Shown: in pieces, positions 1 through 64,000 of the stretch | Layout: each line of letters begins with the position of its first letter | How positions within the stretch are numbered: position 1 is the first letter of the stretch | Position numbers and translations under genes: made by a program | The notes under the pieces: model-generated | What the model was told of the DNA's origin: nothing | Databases searched by the model: none | What the model saw: only the letters and a program-made list of their open reading frames with translations | From: an uncultured Akkermansia sp. | GTDB lineage: Bacteria; Verrucomicrobiota; Verrucomicrobiia; Verrucomicrobiales; Akkermansiaceae | NCBI GenBank assembly: GCA_964448375.1 | Contig: CAYVAI010000018.1 | Span: 2,970-66,969 of the forward strand | Direction: 5' to 3' | Length of the DNA: 64,000 nt

Positions 1-2889
1 ATATTCGAAAGAACTCGCACAACGAATCTGTTGCCGGGAGGAAATCGGATCACAAATGAATCATATAATCAAATTAGCAGCAAGGATACTCTGGCTGTGT
101 CATTGGCAAAAAATAAATATGGCCGATGGGAGGTGAACACCACTAGCTACCAACAGGGAAACACCATTACAACAAATTGGCAGGAAGAGATATCCAACGC
201 ATCCCGCCAGTATAGTGTCGGCAGTGATGTTGTCTTGTCCATATATCCGGATGGCCAGATGGCCAGCAGAATACAGCAATACAGCAATAATATGTCATGC
301 ATTTCTCAAACGGATGCACGCGGCAATACATTTGTGAGTTATTATGATCCCGCCGGGCGATTGCTCTCCAGGCAGGATGCGGAAGGACGTACGACATCCT
401 ATGAATATGACCAGACTTCCGGGCGACTGGCCTGTGTAACGGATGCCATGAACGGTACAATCCATTACCAGTATAACGCGGCAGGACAAATAACGGAACA
501 ATATGGTACTGCAGTTCAGCCCATCCGCAAGGAATACGACATGAGCGGTCAGTTGATTGCTCTGACAACATGGAGAGCCCCGGGGGAAATCCTCTCGGAA
601 ATCCCATCCACAGACGGAGACACAACGCGCTGGGAGTACAACCCAACCACAGGGTTGAAAACAAAGAAAACGTATGCTGACGGGACTTCGGAAACAACGA
701 TTTATGACCGATTTCGGCGCACGAGTCGTATCATCCGGGCAGATGGCTCCCTGGAAAACTATACCTACCTGCCCATGACGGGGGAACTGGCGGAAATATC
801 CTACAGTGACCAATCGCCCTCCATTTGTCACACGTACGATTCTTCCGGCAGAGCACTCTCCGTAACAGATGCTACAGGCACATGTACTTATATCTATAAC
901 CATCTGGGGGATATCTCTGGCGAACAGTTCGAGGGTACCCTGGCGTATGTTCTGGATTACAAACAGGATTCTTACGGTAGAGATGCAGGCTATAGGCTGA
1001 CTGTCCGGGGAGAAATCGTTCAGGATACAGCCCAAACCTACGATGAATACGGCCGCCTGGCGACGGCGACACCGGAAGAAGGCAAAACCTTTACCTACCG
1101 CTATGGAGCAGGCAACCTTCTCGCAGAAATGAGCTGGCCCAATGGAATGGTGAAGGAATTCCAATACGAAGACAACAGAACTCTTGTTACCGCCCTCCTA
1201 TACAAAAGTGCGAACGATCATGAAGTTCTTTCTCATCGGTACGCCTACGATGCTCTCGGAAGATCCTCCTTGATCACGGATCATACGCCCGCGGGAGAGG
1301 AACGAAGGGTAGTCCCGTCCTATAATACGCGTAGCGAACTCATTGCCGCTACTCATGATGGAAGGGAGGATTATCTTTACTCATACGATAACATAGGAAA
1401 CCGCGTCCAATCCCGGGAATTGACTGAAAGCCGGAACTATGCCAGCAACAGGCTCAATCAATACACAAGTATCCAGGCTCATAACACCAGCAATCAATTC
1501 ATCACTGAGTTTGATGTCCGCGGCAACCAAACGCGCATCCGCACCAGTACCGGAATCTGGAGTGTCACCTACGATAGGGACAACTGTCCCGTTTTGTTTG
1601 TAAACGGCGACCATTCTGTTGCCTGCTCTTATGATTTTATGGGGAGAATGATAAAGCGTAAGGAATACCATGGAAATGTATTGACTTCAGACAAATATTT
1701 CATCTACAAAGATCATGTGCAAATAGCCGCCTATAAGCTGGATATAGAACAACAATCCGCAGATTGTTTCGTTCTTGTCAAATCCTACTATTGGGATCCG
1801 GCACAAGAGGCAGACACACGCATCCTCGCGATGAAAGACGCCTCGGACGCCTCCATGCTTTACTCCGCTTGCGATGCGATGAAAAACACAACGGCTCTCT
1901 ACGATGATTCCGGCAACTGCCGGGCTCGTTACACCTACTCTCCTTACGGTGAAAAGGTAACACAGAACGGTGACAAATGCCGTGTCAATCCCTTTGGTTT
2001 CTCATCGGAATACGACGATGCCACACTAGGCCTCTATTATTACAACTACCGTTACTTCAACGTACACGATGGCAGATGGATCAATAGAGACCCCGGATTT
2101 GATCCTAATGAGTATAATGATTATGTTTCATTTAGAAATAATCCCCATTTATTTATTGATAAGCTCGGATTAGCTTCCGCTCCTCCTGATATTGATTTCA
2201 AAACAGCAGTTTCTATTTTGAAACGCGAGGCATCAAAATCATTAATTGAATATATGCATGAATATTTAAATACTTCCAATCATACAGTTTCTCACAGCGA
2301 CTCAAGTAAGATAAATATAATAAATCGGGAATTTGGAGGTGTTGTATACAAATTAGATAAAAAAAATCATTTGTCTGAATTATATGAAGTTAAAATACAT
2401 AAAGGTGGTTTACTTAGCTATACTAGGCAAGATCCACCAATCCCGCCAAAAGGGAAGTGTGAAATTATGATATGGCACTCTCATGTTATGCGTGTACGAT
2501 TAAATTTCAATGAATCAAATAAAACAAACTATACATTTACAATGGAAGGAGATTTTGGCATTAATGGAATTTCAAGTAACGATAGAAAATCCGCTTTAGC
2601 TAAAGATAAAATATTTTTATTTTCAAACCCTGGAAAAGTCCCCATTGCAACAATACAACGGAAAACAAAACCAACCACATACCCCATTGATTTTTCTTAT
2701 AAATCAACTACAGATTATTTTGGAATGGAAAAAAAATTAAACAAAAAACTAATAGAATCAATAAAGAAAAACATCACTTCTAAGGATTTTGAAATGCTAA
2801 TAGTAGGAAGATTAAATGATTCCCCTAAGAATCGAGTTCTTTCTGTAAGAGATGAAAACTGGATTAGGTTAGCTTCTATAACTGCTTAA
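1..2889 (+). CDS. RHS/YD-repeat polymorphic toxin, C-terminal part (5' end outside window)
   Basis: Frame 1 is open from nt 1, with no stop before the TTG at 31, so the gene is truncated by the window edge. It has dense YD/RHS repeats (YDPAGRLLSRQDAEGRTTSYEYD, YQYNAAGQITEQYG, YDEYGRLATA, YAYDALGRSS, YDNIGNRVQ). The core-terminating block YYYNYRYFNVHDGRWINRDP...NNPHLFIDKLGL is followed by an unrelated AT-rich tail. Confidence 0.85.
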   Translation: MFERTRTTNLLPGGNRITNESYNQISSKDTLAVSLAKNKYGRWEVNTTSYQQGNTITTNWQEEISNASRQYSVGSDVVLSIYPDGQMASRIQQYSNNMSCISQTDARGNTFVSYYDPAGRLLSRQDAEGRTTSYEYDQTSGRLACVTDAMNGTIHYQYNAAGQITEQYGTAVQPIRKEYDMSGQLIALTTWRAPGEILSEIPSTDGDTTRWEYNPTTGLKTKKTYADGTSETTIYDRFRRTSRIIRADGSLENYTYLPMTGELAEISYSDQSPSICHTYDSSGRALSVTDATGTCTYIYNHLGDISGEQFEGTLAYVLDYKQDSYGRDAGYRLTVRGEIVQDTAQTYDEYGRLATATPEEGKTFTYRYGAGNLLAEMSWPNGMVKEFQYEDNRTLVTALLYKSANDHEVLSHRYAYDALGRSSLITDHTPAGEERRVVPSYNTRSELIAATHDGREDYLYSYDNIGNRVQSRELTESRNYASNRLNQYTSIQAHNTSNQFITEFDVRGNQTRIRTSTGIWSVTYDRDNCPVLFVNGDHSVACSYDFMGRMIKRKEYHGNVLTSDKYFIYKDHVQIAAYKLDIEQQSADCFVLVKSYYWDPAQEADTRILAMKDASDASMLYSACDAMKNTTALYDDSGNCRARYTYSPYGEKVTQNGDKCRVNPFGFSSEYDDATLGLYYYNYRYFNVHDGRWINRDPGFDPNEYNDYVSFRNNPHLFIDKLGLASAPPDIDFKTAVSILKREASKSLIEYMHEYLNTSNHTVSHSDSSKINIINREFGGVVYKLDKKNHLSELYEVKIHKGGLLSYTRQDPPIPPKGKCEIMIWHSHVMRVRLNFNESNKTNYTFTMEGDFGINGISSNDRKSALAKDKIFLFSNPGKVPIATIQRKTKPTTYPIDFSYKSTTDYFGMEKKLNKKLIESIKKNITSKDFEMLIVGRLNDSPKNRVLSVRDENWIRLASITA
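2173..2886 (+). other. Variable C-terminal (putative toxin) domain of the RHS protein
   Basis: Begins right after ...DKLGL (nt 2158-2172). There is an abrupt shift to AT-rich, Lys/Asn/Ile-rich coding (~238 aa). This position corresponds to the exchangeable toxin tip of RHS proteins. No fold recognised. Confidence 0.6.
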
Positions 2890-2906
2890 TCATATCATAA
2901 AACCTC

Positions 2907-2940
2907 TTATTCCACCTGAGATAAATCCCAGGTGGAATAA
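2907..2940 (+). terminator. Hairpin after RHS gene (possible terminator)
   Basis: Perfect 12-bp inverted repeat ttattccacctg (2907-2918) / caggtggaataa (2929-2940) with a 10-nt loop, 18 nt after the RHS stop. There is no T-tract, so terminator function is uncertain. Confidence 0.4.
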
Positions 2941-2953
2941 AAATTAATATATC

Positions 2954-4348
2954 ATGATCGTAAAATTCTACACTTTATCCGCCATCGTTTTCACATGGTG
3001 TTCGACATTACATGGAATGCAGGATCTTCCTGAGGAGGTGGATGATCCCATAGGCAAAGGACAGCTCAATGAGCTCCAAGCTCTTACACCTGCCATTTTC
3101 ATGATCGCAGACGATATCACAAAGAATGTGATCAATCCGCAAATCAGGACTCTTCATCCAGACTGTACGGGACATGAATTCATCTGGTCGGAAAAAAACA
3201 TCCAGTACGATATGGTCGGGAAATTTCCCTCTGCACGTTTTTGGGCGATGACTCCAACGCAGATATCATGGCTTCACTTACCAACATTCGAAAAATCCCC
3301 AGCTCAGGGAGATTCCTGGCAGATCTTGAACCAGCCTATCGACCCGGAATTGTATCACGGTTTTGTGAAACTCTATCAACATCTGGAACAAAACTTTTTA
3401 GTCAACAATATCGAGTATAGTCCCGACGGTTACTGTGAAATTTATGAAAGGAATTTATATGGCAACGGACATAATTCCAGCATCATCAGCGGCACTCCCA
3501 ACAAGAGGCTGGGAGTGCCTTATTCAGGTTTTATGTCCCATCAAAACCCTATTCTCTCCTACAATATGTTGGGGAAAACACTTTATGGCACGGTGGAATA
3601 CGGCAAGCTGGATGTGTATAAACAAATCTGGTTCCTCGTCCAGTGTCAGGAGTTAATGCGGAACAAGGACTTCATCCCCCTGCCCTTCCCTCCAAAGAAC
3701 AACAATGTCAGTTCACCTCACACACCTACACAACATCTCATGTTTGGCATGGAGGCGGATAAGCTCTGGAACCTTTTGCTGCCGAACTCTTTACCTTCAC
3801 CCGTGGGTGAGGTTCTCTACCGCAACATGGAAGCTATCATTGCCGTGCAGTGGAACAAACATTTCATCAACTTTGCCAGGTTCAGGTGTACTGCAACAAC
3901 CAGACTGGATGAACTCCCTATCCCGGCAGATTATGTGCACGAATTGGAAAAGAGGAAATTGAAAATCCCGACTCTGGCTGAGTACCACTTCATGCTTCTG
4001 GATATGATCGGTATCAGCCGAGGAAGCCTTCCCATGGACGATATGTGGGCCTGTTTCCTGGACTATTACCCGGCACTCCCCACGAGAAAACCCAAGGAGC
4101 ATTTTCAGAACATGGAAAAAGCTGTTTTTATACGTTTCCCTCAGAAAGGGCAATCCAACTGGGAGCATTGTTTACTAAGTACTCCCATAGTGAATATCAT
4201 CATGGAGTTTGAGTTCCAGGACGCTATACCGGATTATGTCAAGAAAGACCTCATGAAGGTAATCGATGAATATAAGAAAAACAATTCTATAGATATTTTT
4301 TTGAAGCAATTGAAAGAAGAGGAGAGACAAGCATCAAAAGAAGATTGA
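2954..4348 (+). CDS. Hypothetical secreted protein, tandem paralog A (candidate RHS immunity/accessory protein)
   Basis: 464-aa ORF from ATG 2954. The N-terminus MIVKFYTLSAIVFTWCSTLHG is signal-peptide-like. No family recognised. Coding status is supported by in-frame conservation with the adjacent paralog. Confidence 0.7.
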   Translation: MIVKFYTLSAIVFTWCSTLHGMQDLPEEVDDPIGKGQLNELQALTPAIFMIADDITKNVINPQIRTLHPDCTGHEFIWSEKNIQYDMVGKFPSARFWAMTPTQISWLHLPTFEKSPAQGDSWQILNQPIDPELYHGFVKLYQHLEQNFLVNNIEYSPDGYCEIYERNLYGNGHNSSIISGTPNKRLGVPYSGFMSHQNPILSYNMLGKTLYGTVEYGKLDVYKQIWFLVQCQELMRNKDFIPLPFPPKNNNVSSPHTPTQHLMFGMEADKLWNLLLPNSLPSPVGEVLYRNMEAIIAVQWNKHFINFARFRCTATTRLDELPIPADYVHELEKRKLKIPTLAEYHFMLLDMIGISRGSLPMDDMWACFLDYYPALPTRKPKEHFQNMEKAVFIRFPQKGQSNWEHCLLSTPIVNIIMEFEFQDAIPDYVKKDLMKVIDEYKKNNSIDIFLKQLKEEERQASKED

Positions 4349-4358
4349 CTATACAATC

Positions 4359-5756
4359 ATGATCATAAAATTCTACACTTTATCCGCCATCGTTTTCACA
4401 TGGTGTTCACCATTACATGGAATGCAGAATCTTCCTGAGGAGGCAGATGATCCCATGAGCGAAGGACTGCTCACTGAGCTCCAAGCTCGTACTCCTGCCA
4501 TTTTCATGATCGCAGACGACATCACGAAGAATGTGATCAATCCTCAAATCAGGGCTCTTCATCCAGCCTGTACGGGACATGAATTCATCTGGTCGGAAAA
4601 AAACATCCAGTACGATATGGTCGGGAAATTTCCCTCTGCACGTTTTTGGGCGATGACTCCAACGCAGATATCATGGCTTCACTTACCAACATTCGAAAAA
4701 TCCCCAGCTCAGGGAGATTCCTGGCAGATCTTGAACCAGCCTATCGACCCGGAATTGTATCACGGTTTTGTGAAACTCTATCAACATCTGGAACAAAACT
4801 TTTTAGTCAACAATATCGAGTATAGTCCCGACGGTTACTGTGAAATTTATGAAAGGAATTTATATGGCAACGGACATAATTCCAGCATCATCAGCGGCAC
4901 TCCCAACAAGAGGCTGGGAGTGCCTTATTCAGGTTTTATGTCCCATCAAAACCCTATTCTCTCCTACAATATGTTGGGGAAAACACTTTATGGCACGGTG
5001 GAATACGGCAAGCTGGATGTGTATAAACAAATCTGGTTCCTCGTCCAGTGTCAGGAGTTAATGCGGAACAAGGACTTCATCCCCCTGCCCTTCCCTCCAA
5101 AGGACAACTATGACGATTTTCTGCCTCACACACCTACACAACACCTCATGTTTGGCATGGAAGCAGATAAGCTCTGGAACCTTTTGCTGCCGAACTCTTT
5201 ACCTTCACCCGCGGGGGAGGTACTCTACCGCAGCAGGGGAGCTATCATTGCCATGCAGTGGAACAAACATTTCATCAACTTTGCCAGGTTTAACTGCACT
5301 GCAACAACCAGGCTGGATGAACTCCCTATCCCGGCAGATTATGTACACGAGTTGGAAAAGAGGAAATTGAAAGTCCCGACTCTGCCCGAGTACCATTTCA
5401 TGCTTTTGGATATGATCGGTATCAGCCGGGGAAGCTTTCCCATGGACGACATGCTTGGCTGTATCCTGGACTATTACCCGGCGCTCCCTACAAGACAGCC
5501 TAAAGATCATTTCCAGAACATGAGAGATACTGTTTTTATACGTTTCCCCCAGAAAAGAAAATCCAGTTGGGAAGAATGTTTACTAAGTACTCCCATGGAT
5601 AATATACTCAAAGAAATTGATTTCAAAGGAGATATACCAGATTTTATCAAGAGAGACCTCATAGAGCTAATCGATGAATATAAGAAAACTAATTATATAG
5701 ATACTTATTTGAAGCAATTAGAAGAAGATGAGAGGCAAGCATCAGAAGAAGATTGA
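4359..5756 (+). CDS. Hypothetical secreted protein, tandem paralog B
   Basis: 465-aa ORF from ATG 4359, starting 10 nt after the paralog A stop. It has the same architecture (MIIKFYTLSAIVFTWCSPLHG...). It aligns colinearly with A, with a one-residue length difference. Confidence 0.7.
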   Translation: MIIKFYTLSAIVFTWCSPLHGMQNLPEEADDPMSEGLLTELQARTPAIFMIADDITKNVINPQIRALHPACTGHEFIWSEKNIQYDMVGKFPSARFWAMTPTQISWLHLPTFEKSPAQGDSWQILNQPIDPELYHGFVKLYQHLEQNFLVNNIEYSPDGYCEIYERNLYGNGHNSSIISGTPNKRLGVPYSGFMSHQNPILSYNMLGKTLYGTVEYGKLDVYKQIWFLVQCQELMRNKDFIPLPFPPKDNYDDFLPHTPTQHLMFGMEADKLWNLLLPNSLPSPAGEVLYRSRGAIIAMQWNKHFINFARFNCTATTRLDELPIPADYVHELEKRKLKVPTLPEYHFMLLDMIGISRGSFPMDDMLGCILDYYPALPTRQPKDHFQNMRDTVFIRFPQKRKSSWEECLLSTPMDNILKEIDFKGDIPDFIKRDLIELIDEYKKTNYIDTYLKQLEEDERQASEED

Positions 5757-5875
5757 GTATGTCTTTGTTACTTTAATTTCCATATTATCATCTTCTTTCC
5801 TATTTTTTATTTATTCACATAAAAACAATATTTCCATTGCCGGAACAAAAATAGCTTTTATTGTGGCGACGCTTT

Positions 5876-6970
5876 CTAGAAACGATAGCGCAACTCGACC
5901 GTACCCACGCAATGCATACCCTTCTGGGTCGTGTATTCCTTCGTGGTCCACTGATATCCGAAAAAGCCCTCAAAGGACTTGTAGCGAATCCCCATACCCA
6001 GCGAAGCATTGCCCACAACCGGATATTTGGTGACATACTTTGGAAAGTCGTGAAAGACGGGACCATCGAGGAAAGCGTTGTAGGCCACGCCCTGGACCCC
6101 CAGGGAGGCGGTACCGAACACGCTCCAGTCGGAAATCGACTGATCATTCCGAACGAAGGGAGAAGTCTGGTAACTGGCTCCATTCAGGGAATACTCCGTC
6201 GCGGAATCGTTGGGCAGATTGTAACCAAAGCGATAAGCAGCGCCACCGCCACCACGGACAAAGACAGTACCTGCATCCACATTCCAGTAAGCGTAGCCAT
6301 CCGTCCCAAAGCCGGAGGCTTCTCTGTATTCCAAACCGGGAATGCGATAGTAACGCTTGAAGTAGAACTCAACAACGAGTTCGGAGGGTATCTGGTGTTC
6401 CCAGCCGGGCCATTGATCCATCTCCCAGAAATGGTGAATCGTGTACTGTGCGTCGTCAGCCAGAGACGCCTTACCAGTCACACCAAGTTGGAATTCAAGC
6501 GAGTTGGCACGATCCTCATTTTTGACCATATTGCCAAAACCGAGAGCAAGATACCCGCCATAGGGATGTTCATTGTACAAGGGACGGGAGGATTTGTTCT
6601 CGGGGGTGTACATGAGCTGGGTCAGCGTCATGGCCCACTGGCTTCTCAACGAAGACGTCCTCTCCATGCCAAAGGCCTGCCAGTCCCAGAAACTGCCCCC
6701 CGTCACCAGCGTCGTTTCCGACAAATAGGCGAAACGAATGCCATTCGTATAATTGCAATCACTGCCCACAAACAAATCGTTATCCAATTGGAGGCTGAAT
6801 GAGGCTCGTTCCTGAGGCGCAACTGCCGGGAACCCAAGGCCAGTCTGCCCAAGCGTCACTACGGATGGGGCCGAACCAGCTTGTGCCTGGGCCATCCATA
6901 TACAACCGGCAGCCAGGACACTCGTCAATAATGTCAAGCGCATGGCTATACGGACTGACACGTATGACAA
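5876..6970 (-). CDS. Outer-membrane beta-barrel protein, lipid A deacylase LpxR-family-like (DUF2219)
   Basis: Signal peptide MRLTLLTSVLAAGCIWMAQAQA. N-terminal motif LQLDNDLFVGSDCNYTNGIRFAY resembles the NDxF..D.xYTNG signature I recall for LpxR/DUF2219. The sequence is aromatic/Gly-rich with alternating strands and ends in the typical OMP terminus ...VELRYRF. Confidence 0.55.
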   Translation of the reverse strand: MSYVSVRIAMRLTLLTSVLAAGCIWMAQAQAGSAPSVVTLGQTGLGFPAVAPQERASFSLQLDNDLFVGSDCNYTNGIRFAYLSETTLVTGGSFWDWQAFGMERTSSLRSQWAMTLTQLMYTPENKSSRPLYNEHPYGGYLALGFGNMVKNEDRANSLEFQLGVTGKASLADDAQYTIHHFWEMDQWPGWEHQIPSELVVEFYFKRYYRIPGLEYREASGFGTDGYAYWNVDAGTVFVRGGGGAAYRFGYNLPNDSATEYSLNGASYQTSPFVRNDQSISDWSVFGTASLGVQGVAYNAFLDGPVFHDFPKYVTKYPVVGNASLGMGIRYKSFEGFFGYQWTTKEYTTQKGMHCVGTVELRYRF

Positions 6971-7096
6971 GGCCTTGCAAGGCTCAAAATACCCATTTCC
7001 GAGGAAAACGTGTCATTCATGATTTGGAAAATTCCCTTTTCCTTCCAGTCGAAATACCTTGGGTTTTTCCTGCAATCATCCTATTCCACCCAAGCC

Positions 7097-7924
7097 ATGC
7101 TCATCGACACCCACTGCCACCTGGCATCCCGGCAATTTGCATCTGACTCCCGCCATGACTTGATCCAAAGGGCTGCCGGAAGCGGAATCACCCACATGGT
7201 CACGCTCGGTTCTTGCCAGAAGGATTGGGAAGGGAGTGTCTCATGGGCCAAAGAATTTCCGGATGCCATCTCCGCCTGCCTTGGACTACATCCCATGGAT
7301 GTCATGGAAACTACCCCCAACTGGAAGCAGGAGCTGGAGTCTCTCCTTGCTGACATCACCCCCGCAGCTATCGGAGAAACAGGCCTCGACTACTTCTACC
7401 CCGCCCCCAAAGACAGCGACGAAGCCACATATAAAGCTCTGCAACACGAATCACTGGAATACCACTTTGAACTGGCAGCTCAGCTCGGCATCAATATCGT
7501 CCTCCACACGCGGGATCGCGAAGGGGACGCCTCATTCCACGACGCCCTTGCCATTGCCAGGCGATATGCCGGGCGAGTGCGACCCGTCTTCCACTGCTTC
7601 ATCGGCACCACCGATCATGCACGCCGGATATTCGATGAACTGGACGGCCTGATTTCCTTTACGGGAGTCGTCACCTTCAAGAATGCCGGACATCTCCCGG
7701 ACGTGGCGGCCTGGTGCCCGGCAACACGCTTCATGCTGGAGACGGATTCACCCTATCTCAGCCCCGTTCCACTACGTGGCAAAAGAAATGAACCAGCCCA
7801 TCTCTCCAAAACAGCTGAATTTATTGCCTGGATCAGACATATTTCCCTGCAACAACTCGCTGAAACAACAACAAATACGGCTCGCGAGTTCTTCGACATA
7901 ACTGGATTGAAAAAAAAGTCATAA
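7097..7924 (+). CDS. TatD-family metal-dependent hydrolase (DNase)
   Basis: MLIDTHCHL... start motif (HxH), IGETGLDYFY, and the NIVLHTRD, FHCF and ETDSPYL blocks typical of the TatD/YcfH family. The ORF is open from 7010, but the ATG at 7097 gives the canonical N-terminus. Confidence 0.85.
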   Translation: MLIDTHCHLASRQFASDSRHDLIQRAAGSGITHMVTLGSCQKDWEGSVSWAKEFPDAISACLGLHPMDVMETTPNWKQELESLLADITPAAIGETGLDYFYPAPKDSDEATYKALQHESLEYHFELAAQLGINIVLHTRDREGDASFHDALAIARRYAGRVRPVFHCFIGTTDHARRIFDELDGLISFTGVVTFKNAGHLPDVAAWCPATRFMLETDSPYLSPVPLRGKRNEPAHLSKTAEFIAWIRHISLQQLAETTTNTAREFFDITGLKKKS

Positions 7925-7964
7925 AAACGCGTTCGCGCCTTGAATTGCCCCCCATCAATCTGAT

Positions 7965-8465
7965 ATGCAACTTGTCAGCATGAAAGCGCAGTTCATATTT
8001 CCGGCATTTTGCGCGGCTATTGCCGTGACATTCTCCTCTTGTACCCACCAAAACAGCGGCAATCCCGACGAACCCGAATTGGCAGATCCCATCGCCAGCG
8101 GCACCATTCCTCCGTGGATCGCTGAAAATGCCGATTCCTACGAAACAGGCGTTTATGACAGTGGTTCCAAGACTCCCAGCAACTACGCCTACAATCCTCC
8201 GGCCAAGCCCAAGGTAAGCGGCAGTTCTTCCAGCTCATCCAGCGCCAGAAAGTCCACGGCCAGGACGAGCACGAAGCCCAGCTCCAGCAAATCTACCAAG
8301 TCCACCAGGAAGTCCTCCTCCACAACCTACACGGTCAAGAAGGGCGATACCTTGGGAGCCATTGCCAAGCGCAACGGTACCACCGTTAGTGCCATCAAGA
8401 AAGCAAACGGACTCAAGTCCGACTTGATCGGCATCAATCAGAAGTTGTCCATCCCCCGCAAGTAA
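7965..8465 (+). CDS. LysM-domain lipoprotein
   Basis: Signal peptide with lipobox-like FSSC. Ser/Lys-rich linker (SGSSSSSSSARKSTARTSTKPSSSKSTKSTRKSSS). C-terminal LysM motif YTVKKGDTLGAIAKRNGTTVSAIKKANGLKSDLIGINQKLSIP. Confidence 0.85.
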   Translation: MQLVSMKAQFIFPAFCAAIAVTFSSCTHQNSGNPDEPELADPIASGTIPPWIAENADSYETGVYDSGSKTPSNYAYNPPAKPKVSGSSSSSSSARKSTARTSTKPSSSKSTKSTRKSSSTTYTVKKGDTLGAIAKRNGTTVSAIKKANGLKSDLIGINQKLSIPRK

Positions 8466-8486
8466 TTGCCGAGGGATTCCCACACC

Positions 8487-9218
8487 ATGACAACTACATT
8501 CTACCGTCTGTTGCCAATTCTCGGGTTTTCACTGTTGGCTTCCTGTTCTTCTCTACATGAGGAAGAACAGGTTGCCGAAGTGGCTCCTCGGCAACTCCAC
8601 AAGCAGGATCCGGCCTACGTCAATCCATTCCCCAAATCGAGCTATGCTCATTTTGTGGCAAGCAAGGATTACCCGGTCACATTCGGCACCTATCTCGACA
8701 AAACGCTTCTGAATACATCGGGCAACCAGCAAAAGAAGATTCACATCTGCCTTAAGGAACAGCGCGGCAGACTCTATGTCGGGAATAAAGTTGCCATCGA
8801 CTTCCCAACATCCACTGGCGTCAGCGACTACCCGACCAAGCCGGGCAGTTACAAGGTGATCTCCAAGGAAGTCGACCACACATCCAACTTGTACGGTAAA
8901 ATGTACGATGCAGAAGGCAAGTGCATCGACTCCAACGCCAATGCGACTGACGCAGTGCCGGAAGGCGGTAAATTCGTCGGTTCTCCGATGCCTTACTGGC
9001 AACGCCTGACGGGTGCCGGCCTTGGCCTCCATGTGGGCAATGTCCGCAGGCGTCCCGTTTCGCACGGATGTATCCGTCTGCAACCCGAAACAGCCAAAAC
9101 GCTGTACAAGGAGACCAAAATCGGCACTCCCGTCTTCATCCAGCAGGATGTCGAAAAGGATGCCCTTGATTATAAGGCTCCCATTGCCCAAAACATCAAG
9201 CAGCTCACTGCTGAATAG
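8487..9218 (+). CDS. L,D-transpeptidase (YkuD domain) lipoprotein
   Basis: Lipobox LLASCSS. YkuD catalytic block GLHVGNVRRRPVSHGCIRLQPETAKTLY (the H...SHGCIR motif). The ORF is open from the TTG at 8466; the ATG at 8487 is preferred. Confidence 0.85.
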   Translation: MTTTFYRLLPILGFSLLASCSSLHEEEQVAEVAPRQLHKQDPAYVNPFPKSSYAHFVASKDYPVTFGTYLDKTLLNTSGNQQKKIHICLKEQRGRLYVGNKVAIDFPTSTGVSDYPTKPGSYKVISKEVDHTSNLYGKMYDAEGKCIDSNANATDAVPEGGKFVGSPMPYWQRLTGAGLGLHVGNVRRRPVSHGCIRLQPETAKTLYKETKIGTPVFIQQDVEKDALDYKAPIAQNIKQLTAE

Positions 9219-9240
9219 GCAATTACACATCAACTCCAGA

Positions 9241-9278
9241 AAAGGCCTCGGGGACACTTCTTCCCGAGGCCTTTTTAC
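9241..9278 (+). terminator. Rho-independent terminator after the L,D-transpeptidase gene
   Basis: Perfect 12-bp stem aaaggcctcggg (9241-9252) / cccgaggccttt (9263-9274), followed by further T residues. Confidence 0.8.
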
Positions 9279-9384
9279 GTCCTGTACCTCATCCAAATTC
9301 GGACAATTCACTCCTGCGGACATGGACGATAATTCCCGCATTTTTAAAGTTGTAACGACCTGTAAATCCGTTACCATGCCGTTT

Positions 9385-9515
9385 CATCTCTGGGAAGTCC
9401 GTCGCACGGACAGGAAATAGATGGGGAATCCGGTGTAAATCCGGAGCGGTACCGCCACTGTATGTGGGTTCCATGCCAAGGAATTCATGAAGCCAGATCG
9501 CCAGCCTGAGACTTA
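9385..9515 (+). promoter_or_regulatory. Cobalamin (B12) riboswitch candidate
   Basis: aatagatGGGGAAtccGGTGtAAAtCCggaGCggtaCCGCCACTGTatgtggg (9416-9467) matches the conserved cobalamin core (AGGGAA..GGTG.AA..CC..GC.G..CCGC.ACTGT; compare E. coli btuB AAUAGGGAAUCCAGUGCGAAUCUGGAGC). It is preceded by the hairpin gtccgt-cgc-acggac (9397-9411). A B12-box-like AGCCAGATCGCCAGCC lies at 9491-9506 (consensus AGCCnGnAGACCTGCC). Exact boundaries are uncertain. Confidence 0.75.
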
Positions 9516-9674
9516 TTACTAACTGCCGGCGGGTTTTCCGGCTGTCTAGACCAAACCATGAATTACATTACAGCGCTTCACTTGTTTGAAGCCCATCATG
9601 ACGGGTTGCCTTCCCTGAACGGCAACGACGCATCTTCGTACCCTTGCGGAAACGAACTGGCCTGTACCCTCGGG

Positions 9675-12600
9675 ATGCCCAAGCCTTCCCGCGGCAGAGC
9701 CAGAAACATCCTCTGCGGACTCGCCTTGTCCCTTGCCGCTTCCGGCATGGTCATGGCAGCCCATGCAGAAGACCTCACCTCCCCGAAAGTGGTTGATGGA
9801 GCAGGAAGCTATTCCTCTCCCATAACCGCTTACGGATATACTCAGCCCATCGGCTCCATCAACACGATCATTTCGGCAACATCATCCGCACATTATGCCT
9901 ATGGGATCAGCGCCACCAGTGCCATCAGCATTGATACCATCACATCCGGTGCGTCAATCAGTGCTTCGACATCCGGGAACTATGCTTATGCCATCGCGAC
10001 AACCACGGGCGGCATCTCCATCCGGGATTCGATAGCCGGTGCCATCACCGCAAGCGTCAACATCGAAACTGCTGGAGCATCCGCTTACGGCTACGGAATT
10101 TACGCCAAATCCGGAGACATCGCCTTGGGAGGAATCCAGGCTGGAGGACAAATCATCGTCGCCACTCCCAAGTCAGAAAAAGCGGGCCGCCTCTACGGAA
10201 TCTCGACCGAAAACGGGAGTATTAGCATAACCGGAGCCATCGATGGCAACATCAAGGTTCTGGGGCATGGTACAACAGTTTACGGACTCTGGGCCAAAAC
10301 GGGAGACATTACACTCGAGTCCATTGGAAGCACGGGCAACATTGACGTCACGGGCAATTTTTCCTCGTACGGCATGTATGCCAAAACAGGGCTCACTATC
10401 AGGAATGCCATTGCCGGCGATATTTCCGTCACATCGGAAACCGGCAATGTCGCCTATGCCCTCACGGCTTATAGCAACGATGCCACCATCCGTAGTAACC
10501 TGGTCATCGGCTCCATTGGCTCGACATCACACATCACTGCCAAAACAGGGGGATTCGAAGCCTGTGCCTTGAGCGCTCCCTATGGTGTCCTGGTGTTGGG
10601 CGATATCACCGTTGGAGAAATGCCTGGCATCATCACCGTCAACAAACTGGGCAACATGGACGGCCACATCTCCGTGCAGTCCCAAAGCACGGATACATCC
10701 AAGCGCTTTTCCGCCGTCGGTCTTGCTTCCCAGTGGGGCATCATCACCGGAGATTTCGGGGAAGGCTCCAGCCTGACTGTTGAAAGTGCCGGAGCAGATG
10801 CCTTTGCCTTCTTCACGGGCAAGGATGGAGGCTCCATGGCTGTCAATACCAGCGCAACATTGGAAATTGGAGGCATCCATGGCGACATTTCCGTATCGGC
10901 AGCTTCTGGAATTGCCGGAGCCGTGTACTCCGAAGGCAGAGTAACCATGGGAGAGCTCGGAACCAAGGGTTCCATCACAGCAAGTTCTACTGGTAATGCC
11001 GCCGCCTATGCCATCTATTCTCATGGTGGTCTTACGACAGGAAAACTGGACGGAACGGTTCGGGCCACAACAGCCGGGAATTACTCCTTTGCCATCATGG
11101 GACTCGGAGTCACGACGGAAATTGGCGAACACGCTCAGGTTTCGGCAACAGGAGCATCAGGTTCCGATAAGGTTTACGCCCTGTTCAGTGGATGTTACCA
11201 ACAAAGCTACGCATCGTCGGGCACTGTAACAGACGCCGCCAGCAGACAACTGACAATCTATAACCTGGCTGATACACTGACTCTCCATGCCGGGGCACAA
11301 ATCGACGGCATTGTTGAACTGGGTGGCTCTGGCGATGGACAGGATGTCATCAATCTCCTGAGCGGCACTGCCGATTCCAAGGGAGTTTTCGACTACGATA
11401 TCCGCACAACCATCAACATGGATGACAACCGGGGAGATAAGGTTTCCTTCGTTCGGATGGCTATCGGAACAGACAAAGCCTCGGCCCACTGGAACATCAC
11501 CGGGCAAAATGCTCTGGTCAATGAATTGAACATCGGCGTCGGCTCCTCTCTGAGCTCTACCGATCTGTCATTCCTGCGCGAAGGCGCGAGCATCATCAAC
11601 CAGGGAACCATCAGCAGTACAGGAACGATCCATGTGGGAGCCGAACAAACGCTAATCACAGGGACCCTGACGCTCAATGGCAACACCCTGACTCCTGTTT
11701 CCACCGGGCTAAGCAACGGCATCACCGTAACAGCCAGTGACGGAGCCAAGCTGGGCACCACCATTGCGAATGCGGGGTCCACCACATGGTACATCAATGC
11801 CGAACAAATTTTCGATGGACAGAAAGCCTTGTTCAGCCAGTTGATCAGTGGATTCAATGCCGACGATTACACACTCTCCTACCTGCTTTCCGGCAAGATC
11901 CTTGTTGGTGCCGACAAGCCGGTGGAAATCCCCGACGGATCCAACGTCCAGATTGGGGAAGGCTCTACAATCATCGTCGATTCGATCAAGGAAGATGCTT
12001 CCTTGACGCTTTCGGGCGGAACGGCGAATTTGTCTCAGTCAACCATGACGATCGTTACTTCCAGCCAGATAAATGGCGCAAGCGGCAAGCTCATCATGAG
12101 CGGAGAACAGGAGATGGTCTGGAATGCCGCCGTCACTGCCGGGTACAGCATCTCCGGCACCGATAGCTCTACTCCTGCCGGTAAATTGACAGTCAAGGCC
12201 GGCAACGGCACAGTCAAGGCAACAGGGAGCTACATCGTCAAGGAAGCCGTCATCGATCAATCGACACTGGAACTGGCAGGTAAAGATGCCGTGCTGGGTA
12301 CCCAGGGCGGCACCGTAAACGTCGGTGCCGAATCCCCTGCCGAACTCGTCCTGCGCGATGCTACAGTGCAAGGTGAATTGACCGTCCATGAAGACAGCCA
12401 GCTGAAAGGAAGCGGCACGTTTACTGACAGTGTGACCCTGGTGCAAGCTGGACTCTATGTTGGCAACAGCCCCGGCTACCAGAATTACCGGAACGGACTT
12501 TCCATTGACGGAGGCTCCGTAAGCTTCTGCATCGATGGAACGACGCGTGCGACGGCAGACAATAAGGGAAGCGGTACCTATTCCGCCATGGATATCCAGG

Positions 12601-13778
12601 GCAGTCTGGTATGGAATGCTCCAGAAGTTGTTCTGGAACTGGGTAGTAATTTGCTAACAGCTGCCAATACGTCCATCCGCCTCAATCTGGTCGATGCCTC
12701 GGAAGCCTCCTCCATTACAGGAACAGATGCCGCCGTTTCTTCTAAGCTTGCAGGAGCAACGGACATCCTGAAGGAATACGCCCTCTCCTGGATCGACGAC
12801 CAGTTAATTATGACGGGAACCATCGACCGGGAAGCTGCTGAAAGCATCAAGCTGGCCGAAGCGAGCACACTGGTCAATACCTTGTGGAGCAGTACTCGTA
12901 GCGTCACCAACTTCTCACATACTGCCGCTTCGCAGGCCAGTATTTCCCATCAGGGGAGTGGGAATGTCTGGGTGGCTGGTCTGGGAGACTTCACCAGCAT
13001 GTCTAAAAATGGCAGCGGATTTGACTATACTGGAGGAGGTTATGCCGTTGGTGGAGATTACTCCTTCACCAAGACATGGACAGCTGGTCTGGCTATCGGC
13101 CAGGCATACGGTTCCAACAAGGCCGATAACGGTCTTGGCAAGATCGACCAGGACGCCATGATGCTTGCCTTCTACGGACGCTATAGCAAGGAAGTCAGCT
13201 CCCGAAATACATGGGGGATTCAGGCATCCTTCGCGCATGGAACCGTCGAAAACAAGGCAGACTCCACAGTCCTTGGTTCCCCGGCTCATGCCGAATGGGA
13301 CGACAATGTTTTCCAGTTCGCCCTCCAGGCTACATGGGAAATCAAGCTCAATGACAAACACAGCCTGACTCCGTTCGCCGGAGTTGACTTTGTCCACGGT
13401 GCGCAGGACGACTTTATCCAGAACTATGGCAAGGGTCACGTCAGCTACAAAGATGGAGCCATGCAAAACTGGAGCATCCCAGTCGGACTCACATGGAATG
13501 GTCGTTACGGCCTCTCCAACGGACAGAGCCTTTTGCCCTTTGCAACAGTCGCCTATGTTGGTGACGTATCCCGTAACAATCCTTCCGTCAAGCTGGATTC
13601 CTATGGAGATACGATCAAAGCCCGCGGCATCCAACCCGGACGCAATGCCCTCAAGGCAGGAGCAGGTACTATCTGGGTACTTACTCAATCGTGGAATATG
13701 GGCCTGGCCTATGATCTGGAATATCGTTCCGGAATGATAAACCAGGGTTGCAACGTCTCCGCCCGCTATACATTCTGA
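9675..13778 (+). CDS. Autotransporter-type outer-membrane protein with long repeat-rich passenger
   Basis: The ORF is open from ATG 9558. ATG 9675 gives a good Sec signal, MPKPSRGRARNILCGLALSLAASGMVMAAHA. The Gly/Ser/Thr/Ile-rich passenger carries periodic repeats. The C-terminal ~280 aa look like an autotransporter beta-barrel (WVAGLGDFTSMSKNGSGFDYTGGGYAVGGDY..., alternating strands, terminal ...NVSARYTF). Confidence 0.8.
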   Translation: MPKPSRGRARNILCGLALSLAASGMVMAAHAEDLTSPKVVDGAGSYSSPITAYGYTQPIGSINTIISATSSAHYAYGISATSAISIDTITSGASISASTSGNYAYAIATTTGGISIRDSIAGAITASVNIETAGASAYGYGIYAKSGDIALGGIQAGGQIIVATPKSEKAGRLYGISTENGSISITGAIDGNIKVLGHGTTVYGLWAKTGDITLESIGSTGNIDVTGNFSSYGMYAKTGLTIRNAIAGDISVTSETGNVAYALTAYSNDATIRSNLVIGSIGSTSHITAKTGGFEACALSAPYGVLVLGDITVGEMPGIITVNKLGNMDGHISVQSQSTDTSKRFSAVGLASQWGIITGDFGEGSSLTVESAGADAFAFFTGKDGGSMAVNTSATLEIGGIHGDISVSAASGIAGAVYSEGRVTMGELGTKGSITASSTGNAAAYAIYSHGGLTTGKLDGTVRATTAGNYSFAIMGLGVTTEIGEHAQVSATGASGSDKVYALFSGCYQQSYASSGTVTDAASRQLTIYNLADTLTLHAGAQIDGIVELGGSGDGQDVINLLSGTADSKGVFDYDIRTTINMDDNRGDKVSFVRMAIGTDKASAHWNITGQNALVNELNIGVGSSLSSTDLSFLREGASIINQGTISSTGTIHVGAEQTLITGTLTLNGNTLTPVSTGLSNGITVTASDGAKLGTTIANAGSTTWYINAEQIFDGQKALFSQLISGFNADDYTLSYLLSGKILVGADKPVEIPDGSNVQIGEGSTIIVDSIKEDASLTLSGGTANLSQSTMTIVTSSQINGASGKLIMSGEQEMVWNAAVTAGYSISGTDSSTPAGKLTVKAGNGTVKATGSYIVKEAVIDQSTLELAGKDAVLGTQGGTVNVGAESPAELVLRDATVQGELTVHEDSQLKGSGTFTDSVTLVQAGLYVGNSPGYQNYRNGLSIDGGSVSFCIDGTTRATADNKGSGTYSAMDIQGSLVWNAPEVVLELGSNLLTAANTSIRLNLVDASEASSITGTDAAVSSKLAGATDILKEYALSWIDDQLIMTGTIDREAAESIKLAEASTLVNTLWSSTRSVTNFSHTAASQASISHQGSGNVWVAGLGDFTSMSKNGSGFDYTGGGYAVGGDYSFTKTWTAGLAIGQAYGSNKADNGLGKIDQDAMMLAFYGRYSKEVSSRNTWGIQASFAHGTVENKADSTVLGSPAHAEWDDNVFQFALQATWEIKLNDKHSLTPFAGVDFVHGAQDDFIQNYGKGHVSYKDGAMQNWSIPVGLTWNGRYGLSNGQSLLPFATVAYVGDVSRNNPSVKLDSYGDTIKARGIQPGRNALKAGAGTIWVLTQSWNMGLAYDLEYRSGMINQGCNVSARYTF

Positions 13779-14051
13779 TACGGCTCACGCCTGGTATCAG
13801 CCAATACTTAACCGGGGCTGTCTCGTCGTTTGGCGGGGCAGCCTCTTCTGTTTCTATGAGGCTGAATATCCTTCCTCCCGCTTGATTCTATTTGATCCCG
13901 AGCATGTATTCTTCATGTATTTATTCATTTTAAAATGTTTATAGTTAAACAATTTTACAGTTGTTGTCAAACGATCGATAAACATTGTAATTATCATTCG
14001 TTGTCAGCCAAAACGGCTTTCAACATAAAACAATAGAAAAAGGAAAAACAT

Positions 14052-14675
14052 ATGAGTACAACTCAAAATCTGGGTTCCTCGTCCGCAGAATGTATCTACG
14101 AATACGTCGAACCCCCATCAACAAACGGGCCTGACGGCAGGCCGATATACCCGCCCTTCCTTCTTGGAGATGACGAACTGGGCTTGTTCCCGGGCTTCGT
14201 TACACTAAGCGATGCCGGGACTGGAAACTGCTATATGAGATCCAACAAGCACATGTTTTTATTGAAAGGAGATTTCAGCTGGGTTCGCCCGGATAATCCC
14301 CAATCCCGTTTTCTTGGAAAAGAACATACCGTTGGAATCAAATGCTGCGATGGCCAAGTTAAAGACAGAACATGTTTTTGGACGGTTACCGTAGGTAATG
14401 ATGAAGACATCGTTACTAATCCCAATACCCCCTACAAAGCCACCATCACAATCACGCAAGTCAAGAGGAAGGCCGAGTCATCCAGTATGGTGCCGGAGTC
14501 CAGTTCCTCTGATGACAGCTACGGAGCCGACTCATGGAGCGATTCATCGTCCAGCGAATCGTCGTCAAGTTATTCCGAATCGAGCCTGGAACCCTCCAGT
14601 TCTTCTGCTCCAAGCCTGTCAGACAGCTCTTTGTCGGATAGTTCCTTGTCGGACAGCTCCCTCAGTTCCTGGTAA
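14052..14675 (+). CDS. Hypothetical protein with acidic poly-Ser C-terminal tail
   Basis: 207-aa ORF behind an AT-rich leader with aaaggaaaaaca before the ATG. No signal peptide. A globular Cys-containing N-terminal ~140 aa is followed by ...ESSSSDDSYGADSWSDSSSSESSSSYSESSLEPSSSSAPSLSDSSLSDSSLSDSSLSSW. Confidence 0.55.
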   Translation: MSTTQNLGSSSAECIYEYVEPPSTNGPDGRPIYPPFLLGDDELGLFPGFVTLSDAGTGNCYMRSNKHMFLLKGDFSWVRPDNPQSRFLGKEHTVGIKCCDGQVKDRTCFWTVTVGNDEDIVTNPNTPYKATITITQVKRKAESSSMVPESSSSDDSYGADSWSDSSSSESSSSYSESSLEPSSSSAPSLSDSSLSDSSLSDSSLSSW

Positions 14676-14730
14676 AATACAATCAGGAGCAGCCATTTAA
14701 TATACTGTTTACCTGCCTTGCCCGTTTTCG

Positions 14731-16119
14731 TCACATCCACCCTGGTGCCTGTGACGGGAGCGGGCAAGTTTCGCAAGGAGCCTTGCCGCAGAAATCAGCA
14801 TCGAGCTGAAGCAGAGCCTGCTGCATCCAGGCTTTACGAAGCCATTGCTGGACATCATCCCGCCTGCCCAGCAAACGAAAAGCGGCCTTCTCCACACGGG
14901 AACTCGTTTGCCCGGCGGGCAATTGCAGATAGATATCCCAGGCATCGGATGCCTCATCCATGGACAACACATGGTTGATGACGAAGTCCAAAACACGGTC
15001 CTTGCCAATGAGAGAAAGAGGAGAAGAACAGCGTTTGGAAGGCAGCGTCGTATGGAAACTCCAATAGGGATGCTGAATCTCCGTCAAAAACTCCTGTAAA
15101 CTTCTGATTCTCTTCATGGAGCACAGGGAACGGAGTTCCCCAAGCCGGGAGGCTAACACAGCCAGTGCTGCTAAACGTCGCTGAGGGTGATTAGCGGGTC
15201 GAATGGGAGAAAGCACCCACTTCACGGCACGTTCAGGAGCAAGTTCCAGGCGTTCCCGGTTCGTCCACCAGCAATCCCACAGTTCTTTGTGGTAGATCCT
15301 CGCTTCGCTGGAACATGATTCCGGCAGTACTGGTACAAGGAAGCCGGCTGTTCCGAAAAGGAGAGCCTCAGGGTTGCCCTTGATTTCCTTCAAGGGAGCG
15401 CGACGCACCAAATGTTTCATAGCCGTCTTGTTGGCATGGTAACCAAGTGTTTCAGCTAAAATTTCAAAGAGAGCCTGTTCTTCTCCGACCGCCTCGACGA
15501 GAGCCAGCCATATTTTCCGTTTGCGAGCCATGCGATGGGCCGCAGCAGCACGCAGGACACTCTTCACCTGATCGTCCGACATCGTCTGGAACAAGGGCGC
15601 ACATGCACCACAAGGTGGTACAAAAACCTCCGCAGCAGGCAACGCGGCGGCATCGACCAAATTTTGCTGCGGAATCACTGCCATAGGAACATGCCGGTGC
15701 CGAGAATTGCGCGTGAACCAGGCGCCTGCAGGAGGGATACACACCAGATGAAGGATAACCTGGTCGAATGCCGGGTTGGAACCGTGACGGTGCACCTCCC
15801 AGTCTTCGGGGGAGGCATCCAGTTCCACATCCCCCTGCACGACTTCGCCATCAAAGGCAATCCGTGCATTCAGAAAGTCTGGGCCTGCCTTGCGATTCCA
15901 TGTACCCGGGTCGAGGACAAGTACCTTACGCCCCAGATTATCCGTCAATTCGCGTCCCAAAAGGCCTTCCAGCCAAAGGATTTGAATCTGGATTTCCGGA
16001 GGGAGTTTCGTCTTGTCCCATTGGCATTCCTGAACACAATTTGTCTGAGTCCATGCCGCGTAGGATGCGGCAAGCCCCTCGCCCCCGGAATATCCGGGGT
16101 ATGATCCGGGTGTGCCCAT
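14731..16119 (-). CDS. DUF2851-like protein
   Basis: 462-aa ORF. The N-terminal block WNRKAGPDFLNARIAFDGEVVQGDVELDASPEDWEVHRHGSNPAFDQVILHLV resembles the N..GPDF...G.VE.H...S.W..H.H signature I recall for DUF2851. No other family fits. Confidence 0.5.
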   Translation of the reverse strand: MGTPGSYPGYSGGEGLAASYAAWTQTNCVQECQWDKTKLPPEIQIQILWLEGLLGRELTDNLGRKVLVLDPGTWNRKAGPDFLNARIAFDGEVVQGDVELDASPEDWEVHRHGSNPAFDQVILHLVCIPPAGAWFTRNSRHRHVPMAVIPQQNLVDAAALPAAEVFVPPCGACAPLFQTMSDDQVKSVLRAAAAHRMARKRKIWLALVEAVGEEQALFEILAETLGYHANKTAMKHLVRRAPLKEIKGNPEALLFGTAGFLVPVLPESCSSEARIYHKELWDCWWTNRERLELAPERAVKWVLSPIRPANHPQRRLAALAVLASRLGELRSLCSMKRIRSLQEFLTEIQHPYWSFHTTLPSKRCSSPLSLIGKDRVLDFVINHVLSMDEASDAWDIYLQLPAGQTSSRVEKAAFRLLGRRDDVQQWLRKAWMQQALLQLDADFCGKAPCETCPLPSQAPGWM

Positions 16120-16141
16120 GAAACAACAAATGGGTAGAGAT

Positions 16142-16681
16142 TCAGGATTCGTCGGAGTGCTTGTCGAGTTCCTTGCGGAGGCACTCTGTCACCATCTTAA
16201 ACTTGGCGGCGTTTTCTTCGCTCAATTCGCTCAAGGTCAAGTGAGAGTCGAGGACGTGCCTCGTTTGATCTTCCCCGCGGAGAGGAGAAGCGCCGAGGAT
16301 GGCAGGCTGAAGATGGGAGCGTATCTGATCCAGATGGCCGCGCCAAGGGGCCGATGGCGGTTCGATATCAAGCAGGGCATCCAGTCCAAGACCTTCAAGC
16401 GCAGCACGAGCGCGGTCCGTGGGCGAAGCAATTTGCACACTGCCGCCCAGGGGCATCAGGCGACGAGCAATGCCAGCCAGCGTCCCCATAAATGTTGAGT
16501 CAATACCATTGCAGACTTCGAGATCAATGATCACGAATCTGCCACCGTCATTAATGAAGGGTTCGGCAATGTCCTTGACAAGCGGGCTATTGGCAAAGGA
16601 TCCACGGCCTGAACAACGAATCCAGAGGAAGTCATCAATATGGCTAAAGAGTATAGAGGAATCTGTATTCACGATTATCAA
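16142..16681 (-). CDS. STAS-domain protein (anti-sigma-factor-antagonist-like) with C-terminal extension
   Basis: N-terminal ~105 aa: LWIRCSGRGSFANSPLVKDIAEPFINDGGRFVIIDLEVCNGIDSTFMGTLAGIARRL...VQIASPTDRARAALEGLGLDALLDI. This is a typical SpoIIAA/STAS layout, with a DST motif where the phospho-Ser usually sits. Confidence 0.6.
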   Translation of the reverse strand: MIIVNTDSSILFSHIDDFLWIRCSGRGSFANSPLVKDIAEPFINDGGRFVIIDLEVCNGIDSTFMGTLAGIARRLMPLGGSVQIASPTDRARAALEGLGLDALLDIEPPSAPWRGHLDQIRSHLQPAILGASPLRGEDQTRHVLDSHLTLSELSEENAAKFKMVTECLRKELDKHSDES

Positions 16682-16896
16682 ATTCTTGGGAAACTTAGCT
16701 CTTACCCTAGCTCTTTTCCATAGTCAAGGAGAGACTTGCTTTCTACCCGGTTTGCAGACAAAAAAGTGATTTTCACCCCCATTTGCAATCCATAACTCCA
16801 CGTTTCACCCCGTTTGGTGAAGAAAAGCATATCGAAAATTCCCAGTTCCAAGATATTCCTTGAAACCCAAGATGCTTTTCATCATAAGAACTAGTT

Positions 16897-19800
16897 ATGA
16901 AGACATGTTTCTGTGGCCTCTTTTGTTGCCTGCTCACCCTCTTCACCAAGGTCGCGGATGCACAACCCACAATCACCTCATCCTCGTATAGCGGAGAAAT
17001 GGATTCAAGGTTCCCGCTCGTCGTTACTTTTGATGAAACTGTCATTGGCAGACAGCATGTTGACACGGATGTTTCGCCGGATTTTTTGCGCGTCGATCCA
17101 GCGTTACCATTCACTGCCAAATGGTCGTCTCCCAACACCATCTCCGTGAATTTTGAGGAAGATGTACCCTACCGCGCTTTGTACACTTGGAAAGTAGCTC
17201 CCGGTTCCCAGTATCTCTCCGGCGTTCCCATCCCGGAAACGATCGGACAAACGCATGGAAGCCTGTTCAAGAGATTTGACCTGACATCAACAAAGAACAG
17301 AGGCACCTTGCCCATCGTTTACGTTTTTTCCTACGACCCAATTTCCCCGGAAGATTTCGAGCCACCGGGATTCAAGGACAACGAATCAGGCAAAGTCATT
17401 CCAGCTCGGCCGCTGACCTTCACCATGGCTCATGCCGATGAGCTCATCAAGCAGGATTGGCAGCTGGCGAAATCTTTCACATCGTGGAAGGAGAGACAAA
17501 AAGACAAGGAATTCTCTCCCGAAAACCCCATCACCAATATCATCGCCTTCACACCGGAAACTCCTCTGGTCTACGAGCACACCTACACATTCTCTATTGA
17601 AAACAGCAAGCTGTCAGTTGCTACGGAAAATGTTCCCGAGCCTAAAGATTGTACCATCACGTGTCCAGAATCTTTCGAAGTCGATTCCCATCTGGGATGT
17701 ACCAATGATGGCAAGCAACTCCAGATCCGTTTAACGGCCCCCATCTCTACAGACAATCTAGCCTCCATCTTCAGGGATAACATCAACATCTCTGCCAACG
17801 AGGAAATGGCCACCAATGACCCCGGTGGATGGAGTAAAACAGCTTTCGTCGAAGGAGAAAAAATCGAATTTGTTCTGGACACGGAAGCCTTGGGAAGCAG
17901 TATCGAAACCTCAGTCATCCCCATCCTCGTCCGAGGAAATGCCGTATTTTCCTGTGAAATAGTAGTAAAAGACCTCGTTGCCCTTGACCAAAGCCGGCTT
18001 GAGGACAATGTCGGAGAGGCTGGTTGCTATGTTTACCCCGATCTCCCAACCCTGGAGCTTGACGTTAACAACTCCATCATGTTGCCCAGCGGCACACGCT
18101 CCTTCCAGACAAGGTTCCACAATGCGGACAAAGTCTCTGTACAAGCCAAAAAGTTGCCTGCATCCTTTGAGGCTCAGGCCATGTTCAACTACCACGGGAT
18201 CCGTAAATCCAGATACAATGATAGGGAAAATCCCGATAAAGTGTTTGATTCTCAATTTTCATTCAACCAGGCACCATTCGAAAAACTGTCTTCCAAGTGG
18301 GAGATCACATCAAAACTATTGCATGATACCTTCCCCGTTTCCCTCGACCAGTTATTTGAAGAAAGACTCTCCCCCGGCATGTATCTGGTGCAAGCCAAAG
18401 CTCATCCCCGCCCGCTTACAGCCGTGGCGCTGAAAGAGAGGATGGTTGATAAAGAGTTGATCGCGTCCAACGAGATGGAGAACCAGAGTCTGTCTCTCAT
18501 CCAGATCACCGACTTGGGTATGATGTGGAAACTATCCAAAGATGGCACCATCACCATCTATGCCTATCACCTTTCGACCGGGAATGCCGTACAAGACGGC
18601 CTGGCACAATTGATGGATGGCAACGGACAAGTGCTCGCCGAGGGAAAAATCAACCAGAGCATGGTTGCACTTCTCATCCCGAAAGGAACCGAAATCATCC
18701 GCATCAGCTCGGGGAATGACTCCTTCACTCAACCATTCGAGTATTCCGGTTCCATGGATAGTTCATCTTCCGACCCGTTCAGTGATTATTATAGCAATGA
18801 TAATGATGACTTTTTATTTGTTGATACCAAGGGAATCAAGAAACTCCCCTATGACTTGGAAAGAACGGGGATCGATATCGATCAGTACGATCTCCGCCAA
18901 GTATATATGTTCACTGACCGGGGTATGTATCAACCTGGAGAAACAGGGCATATCAAAGGATTCGTCCGCAATCTGAGAGGCAATGCCATCGGTATGCCCA
19001 CGCAGAAAAACGCCGTTTTTTCCATCTTCAAAGATGGAAAAGACCTCATTTCCACACAGACCATTACCCTTTCTCCGCAGGGTGGTTTCGATGTCGAATT
19101 TCGTATCCCGAATGGAGATCCATCCACTTACAGGGGATTGCTCTATTTTCCCACGCGCATCAAATCGTCCACATCATTTGACGAAGAACAAAAAGCATTA
19201 GCCAACGATCCTCCTATTAATCTGGAAAGAGACCAAAAGTTCAACAGAGAATTTTCACTGAATATCCCGGTGAGGGATTTTAAGCGCGATAACTTCGACA
19301 TAAAGACCGACATGGTTCCCCCCAAACCGGGCAGAAAGAGAGTCGAATTCTCCACCACGGCAACCAACTATACCGGGATTCCCCTATCTAACGCCAAGGT
19401 CAATTGGTACCTCAATGCCTCTCCAACTGATTTCACTCCCGAGGGATATGCCGATTACGAATTCGGGCAGGATCTTAACCGAATCTATGAACGCCCCTCC
19501 CAAACTATGATGCTCGACCAGAAAGGACAGGCTCAATCCCATTTCCTCCTGAAAAATAACGATCCAACACCCCTTGCCCTGCGCCTCATCACCAGCGTCG
19601 ATCATCCAGGAGACAATGTCGTCTTCAAATCCACAAAGGGGCGATTGGACCCAGCCAGAGTCTATGTAGGAATCAAGCGCAATCCCCGTTGGCTCTCCCT
19701 CGGGCGGATTGCTCTGGATTTGATCGCCATCCGCCCGGATGGCAAAGTGTACAACAAGGATCTCCCCGTCACCATTGAGGTCACACGCAAGTCTCTAGGC

Positions 19801-22797
19801 AAGTCACTTCCCGACAATTCGTCCTCTTTCCCGGAGAAAGGGATGGATCGTTTCAAAATCGACCTTCCGAATCTGGATCGACAATATAGCGTTTTTTCCT
19901 CAACGACAATAATTCCGGCCAAGAGGACGCCCCGTGACCACCGGGTCAACATCCCGGCAACTCAACCGGGCATCTACACCGTCTCCATCACCGGGAAGGA
20001 TGATCAGGGCAACGACTTCAAGTCATCGACCACGTACCAGGTGTATGGCACCGGCAGTTCTCCCTGGCTGTACGATGAAGCCTCTGAACTGGAGCTCAAA
20101 ACCGACAAGCCGCTGTACAAGAACGGAGACACGGCAAGAATCATTCTCCCCTTCCCCATGGAAGGCGATGTCGGCATCACTCTAGAACGTGGTCATGTAC
20201 TGCGAAGCATGGTGACGCGCGTCAACCTGAAGGATCAATACGTCGAAGTTCCCATCAAGGCGGAGGATGCACCCAATGTTTATGCCTCCGTCTTCCTGGT
20301 CAAGGGAGCTGTCGATCGTGGCAGGATTGCCGGCAATCCCCATCTCCTGATGGGATATTGCAATCTGCGCGTCGATCCCGCCCAACACCGGCTGAACGTC
20401 ACCTTCGCACAGCCCCGGGAAGTCACTCTGCCCGGCTCGGAACAGGAAATCTCCGGCACCGTCACCGACTTCAAAGGAAAGCCAGTACAGGGCGCCGAAG
20501 TCACTCTTTACGTCGAAGACGAGGGCACCCTGGCCTACACCCAATACTCCAATCCCCAGTGTCTGGATCATTTCTATTCCGACCGCTATTGGAAAATTAA
20601 AAATTTCTCGCCTTTGGCACGACTTCTCCCTGAAAATATGGCTGACAGACGTTTCTGGGGTGATCCTTTCTGCTTTGATACAAAGAGTGAAGGTAACTCG
20701 TTCGGTAGTAATTTCCAGGAAATCTCGGGCAAATTACCCCTGCGCAGGAATTTCAATCCCTGTGCCTTCTGGAAGGCGGATATCAAAACCGATGACAAGG
20801 GCAACTTCCGCGTCAACTTCACCAATCCGGACACCCTGACGCGCTACCGCATCATTGCCGTCGCCGCCGATGAGGCTCGCTTCGGCACGGGCACTACCAG
20901 CTACACCGTCAGCAAGCCCGTCATGGCCGAGCCATCCATCCTCATGTTCGCTTCTCAGAATGACAAGCTGAACCTTGCCCTGACTGTCTCGAAATCCACT
21001 CCGCGGAGTGGCAAATGGATGGTGCTCCTCAGTTCGTCCACGCCGGACATCGTGCGTATCGAGCAAGACTCCTGCCTCGTCGAGATCCCGGCTATCGGCA
21101 CCACCACCATCAGCCTGCCCGTCACCTTCACAGGTACTGGAGATGCCAGACTGGAATGGAGCCTCCTGCCCGTAAATGCCGAAGGGAAACTCCTTCCGGA
21201 AAATGAACTACAGGCTTTGTCAGACCGGGTGGAATCACGTTTCCCGGTCATCTTCCCGGCGCCTCTGTTACGCGAACGACACTCCTTCATCTTGGAAGGA
21301 GACACGGCATGGGACCCTGCACAAGCTCTGGCTCCCGAAATCCAGTCCGCCAAGGGAAGCCTAGTGATGGAAGCCTCCACTTCACCCATGGTGGCCGTCT
21401 CGGACAACATCCAGTTCCTGCTGAAATACCCTTACGGGTGCCTAGAGCAAAAATCCTCCGCCATGGTGCCATGGCTCTGCGCTGATATTTTTTCGAAATA
21501 TTGCCCATCCTTCCCCGCCTATACCCCGGAGAAACGCAAGAGAGTCCTTCAGCAAACCATCAATACTCTGTTGAAGAGTCAGAATGCCGATGGGACTCTG
21601 CCGTACTGGCAGAAGGAGAAGGGCAACTGCGTGTTCTCCCCCTACGCCGCCATCATTATGCTCCTGTTGCAACAGGAAGGATTCGACATCCCTGAGGCAG
21701 CCATGAACAAGCTTCTGAAGAGCCTTGAAAAATTGCCTCATGCAGATTGTCGCCCCATGGCAACCTGGGCACAAGCCAAGGGGAACTTCTTCGACAAAAG
21801 CGACTTCGATGCCTTGCTCAAGAACTCCGGGAAAGCAGCGTCCCGCTCCGATGCGCTGTTGGAAATCCTCGCCCTGTCGGAAAGCACCGAAGAGGCTCAC
21901 CGCAATGCCGCCATCGAGCTACTAGCCCATCTGCCCAGCCAGGAAAAAAACACCATCACCGGCTCCATTGCCCCTGCCCTCGAACTACTGGCAAGAAGCG
22001 CCCTGCAACCCACGGAGCCGGAAACACTCCAGAGCTTCGAAAAATTGCTCCAGCCCTACCTTGCCCAACAACGCCTCAACACCACCTGGCAAAATGGCTG
22101 GGATCTCATCGCCATGGGGCAATTCCTCAAAACCGCCCCTGCTCCGACACAGGATGTCATCCTCGGCTGGAAAAACCTGCCGCCCAACACGGCCGCCAGC
22201 GTCCCCGCCGATGGCAAATCCGTCAGTCAGACCATCTCCCTCCCCAATAAAGAAACAGGCAGCCTCGCTGTCTCCGGATCCGGAAGAGCCTACATCCACA
22301 TCCAGGCCGAAGGCAAGCCCGAGCAAATCGACTTCCCCGGCGTCACAGACAAAGGAATGCGCGTCACACGCATCTACGAAGTAAGGAAAGACGATGGCAC
22401 CTGGCAGGCGGCCTCCAAGTTTCGGCTTGGGGACATCGTGCGCATCTCGCTTACGGTCACCGCAGATCAGGCAGGTTGCCGCTATCTCGCGATTGAAGAC
22501 AACATGCCAGCAGCATTCGAAGTCATCCCCCCGGACATCGCCGGAGAGCTAAGAGCCAGCTTCTACCTCTTCCCCACCTGCATCTCCAACCGTGAACTCT
22601 CCAAATCGCAAGTCCGTTTCTTCGTGAACAATCTGGAGCAGCCAGGCTCCTTCCAGGCCTTCTACCTCGCCCGCGTCGTCCAGACCGGGGAAGTAACTGC
22701 CCCGCCCGCCAAAGCCGAACTCATGTACGAGCCCCAGGTGTACGGATTATCCCTCAGCGAACGCCTATCCATCACTCCCCGGAAAGAAGAAAAATGA
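16897..22797 (+). CDS. Bacterial alpha-2-macroglobulin family protein, thioester type (copy 1)
   Basis: 1966 aa. Sec signal MKTCFCGLFCCLLTLFTKVADA. Thioester motif YPYGCLEQ (CLEQ = nt 21439-21450). A2M bait/MG-domain-like repeats. Located upstream of pbpC, as in E. coli yfhM-pbpC. Confidence 0.9.
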   Translation: MKTCFCGLFCCLLTLFTKVADAQPTITSSSYSGEMDSRFPLVVTFDETVIGRQHVDTDVSPDFLRVDPALPFTAKWSSPNTISVNFEEDVPYRALYTWKVAPGSQYLSGVPIPETIGQTHGSLFKRFDLTSTKNRGTLPIVYVFSYDPISPEDFEPPGFKDNESGKVIPARPLTFTMAHADELIKQDWQLAKSFTSWKERQKDKEFSPENPITNIIAFTPETPLVYEHTYTFSIENSKLSVATENVPEPKDCTITCPESFEVDSHLGCTNDGKQLQIRLTAPISTDNLASIFRDNINISANEEMATNDPGGWSKTAFVEGEKIEFVLDTEALGSSIETSVIPILVRGNAVFSCEIVVKDLVALDQSRLEDNVGEAGCYVYPDLPTLELDVNNSIMLPSGTRSFQTRFHNADKVSVQAKKLPASFEAQAMFNYHGIRKSRYNDRENPDKVFDSQFSFNQAPFEKLSSKWEITSKLLHDTFPVSLDQLFEERLSPGMYLVQAKAHPRPLTAVALKERMVDKELIASNEMENQSLSLIQITDLGMMWKLSKDGTITIYAYHLSTGNAVQDGLAQLMDGNGQVLAEGKINQSMVALLIPKGTEIIRISSGNDSFTQPFEYSGSMDSSSSDPFSDYYSNDNDDFLFVDTKGIKKLPYDLERTGIDIDQYDLRQVYMFTDRGMYQPGETGHIKGFVRNLRGNAIGMPTQKNAVFSIFKDGKDLISTQTITLSPQGGFDVEFRIPNGDPSTYRGLLYFPTRIKSSTSFDEEQKALANDPPINLERDQKFNREFSLNIPVRDFKRDNFDIKTDMVPPKPGRKRVEFSTTATNYTGIPLSNAKVNWYLNASPTDFTPEGYADYEFGQDLNRIYERPSQTMMLDQKGQAQSHFLLKNNDPTPLALRLITSVDHPGDNVVFKSTKGRLDPARVYVGIKRNPRWLSLGRIALDLIAIRPDGKVYNKDLPVTIEVTRKSLGKSLPDNSSSFPEKGMDRFKIDLPNLDRQYSVFSSTTIIPAKRTPRDHRVNIPATQPGIYTVSITGKDDQGNDFKSSTTYQVYGTGSSPWLYDEASELELKTDKPLYKNGDTARIILPFPMEGDVGITLERGHVLRSMVTRVNLKDQYVEVPIKAEDAPNVYASVFLVKGAVDRGRIAGNPHLLMGYCNLRVDPAQHRLNVTFAQPREVTLPGSEQEISGTVTDFKGKPVQGAEVTLYVEDEGTLAYTQYSNPQCLDHFYSDRYWKIKNFSPLARLLPENMADRRFWGDPFCFDTKSEGNSFGSNFQEISGKLPLRRNFNPCAFWKADIKTDDKGNFRVNFTNPDTLTRYRIIAVAADEARFGTGTTSYTVSKPVMAEPSILMFASQNDKLNLALTVSKSTPRSGKWMVLLSSSTPDIVRIEQDSCLVEIPAIGTTTISLPVTFTGTGDARLEWSLLPVNAEGKLLPENELQALSDRVESRFPVIFPAPLLRERHSFILEGDTAWDPAQALAPEIQSAKGSLVMEASTSPMVAVSDNIQFLLKYPYGCLEQKSSAMVPWLCADIFSKYCPSFPAYTPEKRKRVLQQTINTLLKSQNADGTLPYWQKEKGNCVFSPYAAIIMLLLQQEGFDIPEAAMNKLLKSLEKLPHADCRPMATWAQAKGNFFDKSDFDALLKNSGKAASRSDALLEILALSESTEEAHRNAAIELLAHLPSQEKNTITGSIAPALELLARSALQPTEPETLQSFEKLLQPYLAQQRLNTTWQNGWDLIAMGQFLKTAPAPTQDVILGWKNLPPNTAASVPADGKSVSQTISLPNKETGSLAVSGSGRAYIHIQAEGKPEQIDFPGVTDKGMRVTRIYEVRKDDGTWQAASKFRLGDIVRISLTVTADQAGCRYLAIEDNMPAAFEVIPPDIAGELRASFYLFPTCISNRELSKSQVRFFVNNLEQPGSFQAFYLARVVQTGEVTAPPAKAELMYEPQVYGLSLSERLSITPRKEEK

Positions 22798-22872
22798 TCC
22801 TTTCCAGAAAACGGCTTACAGCCGGATAAAGTTCTTGTAAATCAAACACCTTTTACCCATAAAGAAAAACAA

Positions 22873-25800
22873 ATGAATGTTCGCTTTTATGGGTTTTTGT
22901 TCAGCCTGTTTTTCACATCCGCCATCGTAGCGGATGCTGTCCCAAAAATCATTTACCATCAAAATGATGGGATGATGGAGAAGGATAAAAAAATGCTGAT
23001 TGTCTTCGACGAAGCCGTCGTGGAGCGCGAGCAGGTGGGTACGCCCGTATCAAGCGGTTTTCTGAAAGCGGAACCAGCCCTGCAATTCGAGGCCACATGG
23101 GAGACCCCGAACGTCGCCGCTATCACCGTTGGGGAAGAGCCTCCCTTCCGCTCCATCTACACATGGAAGGCCGATCCGTCCGCGCATTATGCCTCCGGCA
23201 AAGCGTTGCCTGAGGTGCTGGGGCAATCCCATGGCAAGCTATTCAACGATTTTTCAGTTGGGACATTCAGTAACCGGGGCAGGCTACCCATTGTGTATGT
23301 CAGAGCTGACAAGCCTATCTCGGACGATCAATTCGAGAAACCCGTGTTCAAGGACAACTCAACAAAAGAGACCATCCCGGCCAAAGCCATTCGCTTCACT
23401 GTCGCCGAAGCCATGGAGTTGGAGAAGAAAAACAACTCTTATTACTCCCAGGAGTTGAAAAACTGGCTCCAGGAAAACAAGAGCTATGCGCCGGAAGACA
23501 CTGTACCCGTTATCCTGGGCTTCATTCCGGAATCACCCCTGACCATCGATCATCGCTACACTGTCACCGTCCGCGAACAGGCCCCACCCGCTCCCTTCGA
23601 CAAATCCAAGGCTGGAGAAGAAGTATTGGTCGTCGACAGCGATGCATTCATGATTAATTCCGGCTATGTGACAAACAATGGCAAGAGTTTCATCCTGAAT
23701 ACATCCGTCCCCATTGCCACGAAAGATATATTCGACATTTTCCGGGACAAGATCACCATCTGGGCTGACGGCAAAGAAGCCGTCAACACACCGAACGGCC
23801 TAGCCAAAACAGTCCAGCTGGGCAATGAGGAAATTACCTTCTATCTGGACTCCAACAAGGTCGTTCAACCGGATGAATATGGCCGTAGCGGAGGCAGCTT
23901 CACCTCACGAATCCCAATTGCCATAAATGGCAATACCCCCTTTAAATGCGAGGTCAAAGCCCATGGACTGGTCGCCATCGACGGACAGTACCTTTCCAAT
24001 GAGAGGTGCGGCGCGGAGGCTCAAGTCAGGCCGGATGATCCATCCGTCAATCTGGATGCCGGCAACTCCATCATGCTGGCGGATGGAACACACAGTTTCC
24101 AGATCGACTACACCATGCTCGAAAATATCAACGTGAAGGCCAAAAAGCTGCCTCTCTCGTATGCCCCCCAGGCTCTGGCCCATTATTCCCGCTACTATGA
24201 GAACGCCGGAGACGACCGCAAGGACGAATCTGTCAAACAACAGGAAATGCGCCTGCTCCCCTACGATCTCCTGCCCTATGAACTCGAATCCCCGGAAGTT
24301 TCTATCGATGCCGCCGCTGGCAAGATGGCACTTTCCTTCGACGAGCTCTTCTCGCGGAGAATTGCCCCGGGCATGTACCTCGTCAACATCACAGGCAATG
24401 CCCCGGAAAACACCCTGAATGCCTACAAAAAATTCGGTGGAAACGGGTGGAATTCCTATCGTTTCTCCAACCGCGACACCGTGTCCTGCACGGCTCAGGC
24501 ACTCGTCCAGGTAACCGATTTGGGCATGTTGTGGAAGCGGGCAGGAGGCACCGTCTCCGTGTATGCCTACAGGCTCTCGTCCGGCAAAGCCCTCCACACC
24601 GGCGATTGCCAGATCACCAACAATAATGGCCAGGTATTGGCTCGCGGAAACATCAAGGACGGCTTATGCACGATGGAGTTGCCCGACAATGCTGGCATGC
24701 TCCGTCTGTTCTCCGGCGACGACTCGCTGACTCTGTTCATGAATCAAGGCCAGATATCCACCTGGGCGTCCGGCATCGTCCAGCCCCCCTACTGGATGGA
24801 TGAATCGAAAGAGGATCTGGCGAATTTGCCCCGCCGCACCGTGTTCATGTTCACGAACAGAAACCTGTACAAACCCGGAGAGCAGGCACACATCAAGGGC
24901 ATCATCCGTTCCCTGCACGGCAACGATATTCTCGCCGACACCGATAAGTATGCCCAGGCCGTCTTCTCGATTCAATCTCCAGCCAATGGGCAAACCTTTG
25001 CACAGCAGCCCGTTCACATCTCGTCAGAAGGTACATTCGACATCTCCATCACCTTCCCCGACGATGTCACGGGCGACTACACGGCCACCCTCTACTTCCC
25101 GAAGAACAAGAAGGACAAAAAGGCAATCTCGTTCTACGATGATGCATCTTTCAGCGACCTTGACTACGCGCAGCGCCAATGGGAACAGACCAACCGCGAG
25201 TTCACCATCGACATCCCGGTTCACGACTTCAAACGCCAGAGCTTCGAGGTCGCCATGGACATGGCCCCGCTTCAACCGGGAGCCACCGCCGTGCCCGTAT
25301 CCGCCACTGCCATTAACCTGACGGGCATCCCGGCCTCCGGGGCCAAAGTAAACTGGTTCCTGAGATCTCGTCCCGTCAATTTCTACCCGAAAAACCTGTC
25401 CGATTACGAATTCGGAGATTATCGCAATGGAGATTCCGATTACTGGGGCCACTACTACGGCAGGAATGATGGCTGGCACAGCATGTCCCTCTCCGACACC
25501 CAAACCGGAGCCATGGACATGGAAGGCAAGGCTCGTGCCGAACTCGCTTTGTCTCCCGACAAACAAGACCGAGCCCAACTGCTCGAAGCCTCCTGCTTCG
25601 TCACCAATGGCAACAACACCACCGTCTTCCGCTCCGCATCCACGCGCATCGACCCCGCCAAGGTTTACGTTGGCCTCAAGCGCAATTCCCGCCTGACCAA
25701 CACGGATTCTCACCTCAAGCTGGACTTGATTGCCGTAGGGCTCGACGGCAAGCCGTACTCCCGCGACCTTCCCGTCAAAATCGACGTAACGCGGCAGATA

Positions 25801-28773
25801 TTCACCCCCACTTGCTACCTCTCTGGAGAGAATACAACGGTCAAAAACGAAGACGAACAATTCAATGTCTTTTCGGACGAAGCCCTCATCCAGGCTCACC
25901 CATCGCAGCCTGAAGCAATCCTGCCCAAGCGCGTTTCCATCCCTGCCAACCAGCCGGGCATCTACACCGTCACCATCACCGGGCAGGATGAAGAAGGCCA
26001 CCCCTTCCTCACCGCCACCAAATACTGGGTGTACGGCAATGGGCGTTCTCCCTGGCTGTATCGCAACGGTCTGGGAATGACGCTCGTCCCGGACAAGACG
26101 CTCTACAAGGCGGGCGACACAGCCAAAATCCTTCTCCAGACCCCGATTGAAGGCGACGTGGTCGTCATGGTGGAACGCGATCGCGTGATGCGGGCCTTCC
26201 GCAAGCGCGTCACCCTGACGGACAGCACAGTCGAGGTGCCTCTCGAAGAAGGAGATGCCCCCAATGTCTATGCCTCCATCTTCCTGGTCAAGGGAGCCAT
26301 CGACAGCGAACGCATCGCTGGCATGCCCCAGTTGAAGCTCGGCTACTGCTGCCTCAATGTTGACCCCGAAGCATACCGCCTCAAGGTCGCTTGCAACACG
26401 CCTGAAGCCAGCGTCTTGCCCGGCTCTCAGCAAAAGCTTTCCGGGGTTGTCACCGACTCCACCAACCAGCCTGTCAAGGGAGCCGAAGTCACTCTCTTCG
26501 TCGAGGATGAAGGCATCCTCTCCATCCTGGGTTACAAGAACCCCATGCCTCTGGATCACTTCTACCAGACGCGTATTCTGGGCGTCAAAACCCACTCCCC
26601 GCTAGGGCGTCTTCTGGATGAAAACCTGACGTCGAGAAGCTTCGACAACAAAGGGATATTTGTCGGCGGCGGCGATGCGCCCGGCATGAACTCCAACCCT
26701 GCCGACCGACTGCGCCGCAACTTCAACCCCAGCGCCTTCTGGAAGGCTGATCTGGTCACCGATGACAAGGGCACCTTCGAAGTCAACTACACCAACCCGG
26801 ACACCCTGACGCGCTACCGCGTCGTAGCCGTCGCCGTTCAGGGCGCGCGCTTCGGCACGGGAGCCTCCGCCTACATCGTCAACAAGCCCGTGATGGCAGA
26901 TCCCGGGACGCCAATGTTCGCGTCTCAGGGCGATGAACTGGAGCTCACCGTCGAGCTCTCCAAGACCACTCCTCGCCAAGGAAAATGGCAGGTGACGCTG
27001 GAATCAGCAGGCCCGTCTATCGCCCGCGTCAACACCGCCTCCTGCACACTGACTATCCCGGACAAAGGCACAGCCACCGCCTCCCTCCCCGTCACCTTCA
27101 CGGGTACCGGAGAAGCCACTCTGACCTGGATTGTCCGTCCGGTTGACGAGCAGGGCAAGCCCCTGCCTGAAGCCGATGCCGTGGGGCTCTCCGACCGCGT
27201 GGAATCCCGCTTCCCGGTCACCTTCCCCACCCCGCTGCTTCGGGAACGCCACGCCTTCGCACTCGACCAGTCAACGCCGTGGGATCCCGCCGGGGCACTC
27301 ACGCCCGAATTGCAGCAGGTCAAGGGCACGCTGAATGTCGAATTGTCCACCTCCCCGATGGTGTTCACGGCGGACAGCATGCGCTTCCTCCTGAACTATC
27401 CCTACGGGTGCCTGGAACAGGTCTCCTCCGCCATGGTGCCGTGGATCTATGCCGATGTCTTCTCGAAGTACTGCCCGGACTTCCCCACCTACACCCCAGG
27501 CAATCGCAGGAATACCCTCAGCAAGGCTATTACCACCCTCCTTGCGAGACAGGGGACAAATGGAGCCCTGCCCTACTGGAACTCAGGGGAAAGCAACTGC
27601 GTGTTCTCTCCCTACGCCGCTCTCGTTTTGATGCTGGCCAAAGATGAAGGAATTCCCGTCCCGGAACCGGCTCTGAAAAAGCTCAACAAGAGCCTCGACA
27701 ATCTGCCCCACATCGATGCCAGACCGCTTGCACAGTGGGTGCGTGCGAAGAGCAAACTCCTGGCTGAAGCCGACTTCAACAAGCTGCTCGACACAGTGGG
27801 TAAAACGGGATCGCGCTCGGACATGTTGCTGGAAATTCTCGCCCTTTCCGAAAGCCCCGTGGGGGATCACCACAACGCCGCCGCCGCCATGCTGGACCGC
27901 CTCCCCACGCAGGAGGAAAACACCGTTTGCGGCAACATTTCCCCCGCTCTGGAACTACTCGCCAGAACGGCTCTGAAGCCGCAGGGACCTGACACTTTGC
28001 AGTGCCTCGACAGGCTCTTCCTGCCCTATGCCTCCGGCACCCGCTTCAATACTACCTGGCAGAACGCATGGGATCTCATCGCCATAGCCCACTTCCTGAA
28101 AGAAGCCAGTCCCACCCAGCAGGATACCTCTGTCCTCTGGAGCGGGCAAGCAGTTGCCAATCCCTTCACCGTACCTGCCAGCGGACAAGCCGTCAAACAG
28201 TCTATCCCTCTGCCGTACACCACGCCGGGCAGCCTCACCGTCTCCGGCGAAGGCAAAGTCTTCGGGCACAGTCTTGCACAGGGCAAACCCGCCCGAACCG
28301 ACTTCCCCGGCATCACGGACAAAGGCATGACGGTTCTCCGCAAGTACGAGGTCATGGACAAGGATGGCCAATGGAAACCCGCCTCGCGCTTCGTCATGGG
28401 CGACACGGTGCGCATCACGCTGAAAGTCATCCCGACCGGCAAAGGCTACCGCTACGTTGCCATTGAGGACAACATGCCTTCATCCTTCGAGGCCATCAAC
28501 CCCGGGCTTCAACAGCACCCCGGAGCCATGCCGGACGGCTTCTCCTACCCAGAAGAGACATCCAACCAGCAATTCTTCAAGGACAAGGTTCGCTTCTTTG
28601 TGGACGACATGCCGGAAGGCCGCACCTTCCAGGCCTCATACCTGGCGCGGGTTGTTCGCGCCGGCCAGGCGACAGTTCCCCCGGCCAAGGCGGAGCTGAT
28701 GTACGAACCCCAGGTATATGGATTGTCGATCAGTGAACGATTCACCGTCACCAACGGAGAAAGCAGCAAGTAA
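22873..28773 (+). CDS. Bacterial alpha-2-macroglobulin family protein, thioester type (copy 2)
   Basis: Also 1966 aa. Sec signal MNVRFYGFLFSLFFTSAIVADA. YPYGCLEQ (CLEQ = nt 27409-27420). Colinear with copy 1 and strongly similar in the C-terminal two thirds (e.g. PPAKAELMYEPQVYGLS in both). Confidence 0.9.
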   Translation: MNVRFYGFLFSLFFTSAIVADAVPKIIYHQNDGMMEKDKKMLIVFDEAVVEREQVGTPVSSGFLKAEPALQFEATWETPNVAAITVGEEPPFRSIYTWKADPSAHYASGKALPEVLGQSHGKLFNDFSVGTFSNRGRLPIVYVRADKPISDDQFEKPVFKDNSTKETIPAKAIRFTVAEAMELEKKNNSYYSQELKNWLQENKSYAPEDTVPVILGFIPESPLTIDHRYTVTVREQAPPAPFDKSKAGEEVLVVDSDAFMINSGYVTNNGKSFILNTSVPIATKDIFDIFRDKITIWADGKEAVNTPNGLAKTVQLGNEEITFYLDSNKVVQPDEYGRSGGSFTSRIPIAINGNTPFKCEVKAHGLVAIDGQYLSNERCGAEAQVRPDDPSVNLDAGNSIMLADGTHSFQIDYTMLENINVKAKKLPLSYAPQALAHYSRYYENAGDDRKDESVKQQEMRLLPYDLLPYELESPEVSIDAAAGKMALSFDELFSRRIAPGMYLVNITGNAPENTLNAYKKFGGNGWNSYRFSNRDTVSCTAQALVQVTDLGMLWKRAGGTVSVYAYRLSSGKALHTGDCQITNNNGQVLARGNIKDGLCTMELPDNAGMLRLFSGDDSLTLFMNQGQISTWASGIVQPPYWMDESKEDLANLPRRTVFMFTNRNLYKPGEQAHIKGIIRSLHGNDILADTDKYAQAVFSIQSPANGQTFAQQPVHISSEGTFDISITFPDDVTGDYTATLYFPKNKKDKKAISFYDDASFSDLDYAQRQWEQTNREFTIDIPVHDFKRQSFEVAMDMAPLQPGATAVPVSATAINLTGIPASGAKVNWFLRSRPVNFYPKNLSDYEFGDYRNGDSDYWGHYYGRNDGWHSMSLSDTQTGAMDMEGKARAELALSPDKQDRAQLLEASCFVTNGNNTTVFRSASTRIDPAKVYVGLKRNSRLTNTDSHLKLDLIAVGLDGKPYSRDLPVKIDVTRQIFTPTCYLSGENTTVKNEDEQFNVFSDEALIQAHPSQPEAILPKRVSIPANQPGIYTVTITGQDEEGHPFLTATKYWVYGNGRSPWLYRNGLGMTLVPDKTLYKAGDTAKILLQTPIEGDVVVMVERDRVMRAFRKRVTLTDSTVEVPLEEGDAPNVYASIFLVKGAIDSERIAGMPQLKLGYCCLNVDPEAYRLKVACNTPEASVLPGSQQKLSGVVTDSTNQPVKGAEVTLFVEDEGILSILGYKNPMPLDHFYQTRILGVKTHSPLGRLLDENLTSRSFDNKGIFVGGGDAPGMNSNPADRLRRNFNPSAFWKADLVTDDKGTFEVNYTNPDTLTRYRVVAVAVQGARFGTGASAYIVNKPVMADPGTPMFASQGDELELTVELSKTTPRQGKWQVTLESAGPSIARVNTASCTLTIPDKGTATASLPVTFTGTGEATLTWIVRPVDEQGKPLPEADAVGLSDRVESRFPVTFPTPLLRERHAFALDQSTPWDPAGALTPELQQVKGTLNVELSTSPMVFTADSMRFLLNYPYGCLEQVSSAMVPWIYADVFSKYCPDFPTYTPGNRRNTLSKAITTLLARQGTNGALPYWNSGESNCVFSPYAALVLMLAKDEGIPVPEPALKKLNKSLDNLPHIDARPLAQWVRAKSKLLAEADFNKLLDTVGKTGSRSDMLLEILALSESPVGDHHNAAAAMLDRLPTQEENTVCGNISPALELLARTALKPQGPDTLQCLDRLFLPYASGTRFNTTWQNAWDLIAIAHFLKEASPTQQDTSVLWSGQAVANPFTVPASGQAVKQSIPLPYTTPGSLTVSGEGKVFGHSLAQGKPARTDFPGITDKGMTVLRKYEVMDKDGQWKPASRFVMGDTVRITLKVIPTGKGYRYVAIEDNMPSSFEAINPGLQQHPGAMPDGFSYPEETSNQQFFKDKVRFFVDDMPEGRTFQASYLARVVRAGQATVPPAKAELMYEPQVYGLSISERFTVTNGESSK

Positions 28774-31090
28774 AGCCTCTCTCCGGCTTCGATACCCGGT
28801 CACTAGCAAGCTCCTCATGGCAGTAGGAGGACTGGTGCTTGGGAGTGCCGTGTTCTGGTGGGGACTGCCGTGGCTCTTCCCTATCCCGGAGGCCCTTCGG
28901 GAGCCGCAGATGAAGGGGCTGGTTGTCCTCGACCGGAATGATGAATTGATCGCGCGCATCCCGGACAGAGAGCACAAACTCTCTCTCCCTGTGAGTATCG
29001 AGGCGATGCCGAGTGATCTCATCCAGGCCATTCTTGCTGCCGAGGACAAGCGCTTCTTCGAGCATGGAGCCGTTGACTTCATCGCCACCTGTCGCGCCCT
29101 TGGCTCCCAACTGAGCATCGGGGGAGGCATCCCCTCAGGGGCATCGACCATCAGTCAGCAACTCGTCAAAATGTCGCGCCCCAAATCGCGACGCACCATT
29201 CCCGTCAAGTTGAGGGAGATACTCACTGCCAGGCATCTGGAAATGAGCCGCGACAAGAAATGGATCATCAGGGAATACCTGAACCGTACAGACTTCGGCA
29301 GCATGGCCTTTGGCGTAGAGGCAGCCTCGATCAAGTATTTCGGGAAAAGCATCTCCCAGCTGTCGCTCGCACAGTGCGCCCTCCTGGCCGGGCTGCCGCA
29401 GGCACCGGGACGCTACAACCCCATTCTCCATCCTGCCGCGGCAAGGGCTCGCCGCAACTACGTCCTCACCCGCATGCAGACCGAAGGGATGATCACGGAG
29501 GAACGGGCAACCCGTGCCAAAAATGAAGAAGTGGGGCTCGTCCTCACCCCTGAGGGAAGCCCGGAAATACCGTCTTCGACAGCCCCACACTTCGTCTCAT
29601 GGCTGCTCCATTCCGGCAGGACAGGCACGATCAGAACCACTCTCGACGCCAGAATTCAACGCCGCGCACAGGTCATTGCCAAAGAAGAAATGGCTCGTCT
29701 CCACAAGCGGGAAGCCGGTCAGGCAGCCGTCCTCGTCGCCAACCAAAGCACCGGGGAAATCCTCGCATGGATCGGCTCCACCGACCGCCTGGACCCAAAA
29801 GGAGGGCTTCTGGACGGGGTACTCACTCCGCGTTCCCCCGGTTCCACACTCAAGCCTTTTGTGTACGGCATGGCCTTCGACTCAGGCGTGGCATGGCCGG
29901 GCCAAATCATCCCTGACGTCCCAACCGAATTCCGCGATGCCCGAGGGACGGGTGCCCCCAGGAACTACAATGATCAATACGCCGGGCCGGTCTCCATCCG
30001 GCATGCTCTGGCATGTTCCCTGAACATCCCCGCCATGCGCATGCTCAACATGGCGGGTGGAGCCGGGGAACTCGTCCAGCTTCTTCGCAAGACCGGCATC
30101 ACCTCGATCAACAAGCCAGTGAAGGAATACGGTCTGGGGCTCTCCATCGGCAATGCCGAAGTCTCCCTGCTGGAGCTGGTGCAGGCCTACGCCGCCATCG
30201 CTCGTGGGGGCACTGCCACCACGCTTCACTGGAACCGCGACGAGGCGCCGCCCGAAACCAGTGGGAGGAGAGTCTTCACGCCGGCTACCAGCATGGCACT
30301 GGCGGACATTCTCTCCGACCCCCAGGCACGGGTGGAGGCTTTCGGCATTGGCGGGCCACTTGCCCTGCCTTTCCGCACAGCGGTCAAGACCGGTACCTCG
30401 TCCGACTTCCGCGACAACTGGTGCATCGGGTTCACCGGGCAGGTCACTGTCGGTGTCTGGGTTGGCAACTTTGATTTTCGGCGGATGAAAGACGTCAGTG
30501 GCGTCAGCGGAGCCGGGCCCATCTTCCACAGGGTCATGGTCGATTGTGCCCATGGTGCTGATCCCGGTTTCCCCGATACGGAACAGGAGCTGGTTCGCGT
30601 CCGCATCGACAAACGCAACGGCTTGCTGTGGCCAGAAACACCCGAACTTTCCAGCGCCTGGGTACGAGAAGAAATGGCCTTCCCCGGCCGCCTCCCTAAG
30701 AAGGCAAGCTCCGCCAACTACGACGCCCAAGGCAGAGCCTTGCTCGGCAGTGAATACACCGACTGGTTCCTGCGCTTCCAAGAAGCCAATAAGGAGGGAC
30801 TTGTACTTGATCCCACCCTGTTGCCCACTCAGGAAAGCCCCAAAATCACCGTTCCCCCACCCGGTAGCACCCTTGTGCTTGACCCCGACCTGCCAGACGG
30901 AGGCCGCACCCTGCACCTGAAGAGCAATCTCCCTCACGAAGGTACCATCTGGGAATCCGACACGCTTCGCATCATCAATCAAGATGGCCGCTCGGTCGTG
31001 GAACTCACCCCCGGCAAGCACACCATCCGGGCCATTCACCAACCCTCCGGCACCACCTGCGAGACAGAAATCAACGTCAGACAGCTCTAA
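28718..31090 (+). CDS. pbpC: Penicillin-binding protein 1C (bifunctional transglycosylase/transpeptidase)
   Basis: GT51 motif AAEDKRFFEHGAVD. Transpeptidase motifs SPGSTLKP (SxxK), CSLN (SxN) and KTGTS (KTG). C-terminal PBP1C-type extension. Sits directly downstream of the A2M genes. The start is uncertain: ATG 28718 overlaps A2M-2 by 56 nt, and the alternative ATG 28817 starts inside the TM helix. Confidence 0.88.
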   Translation: MDCRSVNDSPSPTEKAASKASLRLRYPVTSKLLMAVGGLVLGSAVFWWGLPWLFPIPEALREPQMKGLVVLDRNDELIARIPDREHKLSLPVSIEAMPSDLIQAILAAEDKRFFEHGAVDFIATCRALGSQLSIGGGIPSGASTISQQLVKMSRPKSRRTIPVKLREILTARHLEMSRDKKWIIREYLNRTDFGSMAFGVEAASIKYFGKSISQLSLAQCALLAGLPQAPGRYNPILHPAAARARRNYVLTRMQTEGMITEERATRAKNEEVGLVLTPEGSPEIPSSTAPHFVSWLLHSGRTGTIRTTLDARIQRRAQVIAKEEMARLHKREAGQAAVLVANQSTGEILAWIGSTDRLDPKGGLLDGVLTPRSPGSTLKPFVYGMAFDSGVAWPGQIIPDVPTEFRDARGTGAPRNYNDQYAGPVSIRHALACSLNIPAMRMLNMAGGAGELVQLLRKTGITSINKPVKEYGLGLSIGNAEVSLLELVQAYAAIARGGTATTLHWNRDEAPPETSGRRVFTPATSMALADILSDPQARVEAFGIGGPLALPFRTAVKTGTSSDFRDNWCIGFTGQVTVGVWVGNFDFRRMKDVSGVSGAGPIFHRVMVDCAHGADPGFPDTEQELVRVRIDKRNGLLWPETPELSSAWVREEMAFPGRLPKKASSANYDAQGRALLGSEYTDWFLRFQEANKEGLVLDPTLLPTQESPKITVPPPGSTLVLDPDLPDGGRTLHLKSNLPHEGTIWESDTLRIINQDGRSVVELTPGKHTIRAIHQPSGTTCETEINVRQL

Positions 31091-31217
31091 TTATCCAAGT
31101 GTGAATAAGAACTGGAAAGGCCATACCTTTTTTCTCTTTTTGATTGCAAGCGTATGATCGTTAATTATATTAGCAATACGTATCATATAATAATATTTCA
31201 CATCCAACTACTTTTCT

Positions 31218-31919
31218 ATGAAAAATATCATTTCATTTGCATTATTTATATTTTTATCTTTCTTTGCTTATTCGAATGAAGCGATCCAATTCCTGGCTCC
31301 CATACAACACATAAAAGTATCCTCGTATGCCAATCTTGATATATGCAATGATACTATTGATGCAGAAGATATTACTTCCTGGCTCCAAGAAAAAGATAAT
31401 GGTTGGTATACAACAACCGGCAATGGCGATACTCGATGGGATAATGCGACGGTCGATGCACAAAGGAGGATACTACGCCTCCCCAATATGAAGGGAACGG
31501 ATGGAGTTTGCGCTGCACAAAAAATAGTAATTTCCGATCTGGAAAAATATCAAGATGCTACTTTCAGCTTTTCTCTTCTTCCCGCAGGACCGGAAACTCT
31601 CTATACATGGTCACTTTTCTATGAAAACAAAGAAGGAAAATCCATTCTTTTAAACAAAGAATCAAAAATAAATATTTCTGAAAAGTGGAACGTATCATGG
31701 AACATGGGGAAAGATCGTTATAGAGAATTGATCAAAAATGGAAATGGCACAATTTACATGGTCTTCGGATCCGTAGATGGGCCTGATAAGAAAGATGCCT
31801 ACATCAGCAATATTTCTCTTCGCGGCATCAAACAAAAATCCCTGATTGTATGGGTACTGGGAGGCATATCTGGGGGATTGATTCTCCTCTTAATCATTCG
31901 GATAATGAAACGAAAATAA
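31218..31919 (+). CDS. Hypothetical type-I membrane-anchored protein (AT-rich orphan)
   Basis: 233 aa. Signal peptide MKNIISFALFIFLSFFAYSNEA. C-terminal TM plus basic tail LIVWVLGGISGGLILLLIIRIMKRK. The gene and its flanks are markedly AT-rich. No family recognised. Confidence 0.6.
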   Translation: MKNIISFALFIFLSFFAYSNEAIQFLAPIQHIKVSSYANLDICNDTIDAEDITSWLQEKDNGWYTTTGNGDTRWDNATVDAQRRILRLPNMKGTDGVCAAQKIVISDLEKYQDATFSFSLLPAGPETLYTWSLFYENKEGKSILLNKESKINISEKWNVSWNMGKDRYRELIKNGNGTIYMVFGSVDGPDKKDAYISNISLRGIKQKSLIVWVLGGISGGLILLLIIRIMKRK

Positions 31920-31982
31920 GCACAAATCTCAGACTAACTATGGAATCATGAAAGATACCCGTCTCATGGACAGTAGTTTTTC

Positions 31983-33449
31983 ATGATGAACTTTCGCTTT
32001 TCTCTTTTCTCCTGCATGGCGGGGGCAGGTCTTGCCTTGTCAGCCATTGCTGCCGTCCCTCCCGACGTGGGAGGGACGCATCCGAACATCCTGTTTATTT
32101 TCGCTGATGACCTCGCCTATGATGCACTGGGTTCCACGGGCGATGGAAGTGTTCAGACCCCCCATCTGGACAAATTGCGCGATCAGGGCTGTTGCTTCGA
32201 GCAGGCCTTTAACCCCGGCTCCTGGACACCTGCCATCTGCCAGGCCAGCCGCACCATGCTCAACACGGGTAAAACCGTTTGGAAGGCTGCCAAATACGAC
32301 CGATCAAAAGATAAAACGCCCCTTTGGCCGGAACTGATGCACCAGGGCGGATACGAGACCTATTTCACCGGCAAGTGGCACGTCAAAAGCATTGGTTCTC
32401 AGCAAGTATTCGACCACGTCGGCACCGAGCGCGGCGGCATGCCGGAACAAACCCAGCTCTGCTACGACCGCAAGTTCATCCCCGGTAAACCCGACGCCTG
32501 GCGCCCTGATGATCAAAGCCAGGGCGGCTATTGGAAAGGAGGCAGGCATTGGAGCGAAGTTGTCGCCGATGAGACATGCGGCTTCCTGAAACAGGCAGGA
32601 GAATCCGCCAAGCCCTTCTTCATGTACGTGGCCTTCAATGCCCCGCACGACCCCCACCAATCCTACGCCAAATACCTGAACAGGTACCCGGTGGACAAAA
32701 TCAAACTGCCCGATTCCTTCATGCCGGAGTACCCCTACTGCCGCGACATCGGAGCCGGCCCCAAGTTGCGCGACGAGTGGCTAGCCCCCTTCCCCCGGAC
32801 ACCACTTTCCATCAAGACCAACCGCCGGGAATACTACTCCATGATCACCCACATGGACGACCAGATCGGGCGCATCCTGAATACCCTCTCCAAAGAGGTC
32901 AAAACGCCAACCTACGTCATCTTCACTGCCGACCAGGGAGTCGCCATGGGGGATCACGGGATGATCGGCAAGCAAAACATGTACGAGCCAGCCATACGCG
33001 TGCCCTTCTTCATCGTCGGTCCCGGTATCGAGCGCAAATCCACCGTTCGGGAGCCCATCTATATCCAGAGCATCATGCCCACAACGCTAGAACTGGCTGG
33101 CATCCCCAAACAGGAACACATCGCCTACCCCAGCCTCGCCCCTAGTCTCCATGGAGAACGCGTTAGTGAGCAGGATATCTACGGTTCCTACATGGGAACC
33201 CAGCGCATGATACGAACGCCGGAATGGAAAATGCTCATCTACCCGAAAATCAAGCGCGTGCGCCTATTCAACCGCAAAAACGACCCTTCGGAAATGAAGG
33301 ATCTCGCGGAAGACCACGCCTCCATTCCTGTCATGAAGGAGCTCTTCGCCAAACTCAAAAAATTGCAAAAGACGCAGAACGACACCCTGCAACTCGATCC
33401 CCTTTTCAAGGAATTCCTCGAATCCATCCCAGCCAACACGCCATCCTGA
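31983..33449 (+). CDS. Sulfatase (formylglycine-dependent, Cys-type)
   Basis: Signal peptide. NILFIFADDLAYDALG metal-site block. Formylglycine motif C-Q-A-S-R-TMLNTG (CxAxR variant). The FNAPHDP and GDHG blocks are typical of the arylsulfatase family. Confidence 0.85.
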   Translation: MMNFRFSLFSCMAGAGLALSAIAAVPPDVGGTHPNILFIFADDLAYDALGSTGDGSVQTPHLDKLRDQGCCFEQAFNPGSWTPAICQASRTMLNTGKTVWKAAKYDRSKDKTPLWPELMHQGGYETYFTGKWHVKSIGSQQVFDHVGTERGGMPEQTQLCYDRKFIPGKPDAWRPDDQSQGGYWKGGRHWSEVVADETCGFLKQAGESAKPFFMYVAFNAPHDPHQSYAKYLNRYPVDKIKLPDSFMPEYPYCRDIGAGPKLRDEWLAPFPRTPLSIKTNRREYYSMITHMDDQIGRILNTLSKEVKTPTYVIFTADQGVAMGDHGMIGKQNMYEPAIRVPFFIVGPGIERKSTVREPIYIQSIMPTTLELAGIPKQEHIAYPSLAPSLHGERVSEQDIYGSYMGTQRMIRTPEWKMLIYPKIKRVRLFNRKNDPSEMKDLAEDHASIPVMKELFAKLKKLQKTQNDTLQLDPLFKEFLESIPANTPS

Positions 33450-33478
33450 ATCTACATACACTCTCTTTATCTCCTGCT

Positions 33479-34702
33479 ATGAAAATCCTTCCTCGTCTCA
33501 TCCTCGCCACAGTTACCCTCATGGGCATGGGGGCACTCCACGCTGCCGAATCCCACTCCAACGGCACGCAGGAACGCACCTACTGGGTGCAGAGCCTGAC
33601 AAAAATCTCGGACCCCGTCCTGAAGAATCTGGCCAATAACACGCTTCGCAAGAACATGCCCGTCGTGGCTCGCAACAAAGCCAGATCGCCCTTCGCCCAT
33701 CTGGAATCCTTCGGGCGCCTCATCTGCGGCATCGCCCCCTGGCTGGAACTCGGACCCGACAACACCCCCGAAGGTAAGCTTCGCAAGAAGTACATCGACC
33801 TGACGGTCAAGGCCATCACGAACGCGGTCGATCCAGAATCGCCGGATTACATGGTTTTTGACAAGCCTTCCCAGCCGCTGGTGGACACTGCCTTCCTCAT
33901 CCAGGGCATCCTCCGTGCCCCGAAGCAACTCCTCGGCAATCTCGACGACAAAACGCGCAGCAACCTCATCGAAGCCATGAAAAAGACGCGTAAGATCACA
34001 CCGGGGCAAAGCAACTGGCTCCTCTTCGCCTCCATGGTCGAAGCCGGGCTTCAGGAACTCACTGGAGAATGTGACTCCAAACGCCTCATGGATGGCATCG
34101 TCAAATTCCGCGACAAGTGGTACTACGGTGACAGCATCTATGGCGACGGAGTCAAAGTCCACAACGACTACTACAACAGCTTCGTCATCCACCCAATGCT
34201 CACTGACATCCTTCGCGTCATGGAAAAGCACAAAATGGAGGGCGCCGACTTCCTCAACACCCAATACAAGCGCCTCTCCCGCTATGCCGCCATCCAGGAA
34301 CGACAGATCTCGCCAGAGGGCACCTACCCCGTCGTCGGACGCTCCATCACCTACCGTTTCGGAGCATTCCAGGCCCTCGCCCAAGCGGCTCTGCTAAACA
34401 AACTGCCCTCGAACGTCACCCCTCAACAGGTGCGTTGCGCCCTGACCTCCGTTATGAAACGCCAGATGGAAGCCCCCAACACCTTCGACAAAGACGGCTG
34501 GCTCAACATCGGCTTCTGCGGCAGCCAGATCAATATGTCGGAATATTACATCAACACTGGCAGCCAGTACCTGTGCGCCGCCGTCCTCCTGCCCCTCGGC
34601 CTTGCCCCCGATGCTCCCTTCTGGAAGGAACCCTGCAAGGACTGGACCAACAGGCAGGCATGGAGTGGCGTTGATGTCGGCGCCGACCATGCCGACAACT
34701 GA
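33479..34702 (+). CDS. Secreted hypothetical protein, possibly DUF2264-like
   Basis: ATG 33479 gives the signal peptide MKILPRLILATVTLMGMGALHAAES, 30 nt after the sulfatase stop. Blocks such as YPVVGRSITYRFGAFQAL recall DUF2264, but this is memory only. The ORF is open upstream to 33224, where it overlaps the sulfatase. Confidence 0.6.
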   Translation: MKILPRLILATVTLMGMGALHAAESHSNGTQERTYWVQSLTKISDPVLKNLANNTLRKNMPVVARNKARSPFAHLESFGRLICGIAPWLELGPDNTPEGKLRKKYIDLTVKAITNAVDPESPDYMVFDKPSQPLVDTAFLIQGILRAPKQLLGNLDDKTRSNLIEAMKKTRKITPGQSNWLLFASMVEAGLQELTGECDSKRLMDGIVKFRDKWYYGDSIYGDGVKVHNDYYNSFVIHPMLTDILRVMEKHKMEGADFLNTQYKRLSRYAAIQERQISPEGTYPVVGRSITYRFGAFQALAQAALLNKLPSNVTPQQVRCALTSVMKRQMEAPNTFDKDGWLNIGFCGSQINMSEYYINTGSQYLCAAVLLPLGLAPDAPFWKEPCKDWTNRQAWSGVDVGADHADN

Positions 34703-34792
34703 TCCTGTCACACCCCCCTCAAACACAGAATCCCCGTGCAACACGAACAGGCCGCACGGGGATTTTTGTTGATATCAAACAACGGGAAGGGC

Positions 34793-35788
34793 TTACTTGC
34801 TCAGATCGAGGATGATCTTTCCATTGCGGAACTCCTCCTGAGCCTTCGCGGCAGCTTCGCGGATATCATCGAGCGCGTACACCGTATCCACCGCCTGGCT
34901 CAGTTCACCGGAAGCCATCCAGCCAGCCAGGCGAGCGTAGGCGGCTTCGATCTCCTCGCGGGGAGAAGCCTTCAGCCACTGGGTCACCCAAAGCCCCTTG
35001 AGGCAGATACCCTTGAAAATCAGGAATCCGTTCGGCACCTTGATGCTCTTCTTGCTCATCGCTCCAAAGGTGGCCATCGTGCCGCCGGGAGCCAGCATAT
35101 CCATCAAGCGCAGGGCACTTTCTCCACCCACGGCATTGGATGCCAGCAAGGGGCGCACACCGCCCGTCAATTCCAGAGTCTTCTTCACGACATCCTGCTC
35201 GTCCTCACCGACGACAAGGTCGGCGCCAAGAGCCGTCAGTTCGTCGCGAAGCTCATCCGGACGACGGACAAAGTTGATCGTCTTAACGCCCATCTTCTTC
35301 GCGATCTGAATCAGGCAACGACCCACGCCGGAGTTGGAGGCATTCTGCACAACCCAGTCGCCGGGTTGGAGGTTCACAAAGCCTTCCAACATGCGCAGAG
35401 CCGTCAGAGGGTTCACTTTAAGCATAGCGGCCTGGAAAGGATCCACCTCTTCGGACACCTTGAGGAAGGAATCCGCCGGGGCCGTCAAATAACGGCTCCA
35501 GGAACCAATCCCGCGCAACATGATCACGCGATCGCCTGCCACCAGCCCAGGCGAGGCCGATTCCTCAACAATTCCATAGCCTTCCAGGCCGGCACGGGAA
35601 TCCGGGAACACGGGTTTCAATCCGTACACACCCTGCACGAAGTTGATGTCGGCCGGGTTGATCGGAGCCGCCAGTATGCGCACCGTGGCTTCACCTTCCT
35701 TCGGGGATTCCACCGGACTACTTGCCACCTGAAGCTTATCCTGCGGCTGACCGCATTCGGAAAAAATCGCGTACTTGTTTTCTTGCAT
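34793..35788 (-). CDS. MDR-superfamily NAD(P)H oxidoreductase (2-enoyl thioester reductase/quinone reductase-like)
   Basis: ILAAPINPADINFVQGVYG (Etr1/MECR-like block). Nucleotide-binding NASNSGVGRCLIQIAKKMG. ~330 aa from MQENKY (ATG 35788); the ORF is open to 35824. Confidence 0.75.
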   Translation of the reverse strand: MQENKYAIFSECGQPQDKLQVASSPVESPKEGEATVRILAAPINPADINFVQGVYGLKPVFPDSRAGLEGYGIVEESASPGLVAGDRVIMLRGIGSWSRYLTAPADSFLKVSEEVDPFQAAMLKVNPLTALRMLEGFVNLQPGDWVVQNASNSGVGRCLIQIAKKMGVKTINFVRRPDELRDELTALGADLVVGEDEQDVVKKTLELTGGVRPLLASNAVGGESALRLMDMLAPGGTMATFGAMSKKSIKVPNGFLIFKGICLKGLWVTQWLKASPREEIEAAYARLAGWMASGELSQAVDTVYALDDIREAAAKAQEEFRNGKIILDLSK

Positions 35789-35922
35789 AATCCTATTTGA
35801 CTTCGAGTACGCCCATGGGGTCAAGCATCACCTGCGTTCTGGCATCAAAATCACCTTTTCAAAGGCAGAGGGACACCGGAGGAGCGATTGACATCAGTCA
35901 CCACCGTGCCACAATCCCTTCC

Positions 35923-36309
35923 ATGAACATTCTTGGGTATGACCACATCGTCCTGACCGTTGCAGACTTCGACGGCAGCGTTCAATTCTACACCCGAGTG
36001 CTTGGCATGAAGCACGAAGGGCGTTCTCTCTTCTTCCGCAACAGCAAGATCAACCTCCACCGCTTCGCCGGGGAATTCTCCCCCGCAGCGCGCCACCCCC
36101 TCGCCGGAAGTGCGGACATCTGCCTCATCGTCGAGGGGGACATCGTAGATGCCATGCACCACATCGAACGTGCCGGAGGAGCCATCGAACTCGGCCCAGT
36201 CATGCGTACTGGTGCACGCGGCCCCATGCAATCCATCTATCTGAGAGACCCCGACGGCAACCTGGTCGAAATCGCTTCGTACCTCCAAACCCCGTCTGCG
36301 GGAGAATAG
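35923..36309 (+). CDS. VOC (glyoxalase/bleomycin-resistance/dioxygenase) family protein
   Basis: MNILGYDHIVLTVADFDGSVQFYTRVLGM... and ...SIYLRDPDGNLVEIASY are classic VOC beta-alpha-beta-beta-beta module ends. The ATG at 35923 is preferred over the upstream open frame. Confidence 0.8.
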   Translation: MNILGYDHIVLTVADFDGSVQFYTRVLGMKHEGRSLFFRNSKINLHRFAGEFSPAARHPLAGSADICLIVEGDIVDAMHHIERAGGAIELGPVMRTGARGPMQSIYLRDPDGNLVEIASYLQTPSAGE

Positions 36310-36417
36310 CCCGGAACGCGGTTTATAAAAAAAATCGTAAAATTTTATCAGTTATCCTTGACCTCGTTCGAATATAGGCTATTTTCTTGCTCCCGTAACC
36401 ATTAACATTTGATTGCC

Positions 36418-36681
36418 ATGTCCCGTATCTGCATCATCCGAGGCTCTGTCCCGCACACCGGCCGTCGCATTCACCGCTCCGGTCTCGCCAAGAAAAAGGG
36501 CGGTATCGGTCGCCACGTGACCAAGACTGTCAATCGCACCGTTTATCCTAATCTTCAAGAAAAGCGCATTTGGGTTCCTGAACTGGGTCAGTTCATTCGC
36601 ATGAAAATTTCTGTGAAAGCCCTGCGTACGATCAACAAGAACGGTGCGTATAACACACTGAAAAAAGCAGGCCTCCTGTAA
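36418..36681 (+). CDS. rpmB: 50S ribosomal protein L28
   Basis: MSRICIIRGSVPHTGRRIHRSG...NLQEKRIWVPELGQFIRMKISVKALRTINKNG matches the L28 pattern (MSR.C...GK....G...SH......R...PNL......W.......v.l.vS.kalR.i.K.G). Confidence 0.85.
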   Translation: MSRICIIRGSVPHTGRRIHRSGLAKKKGGIGRHVTKTVNRTVYPNLQEKRIWVPELGQFIRMKISVKALRTINKNGAYNTLKKAGLL

Positions 36682-36872
36682 TAAAACATTCTGTCTTCGA
36701 ACGTTTTTAAAACGCTGAGTGCCTGCGGGGGTCTAACCTACGCAGGTGCTTGTCGTTCTAAAAGTCATTCTAACGGGACGGTCTGTTGAGAGAGGCACCT
36801 TGAGGAAAAATTGAAAGATTATCGAATCCTTTAACGTATTAACCCATAGGTTCCGTGCCATAAATCAAAGAG

Positions 36873-37097
36873 ATGAAAGCTCAAACCAAGATTGCCCTTC
36901 GAATCAATGACGATAACCCCAACCACCACCTTTGGAACAATCGTGGTGTCTGGTGGTGCCATGTCACAGTCCACAAGCCGGACTCCACGGCAGAACGTCT
37001 GAGATTTTCCCTGAAAACCCGCGATATCGATAAAGCGCGCGAACGTAGAGACAAGATCTTTGCTTCCATCCAGCGCCACTTCGGCATTGCTGCCTAA
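36873..37097 (+). CDS. Small (74 aa) standalone integrase Arm/N-terminal-like DNA-binding protein, copy 1
   Basis: MKAQTKIALRINDDNPNHHLWNNRGVWWCHVTVHKPDSTAERLRFSLKTRDIDKARERRDKIFASIQRHFGIAA. The ...RFSLKTRDIDKARERRDKI segment resembles the beta-sheet plus helix of P4-type integrase arm-binding domains (..SLG.yp..sLaeARerRdea). Coding status is supported by the synonymous-substitution pattern versus copy 2. Confidence 0.7.
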   Translation: MKAQTKIALRINDDNPNHHLWNNRGVWWCHVTVHKPDSTAERLRFSLKTRDIDKARERRDKIFASIQRHFGIAA

Positions 37098-37172
37098 ACA
37101 AAGGCACAAGGCGAAAGCCAAGGGGACATCAGGCTCAATCGCAGCCGTTGTCACATCAACCAACCCTTTACA

Positions 37173-37215
37173 AAAACTGCTCTATCCGAATAGGTAGGGC
37201 AGTTTTTCCTTTTTC
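37173..37215 (+). terminator. Rho-independent terminator after Arm-like copy 1
   Basis: Stem aaaactgc (37173-37180) / gcagtttt (37199-37206), followed by the T-rich tract tttttcctttttcc. Confidence 0.65.
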
Positions 37216-37677
37216 CCCGAAGCATCGACCTTGTCAAGTTCTGGAGCAGAACAATTCCGCCACAGGCAGATGTATCAAAATAAACAGTCACCCAAGGAAG
37301 CAACTGACCTACCAGTCCCAGGCCTTCCTATGGAATATCACGTATAGAACTCGTAGTGGCACTCTTACAGCATGGAACAGCCCCTCATCATCAAAAGCAA
37401 GGATGGCAAAGCCGTACTCCTTAAAGGAGCACCGTTATCTTCTGCTCTGGCAAGAGATGAAAAGTTAAAAGAAGTCCTTGATCTGTTACCAGGGCTCTTG
37501 GGTGATGGGGGACGATCGGAAAAATAAGGGCTTCCGAAAATTTTTTGAACAAAAGTGCAGAAAAAGTTGTATCACTATATGCAAGGCAGTCACAAGATAC
37601 GATCAAAATCTCCTCTCGGGCAGGAAAAAATGCTTTGCTCCAAGTCCGAACGAACCATTTCATAGAACGCAATCATT

Positions 37678-37902
37678 ATGAAAACTCAAACCAAAATCGC
37701 TCTGCGAATCAACGACGACAATCCCAATCATCACCTCTGGAATAACCGCGGTGTGTGGTGGTGCCATGTCACCGTACACAAGCCGGACGCCACGGCAGAA
37801 CGCTTGAGATTCTCCCTGAAGACCCGAGACGTGGAAAAGGCACGCTCCCGCAGGGATAAAATCTTTGCTTCCATCCAGGATCACTTCGGCATTGCCTCCT
37901 GA
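37678..37902 (+). CDS. Small (74 aa) standalone integrase Arm/N-terminal-like DNA-binding protein, copy 2
   Basis: 67/74 aa identical to copy 1. 29 codons differ only synonymously, against 7 replacement codons (my codon-by-codon alignment). Confidence 0.7.
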   Translation: MKTQTKIALRINDDNPNHHLWNNRGVWWCHVTVHKPDATAERLRFSLKTRDVEKARSRRDKIFASIQDHFGIAS

Positions 37903-37951
37903 TCCTTGATTGATCGCACAGGAACCCTCTTGTGAGAGGATACCCACTTCC

Positions 37952-37986
37952 AGCAACCGGTAGCTTAGTCTCCGGTTGCTTTTTTG
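37952..37986 (+). terminator. Rho-independent terminator after Arm-like copy 2
   Basis: Perfect 9-bp stem agcaaccgg (37952-37960) / ccggttgct (37972-37980), followed by ttttt. Confidence 0.75.
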
Positions 37987-38066
37987 TGCCTCTGGAAGGG
38001 AAAGCTCCTTGGTGGAGGATGCCATCGACATGAAAGATTAGCATATTGCTGTTCGTAGGAAAGGAC

Positions 38067-39191
38067 ATGACTTTTCCTGACTCCTCCGCCCTTCCCTCCA
38101 AACCTCATTATCCCATTTTGGACGGATTGAGAGGGGTTGCTGCGGTGATGGTGGTTATTTTCCACATTTTCGAGGCCAATGTCACAGACATGGAGTTCCA
38201 TACGGATCAAATCGTCAACCATGGGTATTTGGGTGTCGATTTCTTCTTCATCCTCTCCGGTTTTGTCATCGGCTATGCCTATGATGACCGATGGGGAAAG
38301 ATGAGCCTGTGGGGGTTCTGCAAGCGCCGCCTGATCCGGCTCCAGCCGATGGTGGTCATGGGAATGATACTGGGAGCAATTTTATTCTACCCGCAGGCAT
38401 CGGAAATTTTCCCGAACATTGCCGGAACACCTCTGTGGCTCATGCTGGTTGTAATGGCTGCCGGCAGCCTTCTAATACCCGTACCGCTGGGGATGGATGT
38501 TCGCGGGTGGACGGAGATGTATCCGCTGAATGGCCCGGGCTGGACGCTGTTTTTCGAGTACCTGGCCAATATTTTGTATGCGACGATTATCAGACGCTTG
38601 AGCAACTTCTGGCTTACCGCCTTCGTCTTCCTGGCTGGATGCGCACTGGTACACCAGTGCTACACTCTGGGTAACAATATCGGGGGTTGGAGCCTGACGA
38701 CCGAACAGATTCAAGTGGGTCTGACGCGACTGGCCTACCCCTTCTTCGGCGGCCTCCTGCTCTTTCGCCTGTGCAAGCCAGGGCGCATCAAGCATGCGTT
38801 CCTGTGGTGTAGTCTCATCATTGTTGGGGTCATGAGCATGCCCCATATGGGAGGTGCTGAACATTACCGGATCAATGGCCTATACGACGCTTTCTGCATC
38901 ATCGCCATCTTCCCCTGTACCGTTTACTTGGGTGCAAGCGGGGTCCTTAGCGGTGCCTTTTCCAAGCGACTGTGCCGTTTCCTGGGAGATTTATCCTACC
39001 CGCTCTATATCACACACTACCCGCTGATTTACTTGTACACCGCCTGGGTTGCAGACAATAAGCTCCCCCTCTCCGCAGCCATCCCTGTCGGAGGCCTCGT
39101 CCTGCTCGGAAGCATCATTCTGGCTACCCTGTGTCTGAAATTGTATGATGAACCGGTTCGCAACTGGCTGAAAAAGCGTTGTGCGGTATAA
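38067..39191 (+). CDS. Acyltransferase family 3 integral membrane protein (O-acyltransferase)
   Basis: N-terminal LDGLRGVAAVMVVIFH signature of acyltransferase_3. About 10 predicted TM segments. The ATG at 38067 is preceded by aggaaagg. The ORF is open from the TTG at 38046. Confidence 0.8.
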   Translation: MTFPDSSALPSKPHYPILDGLRGVAAVMVVIFHIFEANVTDMEFHTDQIVNHGYLGVDFFFILSGFVIGYAYDDRWGKMSLWGFCKRRLIRLQPMVVMGMILGAILFYPQASEIFPNIAGTPLWLMLVVMAAGSLLIPVPLGMDVRGWTEMYPLNGPGWTLFFEYLANILYATIIRRLSNFWLTAFVFLAGCALVHQCYTLGNNIGGWSLTTEQIQVGLTRLAYPFFGGLLLFRLCKPGRIKHAFLWCSLIIVGVMSMPHMGGAEHYRINGLYDAFCIIAIFPCTVYLGASGVLSGAFSKRLCRFLGDLSYPLYITHYPLIYLYTAWVADNKLPLSAAIPVGGLVLLGSIILATLCLKLYDEPVRNWLKKRCAV

Positions 39192-39277
39192 AGTACACCA
39201 GAGTGTGACGGAAAGAATTGTCAACTCACCTGATGGGCGCTTGAATATTCATCCGCTCTTCCTATACTTCGTGAACT

Positions 39278-40318
39278 ATGACGAGTGAAGCCCCTCAATC
39301 CGCTGAAGCCGAAAAACTGGCAGCAGCCCGCAAACGCAACCTTGATCTGGCTATCTCCCAGATCCAGAAAGACTTTGGTGAGTCCGCCATCATGAGATTG
39401 GGCGATACTCACAAATCCGATGTCGATGTCATCCCGACCGGTAACCTCCTGATTGACCGTGCTCTCGGTGTGGGCGGTTTTGCCCGTGGTCGTATCGTGG
39501 AAGTGTTCGGCCCGGAATCTTCCGGTAAAACGACGCTGACATTGACCGCCGTTGCCCAGGCACAAAAAGCTGGTGGTCTGGCCGCCTTCATCGACGTGGA
39601 ACATGCTCTGGATCCCCAGTATGCCGCCCGCCTCGGCGTCAATCTGGACGACCTGCTCGTCTCCCAGCCAAGCTCCGGGGAAGAGGCTCTGCAGATCTGC
39701 GAAGCCCTCGTCCGCTCAAACTCCATTGACGTCATCGTGCTGGACTCCGTGGCAGCCCTCGTCACCAAGCAGGAACTCGAAGGTGAAATCGGCGACTCGA
39801 CCGTCGGCGCCCAGGCACGCCTGATGTCAGCAGCTCTGCGCAAACTGACCAGCTTCATTTCCAAGGCTCGCACGGTCTGCGTCTTCACCAACCAGATCCG
39901 CGAAAAGATCGGAGTCATGTTTGGCAACCCGGAAACAACCCCTGGTGGTCGCGCCCTCAAATTCTACGCTTCCGTTCGTATTGATATCCGCCGCATCGGC
40001 CAGATCAAGGCTTCTGACGGATCCGTCAGCGGTAACCGCACCAAGCTGAAGGTCGTCAAGAACAAGGTGGCACCTCCCTTCACGGAATGCGAATTCGACA
40101 TCATGTACAACGAAGGTATCTCCTCCGTCGGTAGCCTGCTCGACCTCGCCATGGAATACGATATCATCCAGAAGCGCGGCTCGTGGATCAGCTACAATGG
40201 CAGTCAGATCGCCCAGGGACGCGACGCCGCCAAGGAAGCCCTCAAGAACAACGCCGAGCTGTACGCCGAAATTGAAGCTCTCGTCAAGCAGAAGCTGGAT
40301 GAAAAACAAGGCAAGTAA
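39278..40318 (+). CDS. recA: Recombinase RecA
   Basis: [11 protein letters not shown], Walker [24 protein letters not shown], and [35 protein letters not shown] are unmistakable RecA blocks. Confidence 0.98.
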
Positions 40319-40354
40319 GCCTCGCACTATCAATCCCTGAAACCCTATTTTTGC

Positions 40355-40395
40355 AAGGCCGTTCCGCATCGTCGGGACGGCCTTGTTGCATTTTG
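40355..40395 (+). terminator. Terminator after recA
   Basis: Stem aaggccgttcc (40355-40365) / gggacggcctt (40374-40384) with one mismatch, followed by gttgcatttt. Confidence 0.6.
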
Positions 40396-40852
40396 CAGTG
40401 CGATAGAAGAAAAAAGGGGGAAGAGGATAGGAGGTCCGACACCATCACCTCCATACAGCTGACAAGAAGTAGCCAGTAACTGCTAATATATGGGGTTCTA
40501 ATTCAAAAAAAGCAACCGCTGTGCCGTCTATGGTAGTGAGCCACGTTCCCGTGTCTCAGTAAGGCGGGGACTTCCGCCATTCTTCTGGAGTATCCGCAAG
40601 GGACGGTCCATAGGAACAACGGGGCTGCCCCCATTATTATATACTATCGGTTCGGGCCACCTAACCATTTGGCGACGCACACAGCAGTCATAGAGAAAGA
40701 TATGGCTCATCATGGGAAAAATCAAAACAATTTTGCCACTGCAAGCTCTGCCCACCACTGGTTCCTGACGCAAACCGGGGATGAATATTCCGTAAATCCA
40801 TTGTTTGTGAATGAGATTTGAAAGAAAGCTACAGAACATCCGTACATACAGT

Positions 40853-43288
40853 ATGATCAAAGTCTCCTTTGCCTTCCTGCTCTCCACTGTGGCCACCGGG
40901 TTACTTTCCGGTGCCCAGAATACTCCCGATGTACCCCGACGCGGCGCTACCCAGGAAATCTGGGAGAGCCAGAGAGGACAGACCATCGACGACATGACCA
41001 AAACGCGCGCCTACCAGAACGGGAAGCCGACGCGGACAAGCATCGTACAGGAAATTGATATCGCATCCCTGGGAGATGAATATGGCGCACGCTACACAGC
41101 TGTTCTCATGGTACCCAAAACCGGAGACTACACCTTCTGGCTGGCGGCAGATGACAATGCCGAGCTTTGGTTAAGCTCCGATGTCCGCCCTGAAAACCTG
41201 GTCAAGATTGCCGAGAGGAAAGGTTATTCCTCCCGCAAAGCTTTCAGAAACGATGCCAAATCAAAGTCCGTCACCCTGGAGAAAGGGAAGCAGTATCTGA
41301 TCCAGGCTCTGCACAAACAGGCCGGAGGTGATGACCACATGGCCATTGCCTGGGAATGCGATGGCATGCCGCGCGAAGTCCTCGGAAAACGCTACATAAT
41401 GCCTCTCCTAGACGAGGAACAGAAAAAGGCCGTTGCCGAGACACTCAAGCGCGAGCAATACAAAAATGAACTCCGCAAGGAACTTGCCAGCAAGGACATT
41501 ACAACGCTCGCTTCCTGGCTCGACAATCTCTCCGACCCGGACAAAAAGCTCGTAGAAAACATTCTGCGCCAGGAGGAAAGAAACCTCGAATCCCTGGATG
41601 CCGACAAGCGCAAAGCCAGACTGAAAGCATTTGCTACCCTCGCCAAAGGCATCGTCCCCACAGCGGATAATCCGATTAAAAACCCGGCGGCCAAACGCCT
41701 CCTGTATCTGGAAGAGAAGTATCTGGAATCCCTGACTCAGGACGAACTCAAAGCCTATGGCCCCCATCGCCTCGCCCCCATGCTCGGGAAGATCCCGAAG
41801 GATGCCAAAGCCATCAAAAAGACGATCCCCCTGAGTTCGAAGGGTGACAAGTGGGGCTGGGAAACGGTGTCCACCGGAGTCTATGCCCTGCCCGGTGTAC
41901 CCGTTACCGTTACACTACCCACCGAATTGGCAGAAGCTGGGATGAATCTGGTTATCGGCCACCACGTCAATGCGGCCATCCATCAGGACCCGGCACTGAC
42001 CAGTACGCCGAACACAACGCGCCAGTTCCCGCTTAAGGAAACCAAAACCACGGCCATTTCTCCGCATGGCGGCATCATCTTCATCCAGGTTCCCAAGGAA
42101 GTCGCCATGCAGGATACGCCCGTCACCTTCGAAAACGTCCTGGAAACGCCACGTTTCATCCTCGGCAAGACGGATAATGAAGCTTGGAAGCAGCTCCGTG
42201 AAGCTCCGGCCCCATGGGGAGAACTCATTTCCGAGCACCTGCTTCTCCTCGTCAAGTCGGACGATCTGCGCCAACTGGAGGATCCCACCTCGCTCATGCA
42301 ATGGTGGAATGAAAACTGCCGTCACCACCAAGACTTCTATGCCTACTACCCCGGCTACCCCTTCCGCATGCACGCCAGCCTCTACCCCCGCGAAGGATAT
42401 GCCTACTGGCCCCTGGAATGGCACCCCCAAAACATGGCGCGACTTCTGGACCTAAAGCAGATGAAAGACAAAAACGACGGTCTTTTCCTGCACGAACACG
42501 GCCACCACGGAGACCCCGATGAAATTGTCGTTGGCTACTGGGGTGAATCCACCTGCAACTGGGCAGGGTATTACATGAAGTCGCTCAGGGATTTCGACTG
42601 GAAGGACAGCCCGGATACCCACATGCGCAAACTCTTCGACCCCGCCGACAAGTCACATGAAGAAATCAAGCAGGAAGGCTGGTACAAGATTTCCACCAAG
42701 GGGACGCATCATTGGTCCTACCCCGTCACCAGCATGATGCTGGGCCACACCGTGGACTTTGGCTGGCAGCCTTTGAAGAACACTATTCGCCGGATGCGTG
42801 ACAAGAATGATGCCATGTACCAGTGGGACTTCGTTCAGGGAGACATGAATAATCAGGATATCCGCGACCAGGCAAAGATCGACCGCTACCTCATTGGGCT
42901 CTCGGAAGAATGCCAACGCGATGTCCGCCCGTACTTCGAACACTTCAAGCTGAGACCCTCCGCTGGAGCTGCCGAATACCTCGACAAAAAAGCCTTCCCG
43001 AAGTGGGATCTTTCCTACCTCGCAGTAGACACCATACCATCCACTGCAGCCGACACACCGCTGACAATCCCCAATCTCAACCAATCCATTCTAAGCATGG
43101 CTGGCCCCACAAAAATCAGCTTGAACAGCCGTACCGTCAATGGAGGCACCGTCAAATTCTCCCCCAATGGCGATGTCGAGTACACGCCCAAACAGGGATT
43201 CACCGGAGAAGACCGCATCTCCTACGTACTCAAGAACCCGGTTGGAACCTCCCCCGTCAAATACCTGCCCGTTCAGGTAGGACAATAA
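40853..43288 (+). CDS. Secreted PA14-domain / M60-like (enhancin-type) zinc metallopeptidase with C-terminal Ig-like domain; candidate mucinase
   Basis: Signal peptide MIKVSFAFLLSTVATGLLSGAQN from ATG 40853. PA14 block YGARYTAVLMVPKTGDYTFWLAADDNAELWLSSD. M60 N-domain-like WGWETVSTGVYALPGVPVTV. HEXXH site LFLHEHGHHGD. C-terminal VNGGTVKFSPNGDVEYTPKQGFTGEDRISYVLKN is a cadherin/Ig-like module. Confidence 0.8.
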   Translation: MIKVSFAFLLSTVATGLLSGAQNTPDVPRRGATQEIWESQRGQTIDDMTKTRAYQNGKPTRTSIVQEIDIASLGDEYGARYTAVLMVPKTGDYTFWLAADDNAELWLSSDVRPENLVKIAERKGYSSRKAFRNDAKSKSVTLEKGKQYLIQALHKQAGGDDHMAIAWECDGMPREVLGKRYIMPLLDEEQKKAVAETLKREQYKNELRKELASKDITTLASWLDNLSDPDKKLVENILRQEERNLESLDADKRKARLKAFATLAKGIVPTADNPIKNPAAKRLLYLEEKYLESLTQDELKAYGPHRLAPMLGKIPKDAKAIKKTIPLSSKGDKWGWETVSTGVYALPGVPVTVTLPTELAEAGMNLVIGHHVNAAIHQDPALTSTPNTTRQFPLKETKTTAISPHGGIIFIQVPKEVAMQDTPVTFENVLETPRFILGKTDNEAWKQLREAPAPWGELISEHLLLLVKSDDLRQLEDPTSLMQWWNENCRHHQDFYAYYPGYPFRMHASLYPREGYAYWPLEWHPQNMARLLDLKQMKDKNDGLFLHEHGHHGDPDEIVVGYWGESTCNWAGYYMKSLRDFDWKDSPDTHMRKLFDPADKSHEEIKQEGWYKISTKGTHHWSYPVTSMMLGHTVDFGWQPLKNTIRRMRDKNDAMYQWDFVQGDMNNQDIRDQAKIDRYLIGLSEECQRDVRPYFEHFKLRPSAGAAEYLDKKAFPKWDLSYLAVDTIPSTAADTPLTIPNLNQSILSMAGPTKISLNSRTVNGGTVKFSPNGDVEYTPKQGFTGEDRISYVLKNPVGTSPVKYLPVQVGQ

Positions 43289-43417
43289 ACCGTTGCCACA
43301 CCTCCGCTTTACAACTACCGTGCCCTTGGATTCATCATGAATTCAGGGGCACGCTGGTTTCCAAAACCGGGAAAAAGTTTATCCAATCCCGGATGAGGAG
43401 GAGAAAACGCAGAAGGC

Positions 43418-45028
43418 TCAGGAGGCGGTGATGCCGCCTTTTTCGTCATCAAGGATACCTGATTTTTCCAGATAGTAATCGTAGCCTCCCGCGTAGGTCG
43501 TTACCGCGCCCTGATTGACGTGGAGAGTCTTTTCCGCCAGAGAGCGGATGAAGTGGACATCGTGGGAAATGAAGACGAGGGTGCCTTCGTAGTGCTTCAA
43601 AGCCTGGACGAGAGCCTCGACGGACAAAAGGTCAAGGTGAGTCGTCGGTTCATCCATCAGAAGAAGATTGGGAGGATCCACCAGGAACTTCACCAAGCTG
43701 AGGCGGGATTTTTCCCCACCGGATAGCACCTGCACCCGCTTCTGGACATCTGCACGGCGGAAGAGGAAGGAGCCGAGGATGGAGCGGGCTTCTTCTTCCC
43801 GGATCTCGTCGTTGCACTTCATGATCTCCTCAAGCACCGTGTTGTCGGGGTTAAGGTTTTCCGAACGCGTCTGGGAGAAATATCCGATGCGCGTTGTCGT
43901 TCCGGGAATGCGTTTGCCGGAATTGACGGGCACGATACCGGCAAGAATCTTCAGCAGGGTGGATTTGCCAGCACCATTCGGGCCAACGAGAACAATGCGG
44001 TCGCCGCGTTCAATCAACAAATCGAGGTTCTGATAGACCTGTACCTCACCGTAGGATTGACCGACTTTCTCAAGTTCCATCACTTTCTGAGTGCTGCGCT
44101 GAGGCTGAGGGAAGTTGAATTTGAACACCTTGCGCGTGGCCTTCGGCCTGTTGATTACCTTCATGCGCTCCAGTTGCTTCACACGGCTCTGCACCTGCCC
44201 TGCTTTGGAAGCCACCGAACGGAAACGGTCGATGAACTCCTGAATGTGCTCGATTTCCTTCTGCTGATTGCGGTAGGCCGCCTGGAGTTGCTCGTAACGT
44301 TGTTCCTTGAGATCCAGGAACTTTGTATAATTTCCACGATAGGAGACGAGTTCTTCGTCATCAATATCATACACGGTTTCAATGAGTTCATCCATGAAGT
44401 CGCGATCGTGGGAAATCAGAAGGATGGCTCCGGGGTAATTCATCAGGTAGCGTTGGAGCCAAAGGAGGGAAAGAAGATCCAGGTGGTTTGTCGGTTCATC
44501 CAACATGAGCAGATCCGGCTCCATCACCAGGAGTTTGGCGAGGTGGGCACGCATCACCCAACCGCCGGACATTTCGCGAGCGGGACGCTGGAAGTCGCTG
44601 TCGCGGAAAGAGAGCCCCTTAAGTATCTTCTTCGCCTTCGGTTCCAATTGGTAACCATTGGCAGCACTGAAGACATCCATGGCATGGGCATATTCCTCCG
44701 TGTGCATGTGCCCGCTTTCTTCTGAGACCTTGATCACGCGAAGGGCGGCAGCCAGCTCCGGAGTCACCCCCATGGCAATTTCCAGAACCGTCTCATCGCG
44801 AGGATCCCCCGCTTCCTGGGGCAGATAGCCAATCACTCCGTACTCGTCGGTACTGATTGTTCCTTCATCGGGGGTGTCTTCTCCGAGAATCATGCGGAAC
44901 AGGGTGGACTTCCCCGCCCCATTAGGGCCGACCAGAGCAACGCGTTCCCCCCAGTTGATTGTCATATCCGTTTCCCGAAACAGGGTTCTTCCCGCGTGAG
45001 CTTTGGTAAGTTTCTTGATTGTCAGCAT
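43418..45028 (-). CDS. ABC-F family ATPase (EttA/Uup-like translation factor)
   Basis: Two ABC cassettes with no TM domain. Walker A GPNGAGKST appears twice. Signatures are MSGGWVMR and LSGGEKSRL. There is an inter-domain linker with the KEQRYEQLQAAYRNQQKEIEH coiled region. ATG 45028 (MLTIKKL...) is preferred; the ORF is open to 45052. Confidence 0.88.
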   Translation of the reverse strand: MLTIKKLTKAHAGRTLFRETDMTINWGERVALVGPNGAGKSTLFRMILGEDTPDEGTISTDEYGVIGYLPQEAGDPRDETVLEIAMGVTPELAAALRVIKVSEESGHMHTEEYAHAMDVFSAANGYQLEPKAKKILKGLSFRDSDFQRPAREMSGGWVMRAHLAKLLVMEPDLLMLDEPTNHLDLLSLLWLQRYLMNYPGAILLISHDRDFMDELIETVYDIDDEELVSYRGNYTKFLDLKEQRYEQLQAAYRNQQKEIEHIQEFIDRFRSVASKAGQVQSRVKQLERMKVINRPKATRKVFKFNFPQPQRSTQKVMELEKVGQSYGEVQVYQNLDLLIERGDRIVLVGPNGAGKSTLLKILAGIVPVNSGKRIPGTTTRIGYFSQTRSENLNPDNTVLEEIMKCNDEIREEEARSILGSFLFRRADVQKRVQVLSGGEKSRLSLVKFLVDPPNLLLMDEPTTHLDLLSVEALVQALKHYEGTLVFISHDVHFIRSLAEKTLHVNQGAVTTYAGGYDYYLEKSGILDDEKGGITAS

Positions 45029-45161
45029 GATAAATGGAATAAAGCGACTCAATCATAAGGAGGGATGGGGCCGCAAGCAAGCGCAGGAACAGGTGAGGAC
45101 ACAATTTCATTGTTCTCCCACTGGTCTTTCCGCGAAGAAATGCTAGTTTGTCCCTGTTCTT

Positions 45162-45791
45162 ATGCCTTACCGTCTGTTCATTATTACCCTGACTCTCTTC
45201 TGTATGTGGAGTTTGACCTCCTGTTGTCAGGCTCCACCCAAAGCCTACGATACAAGTCCCTATGTCGCGTCAAAGATCGACGAACTGCAGCAGGACTTCC
45301 TGAAACTACTCCCTTCGGCTCAGGCTCAACAGCCAGCGGCGGCTGAAGAAGCCCACTGGCTCGCTCAAACAGCCTACGTCCAGTCCGCCAACATTGCCCG
45401 TTACAACGACGCCATGTTTTTCGGATGGATCAACAACATCATGGTCAACTCCTATGTCCTGGATCGCGGCCTCTGTTACCACTACCAACAGGATCTTTTC
45501 CGCGAATTGCGCAGGCGCCGCCTCCACTACTTCTTTCTGGGGCTCACCATACGAGACAAGGGCAAGGCTCGTTCTCACAGCTGTCTTTACGTCAATGCCA
45601 AGGGCAAGGGACTGAAGGATGCCCTCGTCCTCGATGCATGGATCCACTGCGGTCACCTTCGCATCGTTCCCCCGGAAGACCGAGGAGATAACTGGCAAGA
45701 GGACTACGAGTGGCAAAATTATATGGAACGTGCTTTCCCTGAGGAGCATACATACTCATTCAATTCCTTCCTGAAAGAAACGGTTCGTTAG
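45162..45791 (+). CDS. Hypothetical lipoprotein
   Basis: MPYRLFIITLTLFCMWSLTSCCQ has a signal peptide with the lipobox LTSC. 209 aa, no recognised domain. Confidence 0.6.
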   Translation: MPYRLFIITLTLFCMWSLTSCCQAPPKAYDTSPYVASKIDELQQDFLKLLPSAQAQQPAAAEEAHWLAQTAYVQSANIARYNDAMFFGWINNIMVNSYVLDRGLCYHYQQDLFRELRRRRLHYFFLGLTIRDKGKARSHSCLYVNAKGKGLKDALVLDAWIHCGHLRIVPPEDRGDNWQEDYEWQNYMERAFPEEHTYSFNSFLKETVR

Positions 45792-45915
45792 GAAATATTG
45801 TCCATTTATGGTACTGACGCCTACCCCCCATGCCGCAAAATCACACTTTCCAGCTTGTCATTCCGAGTAGTTTTGCCCAGTATAGCAATGAGGTGTGAAT
45901 GAGGCTTGCTAAATT

Positions 45916-46851
45916 ATGAACAGGTGTTTAGAAATGTTGACATCACTACGTACATGGATTTTTTCTGCAGCAGTTCTGGCCGTAACCGGCTCAGCGGAAG
46001 CTAGTGGAGCCATGACCTTGGATGCCCCCCATTTGTTTTCTCTTCCCCTTCCGGGAGGGATTGAGTTGCCCTTCTCGAACTCGACGCTCATGCTGTTTTT
46101 GGCCGTTTGCGTCATCAGCTTGGTTGTATGGCTCGGGACGCGCAAGATGGAGCTGGTTCCGCATGGTATCCAGAATGCCATTGAAGCCATTTACGAAGGG
46201 CTCTACAATTTTGTACAGGGAATCCTGGGGCCCTATCTGACGCAGAAGTATTTTTGGTACTTCGGGACGGTATTCATCCTGATTCTTTGCAGCAACTACA
46301 TGGGGCTCATCCCCGGGGTAGGCATTATCACAACGGTCAACGATGCCGGAGTCGTCGTCCCCGCCTTCCGCGGAGCGAATGCGGACATGTACACGACGCT
46401 GACGCTAGGTGTGTTTTTCGCTCTTCTGTGGTTCGTCTGGAGCATCCGTGAACAGGGAATCAAGCACTTTCTCATCCACATTTTCGGCCCCAAGGGCGGA
46501 GTCAAAGGCATCATGGGAGTTTTGCTCGTGCCTATTTTCTTTTTCGTCGGGATCATTGAATGCCTCAGCATCGCCATCCGTCCCATTGCGTTGGCCGCCC
46601 GATTATTCGGCAACATTTTCGCTGGTGAAAACATCATTGAACACATGGCACACATGGGAGGCCCGATTCTTGGAGCCCTGTGTGTCCTTCCCTTCCTGGC
46701 CATGGAAATCCTGATCGGTTTCATCCAGGCACTCGTTTTCCTTCTGTTGACAGCCATCTTCCTGAAGCTTCAGGTAGGAGACAGCCATGCAGATTCCCAT
46801 GATGAGTCTCATACGGAACCTCCCAAGCCTATTGGCGAGGAAGCGACCTGA
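45916..46851 (+). CDS. atpB: F0F1 ATP synthase subunit a
   Basis: Polytopic membrane protein with the conserved RPIALAARLFGNIFAGE arginine helix. First gene of the atp cluster. Confidence 0.92.
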   Translation: MNRCLEMLTSLRTWIFSAAVLAVTGSAEASGAMTLDAPHLFSLPLPGGIELPFSNSTLMLFLAVCVISLVVWLGTRKMELVPHGIQNAIEAIYEGLYNFVQGILGPYLTQKYFWYFGTVFILILCSNYMGLIPGVGIITTVNDAGVVVPAFRGANADMYTTLTLGVFFALLWFVWSIREQGIKHFLIHIFGPKGGVKGIMGVLLVPIFFFVGIIECLSIAIRPIALAARLFGNIFAGENIIEHMAHMGGPILGALCVLPFLAMEILIGFIQALVFLLLTAIFLKLQVGDSHADSHDESHTEPPKPIGEEAT

Positions 46852-46934
46852 AGACCGACACACCAATTTTTGTCACCGGATCATGGGCAAACCGTGAGGG
46901 TGATCAAGCAACAACAACACAATAATCCAATAAT

Positions 46935-47165
46935 ATGATCGAATACTTACCCATGCTTGCCAGCATCGACATCGCTGGTAATATCCACAACATCGGCTTC
47001 GGCCTCGCCACCATCGGTGCCGGCATCGGCATTGGCATGATTGGTGCCAAGGCTGCTGAAGCAACCGGACGCAATCCCTCCTCATTCTCCTCCGTCATGG
47101 TGATTTCCATCACGATGGCAGCACTCGTGGAAGGCGTCGCCCTGATCGCCATCTTCATGAGCTAA
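46935..47165 (+). CDS. atpE: F0F1 ATP synthase subunit c
   Basis: 76-aa hairpin proteolipid with the loop AAEATGRNP and the carboxylate helix ITMAALVEGVALIAIF. Confidence 0.92.
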   Translation: MIEYLPMLASIDIAGNIHNIGFGLATIGAGIGIGMIGAKAAEATGRNPSSFSSVMVISITMAALVEGVALIAIFMS

Positions 47166-47237
47166 TCGTTCTTTCAACCGCTTCCCGCGTGCAATGCGTG
47201 CGGGAAGCGGAACCAAGGTAATTCATTTTCTTCAGCC

Positions 47238-47777
47238 ATGATTGTTTCTATCCTAGCAGATGCCGGTGGCCAGACCTGGAACCCCTTTACTTCCTTCGGG
47301 GTAACGAGTTGGGAGCCTTTTGTCTCCAATCTGATCGCCTTCATACTGATGATCATCATCCTGCGCATTTTTGCATTCAAGCCGATCCGGCAAATACTTC
47401 AGAAGCGAAAAGACCGCATCGCTGAAGGTGAATTCATGCGTGCCGAAAGCGAACGCAAACTCGCTTCCGTCCAAAAAGAAGCCAAGGACATCCTCATCAA
47501 AGCCGGTCAGGAAGGCCAGGAACAGGTTGTCAAGGCCAAGGAAGCTGCCTCCAAACTCCTTGAAACCAAGGAAGAAGAGGCCTCCCGCATTGCCCGTGAC
47601 CTGATTGCCAGATCCGAAGAAGCCGCCGCCCTCGAAACCAAACAGGCCCGGGAAGAACTCAAGAAGGACTTTGTCCGCATGGTAGCACTCGCCACGGCTC
47701 AAGTCTCCGGAAAGGTTCTCACCGACGAAGACCATCGCCGCATCAATCAGGAACTGATCAAAGAGATCAAGCACTGA
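47238..47777 (+). CDS. atpF: F0F1 ATP synthase subunit b
   Basis: Single N-terminal TM (LIAFILMIIILRIFAF) followed by a long charged helix (KRKDRIAEGEFMRAESERKLASVQKEAKD...). Its position lies between atpE and atpH. Confidence 0.88.
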   Translation: MIVSILADAGGQTWNPFTSFGVTSWEPFVSNLIAFILMIIILRIFAFKPIRQILQKRKDRIAEGEFMRAESERKLASVQKEAKDILIKAGQEGQEQVVKAKEAASKLLETKEEEASRIARDLIARSEEAAALETKQAREELKKDFVRMVALATAQVSGKVLTDEDHRRINQELIKEIKH

Positions 47778-47814
47778 CGCCACATTTACCCCTTTTCATT
47801 CAGGCGATTTCATC

Positions 47815-48222
47815 ATGAAAATTTCGAAGGACACCCAGACCAAAGCTCGTCGACTCCTGAAACTATGCATGGTTGACAAAGCACTGGACGAAACCCGCGT
47901 CCGTAAGGTCACGCAGACCATAGCGGCCCGCAAGCCGAGAAACTATCTGGCTCTGCTGACGGCATTCACCAAGCTCGTCCGCCTCGAACTCGCCAAGAAA
48001 ACCGTCACAGTCCAAAGTGCCATCTCCCTGACAGAGATGGAGAAATCAGACATTTGCTCCGGCCTCGAACAAATATACGGTTCGGGCCTGAGCTACGACT
48101 GGAGCATCCGCCCCGAATTGATCGGCGGTATTCATCTCCAGATAGGAGACAACGTGCTTGATGGTACGTTGAAAACGCGCATCGACAGGCTTCGTCAATC
48201 CGTCGATTCCCTTCATTTTTGA
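47815..48222 (+). CDS. atpH: F0F1 ATP synthase subunit delta (short, 135 aa)
   Basis: C-terminal OSCP-like block PELIGGIHLQIGDNVLDGTLKTRIDRLRQ. Positioned between atpF and atpA. Confidence 0.8.
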   Translation: MKISKDTQTKARRLLKLCMVDKALDETRVRKVTQTIAARKPRNYLALLTAFTKLVRLELAKKTVTVQSAISLTEMEKSDICSGLEQIYGSGLSYDWSIRPELIGGIHLQIGDNVLDGTLKTRIDRLRQSVDSLHF

Positions 48223-48261
48223 TCCTTTTTCCCCCACAACAACTTCCCTCCATACAATTCC

Positions 48262-49794
<1,533 letters not shown>

Positions 49795-49828
49795 ACCCCG
49801 GTAGAACGCCCGTACCGAATCAGCCATT

Positions 49829-52205
<2,377 letters not shown>

Positions 52206-52247
52206 TCCCTTCTTCCTCATCCTCAATAGTTACCCATCTGCCACCCC

Positions 52248-52664
52248 ATGCCAATCAAGCTTGAAATCGTTACGCCTCTGGGCGTCGCCCGTTCCCTGGA
52301 TGCGGAATACGTTTACGCGCCGGGAACACAGGGGGAGCTGGGCATTCTTCCGGGGCACGAACCCCTGATCACGACCATCAATCCCGGGGAATTACGCTGC
52401 AAACCTCTTGGAGTGCAGAAAGAAGAATTCCTCGTCGTCGGCACGGGTTTCCTCCAGGTAGTCAACGACCGCGTCACTGTTGTCACCGACCTTGCTCTGG
52501 AAGATACCCAAATCGACGAGCACAGCGCTGAAAAGGCCATTGCCGCTGCCAAGGAAGCCCTGAAGCAGCGCGATACCATGTCTCGCGAAGAACAGGCACG
52601 CTATGAGGCCAACCTCACCAAGCAAATGGCCGTTCTAAGCTTCAAGAAGCGCAAGAACAGGTAA
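52248..52664 (+). CDS. atpC: F0F1 ATP synthase subunit epsilon
   Basis: 138 aa. LEIVTPLG...GELGILPGHEPLIT beta-sandwich start and a helical C-terminus. Last gene of the atp cluster. Confidence 0.92.
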   Translation: MPIKLEIVTPLGVARSLDAEYVYAPGTQGELGILPGHEPLITTINPGELRCKPLGVQKEEFLVVGTGFLQVVNDRVTVVTDLALEDTQIDEHSAEKAIAAAKEALKQRDTMSREEQARYEANLTKQMAVLSFKKRKNR

Positions 52665-52776
52665 CCCCTCTCCCTCCCGGCTCCATTGAACGGAACCGGG
52701 AGATCACCTGTCCAACTTGATACAAGGCAACAACTTTGTTGCTTTGCCTTATAACTCATATACCCCCGATACCGCC

Positions 52777-53301
52777 ATGTTATGGAATGATCAATTTGAT
52801 GCCCTGTTTCGTGAATCCGTTGCCCGCTTCCAAGAGGGGCAACAAAATATCGATAGCTTCTTTACGGAACGCGAAAAAGCCTTCCTGGCCTCCATCGGGT
52901 ATAAGCCCCGGGAAATGTTCGACTTCGTCGAAGACTATGCTGGGGAAGGCACGCCCAGCCCGTCCACATCCCTGCTGGTTGCCTCCGTGCGCCGTGATTA
53001 CTTCCTGACTATCCAGGAAGGGCATTTTACCTCGGAAGAACTGGTCACAGCCAACCACCTTCCCACCTTTGGAGACCAATTGCAGGATATCGCCTACCTG
53101 CCCCGCATCATCAAAAAGGCGGAAGCCAAGTTGCGCGGACTACTGGACCCGGACGTCATGTTCTGTTGCGGAGGAGACCGCAAATTCCTGCTCGAACACG
53201 GCAATATCCACCCTGCCGACTTCCTGCGCGTCGTCTGGGCAGCCAAGGGAGATGAATCCAAAATCGCCTCCTACGTCAAAGCAGCCATGAGAGAAGCGTA
53301 A
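52777..53301 (+). CDS. Hypothetical protein with DUF5069-like C-terminal half
   Basis: IAYLPRIIKKAEAKLRGLLDPDVMFCCGGDRKFLLEHGNIHPADFLRVVW resembles the LPR..DKaRa...G.l......C..D..fl...gi...df pattern I recall for DUF5069. The ATG at 52777 is preferred; the ORF is open from the TTG at 52717. Confidence 0.5.
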   Translation: MLWNDQFDALFRESVARFQEGQQNIDSFFTEREKAFLASIGYKPREMFDFVEDYAGEGTPSPSTSLLVASVRRDYFLTIQEGHFTSEELVTANHLPTFGDQLQDIAYLPRIIKKAEAKLRGLLDPDVMFCCGGDRKFLLEHGNIHPADFLRVVWAAKGDESKIASYVKAAMREA

Positions 53302-53385
53302 ATCAGGAACTATTCTCAACATTTAAGCTACAATTTCATCCTTGCAATTGTGAGGATAAATCCTTAATAGATGGAACTGTTCATT

Positions 53386-53415
53386 CGTCAGTTTTCAAAA
53401 AACCGACGTTTTTAT
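53386..53415 (+). terminator. Terminator-like hairpin
   Basis: cgtcagtttt (53386-53395) / aaaaccgacg (53399-53408) with one mismatch and a very small loop, followed by ttttta. Confidence 0.45.
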
Positions 53416-53439
53416 TGATTCAAATTATCACGATCTACC

Positions 53440-53853
53440 ATGAATATCCAAACTGCCGTTCTCTGTGACTACGCAGCCGACTACCAGGGCAAGCTTTGCT
53501 TCCAAGGTGCATTCGATACGCTTTTCGCCCAGAATACACCAGTGGTTCACCCGATGTGTTCCCTCGCTCTCCGCATTTGCATGACTCCCGAAGACGCAGG
53601 CGATCACAAGCTTGGCATCTCGATTGTTGACGAAGACGGCAAGGCTCTCGATCCGGAACGCATGCCCATCACGGGCGACCTGACTGTTGCCCTTCCCGAA
53701 GGCGCCAGCTTCTTCACCCGCAACCTGATCATGAACTTCCAGGGACTGCGCTTCGAACAGCCCGGCAACTACTCCGTTGACATCGCAGTTGACGGCGACA
53801 TCATCTGCCGCATTCCCTTGCGCGTCGTCAAGGTTGACGCTCCCCAAGCCTAA
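53440..53853 (+). CDS. Small hypothetical protein (possibly DUF6941-like beta-sandwich)
   Basis: 137-aa ORF with clean boundaries and a strong terminator downstream. The pattern MNIQTAVLCDYAADYQGKLCFQGAFDTL...HPMCSLALRI...GDHKLGISIVDEDGKAL...GNYSVDIAVDG recalls DUF6941-type proteins, from memory only. Confidence 0.55.
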   Translation: MNIQTAVLCDYAADYQGKLCFQGAFDTLFAQNTPVVHPMCSLALRICMTPEDAGDHKLGISIVDEDGKALDPERMPITGDLTVALPEGASFFTRNLIMNFQGLRFEQPGNYSVDIAVDGDIICRIPLRVVKVDAPQA

Positions 53854-53882
53854 ATCACAACGCTCAATCGCATTTTAATCCC

Positions 53883-53918
53883 AAGGCGCCGTCCGTAATG
53901 CGTGACGACGCCTTTTTT
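53883..53918 (+). terminator. Rho-independent terminator
   Basis: Stem aaggcgccgtc (53883-53893) / gacgacgcctt (53904-53914) with one mismatch, followed by tttt. Confidence 0.75.
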
Positions 53919-53927
53919 CATGGAGCC

Positions 53928-56807
53928 TTACCGGTAATCCGTGACGTTATCGACCTTGATGATATCCGGAGACTGCGAATTTCCGGATATCAGTACTTTA
54001 AGTTCTTGCGGAGAACATGCCGCCTTCGGCTCGAAATCCTTGGATTGCACATAACTCACCAGAGCAGAATATAGCTGTTTCCCTTCAGGTGTTTTACAAA
54101 GAGATTCGGGATTTGCCATGCAAACAAGCAATTTTCCTTTGCCCACCCGGATTTCGAACACCAAGCCCAATTTGTGATTTCTTTCAATATTGTCCACTAC
54201 CTGAACAACGGGAATCAAGCCGGCGGGTGCTAAATCCAAAATCAACGGTCGAGATGCCTTGATCACGCTCCACCATTGCCAGTTTGTCTGTTCGTCCGTG
54301 GGAAAATTTCTGAAAAGAGGATGACACGGATCCATTAGAAGGGAAAGCGAACCAGGAGAAACGGGTTTACCCAAAGATTCCGAAATTCCTTTGAACATTG
54401 CATAATTCCAATAGTCGGGTGTCGCCAAACCACCAACCGATCGCGTCGCCATATCTTCATGATCGGGAAACCAGAGCATGGAAGCCCCCTCGCTCAACTG
54501 GTTGATCGTTTTGTCGTCTAAATACTTGGAAGCCCGGAAAGACGATGGAAGTTTCTCTGGCTCTCGATCGGAATAAACCCACAAATCATAACTGTTCGTA
54601 TATTTTGCCCCATCCAGTTGAAGAATCAGTTTCAAGCGATCCGGCAGTTTCAGTCCGGACAACGGGACGCTGACTTCCGAAATCGCACTCAATTCCCCCT
54701 GCCCAGCATGGAGAATACTGTTCCCTTTCTGTACAATCCGACCGGAAGAATCTTCAAGCCTCCATTGTAACGGAACATGAAGAATAGAGGGACCATAATT
54801 TGCCACCTGAAGGCCAAAGGAAAGGTTTTCAGTATCAGCCCAAGTATATTTATCAAATAGCGCAAGCGGTACCACAGCATGACAAAAACCGGAAAATTCC
54901 TCCGCCTCCATAATGCCTTTGCTATCCATGAAGGCATCCAGCAATCCAACCAAAGACGTTCCCTGCCCCGGAAAATCCTGAAGATCAAGCATTTGGAACC
55001 CTCCGAATCCCGGTGTTCTCAATGCCATCTCGATATCGGCCTTATAACACCGCGATGCCCAAATTCCCGAAGCGCGATGAAACGCCTCCGCCTGATCCTC
55101 CATTCCGCGTTCCTGAAGGCGTTTTCTGAAAATTTCAAGGTTCCATGGTTTAAGAACCCCTGTATATTTAGCGATTTCCCGGAAATCAGGATAGATTTGA
55201 AATTGTCCTGTCTCGTGTCCAATGACGGGTAAAGGACATTCCTTGATCGCCTGCCGATAGTCACTCCTCGTCGATGGAAGGATTCCATTCAGTATCCCTC
55301 CCTCCCGGGCATCTGCAAAAGCGAAGGAAGAGCGAACGTGGTTGTCATAGCCCGAGTCTTTATCCTGACCTACACGGCATGTCGTCAGAAAATTCTCACC
55401 TTCTTTCCATCCCTCTCTGCCCAAATGGTTATTGGAACCAAATGAGTACAGGACATCCGGATACTTATTCCGGTACGAGTCCACAATTGTTCGCATGGCC
55501 GTTTCCGTCCCTGAAAGTTCATTACCCAATGCAAACATAACGAATGAAGGATGGGAGGCATACGTATCCAGAATTGCCTTCCCCTCTTTGGAAAAGAAAT
55601 CCATGACATCCTTTTGTGATTCGTTGATGCCACCCCAGTACGGCATTTCTGGCTGAAGATACATGCCGAGTTCGTCCGCAGCCTCAAAGGCTGCTTCGGG
55701 AGGGGTCCAAGTATGGAATCTTACATAATTGAATCCATAAGACGCCGCTATTCCGAGATGGCGAAGCCATGCCTTTTTATCCATGGGGGGATAAGCGGTC
55801 AGCGGAAAGACACAGGCATCGTGTCGCCCTCTTAAAAAGGTCTTTTGCCCATTGATTGCAAAATGAGTTCCCTGGGTTGTAAAACGACGCATTCCAAACA
55901 CTTTACAGACTTCGTCCGATACTCCATTACATTCCAGTTTAACGCGCATTGTGTACAAATTTGGTGCAAATTCACTCCAGAGAACCGGGTTTTCCCCCAT
56001 AGGACAAATCAGTTCCACATCCTGCACTCCGCGTTCAAGGAAAACGTCAAAGACTTTCCCCTCCGTTTTGCCTTGATCCCCGCCATTCTGCAATATGGCT
56101 TCCAAGGTAATGCGCGCCGGGCCAGCCTGGCAGCTGTTCCGAACCTTTAAACGGACCAAAACCGACTTTTTTTCCGGATCAGGGACAAGGTTGATTGATT
56201 CAATACAAGGGTCTGAAACGGCTTCAAGAAATATTTCCCCGAGCATTCCATTCCAATTCGTCTGGGTATGTTCTGCAAAAGCGTGCGAATTACCGACTCC
56301 TTCCGGGTAATAGCTCCGGCGGTTGTCAACGGAAACCGTTAACGTATGCTTACCTGGAGAAAGCAACGCGGTCAAATCATAGGAATGAGGAGTTTGAAGG
56401 TTATCACAAGAACCGGCCCTTTTTCCATCTACAAAAACGGTTGTCCTTTTAGTTCTCTCCACACGCAAAAATATCAACTTATCCCGGAAGGATTCTGGAA
56501 TAATAATTTCCTTCCCATACAATGCCTCACCTTCATAAGTAACAACACGAGAAAGATGTTTCGTCTCTTCCCGGTTGTTATTGGCATTTCCCCAGCCCCA
56601 TTCATCCATGGTTCCCGGTAAAACGACAGGAGCCTTCTCCTGTTCCGACGGCAGGGAAAGCTCCCATGTCCCAGCCAGGGAAAACACTTCTCGACCCATT
56701 CCCGGAACAGCCGCCATCCAAAAAAAAATCCATCCTGCCATCCCCCAGCCAAGGTATGAAATACCAGAATAAAACTGAGAGAAAAAGCGCTCCGCCCTTG
56801 TTTTCAT
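53928..56807 (-). CDS. Glycoside hydrolase, GH2-like (clan GH-A TIM barrel with N-terminal sugar-binding jelly roll)
   Basis: GH2_N-like block LIFLRVERTKRTTVFVDGKRAGSCDNLQTPHSYDLTALLSPGKHTLTVSVDN. TIM-barrel block NYVRFHTWTPPEAAFEAADELGMYLQPE. Acid/base-like FVMFALGNELSG and nucleophile-like VIGHETGQ. ATG 56807 (MKTRAERFF...) is preferred; the ORF is open to 56912. Confidence 0.65.
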   Translation of the reverse strand: MKTRAERFFSQFYSGISYLGWGMAGWIFFWMAAVPGMGREVFSLAGTWELSLPSEQEKAPVVLPGTMDEWGWGNANNNREETKHLSRVVTYEGEALYGKEIIIPESFRDKLIFLRVERTKRTTVFVDGKRAGSCDNLQTPHSYDLTALLSPGKHTLTVSVDNRRSYYPEGVGNSHAFAEHTQTNWNGMLGEIFLEAVSDPCIESINLVPDPEKKSVLVRLKVRNSCQAGPARITLEAILQNGGDQGKTEGKVFDVFLERGVQDVELICPMGENPVLWSEFAPNLYTMRVKLECNGVSDEVCKVFGMRRFTTQGTHFAINGQKTFLRGRHDACVFPLTAYPPMDKKAWLRHLGIAASYGFNYVRFHTWTPPEAAFEAADELGMYLQPEMPYWGGINESQKDVMDFFSKEGKAILDTYASHPSFVMFALGNELSGTETAMRTIVDSYRNKYPDVLYSFGSNNHLGREGWKEGENFLTTCRVGQDKDSGYDNHVRSSFAFADAREGGILNGILPSTRSDYRQAIKECPLPVIGHETGQFQIYPDFREIAKYTGVLKPWNLEIFRKRLQERGMEDQAEAFHRASGIWASRCYKADIEMALRTPGFGGFQMLDLQDFPGQGTSLVGLLDAFMDSKGIMEAEEFSGFCHAVVPLALFDKYTWADTENLSFGLQVANYGPSILHVPLQWRLEDSSGRIVQKGNSILHAGQGELSAISEVSVPLSGLKLPDRLKLILQLDGAKYTNSYDLWVYSDREPEKLPSSFRASKYLDDKTINQLSEGASMLWFPDHEDMATRSVGGLATPDYWNYAMFKGISESLGKPVSPGSLSLLMDPCHPLFRNFPTDEQTNWQWWSVIKASRPLILDLAPAGLIPVVQVVDNIERNHKLGLVFEIRVGKGKLLVCMANPESLCKTPEGKQLYSALVSYVQSKDFEPKAACSPQELKVLISGNSQSPDIIKVDNVTDYR

Positions 56808-56966
56808 AATAAGAAAGTACGACCATAACCACCTCGTTCTTTCATAACCACCTTCTCCGCATACGGGAAAGACGGCCTCATCATCCGCAAGCCATAGACA
56901 AAAAAACCCCATGGAATCAGATCCATGAGGTCTTTGAAAAGAGTCCCAAACCGGACTGCAAAGAAA

Positions 56967-57536
56967 TCAACCGTTGACGCGGCCAAGATAGGAACCATCT
57001 TCCGTCTTCACGGAGATACGTTCGCCGGGCTTGATGAACAGAGGAACCTGCACGACAAGACCAGTAGTCATCGTGGCAGACTTGTACACGTTGTTGGCGG
57101 AGTCACCCTTGACGCCTTCAGGAGCTTCTTCCACGGTCATGGTAATGGCAGCAGGAAGTTCAATCGAGCAGGCAGTACCGTCGGTGAAGAGAAGAATGTA
57201 GATCTCACCTTCCATCAGGTAATCCTTGACGGGCTCGACGATATCTTCCGTAACAGTCACGTCTTCAAAGGTATTGGGTTCCAGGAAGTGGTAACCCATG
57301 CCGTCCACGTAGCTGAATTCGTATTCTTCACGAGCCAGATTAACGCCTTCCAGCGTTTCGTTGGACGTCATGCGAAGGTTGTACACTTTCTTGGTGGAAA
57401 TGCTGCGGATGGTCATCTGCACATAGGATGCCATACGGGGCGGACACTTATGCTCCATGTTGGTGACAACACAAACATCATTATTATAACTGACGGCGTG
57501 GCCTCTACGAAGATTGATTACGGGTACTTTTGCCAT
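56967..57536 (-). CDS. efp: Elongation factor P family protein (Arg-type loop, EfpL/YeiP-like)
   Basis: 190 aa from MAKVPVINLRRGHAV... It aligns to EF-P/YeiP throughout (FSYVDGMGYHFLEPNTFEDV; VKGDSANNVYKSATMTTGLVVQVPLFIKPGERISVKTEDGSYLGRV). The ORF is open further upstream to 57614. Confidence 0.88.
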   Translation of the reverse strand: MAKVPVINLRRGHAVSYNNDVCVVTNMEHKCPPRMASYVQMTIRSISTKKVYNLRMTSNETLEGVNLAREEYEFSYVDGMGYHFLEPNTFEDVTVTEDIVEPVKDYLMEGEIYILLFTDGTACSIELPAAITMTVEEAPEGVKGDSANNVYKSATMTTGLVVQVPLFIKPGERISVKTEDGSYLGRVNG

Positions 57537-57845
57537 TGCGGCGGGAGGATAAACGGACACAATCAGGCAGTCAAGTTTTTGCAAGCTCAAAATGCAAATT
57601 CTTACACATCGCAACTACCAGTACATTTACTGGAAGATTCTCCCTCATGGAGCGTACACCTCCGCTCCCATTTTTTCAGATACTGCAAGTTTGTTATTAT
57701 ATCCCGACGGAAAGATGCAATCGTTTGGCATCCTGTCCTACATATAAATATAACTACTTATTTATCAACATGCTATTGCTTAATTCTTCTCAATTCCTTC
57801 ATCGAGTAGAAGAGCAACATGTAAAACACATCATTCCCCGATACA

Positions 57846-58364
57846 TCAGGGCTCCTTAACAATAGCTACCAACTCCAGCAACCCTTTGGTTTCAGGTCTG
57901 TTGCGGACCATCAGACGATTCAGATAGCGGCTACAGGCAGGCTTGCGGTAGTAGCCAGCCACAAATTCACCAGTCGTTTTCAGACGCAGAATGTACTTGT
58001 AGGGCTCTGCCTCCACTTCTCCCTGCTTGGCACTGGCACGAGGGGTGGCACCGACGCGCAGGCACCATTCTTTCCATCGCCTGCCATGTCCCTGTTCACG
58101 GAAATGAACCCATGCCAAGGCATGGGCAATTTCATGAAGGATGGTATCGATGATTTGAGCCGGCTTGTCGGAATTGAGTTTGACGAAGTGCCAGGAAAGG
58201 GTGATAAGCTGATCCTTGTAACGACAGGAACCCAGCCTTCTTCGCGCATGGTCCCAGCGAAACGACCACTCTACCAGCTCCCAACGCTTCAGCTCATTCC
58301 GGGCAAACCGCTCGATCTCTTCCTCGTTGGAGAACGGGAAATGGGTGTCTCTCTCTGCTACCAT
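57846..58364 (-). CDS. SprT-like zinc metalloprotease domain protein
   Basis: TILHEIAHALAWVHFREQGHGRRWKEWCLRVGA contains the HExxH...H..W pattern of the SprT-like family. 172 aa. Confidence 0.75.
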   Translation of the reverse strand: MVAERDTHFPFSNEEEIERFARNELKRWELVEWSFRWDHARRRLGSCRYKDQLITLSWHFVKLNSDKPAQIIDTILHEIAHALAWVHFREQGHGRRWKEWCLRVGATPRASAKQGEVEAEPYKYILRLKTTGEFVAGYYRKPACSRYLNRLMVRNRPETKGLLELVAIVKEP

Positions 58365-58442
58365 GCCGTTGCATTCTACCCCCTATACATCCTGGCCGCC
58401 ATGCCCAATACGTGACATGGCGCCAGCCCACACTCAACTCCC

Positions 58443-59552
58443 ATGGCAACTCCCCCACCAGCAAGCCCCCCCCAACGCATCGCAGCCATTGATGCTCTGC
58501 GCGGATTCGACATGTTTTTCCTCACCGGTGGTCTCGCGATCTTTCTGGCCGCCTCGCACCTGATCTGGAATCCCGTCCCCCAATGGATCGCCTACCATAC
58601 AAACCATGTGTCATGGACAGGTTTTGCTGCCTGGGATCTCGTCATGCCTTTGTTTATCTTCATCGTGGGATCGGCCATGCCCTTCTCTGTCGGCAAACTC
58701 ATGGGACAATCCCCCATGTGGAAGGTTTATCTGAAAATTTTCAAACGCACAGCGCTTCTCTTCATCCTCGGCATGGTAGCCCAAGGCAATCTGCTCAGCT
58801 TCAATCCGGAACACATGGCTCTGTTCTGCAACACCCTTCAGGCCATCGCCGGAGGCTACCTAATCGCCGCCCTCTGCATGTTGCACCTGCCGCGTTCGTG
58901 GCGCCCGTGGATTGCGCTGACCCTGCTCGTCATCTACGCTCTCGCCCTGCAATTCATCCCCTATGGCAACAACCCGGCCGGGACACTGGAACCCAACAAC
59001 AACCTCGCTCTCTACATCGACAAATCTCTGGAAGGCCACTTCCAGGATGGCACGAACTATGCGTGGATACTGCCTCAGCTTTCGTTCGGAGCGCTCACAC
59101 TTCTGGGTGTCTGGGCAGGTGACATTCTCAAACACGTCTCCGGACACGCCAAAAAGGTAGGGCTACTCGTCGCGGCAGGTATCATCTCGCTGGGACTTGG
59201 CTACGTCTGGGGACTGTACCTCCCGATCATCAAACACCTCTTCACCAGCTCCATGGTATTGTGGGCAGCAGGATGGTGCTTCCTCCTTCTGGCAGCCTTC
59301 TACATCGTGGCTGACATTCTGAAGCAGAACTGGCTCTTCTTCCCCCTGAAGGTCATCGGGGGCAACGCCATCTTCGTGTACATGTGGACCTGCGTCTGCC
59401 CGCCAACAGGAAACCTGTCCCGTGCCCTGTTCGGAGGATTCAGCTCATGCTTTGGAGATGCCTCCGGCCTTATCTTCCAAATCTGCAACTACGCTCTCAT
59501 CTGGGGTATCCTGTACTTCCTCTATGTTAAAAAGACATTTATCAAAATTTGA
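58443..59552 (+). CDS. DUF5009 / heparan-alpha-glucosaminide N-acetyltransferase (HGSNAT)-like membrane acyltransferase
   Basis: RIAAIDALRGFDMFFLTGG N-terminal signature. About 10 TM segments. 369 aa. Confidence 0.7.
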   Translation: MATPPPASPPQRIAAIDALRGFDMFFLTGGLAIFLAASHLIWNPVPQWIAYHTNHVSWTGFAAWDLVMPLFIFIVGSAMPFSVGKLMGQSPMWKVYLKIFKRTALLFILGMVAQGNLLSFNPEHMALFCNTLQAIAGGYLIAALCMLHLPRSWRPWIALTLLVIYALALQFIPYGNNPAGTLEPNNNLALYIDKSLEGHFQDGTNYAWILPQLSFGALTLLGVWAGDILKHVSGHAKKVGLLVAAGIISLGLGYVWGLYLPIIKHLFTSSMVLWAAGWCFLLLAAFYIVADILKQNWLFFPLKVIGGNAIFVYMWTCVCPPTGNLSRALFGGFSSCFGDASGLIFQICNYALIWGILYFLYVKKTFIKI

Positions 59553-59729
59553 TACATCCACAAAAAGAGTGACAAAAACAGAAACACATAGACTATCAAT
59601 GTAATGTATACGTTATAAATCAGCTACTCTTTCAAGAAATTTGCAGTGACGTAAAAAAAGTTATTTTGCGTTTCGAAATGTGATTTTCTGGTTGCAGAGG
59701 AGAGTTAAATCACTCTATATGGTCAGACC

Positions 59730-61169
59730 ATGATCTCTGACAACTCTTCTCGACGTTTGTTTCTTAAAAAGGCGCTCGCCATTTCGGCGGCGGCTTCCCT
59801 GCCGGCCTTCTGGATTCCCAAGTCCTTCGCTGCTCCGCAAGGAGGGCGCATCATCAGCCCCAATGAAAAAGTGAACCTCGCCATCATCGGCATCGGCAAT
59901 CGCGGTGGAGAAATCGGCCTTGCCCTGCATGCGACCGGTCTCTGTAATGTTGTTGCCCTGTGCGATGTGGACATGGGCGCCCCACACACGCGCAAACTCA
60001 TGTCCAAGTTCCCGGATGCAGCCCGCTTCCAGGACTTCCGCAAGATGTTTGACAAAATGTCGGATAAAATCGATGCCGTCAGCATCGGCGTGCCGGATCA
60101 CACCCACTTCCCCATCACCATCGAAGCCATGGCTCACGGCAAGCATGTCTATGTCGAAAAACCCCTGGCTCGCACCTTCCTGGAAAACGAACTCCTGATG
60201 AAGGCCGCCGATAAGTACGGCGTCGTCACCCAGATGGGCAACCAGGGGCATTCGGAAGGCAATTACTTCCAGTTCAAAGCCTGGAAGGATGCAGGAATCA
60301 TCAAGGATGTCACCGCCATCACAGCCCACATGAATTCCGCCCGCCGCTGGCACGGATGGGACCCGAAGATCACGCACATGCCCTTGGGCGAACCCGTCCC
60401 CAAGACGCTTGACTGGGACACCTGGCTGGGTGCCATCTCCCAACACGACTACAATCGCGACTACCACCTCGGCCAGTGGCGTTGCTGGTACGACTTCGGC
60501 ATGGGAGCCCTCGGCGACTGGGGAGCACACATCCTGGATACCGCCCATGAATTTCTGGATCTCGGCTTGCCCTATGAAATCAACCCCATCATGCTGAAGG
60601 ATCACAACCCCTTCTTCTTCCCGATGTCCTCCACCATCATGTTCCGCTTCCCAGAACGCAACAACATGCCGCCCGTGGATATCACCTGGTATGACGGTGT
60701 GGACAACATCCCTACCGTGCCGGAAGGCTATGGAGTCTCCGAAGTAGATCCCAACATCCCCACCGTCGCTGGCGGCAGACTCCAGCCTGCCAAACTGAAT
60801 CCTGGCAAGGAAATCTACTCAAAGGAACTCACCTTCAAGGGAGGCTCCCACGGTAGCACACTCTCCATCATCCCAGCGGACAAGGCCCGGGAAATGAAGT
60901 CCCGCCTGCCGGAAGTTCCCAAGAGCCCATCCAACCACTTTGCCAACTTCCTGCTGGCCTGCATGGGCCAGGAAAAGACGCGTTCCCCCTTCTCTATCTC
61001 CGGCCCCCTCAGCCAGGTGTTCTGCCTGGGCGTACTCGCTCAGCGCTTGAACAGAAAAATCGTGCTGGATCGTGCTACCAAGCAAATCATCAACGATCCC
61101 GAAGCCAACAAGCTCCTCGCCGGAGCCCCGTACCGCAAGGGATGGGAACAGTACTACGCTAGCGTCTAA
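59730..61169 (+). CDS. TAT-exported Gfo/Idh/MocA-family NAD-dependent oxidoreductase (GH109-like architecture)
   Basis: Twin-arginine signal SSRRLFLKKALAISAAASLPAFW. Rossmann block VNLAIIGIGNRGGE. KHVYVEKPLA motif of Gfo/Idh/MocA. Confidence 0.8.
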   Translation: MISDNSSRRLFLKKALAISAAASLPAFWIPKSFAAPQGGRIISPNEKVNLAIIGIGNRGGEIGLALHATGLCNVVALCDVDMGAPHTRKLMSKFPDAARFQDFRKMFDKMSDKIDAVSIGVPDHTHFPITIEAMAHGKHVYVEKPLARTFLENELLMKAADKYGVVTQMGNQGHSEGNYFQFKAWKDAGIIKDVTAITAHMNSARRWHGWDPKITHMPLGEPVPKTLDWDTWLGAISQHDYNRDYHLGQWRCWYDFGMGALGDWGAHILDTAHEFLDLGLPYEINPIMLKDHNPFFFPMSSTIMFRFPERNNMPPVDITWYDGVDNIPTVPEGYGVSEVDPNIPTVAGGRLQPAKLNPGKEIYSKELTFKGGSHGSTLSIIPADKAREMKSRLPEVPKSPSNHFANFLLACMGQEKTRSPFSISGPLSQVFCLGVLAQRLNRKIVLDRATKQIINDPEANKLLAGAPYRKGWEQYYASV

Positions 61170-61235
61170 AGCCTGCGTTTCACCAAATACTCTATCATCA
61201 ACGCCTGTTCCGGATAAACCATCGGGACAGGCGTT

Positions 61236-63227
61236 TTATGGTTTTTGGGACAATGCATCGTAGCGTTCCAGGCACCCCTTGTGCGGCCAGGGAGGATTTG
61301 AACATGCCTTATAATAATGAACCGCTTTTCCCTTGTCCGCCCGCGTGCCTATCCCCCGTTCATAAATCATGCCCAACACGTAACAAACGGGACCTTCCAT
61401 GGGGACTCCCTGAAAATCAGGATCGTCCATGGTCATGGCAAGACGATAGGCCTTGTCTTCATCGCGCCCCGGAAACTCGGAGTACCGCAGTACCATGGAA
61501 ATGGCATCCAACTTGACGCACTTGGGGAACGACAACTTCCTTGAGATATTATCATCCCAGGGCCATCCATCATCATACCGCATCATCCACACACAATACG
61601 GAACCGAAGGCTCCACCAGGCTCATCAGATTGCGCCAAGCCTTCCCCAAGTCTGCAGTAACGCCAATTCCCTGTTCATAAATTCCGGCAAAGGCATAAGT
61701 CATCGTCAAATTGCCTTGCTGATAACACGTTTCCCCCCAGGCCTCCATGGATTTCCTGACGGAAGGAGATGCATGCTCCATCACATGGCGGCAATACGAA
61801 ATTGCCTCTTCATCCATCCCTTCCCGGCACATGTCATCAAGCCGGGCACAAATGTCGCCCACATCGTCCATCCCCGCCGTTTTGATCACCTCTCTCAATT
61901 GCCAGGCTTCGTCACGTTTCAAAATCGCCTTCCTGTAAAGATCTCTTAACTGAAGCATAGACTTCTGGGAAAACAACAAGCTCAGGATATCATCCTCAAA
62001 ATCGACAGATCCTCCAAATTCCCAACTAATCTGGCAATGTTTCCAATACGGTAGATAGCCAGCCTCCGACAATGTCCGGTGGAAAATGATCATGTTTTCC
62101 CACTCTTCCCGAGAGAGATATTTGGTATGCGCCATACCAAATTTCAACCACACGAACATGGCAGACAAATCTCCCTGACAGGCAGCACGGTACGCATAAT
62201 TGGAGCAGGCATGGACCATCTTCCAGGTTTCGGAAGATGTTTCCGAAACCATTCCATGGCGGAAAAAGAATTGTTCGTACACATTACGGTCGGTTTTGAT
62301 CGACATAAAGTTCAATTCGGGCAGGGCACTGCACCAGGCCAGCTTCTCCTTCATCTCTCTAACTACTTCGTAATTAATATCGGTTGCAGATACATAACCA
62401 AAACGCGGCTGGAATTTGATCCATCCGTCAAAAAGCAGCTGTATCAATTGCCCGGCTGCATGGATATCACCCGCAGCAGCCTTCCTTTTCAATCCCTCTA
62501 TCACACATTTTTTTAATTCGGGAGGATCCTTCTTGAGACACATGTCCTGCAAGACCCTATACAACATCGTATCCCCGGCCTGAACCGCCACTTCGAAATC
62601 ACCGTAGCCGTTAACCGAATCAGGACGAGGATGGTGGCCCGACCACAAGGTATCCCAAACCACATAATCCACAGCAGCCTTCCTTACCTCCCGGAAGTAA
62701 TGAAGCAGGAACAAAGCCCCCCGGCGCTTCAAATCTATCGCCCGTCCTAGCCAATATTCCACCTCACGTGCCTCTCCCCACGTCAATTCGACAGCTCCAT
62801 TTTGTTTATACATCAAATGGGATTTGGCCATCATCAGGCATGCATCGGCATTGTTCTGCACTGCCAGATTACGAATCTCTCTGCGAGACATCCCCTCCAA
62901 AGGCAGACGGTTCAAATCCAGGACATCCCCTACTTTCCAAGGGATAGGAGCATCTTGCCGAACTGAGAGACGCAAGCTGGAATCCAATCGTTCCTGTCGC
63001 TCCCTCAGCTGGAGACGTTTAGCCTCTGACAACCCGGCATGCGAAGCATACCAACCAGAGCCACCGGGCAGACTCCATTCCGGATAAGGTTGGTAAAAAT
63101 CATTCCAATACTTCCTCACACACTCGCTCTCGCACTCGCCATACTCATTGCTTCCCGACCAAAAATAAAAAAAGGCGGCAAGTACCGCCAAAATCCCGCC
63201 ACAGATAAACAAAGGTTTCTTCTTCAT
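61236..63227 (-). CDS. Membrane-anchored Sel1/TPR-like repeat protein
   Basis: ATG 63227 gives MKKKPLFICGGILAVLAAFFYFW (N-terminal TM). C-terminal Sel1-type repeats: AFAGIYEQGIGVTADLGKAWRNL and VLGMIYERGIGTRADKGKAVHYYKAC. The rest is unassigned. Confidence 0.65.
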   Translation of the reverse strand: MKKKPLFICGGILAVLAAFFYFWSGSNEYGECESECVRKYWNDFYQPYPEWSLPGGSGWYASHAGLSEAKRLQLRERQERLDSSLRLSVRQDAPIPWKVGDVLDLNRLPLEGMSRREIRNLAVQNNADACLMMAKSHLMYKQNGAVELTWGEAREVEYWLGRAIDLKRRGALFLLHYFREVRKAAVDYVVWDTLWSGHHPRPDSVNGYGDFEVAVQAGDTMLYRVLQDMCLKKDPPELKKCVIEGLKRKAAAGDIHAAGQLIQLLFDGWIKFQPRFGYVSATDINYEVVREMKEKLAWCSALPELNFMSIKTDRNVYEQFFFRHGMVSETSSETWKMVHACSNYAYRAACQGDLSAMFVWLKFGMAHTKYLSREEWENMIIFHRTLSEAGYLPYWKHCQISWEFGGSVDFEDDILSLLFSQKSMLQLRDLYRKAILKRDEAWQLREVIKTAGMDDVGDICARLDDMCREGMDEEAISYCRHVMEHASPSVRKSMEAWGETCYQQGNLTMTYAFAGIYEQGIGVTADLGKAWRNLMSLVEPSVPYCVWMMRYDDGWPWDDNISRKLSFPKCVKLDAISMVLRYSEFPGRDEDKAYRLAMTMDDPDFQGVPMEGPVCYVLGMIYERGIGTRADKGKAVHYYKACSNPPWPHKGCLERYDALSQKP

Positions 63228-63287
63228 GTCCCTCCCATATAAAAATTGTCCGGGTCTGCCAAAACAGCCCCGGACGATTGGAATCAT

Positions 63288-64000
63288 TTATTTACTCGCA
63301 CCAGCTTTAAGGGCTTCGCGAATCCTGTTGCAGATTTCGGTATTCTCATACACGCCCGTGAAAACGCCGCTGCCAGCACCGTACGCATAGACAGGGACGG
63401 CCACTTCATTGTGGTTACCCGTGGAGAACTTGCATTTGACTTCGCCCTTCTCCTTGTCCCCTCCAATCAACGTCAACCCGCCCGTGTTATGGTCTGCCGT
63501 AATGACAACCAGCGTACCGGGATGCTGCGATGCCCAAGAGAGCACCTTGCCGACCGTACGGTCAAAATCGTACAACTCATCCAGCATCACAGGCAGATTG
63601 TTGGCATGGGCCTCCTTGTCGATTTTGGAGCCTTCCACCATCAGAAAGAATCCCTTGTCATTGCTGGACAGCATGTCCAGGGCCTTCAACACCGCCTTTT
63701 CCAAGACATCACCGCGTTCGGACGGCTTGGCCAGGTTGCCCTTGTCCACAACGGAAAAGACCTTGCCCTTCTGGATAGCAGCAGTTTCATCCCAGTTTCT
63801 GGCCACAGTGTAGCCTCCCTTCTTCATTTCGTCGAATAAGTCACGTCCATCAGGACGCCCTTCGAATTTGGAGGAACCACCACCAAAGATAAAGTCAGCC
63901 TTACTCGTCGGGAAGCAGGCAGCGAGGTCATATGCCAGAGAACGCTTCGGAGCATTTGCACAGAAGGCCGATGGCGTTGCATCCGTCAAATCGCAAGTCA
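63288..64000 (-). CDS. Alkaline phosphatase (PhoA family), 5' end outside window
   Basis: VTDATPSAF-type block (TDATPSAFCAN). The VVITADHNTGGL and GNHNEVAVPVYAYGAGS metal-ligand blocks are present. The frame stays open to nt 64000, and the 'start' at 63989 is an internal TTG. Confidence 0.85.
   Translation of the reverse strand, partial: TCDLTDATPSAFCANAPKRSLAYDLAACFPTSKADFIFGGGSSKFEGRPDGRDLFDEMKKGGYTVARNWDETAAIQKGKVFSVVDKGNLAKPSERGDVLEKAVLKALDMLSSNDKGFFLMVEGSKIDKEAHANNLPVMLDELYDFDRTVGKVLSWASQHPGTLVVITADHNTGGLTLIGGDKEKGEVKCKFSTGNHNEVAVPVYAYGAGSGVFTGVYENTEICNRIREALKAGASK

Follow-up and report, generated by a model that had tools for sequence, protein, structure and literature searches.

Tandem candidate immunity genes with predicted export signals behind a JAB-like RHS toxin tip in Akkermansia, and a probable assembly collapse in their identical core

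Introduction

In Rhs-CT/RhsI modules (Koskiniemi et al., 2013; Zhang et al., 2012, PMC3482391), a repeat shell ends with a core motif and is followed by a compositionally foreign tip. The partner gene follows directly on the same strand and co-varies with the tip from one species to the next, and relatives contain orphan partners as well as decayed tips. In homogeneous polyimmunity loci, the immunity paralogs stand in tandem. The T6SS immunity arrays of Vibrio cholerae (PMC5361080) carry extra copies beside the active pair, and orphans occur in toxin-less strains. Among the toxin tips, Tox-JAB-2 is defined by a conserved set of residues, E, H[ST]H, S and D, in this order, and nuclease activity has been proposed for Tox-JAB domains (Zhang et al., 2012, PMC3482391). 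In the same study, the immunity protein of Tox-JAB-2 is Imm-NTF2-2, and that of Tox-JAB-1 is Imm65, a signal-peptide/lipobox protein. Our literature search turned up no experimental study of a JAB-like tip. In the gut, one Akkermansia strain excludes another, and RHS proteins have been proposed, not demonstrated, as their weapons (PMC11923206).

Here we analysed an RHS locus in a 64,000-nt stretch of DNA from an uncultured Akkermansia sp. (the window). The locus has the same shell and core motif and, after them, a tip of foreign composition, and the partner gene is likewise immediately downstream on the same strand, where it is duplicated in tandem (par1 and par2) as in the homogeneous polyimmunity loci. 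Tip and partner co-vary across species here too, and both orphan partners and decayed tips are seen. As in the V. cholerae arrays, there is an extra copy beside the pair and an orphan exists elsewhere; however, the copies here are close paralogs (87%), mosaics in which identical stretches alternate with diverged ones, not successive unrelated cassettes. The Akkermansia partner also differs from the described RhsI proteins in its length (~465 aa, several times the usual), in its predicted export and in matching no described immunity family. It shares a signal-peptide-like N-terminus with Imm65, whereas no Pfam family, NTF2-like included, matches it, and it is unrelated to the 126–127-aa exported partners of the canonical Akkermansia DUF4329 tips.

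Results

The coordinates of the locus are given in Table 1. The RHS gene extends upstream to the contig edge (C18:3) and thus encodes at least 1951 aa; that edge falls in a poly-Gly run, and the N-terminus is missing. In addition to the Pfam match, NCBIfam YD_repeat_2x matches the shell, and NCBIfam Rhs_assc_core matches aa 646–724 of the part in the window with 52 bits (cut-off 32.5). The G+C profile falls from ~50% to 30% at nt 2170, where the tip begins. The par2 gene starts 10 nt past the par1 stop codon, and the duplication unit runs from ~5 nt 5' of the ATG to ~4 nt 3' of the stop. The repeat period is 1405 nt, and becomes 1408 nt beyond a 3-nt indel near 3700–3715. The initial annotation had described two full-length tandem genes for 464- and 465-aa proteins after the RHS gene; its reading frames and 1405-nt period were borne out, and the peptide differences that it quoted between the paralogs are present in the assembled window. 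In the interval from the RHS stop (2889) to the convergent lpxR (5876), par1 and par2 are the only candidate immunity ORFs. The hairpin in the RHS–par1 spacer has no second copy in the genome and none before par2; its single occurrence ruled out a dispersed repeat.

Table 1. Features of the RHS locus, in window coordinates (runs X1 and X2 are described in the text).
Feature	Coordinates	Strand	Description
RHS/YD-repeat shell	1–2169	+	Pfam RHS_repeat, E 1e-20; ends with RHS-associated core and ...IDKLGL motif
RHS C-terminal toxin tip	2170–2889	+	239 aa, ~30% G+C; probable divergent Tox-JAB-2/DUF4329-like domain
Hairpin	2904–2943	+	Strong; -18.8 kcal/mol with a 12+2 bp stem as folded; lies in the 64-nt RHS–par1 spacer
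par1	2954–4348	+	464 aa; signal-peptide-like N-terminus MIVKFYTLSAIVFTWCSTLHG; candidate immunity protein
Shared tract	3163–3426 (= 4568–4831)	+	264 nt; one double-depth contig in X1 and X2
Rest of assembled block	3427–3697 (= 4832–5102)	+	Second haplotype in the runs; probably collapsed bubble
par2	4359–5756	+	465 aa; 87% protein identity with par1

The tip carries the motifs E-F-G-G, C-E-x3-W-H-S-H and E-G-x-F-G...S-x-x-D. Residues E70, H119-S120-H121, S151 and D154 (numbered by the first row of our alignment) are the same in both tip lineages, and their order at the RHS C-terminus is that of the E, H[ST]H, S and D of Tox-JAB-2/DUF4329 tips. The present tip departs from those in an HSH-to-SxxD spacing of ~29 residues and in an extra C-terminal region of ~90 aa. 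When the tip alignment was compared with an alignment of four Akkermansia DUF4329 tips, hhalign returned a probability of 83% and an E-value of 8.6e-6 over 62 columns, both alignments being very shallow; the match covers the core from E-x-G-G to W-H-[ST]-H. The Pfam DUF4329 HMM (PF14220) did not match the window tip and scored 14–16 bits on the tips of the relatives (15–16 bits, E about 0.02, for the G035 type), below its gathering score of 28.6. A sequence-profile search of the PDB with the tip returned nothing, and no full-length RHS proteins with the window tip were found. The conserved residues and the profile match point to a divergent domain of the JAB fold (Tox-JAB-2/DUF4329-like) in the tip, which would be a metal hydrolase.

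Relatives of the tip, 26–32% identical, are present in three other species genomes (G035, G067 and G068) and in ~10 metagenome/MAG loci, and directly behind each, overlapping it by 62 nt, lies the gene of a 487-aa protein with 24% identity to par1. Among 154 Akkermansia species genomes, four carry the tip (G000, G035, G067 and G068), and the partner adjoins it in all four. In L011, L013, L018 and G067 the tip is frameshifted or stopped, and each of these loci retains an intact partner ORF of 487 aa beside the tip, 97–99% identical to the other 487-aa partners. A fifth species, G028 (L006/L010), has a 482-aa copy, 43% identical, behind a tip-less RHS-core remnant; this orphan sits in an array of other exported RHS-associated genes. 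The partner family as a whole was found in 9 of the 154 genomes, and its distant members (G096/G007/G098 and G103) are not beside an RHS gene. The independent tip–partner lineages number only two, the window type and the G035 type.

Searches beyond the genus returned few partner sequences. Pfam and NCBIfam gave no family at E ≤ 1 for either paralog or for three distant members. A search of 5.8 billion word-indexed proteins, first with par1 and later with the family profile, found only the two window proteins and P0004. In addition, phmmer, run in full over 1.84 billion cluster representatives, returned only par2 and a G028-type protein. A sequence-profile search of the PDB with the family gave nothing meaningful. 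AlphaFold2 produced an unusable model from the single sequence (pLDDT 34) and a model of pLDDT 56 and pTM 0.61 from a seven-row family alignment. Foldseek comparison of the latter with the PDB identified no fold (best E 0.3, TM < 0.2), and the matches to sliding clamps are noise. The initial annotation recognised no family and remarked on the unusual size of the paralogs for RHS immunity proteins. Pfam, NCBIfam and the PDB agree with the former, and the proteins are indeed several times the usual size. By these searches, par1 and par2 appear to belong to a small, undescribed, Akkermansia-restricted family.

In the assembled window, nt 3163–3697 and 4568–5102 are exactly identical over 535 nt. 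This match, which the initial annotation had read base by base, was found again by direct comparison, as were the identical out-of-frame ORFs at 3435–3656 and 4840–5061 (73 aa each). The flanks differ at 18 of 209 nt (2954–3162) and 85 of 630 nt (3716–4345). Because of this divergence, 535 or even 264 identical bases are far beyond chance; for 264 bases, the chance at flank divergence is ~0.91^264 = 1e-11. From 5' to 3', dS between par1 and par2 is 0.15, 0, 0.29 and 0.53, and the duplication thus appears old at its 3' end (dS about 0.5). The proposed diversification at both ends does not reflect positive selection, which is ruled out by a flank dN/dS of 0.2–0.5; the values of 0.22–0.53 show purifying selection on both copies.

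We compared the window with two public gut-metagenome runs, X1 and X2, in which the same strain is present as independently built contigs that are not phased. The contigs have no differences from the window at 2000–2990, 2974–3192, 3907–4395, 4379–4597 and 5315–6000. The par1–par2 junction is crossed by one 489-nt contig in both runs, and the tandem duplication is therefore real. The contig of the shared tract (3163–3426) has depths of 47.9 and 68.8 in the two runs, compared with ~24 and 33 for single-copy sequence. Beyond it, 3397–3585 is present in both runs as two contigs. Version A is the window sequence (depth 27.5 in X1 and 26.3 in X2). Version B (depth 28.3 and 43) differs from the window by 14 substitutions and an in-frame 3-nt deletion within 3427–3555; it stays in frame, and its changes comprise ~10 replacements and 4 silent ones. 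The depths of the two versions add up to the double depth of 3163–3426. Further downstream, the X2 contig also departs from the window at 3588, 3592 and 3595, and positions 3632–3634 read CAT in the contigs of X1, X2 and a strain in a third run, X3, compared with TTC in the window (F227H). Version B is absent from the whole source assembly, which ruled out that the alternative haplotype was kept there as a separate contig. Which copy holds which haplotype is our inference.

A popped or collapsed assembly bubble over 3427–3634, where the assembler would have merged two haplotypes, one per copy, is the most likely origin of the perfect 535-nt core. The main alternative is that the 535-nt identity is genuine and arose by very recent gene conversion, with version B contributed by a co-resident substrain or part of the population. 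By depth alone, AA and BB genomes mixed at about 1:1 would look no different from AB genomes. The ratio of A to B also varies by run. In X3, a 409-nt contig joins a par2-type 5' flank to version A, as in the window, and mosaic contigs show that recombinant alleles occur. However, such substrains would have to be alike over the other 3.4 kb compared, with at least 20 differing sites only inside the repeat, and near-equal in abundance in two samples. The block edges at 3163 and 3697 match what a de Bruijn assembler leaves after bulge removal between two shared nodes and a single pass through a simple loop. The TTC of the window is missing from the contigs of all three runs, as expected if the assemblers kept different branches. 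We consider genuine identity of the whole block unlikely, though it is the strongest of the alternatives discussed here.

With most of the core attributed to merged haplotypes, the only stretch of perfect identity verified is the 264 nt at 3163–3426. This tract and the dS gradient indicate that the copies have probably been partly homogenised or recombined: recombination or gene conversion would have acted toward the 5' end, and the 535-nt core overstates its extent. The recent central conversion proposed initially thus survives in part, in the shared tract and the gradient, and is weakened where the block splits into two haplotypes. Assembly collapse had itself been raised as the counter-case; the block is probably collapsed in part, but both copies exist.

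The comparative data make it most likely that par1 and par2 are antidote (immunity) genes of the adjoining RHS tip. The initial suggestion from position and low G+C, that the paralogs travel with the toxin as immunity or accessory genes, is supported as regards immunity-type partners by the tip–partner adjacency in four species, the survival of the partner beyond its tip and the orphan in a fifth. The proteins might instead be exported accessory or surface proteins, such as helpers in toxin release or targeting, or chance residents of RHS recombination hot spots, with immunity encoded elsewhere or unneeded. At 464 aa, par1 is several times the size of a typical RhsI, the 126–127-aa partners of DUF4329 tips included, it matches no known immunity family or fold, and the distant members have no adjacent RHS gene. 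On the other hand, the partner lies directly 3' of a homologous tip in every tip-bearing genome, and the locus has no alternative immunity ORF. Immunity is favoured over a helper role because the partner is intact beside decayed tips and persists as an orphan behind an RHS remnant, a signature of selection for protection. We regard a role other than immunity as improbable, slightly more so than genuine identity of the block. A large partner that contains the small exported immunity domain of the canonical DUF4329 tips was ruled out (hhalign probability 0.1%).

The signal-peptide-like N-termini noted initially on the paralogs are present, and a hydrophobic signal-like segment occurs in all six lineages of the family (KD maxima 1.7–3.2), followed in each by an acidic or Ser-rich linker. 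Thus par1 and par2 are predicted to be Sec-exported. That they are instead cytoplasmic, read from an internal Met22 with the hydrophobic stretch untranslated and directed against a cytoplasmic toxin such as a nuclease, is suggested by the database call of par2 (444 aa from M22, without the signal peptide), the moderate hydrophobicity of the segment (KD 1.7) and the nuclease activity proposed for Tox-JAB (Zhang et al., 2012), but seems very unlikely given the segment and linker in every lineage (KD 2.5–3.2 in the others), the conservation of codons 1–21 between the copies, a duplication unit that begins 5 nt ahead of M1, and the 126–127-aa proteins with clear signal/lipobox N-termini that follow genuine DUF4329 RHS tips elsewhere in the genus. 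A Sec signal on the RHS protein as an explanation of periplasmic immunity found no support, since the G035 homolog, which is complete, shows no such signal.

Discussion

Our analysis led to a combined reading that we consider on balance probable: par1 and par2 are duplicated, exported immunity genes of a JAB-like tip, and their 535-nt identity mostly represents merged haplotypes. The exported ~465-aa partners would neutralise the tip by binding it outside the cytoplasm (periplasm or envelope), which would shield the producer together with its kin. For the second copy we propose the role of a spare whose specificity loops have changed. The variable loops of the partner are poorly ordered (aa 22–45, 158–201, 249–254 and 395–464). 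As judged by sequence comparison, the partner represents a new candidate immunity family within the known RHS toxin–immunity systems.

The analysis also holds a lesson for metagenome-derived sequences. Bubble popping in short-read assembly can fake a ‘perfectly identical core’ between tandem paralogs, and such cores should be checked against the reads before gene conversion is called.

The locus provides a concrete candidate toxin–antidote pair, a JAB-like tip with an undescribed, predicted exported and unusually large partner. Since the partners of the canonical DUF4329 tips are exported too, the comparative evidence suggests that the JAB-type RHS toxins of the genus are countered outside the cytoplasm. 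A more far-reaching idea, which we hold to be improbable and put forward tentatively, is that the site of action of JAB/DUF4329-type tips is the envelope or periplasm. There they could be isopeptidases, for instance, that attack linkages in the cell wall or of lipoproteins, instead of the nucleases predicted in 2012. The 465-aa exported family would then be a new class of large two-module periplasmic immunity proteins with loops reshuffled by conversion. If true, the reshuffling of loops by segmental gene conversion between tandem copies would widen the range of toxin alleles that a cell can resist.

Organization of the locus

The RHS gene and its downstream neighbours are listed in the feature table. 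The YD-repeat shell and the RHS-associated core terminate at nt 2169 with the final motif ...IDKLGL, and the toxin tip follows. The tandem paralogs par1 and par2 are separated by 10 nt and encode proteins with 87% identity. The duplicated unit is approximately the ORF alone, with homology extending from 5 nt 5' of the ATG to ~4 nt past the stop codon. Because the convergent lpxR gene closes the locus after par2, no other candidate partner gene is present. The hairpin occurs only once in the genome, with none preceding par2. An A-rich run 3' of it makes it not terminator-like on the + strand; it might act in mRNA processing or stability and so keep toxin and immunity expression apart. Before the window begins, the RHS frame runs into a poly-Gly stretch at the contig edge, the probable cause of the assembly break. 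In G035, another Akkermansia species genome, the RHS homolog is complete; it contains long poly-Ser linkers, and its N-terminus shows no obvious signal peptide.

Features of the locus and of related loci (window coordinates unless a contig or extracted locus is named)
Feature	Position	Strand	Description
RHS gene	C18 (CAYVAI010000018.1):3-5858	+	at least 1951 aa; reaches contig edge; window opens inside gene
Poly-Gly run	G000 (window's own genome):C18:3-80		upstream of window
RHS toxin tip	2170-2889	+	239 aa, ~30% G+C
Hairpin	2904-2943	+	-18.8 kcal/mol; in 64-nt spacer from RHS stop to par1 start
par1	2954-4348	+	464 aa ORF
par2	4359-5756	+	465 aa ORF
lpxR	5876-6970	-	outer-membrane LpxR family, Pfam LpxR E 8.5e-73; convergent, directly after par2
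G028 array	L006 (G028:C1:641000-659000), 3100-12600		exported or membrane-anchored genes downstream of RHS gene
Distant par member	L031 (G096) 6933-8465		510 aa; also in G007, G098
Genuine DUF4329 (Tox-JAB-2) RHS tips	L037:1903-2286; L038:1902-2285; L039:1854-2234		other Akkermansia species

The par family and its linkage to the toxin tip

The initial annotation recognised no family for the paralogs, and Pfam and NCBIfam indeed gave no match at E <= 1. A search of 5.8 billion proteins returned the two window proteins only; a profile search added one 487-aa cluster, and scanning all 1.84 billion representatives gave one further 478-aa protein. Six-frame searches located the family in 9 of 154 Akkermansia species genomes. 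Its lineages are the window type, G028 (43% identity), G035/G067/G068 (24%), G103, and G096/G007/G098 (~20%), the last with colinear motifs such as VYxQ[LI]W and LWN. A hydrophobic signal-like N-terminal segment is found in every lineage.

Relatives of the window tip (26-32% identical) occur in G035, G067, G068 and ~10 metagenome or MAG loci, each directly followed by a 487-aa par member (24% identical) with a 62-nt overlap. The partner adjoins the tip in all four tip-bearing species genomes. In L011, L013, L018 and L032 (G067), the G035-type tip carries frameshifts or an internal stop codon, and the 487-aa partner ORF is intact. In G028, a 482-aa par copy lies behind a bare RHS-core remnant, amid further RHS-associated genes for exported proteins. 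Three hallmarks of immunity genes are seen here: the partner co-varies with the tip, outlasts a decayed toxin and occurs as an orphan. This makes par1 and par2 candidate immunity genes of the RHS tip. Of the earlier suggestion that they travel with the toxin as immunity or accessory genes, the immunity form is supported by tip-partner adjacency, intact partners beside decayed tips and the orphan copy.

The G028 array also contains two 199-aa copies (93% identical) and a 360-aa/347-aa paralog pair (33% identical), with short RHS-core remnants immediately 5' of the 347-aa gene and of the 482-aa one. In layout it resembles a poly-immunity or orphan array. The distant 510-aa member adjoins DUF5009 and DegT-aminotransferase genes; the same two genes flank the RHS array end in G035, and G096 has no RHS gene nearby. 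This member may be a relic orphan or reflect an ancestral non-RHS context of the family. A 2.9-kb contig labelled 'uncultured Blautia sp.' (L009, URHS01000091.1), with 99.6-99.8% protein identity to an Akkermansia tip and partner, is probably a binning contaminant.

The identical core of par1 and par2

The exact 535-nt identity claimed between 3163-3697 and 4568-5102 is present in the assembly, as are the two matching out-of-frame ORFs and the peptide replacements that the initial annotation cites. The flanks diverge at 18/209 nt and 85/630 nt, and an identical run of this length between them is far beyond chance.

Four public gut-metagenome runs contain parts of the window. Two of them, X1 and X2 (word share 0.91 and 0.90), have independently built contigs that match it letter for letter over 2000-2990, 2974-3192, 3907-4395, 4379-4597 and 5315-6000. 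Since their contigs do not differ from the window outside the block, X1 and X2 carry the same strain. Aligned onto one repeat copy only, the contigs gave a clean graph.

Depth of metagenome contigs along one repeat copy
Segment	Contigs	X1	X2
3100-3192	two copy-specific	20.5 and 27.5	27.4 and 39.4
3163-3426	one shared	47.9	68.8
3397-3585	version A (= window)	27.5	26.3
3397-3585	version B (14 substitutions, 3-nt deletion)	28.3	43
3556-3697	one	32.1	41.1
3668-3780	two copy-specific	29.1 and 12.7	28.7 and 27

The shared contig has twice the single-copy depth (~24 in X1, ~33 in X2), and the summed depths of versions A and B equal the double depth. Version B keeps the reading frame, with ~10 non-synonymous and 4 synonymous changes; it looks like a working allele rather than an error, and is not present in the 45-contig assembly. 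At 3632-3634, contigs of X1, X2 and X3 (a third, low-depth strain) read CAT where the window reads TTC, and the X2 contig at 3556-3697 differs further at 3588, 3592 and 3595.

In the simplest reading, one par copy carries A and the other B, and the assembler popped the bubble. Popping a bubble between two shared nodes and walking the simple loop once would yield a 535-nt 'perfect' block with exactly these borders. This reading falls short of proof: identical depths would arise from AA and BB substrains mixed at nearly 1:1, and the X1 and X2 contigs are unphased. In X3, one contig links the par2-type 5' flank with version A, and a mosaic contig is par2-like at 3698-3757 and par1-like beyond, so recombinant alleles exist in the population. 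Over 2296-3600, X3 has contigs of mosaic par-like sequence and none for the tip region; the X3 strain may have the partner without this toxin tip, although at a depth of only ~3.5x the missing tip is weak evidence.

The perfect core is therefore probably inflated by assembly: 264 nt of identity are verified in X1 and X2 contigs, and the remainder splits into the A and B haplotypes. Assembly collapse, raised in the initial annotation, probably applies inside the block, where the X1 and X2 contigs show two haplotypes; both gene copies exist, and the tandem duplication is real, its junction spanned by a 489-nt contig in X1 and X2. dS is 0.15 for codons 1-70, 0.12 for A versus B, 0.29 for codons 249-360 and 0.53 for codons 361-464. 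Together with the duplication and the 264-nt tract, this gradient points to an old duplication homogenised piecemeal from the 5' side, whether the copies are split between A and B or AA and BB substrains are mixed. Both genes are under purifying selection (dN/dS 0.2-0.5).

A JAB-like tip and its proposed site of action

Residues invariant between the two tip lineages (E-x-G-G, C-E-x3-W-H-S-H and E-G-x-F-G...S-x-x-D) present the same 'E, H[ST]H, S, D' signature as Tox-JAB-2, which overlaps Pfam DUF4329 (Zhang et al., 2012, PMC3482391). On the tips of the relatives the DUF4329 model reaches only 14-16 bits, yet this tip is its best match in six-frame searches of the whole G035 and G068 genomes; the model does not match the window's own tip. 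Compared profile to profile with four Akkermansia RHS tips that are genuine DUF4329 members, the tip matched across the core from E-x-G-G to W-H-[ST]-H (probability 83%, E 8.6e-6, both alignments shallow). The tip is treated here as working like, and probably related to, Tox-JAB-2, rather than as a certified member.

In the genus, each genuine DUF4329 tip precedes a protein of 126-127 aa with a clear signal or lipobox N-terminus and no Pfam match. These small proteins appear to form a so far undescribed exported immunity family for JAB-type tips. Zhang et al. (2012, PMC3482391) describe Imm65, which pairs with Tox-JAB-1, as a lipoprotein. Taken with the par family's export signals, these observations suggest that the periplasm or envelope is where these bacteria counter JAB-type RHS tips. 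Comparison revealed no relation between the large par partner and the 126-127-aa proteins.

A par structure model (pLDDT 56, pTM 0.61) matched nothing in the PDB. Where par1 and par2 differ (aa 22-45, 249-254, 395-464 and the A/B patch aa 158-201), the segments fall mostly in low-confidence parts of the model and are likely surface loops, which would fit a role in determining specificity.

Relation to known systems

Rhs-CT/RhsI-type modules with a duplicated immunity gene are a known kind (Zhang et al., 2012, PMC3482391), reportedly described also by Koskiniemi in 2013. The window locus is most likely such a module, and its eye-catching feature, the perfect 535-nt core, probably owes part of its extent to assembly. 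What is new is the large, putatively exported and seemingly Akkermansia-restricted par partner family and its pairing with a divergent JAB-like tip, in a genus whose RHS proteins are suspected of serving as weapons in clade exclusion (PMC11923206).
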